A DNA stretch of 63,684 nt, counting the filler, from Octopus bimaculoides (taxonomy: Eukaryota), in the NCBI RefSeq assembly GCF_001194135.2. It is 5 parts of 5 records of this genome, joined end to end, with 100 filler letters (N's around TTAATTAATTAA, not from the genome) between each part and the next. Parts side by side here need not be neighbours in the genome. Positions count along the whole stretch, not along the records: positions 61,465 to 63,684 come from NW_026318897.1; 4 more parts are not named here. One strand, written 5' to 3'. The translations under genes were made by a program, and so were the position numbers. Positions 1-63,684 of the stretch are shown here, in pieces; within the stretch, counting starts at the first letter, position 1, and each line of letters begins with the position of its first letter. The notes beneath the pieces are model-generated. The model ran no database searches. It was not told the origin of the DNA and worked only from the letters and a program-made list of their open reading frames with translations.

Positions 1-54929: not shown

Positions 54930-55146
54930 GCCTTTTTCTTTCAGGTTTTGAGAACCCTAATTTTTCCAGGTTTTTGTTGAGGCAGTTCGTTACATATCCC
55001 AATGCCCCAACAATCACGGGTATGAATCTGAACTTGTAGTCTGGGTGGAGTATCTGTAAATTTCTCAGTAGCTCGGCGTAGTTGTTCTCTTTTTCTCTAA
55101 TCTTTAGTGGGATGTTGACATCCGCAGGACAGCTGATTTCTACTGT
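54930..55146 (-). pseudogene. Restriction-like endonuclease (RLE) domain fragment of an R4/Dong/NeSL-type retrotransposon
   Basis: TVEISCPADVNIPLKIREKENNYAELLRNLQILHPDYKFRFIPVIVGALGYV matches the RLE pattern (I.D/E...P.D.NI...E.EK..KY..L...PIVVGALG). Confidence 0.75.
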
Positions 55147-55688
55147 ATGTATGTATGTATGTATGTATGTTTGTATGTATGTATGTATGTATGTATAAAT
55201 TAGCCTATTAACTTAGGAAGGTGAGTATATAGCCGAGTAACATAAAAAATGTTACCCATATATCTGTGACTTTACGATGTTGGAGGGGAACGAAGAGGGG
55301 AGTAAAGTGAATTATGTGTATTTGTGAGGGGTGTATTTCTTTATTTTCTTAGAAATAAAAGTATTTTTGTCATAATTGTTTATCTTTTTATGGGTATTTT
55401 ATTTTTTATTCTTGTTTCCGCTTATTTTGTTTTTCATTAAATTAAGGTGTGGCTAATTCTTTGTTGTGTCTCTTAAGTTGTAAAATAGGACAGCGGCATA
55501 GATAAAAACAGGCGCATGCACAATCACTCATTCACATACTTACACAGACACATACATATATACATGCATACATACATACTCATACATAAATAAGAATGTG
55601 TATATGCAAAACACATGTCCGTATGTGTAAATGTATATGTAAATGTGTGTGTGTGTGTAAAACCAAAATATATACGAATACAATATAT

Positions 55689-55859
55689 AGGCGCAGGTGT
55701 GACTGAGAGGTAAGAAGTTTGCTTCCCAACCACATGGTTCCGGGTTCAGATCCACTGTGTGGCACCTTGGGCAAGCGTCTTCTACAATAGCCTCAGGCTG
55801 ACCATAGCGTTAGCAGTAGATTTGGTAGACGGAAAATGAAAGAAGCCCGTCATTATGTG

Positions 55860-55865
<6 letters not shown>
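55689..55865 (+). mobile_element. SINE family A, 5' half
   Basis: AGGCGCAGGTGTGACTG..GGTTCCGGGTTCAG..GGCACCTTGGGCAAG. Confidence 0.85.
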
Positions 55866-55928
<63 letters not shown>

Positions 55929-56763
55929 NNNNNNNNNNNNNNNNNNNNNNNNNNNNNNNNNNNNNNNNNNNNNNNNNNNNNNNNNNNNNNNNNNNNNNNN
56001 NNNNNNNNNNNNNNNNNNNNNNNNNNNNNNNNNNNNNNNNNNNNNNNNNNNNNNNNNNNNNNNNNNNNNNNNNNNNNNNNNNNNNNNNNNNNNNNNNNNN
56101 NNNNNNNNNNNNNNNNNNNNNNNNNNNNNNNNNNNNNNNNNNNNNNNNNNNNNNNNNNNNNNNNNNNNNNNNNNNNNNNNNNNNNNNNNNNNNNNNNNNN
56201 NNNNNNNNNNNNNNNNNNNNNNNNNNNNNNNNNNNNNNNNNNNNNNNNNNNNNNNNNNNNNNNNNNNNNNNNNNNNNNNNNNNNNNNNNNNNNNNNNNNN
56301 NNNNNNNNNNNNNNNNNNNNNNNNNNNNNNNNNNNNNNNNNNNNNNNNNNNNNNNATATATATATATATATATGCGTGTATGTTTATATGTATGTAATTA
56401 TGTAACATTCAATACGTCGAGTGAAGTGGATTTGTCTCGAACCTAGAATCGAAACCTGTACCCAAGATTTGTCAGCCGTTGGCTCCACATTAATCAGGAA
56501 CATTCCTTCACCTTAATTAATATTCTTGCCTTAAGCCGTTGTCGAAAGATACAGCACGGACGAAATGTGACGAAATGTGACGAAACATAATCATTCCAGA
56601 TCCATTGTTGTTTATTGCTTTCTTATTGCAGTTAGCACTGCTGCATATCTTGGTGCTCCAATTTTTATTGCTGTTCTTGTTCTCGTTGTTGTCATGACAA
56701 TTGTTGCTGTTATCTCTGTGGTTGCTACTGTTGTAGGTGGTGTTGTGGCTGCTATTGTTGCTG

Positions 56764-56822
<59 letters not shown>

Positions 56823-56824
<2 letters not shown>

Positions 56825-57003
56825 GGCCAAGTGCTGGGTGGTTTTTGCCTGTCTTTACGTTATGAGTTCAAATTCCGGCGAGGTCGACTTCGCCTTTAAG
56901 CCTTTCGGGGTCGACGAAATAAGGACCAGCTGAGCACTGGGATCGATTTAATCAACTAGCCTTCTCCCCCGAAATTTCAGGTCATGTTCCTTCAGTAGAA
57001 AGG

Positions 57004-57004
<1 letters not shown>
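56823..57004 (+). mobile_element. SINE family B followed by (ATT)n
   Basis: GAGTTCAAATTCCGGCGAGGTCGAC..CTTTCGGGGTCGACG core; tail AGTAGAAAGGATT. Confidence 0.85.
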
Positions 57005-57069
<65 letters not shown>

Positions 57070-57075
<6 letters not shown>

Positions 57076-57317
57076 TAGTTTTAGTTTTATAACGTGCTTT
57101 CACATCACTACCGAGCACAGCTCTGTGTGCCTTGGGTATGTACTGTGGTTTATTGTGGTGCTCTTATTTTTACTGTATTGAAAGTGTTTTACGTAGGATG
57201 TATGAGGTATCTTGTAGTGCTATTTTCTCTGTTATATATACTTGTAAGTCCTGGTGTTTTTGTTATGTATTTGTCTGAATGTCTTTTTTTTTATCATACC
57301 TAATGCACCTACTATGG

Positions 57318-57320
<3 letters not shown>
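57070..57320 (-). mobile_element. 3' end of an R4/Dong-type element (RLE C-terminus plus 3' UTR)
   Basis: IVGALGMIKK.HSDKYITKTPGLTSIYN, frameshift, KIALQDTSYILRKTLSIQ*; UTR homologous to 49126-49225 and ending in (AAT)n. Confidence 0.8.
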
Positions 57321-57368
<48 letters not shown>

Positions 57369-59147
57369 TTATTATTATTGCCTTTGCACAGCTTCTAACG
57401 CTGGAGATGTACTACAATGTCAGCTGTTCCCTACCAGTGAACTAAGGTAACACCTCTTATTTTTTTGAGCACCGATGGCGGCGGTGGCGGTGGCGGTGGC
57501 AGCGGCGGTGGCNNNNNNNNNNNNNNNNNNNNNNNNNNNNNNNNNNNNNNNNNNNNNNNNNNNNNNNNNNNNNNNNNNNNNNNNNNNNNNNNNNNNNNNN
57601 NNNNNNNNNNNNNNNNNNNNNNNNNNNNNNNNNNNNNNNNNNNNNNNNNNNNNNNNNNNNNNNNNNNNNNNNNNNNNNNNNNNNNNNNNNNNNNNNNNNN
57701 NNNNNNNNNNNNNNNNNNNNNNNNNNNNNNNNNNNNNNNNNNNNNNNNNNNNNNNNNNNNNNNNNNNNNNNNNNNNNNNNNNNNNNNNNNNNNNNNNNNN
57801 NNNNNNNNNNNNNNNNNNNNNNNNNNNNNNNNNNNNNNNNNNNNNNNNNNNNNNNNNNNNNNNNNNNNNNNNNNNNNNNNNNNNNNNNNNNNNNNNNNNN
57901 NNNNNNNNNNNNNNNNNNNNNNNNNNNNNNNNNNNNNNNNNNNNNNNNNNNNNNNNNNNNNNNNNNNNNNNNNNNNNNNNNNNNNNNNNNNNNNNNNNNN
58001 NNNNNNNNNNNNNNNNNNNNNNNNNNNNNNNNNNNNNNNNNNNNNNNNNNNNNNNNNNNNNNNNNNNNNNNNNNNNNNNNNNNNNNNNNNNNNNNNNNNN
58101 NNNNNNNNNNNNNNNNNNNNNNNNNNNNNNNNNNNNNNNNNNNNNNNNNNNNNNNNNNNNNNNNNNNNNNNNNNNNNNNNNNNNNNNNNNNNNNNNNNNN
58201 NNNNNNNNNNNNNNNNNNNNNNNNNNNNNNNNNNNNNNNNNNNNNNNNNNNNNNNNNNNNNNNNNNNNNNNNNNNNNNNNNNNNNNNNNNNNNNNNNNNN
58301 NNNNNNNNNNNNNNNNNNNNNNNNNNNNNNNNNNNNNNNNNNNNNNNNNNNNNNNNNNNNNNNNNNNNNNNNNNNNNNNNNNNNNNNNNNNNNNNNNNNN
58401 NNNNNNNNNNNNNNNNNNNNNNNNNNNNNNNNNNNNNNNNNNNNNNNNNNNNNNNNNNNNNNNNNNNNNNNNNNNNNNNNNNNNNNNNNNNNNNNNNNNN
58501 NNGCGGTGGTGGTGGTGGTGGTGGTGCTGGTGGTGGCGGCGGTGGTAGTGTTGGTGTTGGTGACATTTCTGCAAAATAGAAGACGTTATTTTATCGTATC
58601 GAGCGCGAATCTAAGACCTCCTGATCTTCTTGAGTCAGAAGAGATTAAGATAATCCTCCTAAGAAACATCCTCATGTTGCTGATATGCTCTTCTTTAACG
58701 TAACATTATATACACCCGCCAACAATCATACAACACCACACCATGTATATATACATACATATATACAAATGTATATAAGTAAACAAATCTATACAAATAT
58801 TCATATACATATATATATCCATATATATACATTTGTATCTCTCTCTATATATATATGGGTGTGTGTTCATCTATCTGTGTGCATATGTTCGTGTACGCAT
58901 GCGTATATGTGTGTGTGTGTTTATATGGCACACATATGCTTACATACAGAGGTGAAGATGAATGTGGCAGTTTGTGTGTTATATATACGTATAATAAGCA
59001 AAATTATGCAGCAATACAACGTGTGTATATGCGTTCGTATGTATGTGTATATATATATATACACACTCACACACATATGCTTGCACGCACAAGTATATAG
59101 GTTTATATACGTACATACATATATATGCGCATATCTCTATCTATCTA

Positions 59148-59182
<35 letters not shown>

Positions 59183-59871
59183 NNNNNNNNNNNNNNNNNN
59201 NNNNNNNNNNNNNNNNNNNNNNNNNNNNNNNNNNNNNNNNNNNNNNNNNNNNNNNNNNNNNNNNNNNNNNNNNNNNNNNNNNNNNNNNNNNNNNNNNNNN
59301 NNNNNNNNNNNNNNNNNNNNNNNNNNNNNNNNNNNNNNNNNNNNNNNNNNNNNNNNNNNNNNNNNNNNNNNNNNNNNNNNNNNNNNNNNNNNNNNNNNNN
59401 NNNNNNNNNNNNNNNNNNNNNNNNNNNNNNNNNNNNNNNNNNNNNNNNNNNNNNNNNNNNNNNNNNNNNNNNNNNNNNNNNNNNNNNNNNNNNNNNNNNN
59501 NNNNNNNNNNNNNNNNNNNNNNNNNNNNNNNNNNNNNNNNNNNNNNNNNNNNNNNNNNNNNNNNNNNNNNNNNNNNNNNNNNNNNNNNNNNNNNNNNNNN
59601 NNNNNNNNNNNNNNNNNNNNNNNNNNNNNNNNNNNNNNNNNNNNNNNNNNNNNNNNNNNNNNNNNNNNNNNNNNNNNNNNNNNNNNNNNNNNNNNNNNNN
59701 NNNNNNNNNNNNNNNNNNTTTTAGCTTGCTGCGTAGGAACATGCGGCCGCTTGACGAAGCAACAACATACTCGTACATGTCAATGGTCCTAAACCGTCTT
59801 TACATATGGACCTTTTGATGACTGTCTTACTCTGATGGACTCCCATGGCCATTTAATATTTAGAAACTAGT

Positions 59872-59979
59872 AAGGCGGCGACCTGGCAGAAACGTTAGCA
59901 CGCCAGGCGAAATGCTTAGCGGTATTTAGTCTGTCTTTACGTTCTGAGTTCAAATCCCGCCGAGGCCGACTTTGCCTTT
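59872..59979 (+). mobile_element. SINE family B, 5' part
   Basis: AAGGCGGCGACCTGGCAGAAACGTTAG..GAGTTCAAATCCCG. Confidence 0.8.
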
Positions 59980-60335
59980 GAGATGAATGGAGGGTCAAGT
60001 CTTGCACTGGGGACGAAAACAGGCAGAGGAACTAAATAAGATGTGGTGAGAAAGAATGAACGGTGGATGAGAAGCTCAGGTAGGTTGGGTTCATTTGAAA
60101 GAAGGAAGACGGCGTTCATAGAAAATCCGTGAAGTATAATGTTTGGGTCAGAAAAAAGTCGGAAGTGCCCTAGAATGGTCCGTTGGAATGGTAAACTGAT
60201 GGGATGGTAAGTTATGGTATTTTAGAAGGTCATTAGGGGTAAGGCGGATACAAGGCATGAACGCAGAGGTACCATGCACAGTGCGCACTCTGCAGCGTTT
60301 GGCAATAAATGGGCGTTGTTGAGAGAAGTAACGGA
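59980..60335 (-). pseudogene. Penelope-like element fragment: RT-EN linker and start of Cys motif
   Basis: ITYHPISLPFQRTILGHFRLFSDP..NLPELLIHRS, then in another frame CFRPQCKT*PSI; matches the PLE TYHP...IL.HF..L.SDP and C.RPRCKTCP.I motifs. Confidence 0.65.
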
Positions 60336-61042
60336 TCATTTAATACAATCGATGTTAACACGGGAGAGATACTGCATATCAACTATTGTATATCTTGCAA
60401 TCCAAGATTTTTTTTTTTATTATTAATCTTATATCCGTCTATGTCATTAAGATGGAATTGATCTGATCGTATTTGAGAGATTCAATCAACCAACAAAGAC
60501 AGTCGGCTTTAACCTTACTCAACGTTGAACGTGAGGAAATTTAGAATGCGAAATCTCATGATATTGTTGACACATTTCTTTAGTTAAAAGTTGTGTTTTC
60601 GAGTCAAGTTGAAAACTAATCTCAGACATCGCCAGAAACGAGAGCAAACAAAAAAAAAAAGACTTCATTTAAAAAATTCCCCATTGTTGAGAGTGATTTT
60701 ATACATTNNNNNNNNNNGGGAAACCAGCATTATGAGCCAGACAGAGACACGCAGAAAGTCACACACACACACACACACATACGCACATGCACATATGTAT
60801 GTTGTTGACGCCATAAGATTTTATAAATATTCAAGAAAACGTGGAATAATTCTGTTTTGAAGCTGGATAAAGCTAGAGATAATAGCATGTAATTATTGGG
60901 TTGAAATTCTTGGACATTTTTTTTTCATCGAAAATGACTTTTCAACCCGATATTTATATACTGTTACTTATAGATTTATGTGTACCACGAGATCAAATTT
61001 CAAAAGAAAATTACATCTATCTATCTATCTATCTATCTATCT

Positions 61043-61364
61043 GTTCGCCCCGAGATCGTCGTGGAGGGAAGGTACGACGACGATCTCGGGGCGAACCTGG
61101 GCGTCGACGAGGAATACCTGACCCGCCTGTTTAAGACGACCTTCGGGCCGGGACCTATGGACAACTTCCAGAGATCCCTGGCCTGGCAGTGCTATCGAGA
61201 AGCACTACCCGTTCGGGATAAGCTCTACAGGCATGGCTCGAGAAACACGGGGCCGACCTGTCCGAGATGCCGGCAGAGCGACGAAACCGTTCTGCACGCA
61301 CTCGTACAGTGTCCCACCATTTCCGAGCTGTGGGCTTACGTCGAACAACTGCTATCGCGTGTGG
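61043..61364 (+). pseudogene. L1/Tx1-clade ORF2 C-terminal zinc-binding (zf-RVT) fragment
   Basis: SLAWQCYREALPVRDKL..CPRCRQSDETVLHALVQCPTISELW (C-x2-C-x8-H-x4-C); GC-rich like the 47060 fragment. Confidence 0.85.
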
Positions 61365-61408
61365 NNNNNNNNNNNNNNNNNNNNNNNNNNNNNNNNNNNN
61401 NNNNNNNN

Positions 61409-61420
61409 TTAATTAATTAA
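61409..61420. other. Scaffolding linker TTAATTAATTAA inside an N gap (also at 17565-17576, 39845-39856, 54874-54885)
   Basis: Identical palindromic 12-mer with stops in all frames, always centred in N runs; an assembly artefact marking contig joins. Confidence 0.9.
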
Positions 61421-61656
61421 NNNNNNNNNNNNNNNNNNNNNNNNNNNNNNNNNNNNNNNNNNNNTAAATTGTAATAATATTGTTCAGCTCATGTAAACAA
61501 TTAATACATTTTTTTAATCGAAAATTCAAAAACCAAAATTCCATAATTAGCATGCATAACAACATCAATACACCAAATTTGAAATCAGCTGTAACAAAAT
61601 TGAAGGAATTGAAAAGTGAAAGCCTAAGAGAAAAAGACCACAAATGTTTTAAAATT

Positions 61657-62475
61657 TTAATAAACGTCTGAATAATCCATAGTGCTCACTTTGTGGTTCC
61701 TTTGAGTGCTGTATCTTGCCTGTGTTGCATGTTTCCTGTGTTCAAGAGAAGCTGATAATAATAACAATTTCATGCGTTCATGAACAACTCGCAAGTCTTC
61801 CTCTTGTCCAGTATACCCTGTCAGATCTGACAAGTCCCGAATCCATGCGTTACAGAAGTGAAAGGCAATTAACCCCGTATAAAGATTAGCTGCCGCAATA
61901 AGACTTGGTCTAAAGTAATTTCTTACGGAGAGAAAGTCATCATATAGCACTAGTTCCGCTAAATAGTTCATGAAATGAAACAAATCGTGACGAGGTTTTA
62001 CTTTGAGAATAACCTGGTAATACGAAATGAAGATATAGGGAGTCATAAAAAACATCCTACCATGAAAACATTCAGCAACCGACATGTGCATCCTATGAAG
62101 CTCCTCCTCTGGAGACTCTGGGTCGACTGCAGCAGTCATAAGAGTAATATTCAAACCCTCATCTGTTGTACGAAGAAATATCGTGTCAAAAGCGACTTTA
62201 AGACATGTTGCTCCAACACATTGCAGTTTTTCGCTTGAAATCGGTGGTGAGTTTCTAGAAGACAGGAATAAGTCAAATAATACAACTGATAGGTGGAGAA
62301 CTTCCAGAGGAGCGTTGAAATTATTTGCGCATGCTATCATCCAGTTAACCACAGCCTTACGATCTTCAGGTTGAAAACTATGGTGACCTTCTCGAAAATA
62401 ATTACGGACTTTCTTTTGCCGTCTTTCCATTTCATGTACAGAGTTTAATCTTCTAGCAACATCTGCAAAATCCAT
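61657..62475 (-). CDS. Divergent single-exon cyclin A/B-fold protein, 272 aa (cyclin N and C boxes, no N-terminal regulatory tail)
   Basis: Uninterrupted ORF aligning end to end with the cyclin A/B core: EME..NY; DRKAVVNW ~ MRAILVDW; EVLHLSVVLFDLFLSS ~ ETLHLAVNYIDRFLSS; KLQCVG ~ KLQLVG; TPYIF ~ TVNQF; YLAELVL ~ FLGELSL; PSLIAAA ~ PSVIAGA; LTGYT ~ KTGYT; ARYSTQRNHKVS ~ EKYKNSKYHGVS. Kozak context ACCATGG; in-frame TAA 6 codons upstream. Confidence 0.88.
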   Translation of the reverse strand: MDFADVARRLNSVHEMERRQKKVRNYFREGHHSFQPEDRKAVVNWMIACANNFNAPLEVLHLSVVLFDLFLSSRNSPPISSEKLQCVGATCLKVAFDTIFLRTTDEGLNITLMTAAVDPESPEEELHRMHMSVAECFHGRMFFMTPYIFISYYQVILKVKPRHDLFHFMNYLAELVLYDDFLSVRNYFRPSLIAAANLYTGLIAFHFCNAWIRDLSDLTGYTGQEEDLRVVHERMKLLLLSASLEHRKHATQARYSTQRNHKVSTMDYSDVY

Positions 62476-62560
62476 GGTCGTTCTTCTGCGAAATTAAACG
62501 TAACTCATTTGTTTAGAAAGTATAGTGTAGTGTCAAGCGACGAAAATCAAAAACATTTCT

Positions 62561-62575
62561 CACGTGATTACGTCA
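62561..62575 (-). promoter_or_regulatory. Adjacent CRE/ATF-like (TGACGTAA) and E-box (CACGTG) motifs about 90-100 bp upstream of the cyclin ATG
   Basis: Minus strand reads TGACGTAATCACGTG; motif match only, function untested. Confidence 0.3.
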
Positions 62576-62874
62576 TTCAAACGTAACAATCAGTAAATGT
62601 CGTTCCAGTTTATTTCAATAATCAAAATCTTCAGTTGTATTTCGATATTAAATTATTTATTGTTCTTTAACATTTGAAGTGTACTAAATTGATTGTTATT
62701 TACAATATCAAAGTTAAGCAATATATAACATTGAAATTATAAAATTGAACATGTGTTACAATTCAGTAACAAAAATAGCATGAAATAATTTAAAATCAAT
62801 TTAATGCCTAAAACTATCATAATAAAATTGCAAGGCATAACATTTATGATACTTGGGCCTATAAAACACACAGA

Positions 62875-63330
62875 TCATAATTCTAACCTATTTGCAAAGG
62901 GTATCATTCTGTATTCTGGAAATGCAATCTGCTGTCGATGCAGAGTGCATCTACGTCTGAGCGATAATCCCGTGGACCCTATGTAGTTTTGGTGGCAGCC
63001 CGAGCATCTTATGACATAAATCAGATTTTCTGAAGCACAAGTACAGTCAGATTTGATTTTGAATTTTTGTCCTTCTTTGAAAAGGAATTCTGATCCTTCT
63101 AGAATGTTTGGGCATGTTGCGCAATTTGGTCGACCACATTTTTTCACTTTTGCATCTGTTATTTTGGAAAATAATTTTGCCTTAGTGAGGATCTTTTTTC
63201 GTGATTTCGGTTGTGATTTTATGTGTGTGTAAAATTTCCTTTAATTTGGGGTCCTTATGTAACATTGGTAAATTTTTGGGGTAGACAAGGGTGTTATTTT
63301 CCTTGATTTCCTGGAACATAGTTGTGCTTT
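62875..63330 (-). pseudogene. Penelope-like element linker plus GIY-YIG endonuclease fragment
   Basis: LHKDPKLKEIL, frameshift, KKILTKAK..KKCGRPNCATCPNI..CTCASENLIYVIRCSGCHQNYIGSTGLSLRRRCTLH. Confidence 0.88.
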
Positions 63331-63479
63331 AAACAGCGAGTGGTATAGTGAGACATTCAGAAATCTTTGAGTAGCAATCACGAGTAAGAAGCCGAATAAG
63401 AATCTGCAAACAATTAACATTCACGATGACAATATGCAGCTCCACACACCTTTAGCGACAAGGCCCCAACTTTCCACCA

Positions 63480-63684
63480 CATCTACATTGAAACTTTGGA
63501 CCAAAACCAGTCAAGCTATCCAGTGGTTCAATTCTCTACGCCCGAAGCACACCTTTGAATATATACAAATCGACATTGATCAATACTACTCCAGCCTATA
63601 CCCTATTCTTCTAAATAAGGCCCTAATTTTCGCCAAAAACATTCCAACTTCCCTTGTGACAATATTGATATATTAGCAGCCCGC
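63480..63684 (+). pseudogene. Penelope-like reverse transcriptase fragment, running off the window
   Basis: LWTKTSQAIQWFNSL..IQIDIDQYYSSL..LLNKALIFAK, frameshift, DNIDILAAR; resembles PLE RT W.NT..VI.WF..FDI.DFYPSI...LL.KAL.FA. Confidence 0.65.

What the first reader, a model, noticed from the sequence alone, without database searches (positions are those of the whole stretch)
61657..62475. Intact, intronless cyclin A/B derivative that has lost the CDK-anchoring residues: candidate pseudo-cyclin
Seen: a 272-codon ORF with no stops or frameshifts, in a window where every other coding relic is broken or truncated, aligning across both cyclin folds. By manual alignment to human cyclin A2, LASKFEE becomes VAFDTIF (K266>D) and LRMEH becomes HRMHM (E295>H). 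The MRAIL patch becomes DRKAV (M210>D, L214>V), while W217 and Q254 equivalents are kept. There is no N-terminal D-box/KEN region. Known: K266 and E295 anchor the CDK PSTAIRE region and are near-invariant in CDK-activating cyclins; MRAIL binds RxL motifs. Inference: a lineage-specific, possibly stable cyclin-fold protein that may not activate CDK1/2. It could be a decoy or inhibitor, a partner of a divergent kinase, or a CDK-independent scaffold.
Basis: partly seen in the sequence, partly recalled or inferred. Interest (0 to 1): 0.8.

Follow-up and report, generated by a model that had tools for sequence, protein, structure and literature searches.

The report
Fast-evolving octopus cyclin lacking CDK anchors
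This is an intact Octopus bimaculoides gene from an undescribed octopod-only family of cyclin-shaped proteins that has lost the residues all ordinary cyclins use to grip their kinase, yet is kept by selection and changes unusually fast, so it probably no longer acts as a normal cell-cycle cyclin.

Summary
Window 61657-62475 (minus strand) is an uninterrupted 272-codon ORF with both cyclin domains, closest to cyclin A2.

- **Interface loss:** In an alignment with the 134 nearest ordinary cyclins, Lys266 (134/134) is removed by a two-residue deletion, Glu295 (133/134) is His, and Phe304 is Gly. The MRAIL Met and Glu220 are Asp and Ala.
- **Family-wide:** The Lys, Glu, Met and Glu220 changes are shared by all 10 family members compared. 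Phe304 is lost only in some.
- **Source:** The piece is an unplaced Octopus bimaculoides scaffold. The gene belongs to a family of single-exon genes (a tandem cluster plus dispersed copies) in three Octopus species, Argonauta and two unidentified species.
- **Not a neutral pseudogene:** Stop-free ORFs on three independent paths have P about 4e-5. The CDS has no indels while the flanks do. One subfamily has omega 0.19. In the cluster subfamily, site models show 20% constrained codons and 23% with omega about 3.7 (LRT 37, P 9e-9, bootstrap-checked).
- **Promoter:** An upstream block with a CRE-like ATGACGTA is conserved.

CDK non-binding, expression and function are untested. Best reading: a selected, adaptively evolving pseudo-cyclin, functionally most like cyclin F.

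The parts
61657..62475 (-). Coding sequence of the cyclin-fold protein (272 aa plus TAA), uninterrupted. It covers the N-terminal helix, cyclin fold 1 (about residues 36-137) and cyclin fold 2 (about residues 146-244).
   Evidence: ORF list. Pfam Cyclin_N and Cyclin_C. AlphaFold2 model pLDDT 96.1, pTM 0.93. Foldseek TM 0.81-0.86 to cyclin A2 and B1. Coordinates verified.
62188..62193 (-). Codons Ala95-Phe96, the junction of the family-wide two-residue deletion that removes the Ser-Lys266 equivalent at the end of helix alpha3.
   Evidence: Alignment columns 821-822: S/A/C and K (134/134) in ordinary cyclins, gap in 10/10 family members. This is the only core deletion shared by the whole family. 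HMMER alignment to cyclin A2 places the same gap.
62086..62088 (-). Codon His130, at the position of cyclin A2 Glu295 in helix alpha5.
   Evidence: E in 133/134 ordinary cyclins. H/H/H/Y/Y/R/L/F/Y/Y in the family.
62059..62061 (-). Codon Gly139, at the position of cyclin A2 Phe304.
   Evidence: F/Y/W in 131/134 ordinary cyclins. G in the five cluster-subfamily proteins, and I, H, Y, F, F in the other members.
62143..62160 (-). Six-residue insertion (EGLNIT, residues 106-111) relative to ordinary cyclins, in the alpha3-alpha4 region next to the deletion.
   Evidence: These positions are gaps in more than 70% of the 134 ordinary cyclins.
62332..62364 (-). Altered docking-groove helix alpha1. DRKAV replaces MRAIL (Asp38 for Met210) and Ala48 replaces Glu220. 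Arg39 and Trp45 are kept.
   Evidence: Asp/Asn in 10/10 family members against Met in 113/134. Ala/Ser in 10/10 against Glu/Asp/Gln in 120/134. Arg and Trp are invariant in all 144 sequences.
62472..62496 (-). Translation start context: ACCATGG (Kozak-like) with an in-frame TAA 7 codons upstream, conserved in all cluster copies.
62555..62631 (-). Conserved upstream noncoding block, candidate promoter element, 80-158 bp before the ATG. It contains GTTACGTTTGAATGACGTAATCA (62565-62587) with the CRE-like octamer ATGACGTA (62569-62576).
   Evidence: Nearly invariant among A, B and C copies whose CDS differ by 15-24%. The octamer lies within 400 bp upstream of 11/13 copies against 0.016 expected per window. 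It is also present at -132 in P0007, -181 and -196 in L007 and L011, and -298 in Argonauta.
61539..61656 (-). Conserved 3' flank, candidate 3' UTR. An ATTAAA lies further downstream at about 61518.
   Evidence: 93% identical to the chromosomal paralogue without gaps, and alignable in all cluster copies. Function not shown.
62900..63263 (.). Copy-specific insert of transposon-like DNA, overlapped by a weak GIY-YIG-like ORF (62875-63147, minus). It interrupts the sequence shared with the other paralogue loci and is not part of the gene.
   Evidence: Homology to other loci stops at 62899 and resumes at 63264. Pfam GIY-YIG E 0.0046, below the cutoff.

Best explanation
**What it is (shown).** The ORF is a functional, single-exon gene of Octopus bimaculoides. 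It belongs to an undescribed, octopod-restricted family of stand-alone cyclin-fold proteins of about 265-276 aa, derived from an A/B-type cyclin and closest to cyclin A.

**What has changed (shown).**
- The family keeps the residues that hold the cyclin fold together: the Arg211-Asp240 pair, Trp217, and Leu253/Gln254.
- It has lost the N-terminal degron region.
- It has lost the Lys266-Glu295 pair that anchors the CDK loop preceding the PSTAIRE helix. Lys is removed by a two-residue deletion and Glu is replaced.
- In the window's subfamily Phe304 is also lost, and six residues are inserted beside the deletion.
- Two determinants of the RxL docking groove are changed (Met210 to Asp, Glu220 to Ala).

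**Selection (shown).** The family is maintained by selection. In the tandem-cluster subfamily that includes the window's gene, about a fifth of codons are strongly constrained and about a quarter evolve under positive selection. A promoter-proximal CRE-like element stays conserved throughout.

**Mechanism (inferred).** The protein no longer forms the canonical CDK-activating complex. It is probably constitutively stable because it has no degron region. It most likely acts as a cyclin-shaped binding module, an adaptor, decoy or competitor, whose interaction surfaces are being reshaped in an evolutionary conflict. The pattern of tandem amplification and rapid protein evolution with a fixed promoter is typical of germline or reproductive conflict genes.

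**Origin (inferred).** Most likely a 5'-truncated retrocopy of a cyclin A-like mRNA in an ancestral octopod, followed by tandem and dispersed duplication.
For: **Identity and fold**
- Pfam Cyclin_N and Cyclin_C both pass.
- AlphaFold2 model: pLDDT 96.1, pTM 0.93.
- Foldseek TM 0.81-0.86 to cyclin A2 and B1.
- Family profile against named solved cyclins: A2 80 bits, B1 58, D1 52, F 39, E1 38.

**Interface losses, fixed in 10/10 members**
- Residue counts against 134 ordinary cyclins.
- The Lys-Glu pair hydrogen-bonds the loop preceding the PSTAIRE helix and is conserved in all CDK-cyclin structures (PMC3590450).
- A K266/E295/F304 triple alanine mutation is used to abolish CDK binding. Cyclin F lacks these residues and binds no CDK (PMC12356897; PMC9699750).
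- The pair has been proposed as the defining criterion of a cyclin (PMC6971155).

**Family and distribution**
- The profile search finds six family clusters at E <= 5e-37, then a gap to ordinary cyclins at E >= 8e-17.
- Members occur in O. bimaculoides, O. sinensis, O. vulgaris, Argonauta hians and two unnamed sources.
- All have uninterrupted ORFs.

**Selection**
- Stop-free ORFs on three disjoint paths: 0.093 x 0.022 x 0.021, about 4e-5.
- No indels in the 819-bp CDS in the recent and orthologous A-type comparisons (at most one terminal gap in other pairs), against 3-7 in about 540 bp of flanks in inter-species pairs.
- P0010 against P0168: omega 0.19, P 3e-16.
- Window gene against its paralogue: omega 2.46, P 0.011. 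On the separate branches the counts are 35N/4S and 33N/4S.
- B orthologues: omega 1.89, P 0.038.
- M1a against M2a: LRT 37.1, P 9e-9, with classes omega about 0 (20%), 1 (57%) and 3.7 (23%).
- Stable under alternative topologies (LRT 37-45), and 0 of 131 null replicates exceed 7.5.

**Regulation**
- Conserved upstream block and ATGACGTA octamer.
Against: - No binding, kinase or expression data exist. Loss of canonical anchors does not prove loss of CDK binding, since RINGO/Speedy and p35 activate CDKs without them (PMC6971155).
- In the cluster subfamily a Lys or Arg (Lys93) sits four residues before the deleted Lys position, where ordinary cyclins have Leu, Phe or Trp. On a helix it could reach part of the same space. 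I could not inspect model coordinates to test this.
- The AlphaFold model was built from an alignment dominated by ordinary cyclins. It cannot show whether the interface is remodelled.
- Positive-selection site tests can be inflated by gene conversion among tandem copies. The tests use six sequences and my own implementation.
- The pairwise omega > 1 results are only nominally significant.
- For the window's copy alone, its short private branch (about 39 substitutions) would stay stop-free by chance about one time in four.
- The scaffold is unplaced, so a very divergent haplotype of the chromosomal A copy cannot be excluded.
- The germline or conflict role and the retrocopy origin are analogies, not observations.
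Confidence: 0.6

Rival explanations
1. It is still a working cyclin. The remodelled alpha3-alpha5 surface binds and activates a kinase through non-canonical contacts, either a standard CDK or a divergent octopod CDK paralogue. The rapid evolution reflects co-evolution with that partner.
For: - The whole two-lobe fold, including the N-terminal helix that contacts the CDK in cyclin A, is retained.
- Family-specific residues are strictly conserved around the remodelled zone: the DP motif at 118-119, Phe137, and the TDEG motif in the insertion.
- Lys or Arg at position 93 is specific to the cluster subfamily.
- Several positively selected sites (100-112, 123, 134) lie in the region that faces the CDK in cyclin A.
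- CDK activators without the Lys-Glu pair exist.
Against: - All three residues whose alanine substitution is used to abolish CDK binding are absent.
- The one well-studied natural cyclin lacking them, cyclin F, binds no CDK.
- The Lys-Glu pair contacts CDK backbone atoms, so partner side-chain co-evolution cannot easily compensate.
- No divergent CDK partner was sought or found here.
Confidence: 0.25
2. It is a neutral processed pseudogene that happens to be intact. dN/dS near 1 reflects absence of constraint.
For: - Most pairwise dN/dS values are 0.6-1.3.
- One paralogue (A2) carries a premature stop at codon 35 in both O. sinensis and O. vulgaris.
- The gene is intronless and lies beside transposon debris on an unplaced scaffold.
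Against: - Joint probability of about 4e-5 that three independent paths stay stop-free.
- The CDS has no internal indels (at most one terminal gap) while the flanks carry them.
- 20% of codons have omega about 0, and M2a is strongly preferred over the nearly neutral model.
- A sister subfamily has omega 0.19.
- Fold-critical residues are invariant.
- The promoter block and the Kozak start are conserved.
- The family has persisted since before the Octopus-Argonauta split.
Confidence: 0.02
3. The window's copy is not a separate locus. It is a highly divergent haplotype, or an assembly duplicate, of the chromosomal A copy (P0002). The apparent positive selection between 'paralogues' would then be diversifying selection between alleles.
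For: - The scaffold is unplaced. Only a 2,220-bp stretch around the gene is real sequence, the flank fetched on one side (8.8 kb) is all N, and the last 5.6 kb of the 16.6-kb scaffold was not fetched.
- The flanks are 96.5% identical to the chromosomal locus with no gaps over 1,361 bp.
Against: - Synonymous and flank divergence of 3.5-4.7% is very high for alleles.
- The scaffold has a different upstream insert and a 177-bp difference in the 3' flank.
- O. sinensis also has two A-type copies.
- The chromosomal cluster region is full of assembly gaps into which the scaffold could fit.
Confidence: 0.1
4. The cyclin is carried by a virus or a transposable element, either an endogenous viral cyclin or a captured gene, rather than being a host gene family.
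For: - Short, degron-less, intronless cyclins are typical of herpesviruses and giant viruses.
- Transposon fragments adjoin the gene.
Against: - No relative was found in 2.9 million viral contigs.
- The best viral structural match has TM 0.70, against 0.81-0.86 for cellular cyclin A2.
- Other ORFs in the 40-kb tandem unit have no Pfam domains.
- The transposon-like insert is specific to this copy.
- Gene order on the same chromosome is conserved between O. sinensis and O. vulgaris.
Confidence: 0.03

Closest known systems
Cyclin A2 and cyclin B1 (canonical A/B-type mitotic cyclins)
   Same: Two tandem cyclin folds plus the N-terminal helix. These are the best sequence and structure matches (80 and 58 bits, TM 0.81-0.86). 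The Arg211-Asp240 pair, Trp217, Leu253, Gln254 and the PSLIAA motif are retained.
   Different: - No N-terminal regulatory or degron region.
- Lys266 deleted, Glu295 and Phe304 replaced, six-residue insertion after alpha3.
- MRAIL Met and Glu220 replaced.
- Single-exon gene in tandem copies under positive selection.
Cyclin F (CCNF / FBXO1)
   Same: A natural cyclin-fold protein that lacks the Lys-Glu pair and surrounding residues and does not bind or activate CDKs (PMC12356897, PMC9699750, PMC6971155). It is the best functional precedent for a CDK-independent cyclin fold.
   Different: - Cyclin F is a large F-box protein that uses an intact hydrophobic patch to recruit substrates to SCF, and it is widely conserved.
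- The octopod proteins are only the cyclin core. Pfam finds no F-box or other domain.
- Their patch is altered.
- The family profile matches cyclin F worse than it matches cyclin A2 (39 against 80 bits), so the loss is independent.
Engineered CDK-binding-deficient cyclins (K266A/E295A/F304A-type triple mutants)
   Same: The window's protein naturally lacks all three residues that are mutated to stop cyclins from binding CDK.
   Different: The natural protein has a deletion and an insertion as well as substitutions. It has evolved under selection, so compensating contacts cannot be excluded.
Viral cyclins (gammaherpesvirus K-/v-cyclins, giant-virus cyclins)
   Same: Short cyclin-core proteins without degron regions, encoded by intronless genes.
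   Different: - The viral cyclin in the CDK6 complex keeps the Lys-Glu positions (PMC3590450).
- The octopod family is chromosomal, has no relatives in viral contigs, and is structurally closer to cellular cyclin A.
Atypical or orphan cyclins (CCNG2, CNTD1, CCNO, CCNJ and others)
   Same: Cyclin-box proteins with unknown or unusual partners. CCNG2 is reported as an exception with regard to the Lys-Glu pair (PMC6971155).
   Different: Most atypical cyclins keep the Lys-Glu pair, most have a single cyclin box, and they are conserved across animals. The octopod family has two boxes, lacks the pair, is lineage-restricted and evolves fast.

Membership tests
Cyclin superfamily (cyclin-box fold proteins) | N-terminal cyclin box (Pfam PF00134) above the curated threshold | tested here: met
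   Cyclin_N 51.1 bits against a cutoff of 23, but the match covers only profile positions 4-84 of 127.
Cyclin superfamily (cyclin-box fold proteins) | Two five-helix cyclin folds, with fold-stabilising Arg211-Asp240 and Trp217 equivalents | tested here: met
   Cyclin_C 42.5 bits. Model pLDDT 96.1 with the expected helices. TM 0.81-0.86 to cyclin A2. Arg39, Trp45 and Asp68 are invariant in all 144 sequences.
Cyclins in the strict sense (CDK-binding cyclins, criterion of PMC6971155) | The Lys-Glu pair (cyclin A2 Lys266 and Glu295) that anchors the CDK loop preceding the PSTAIRE helix | tested here: not met
   Lys is deleted in 10/10 family members against K in 134/134. Glu is replaced in 10/10 against E in 133/134. 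The criterion is quoted.
Cyclins in the strict sense (CDK-binding cyclins) | Binds and activates a cyclin-dependent kinase | not testable with these tools
   There is no complex prediction or biochemical tool here. Phe304 is also lost in the window's subfamily.
A/B-type mitotic cyclins | N-terminal destruction box or KEN box in a disordered region upstream of the cyclin core | tested here: not met
   The ORF starts at the core's N-terminal helix, with an in-frame stop 7 codons upstream. There is no KEN, and the RxxLxxxxN matches lie only inside helices of fold 2.
A/B-type mitotic cyclins | Intact MRAIL hydrophobic patch with Glu220 for RxL (Cy) motif docking | tested here: not met
   Met210 is Asp or Asn in 10/10, and Glu220 is Ala or Ser in 10/10. 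Trp217, Leu253 and Gln254 are retained, so a modified groove remains possible.
A/B-type mitotic cyclins | Cell-cycle periodic expression | not testable with these tools
   No expression data were available. No paper mentions these loci.
Cyclin F / FBXO1 | F-box N-terminal to the cyclin domain | tested here: not met
   Pfam finds only Cyclin_N and Cyclin_C, and there is no room for a further domain in 272 aa. The profile scores cyclin F below A2, B1 and D1.
Viral cyclins | Encoded in a viral genome or provirus | tested here: not met
   No relative in the viral contig collection. Members lie on chromosome-scale octopod assemblies.
Processed pseudogene | Disabled reading frame or neutral evolution | tested here: not met
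   The ORF is intact. Neutral stop-free probability is about 4e-5. M2a is preferred with a constrained class. A sister subfamily has omega 0.19.
Retrogene (functional retrocopy) | Intronless copy of an intron-containing parent, with poly(A) remnant or target-site duplications | tested here: inconclusive
   The CDS is uninterrupted in every member examined. No poly(A) tract or flanking direct repeats were seen. The parent gene's structure in octopus was not examined.

The most novel reading that the evidence does not exclude
The family is an adaptively evolving 'anti-cyclin'. It would be a stable, degron-less cyclin-A mimic that cannot activate CDKs. It would compete for, or sequester, other cyclin-binding proteins (CDK inhibitors, substrates, or ubiquitin-ligase adaptors) in the octopod germline. 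Tandem amplification and recurrent positive selection would be driven by a genetic conflict such as sperm competition, meiotic drive or a parasite that targets the cell cycle. This would be the first pseudo-cyclin family shown to be shaped by an arms race. A comparable case, recalled from memory and not checked here, is the tandemly amplified kinase-regulatory-subunit homologue Stellate in Drosophila.
Probability: 0.2. Interest if true: 0.8.

Novelty: new variant of a known kind. Interest (0 to 1): 0.58.

Why it matters
The Lys-Glu pair is so conserved that it has been proposed as the definition of a cyclin, and cyclin F is the main known exception. This family is a second, independent natural experiment: an A/B-type cyclin core that lost the pair, lost the degron region and changed its docking groove. 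It has nevertheless been kept by selection since before the Octopus-Argonauta split, and part of it evolves adaptively.

It offers a tractable system of small, single-exon genes with several paralogues for asking what a cyclin fold can do without a CDK. It could show whether pseudo-cyclins, like pseudokinases, form a recurrent class of regulators.

It also adds a fast-evolving, lineage-restricted gene family to the list of cephalopod genomic novelties, and it corrects misleading database names such as 'cyclin-B2-1-like'.

Tried and rejected
- **Shallow structure prediction:** a run from the five-sequence family alignment gave an unusable model (pLDDT 41). It was replaced by the 144-sequence alignment.
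- **Literature:** searches for the loci, the database names, the sequencing-run accessions and cephalopod cyclin-like families found nothing relevant. Prior description cannot be excluded outside the held library.
- **Species behind P0010 and P0168:** these Logan and ENA sequences could not be identified. Whether the family extends beyond incirrate octopods is therefore open.
- **Viral origin:** rejected.
- **Co-duplicated partner gene in the tandem unit:** none recognisable.
- **RNA genes, tRNAs and meaningful repeats in the piece:** none.
- **Flanks as a neutral yardstick:** the CDS diverges 2-3 times faster than its flanks, but the flanks contain a conserved regulatory block. This comparison overstates the excess, so I rely on codon models instead.
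- **Clustering at the former interface:** changes between the window's gene and its paralogue are enriched in residues 96-140 (16/45 against 42/227, P 0.016). Across the whole subfamily, however, hypervariable columns are not enriched there (P 0.28), so I make no claim that selection targets only the old CDK interface.
- **Bootstrap:** the first run timed out and was repeated.
Full report
**1. Observation**

Window 61657-62475 holds, on the minus strand, an uninterrupted ORF of 272 codons plus TAA. Pfam finds Cyclin_N (E 1.4e-13) and Cyclin_C (E 7.7e-11), both above the curated cutoffs. The Cyclin_N match ends at profile position 84 of 127. Among solved structures, cyclin A2 is the best sequence match for the single protein (E 2e-8). 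It is also best for the family profile: A2 80 bits, B1 58, D1 52, F 39, E1 38.

**2. Source and family**

The exact protein is encoded on the unplaced scaffold LGKD02024015.1 of Octopus bimaculoides assembly GCA_001194135.2. The 2,220-base piece is the only real sequence in the 11 kb fetched around the gene: the 8.8 kb on one side is N, and the remaining 5.6 kb of the scaffold was not fetched.

A 79%-identical paralogue (P0002) and a 53%-identical one (P0005) lie 16 kb apart on chromosome CM046604.1 of the same assembly. O. sinensis has four copies in tandem within about 32 kb, in the order C, A2, B, A1. O. vulgaris has at least three.

A profile search of 1.84 billion representatives finds six family clusters at E <= 5e-37, followed by a gap to ordinary cyclins at E >= 8e-17. 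The further members are:
- a copy on another O. bimaculoides chromosome (P0007);
- a copy about 100 kb from the O. sinensis cluster (P0156, with P0009 in O. vulgaris);
- an Argonauta hians gene (P0008);
- two proteins from unidentified sources (P0010 and P0168).

Every member examined has an uninterrupted ORF of 265-276 codons, apart from one 257-codon copy and the interrupted A2. Databases call them 'uncharacterized' or 'cyclin-B2-1-like'. No paper in the held library mentions them.

**3. The interface residues**

I aligned 10 family members with the 134 best-scoring ordinary cyclins and counted columns.

| Cyclin A2 residue | Ordinary cyclins (of 134) | Family (10 members) | Window's protein |
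|---|---|---|---|
| Lys266 | K 134 | deleted together with the preceding Ser, 10/10 | gap after Ala95 |
| Glu295 | E 133 | H, Y, R, L or F | His130 |
| Phe304 | F/Y/W 131 | G in the five cluster proteins; I, H, Y, F, F in the others | Gly139 |
| Met210 (MRAIL) | M 113 | D or N, 10/10 | Asp38 |
| Glu220 | E/D/Q 120 | A or S, 10/10 | Ala48 |
| Arg211, Trp217, Asp240 | invariant | invariant | Arg39, Trp45, Asp68 |
| Leu253, Gln254 | L 117, Q 129 | kept | Leu84, Gln85 |

The Ser-Lys deletion is the only core deletion shared by the whole family. Six residues (106-111) are inserted just after it.

The literature explains why this matters:
- The Lys-Glu pair hydrogen-bonds the loop preceding the PSTAIRE helix. 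It is conserved in complexes of cyclins A, B, E, T and D, a viral cyclin and Pho80 (PMC3590450).
- A K266/E295/F304 triple alanine mutation is used to prevent CDK binding. Cyclin F lacks these residues and binds no CDK (PMC12356897; PMC9699750).
- One review proposes the pair as the defining criterion of a cyclin (PMC6971155).

The one refinement is that Lys266 is deleted rather than changed to Asp.

**4. Fold**

With the deep alignment, AlphaFold2 gives pLDDT 96.1 and pTM 0.93, with an N-terminal helix and two five-helix repeats. Foldseek matches cyclin A2 and B1 at TM 0.81-0.86 and rmsd 2.4-2.9. Viral cyclins match less well, with a best TM of 0.70.

Two limits apply. I could not read the model's coordinates, so no residue-level superposition was possible. 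The model also rests on an alignment dominated by ordinary cyclins.

**5. Neutral relic or selected gene?**

Simple pairwise dN/dS is 0.6-1.6 for most pairs and 2.5 between the window's gene and P0002, with 69 nonsynonymous and 8 synonymous differences. Taken alone that could mean neutrality. Five results argue against it.

1. About 4% of random substitutions in these sequences create stops. Simulated neutral paths stay open with probability 0.093, 0.022 and 0.021 for three disjoint paths, which is jointly about 4e-5.
2. The 819-bp CDS has no indels in the recent and orthologous A-type comparisons and at most one terminal gap in the others. About 540 bp of flanks have 3-7 gap openings in inter-species pairs.
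3. The P0010/P0168 pair, which also lacks the Lys and Glu, has omega 0.19 (LRT 66.7, P 3e-16). Its flanks are diverged almost beyond alignment.
4. Pairwise codon-model tests give omega 2.46 (P 0.011) for the window's gene against P0002, and 1.89 (P 0.038) for the B orthologues. Polarised with outgroups, the window's own branch carries 35 nonsynonymous and 4 synonymous changes, and its sister branch 33 and 4.
5. On a six-gene tree, M2a fits far better than the nearly neutral M1a (LRT 37.1, P 9e-9). The estimated classes are omega about 0 (20% of codons), 1 (57%) and 3.7 (23%). The LRT is 37-45 under alternative topologies, and none of 131 data sets simulated under M1a exceeded 7.5.

Candidate selected sites lie in both lobes: 11, 16, 52-56, 100-112, 123, 134, 206-213 and 224-246.

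Caveats:
- The analysis uses six sequences and my own implementation.
- Gene conversion among tandem copies could inflate the signal.
- One copy (A2) is interrupted by a shared stop at codon 35 in O. sinensis and O. vulgaris, so individual copies can die.

**6. Regulatory flank**

Upstream of the ATG, all cluster copies share a Kozak-like ACCATGG and an in-frame stop 7 codons upstream. They also share a block at -80 to -158 (window 62555-62631) that is nearly invariant, although their coding sequences differ by 15-24%.

The block contains GTTACGTTTGAATGACGTAATCA. The octamer ATGACGTA, a variant of the cAMP-response element, lies within 400 bp upstream of 11 of 13 copies, against 0.016 expected per window. 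It recurs in three of the four deep lineages not used to define it: P0007 at -132, P0010/P0168 at -181 and -196, and Argonauta at -298. P0156 has only a TGACGT hexamer.

So the protein diversifies while its promoter-proximal element is conserved. This also means the flanks are not a clean neutral yardstick.

**7. Interpretation**

Shown:
- a selected, lineage-restricted family with an A/B-type cyclin fold;
- no degron region;
- the CDK-anchoring residues gone and docking-groove determinants altered;
- rapid adaptive change in the tandem-cluster subfamily.

Inferred:
- It does not form the canonical CDK-activating complex. It acts as a stable cyclin-shaped binding module, an adaptor or a decoy.
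- The evolutionary pattern suggests a conflict-driven role, possibly in the germline.
- The origin was a 5'-truncated retrocopy.

The main rival is a non-canonical CDK partner. Lys or Arg at position 93, one helical turn before the deleted Lys and specific to the cluster subfamily, is the strongest hint in that direction. Neutral pseudogene, viral or transposon origin, and contamination are disfavoured. Whether the window's copy is a separate locus or a very divergent haplotype of P0002 remains open.

**8. Novelty**

Cyclin-fold proteins that do not bind CDKs are known, cyclin F being the main example. This family arose independently and has no F-box. It is restricted to octopods, tandemly amplified and positively selected, and I found no description of it. 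I class it as a new variant of a known kind.

Noticed in passing
window 62875-63263 (ORF 62875-63147, minus strand): A copy-specific insert of about 364 bp separates two blocks that are homologous to the other paralogue loci. It overlaps a 90-aa Cys-rich ORF with a weak GIY-YIG match (Pfam E 0.0046, below cutoff), probably debris of a GIY-YIG-bearing retroelement. In O. sinensis the same two blocks are about 4.9 kb apart.
   Followed up: partly
window 63264-63684 (ORF 63434-63676, plus strand): This block matches sequence about 5.3 kb upstream of the A-type copies in O. sinensis and O. vulgaris at 86-90% identity, so it belongs to the ancestral duplication unit. Its 80-aa ORF has no Pfam match, and the sequence runs off the end of the real contig.
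   Followed up: partly
L005 22142-22960 and L006 13443-14261: The A2 paralogue of O. sinensis and O. vulgaris has the same premature stop at codon 35 but is otherwise only 3.3% different from the intact A1 copy. The O. vulgaris annotation (P0006, 191 aa) bypasses the stop by splicing in a 23-codon upstream exon.
   Followed up: partly
L005 10001-30206 (gene model P0004); L013 5001-10035 (gene model P0156): Two database gene models look artefactual. P0004 joins the first codons of copy C to the body of copy B across 20 kb. P0156 replaces the last 22 codons of an uninterrupted 268-codon genomic ORF with a distant exon.
   Followed up: partly
window 62476-62500 (minus strand), and the same position in all cluster copies: The conserved sequence TTTAATTTCGCAG, ending 13 nt before the ATG, resembles a splice acceptor. 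The genes may therefore have a 5' UTR intron even though the coding sequence is intronless.
   Followed up: no
L001-L005, nucleotide distance matrix of the cluster copies: The A-to-B paralogue distance is much larger within O. bimaculoides (215 differences in 771 nt) than within O. sinensis (147). This suggests either faster evolution in O. bimaculoides or gene conversion among the O. sinensis tandem copies.
   Followed up: no
window 61948-61974 and 61867-61893 (residues 162-170 and 189-197): Two matches to the destruction-box pattern RxxLxxxxN (RHDLFHFMN and RPSLIAAAN) lie inside predicted helices of the second cyclin fold. They are probably not degrons.
   Followed up: partly
window 62558-62563 (minus strand): Directly downstream of the CRE-like element, the window's copy alone has a perfect E-box (CACGTG). 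The other copies have CAAGTG, CAATTG or CAACTG.
   Followed up: no
L002 and L003 (O. bimaculoides chromosome CM046604.1, 88.108-88.146 Mb): The two chromosomal copies are in opposite orientation, whereas the four O. sinensis copies are head-to-tail. The O. bimaculoides region contains about 15 assembly gaps, so the unplaced scaffold may belong there and the orientation may be an assembly artefact.
   Followed up: no
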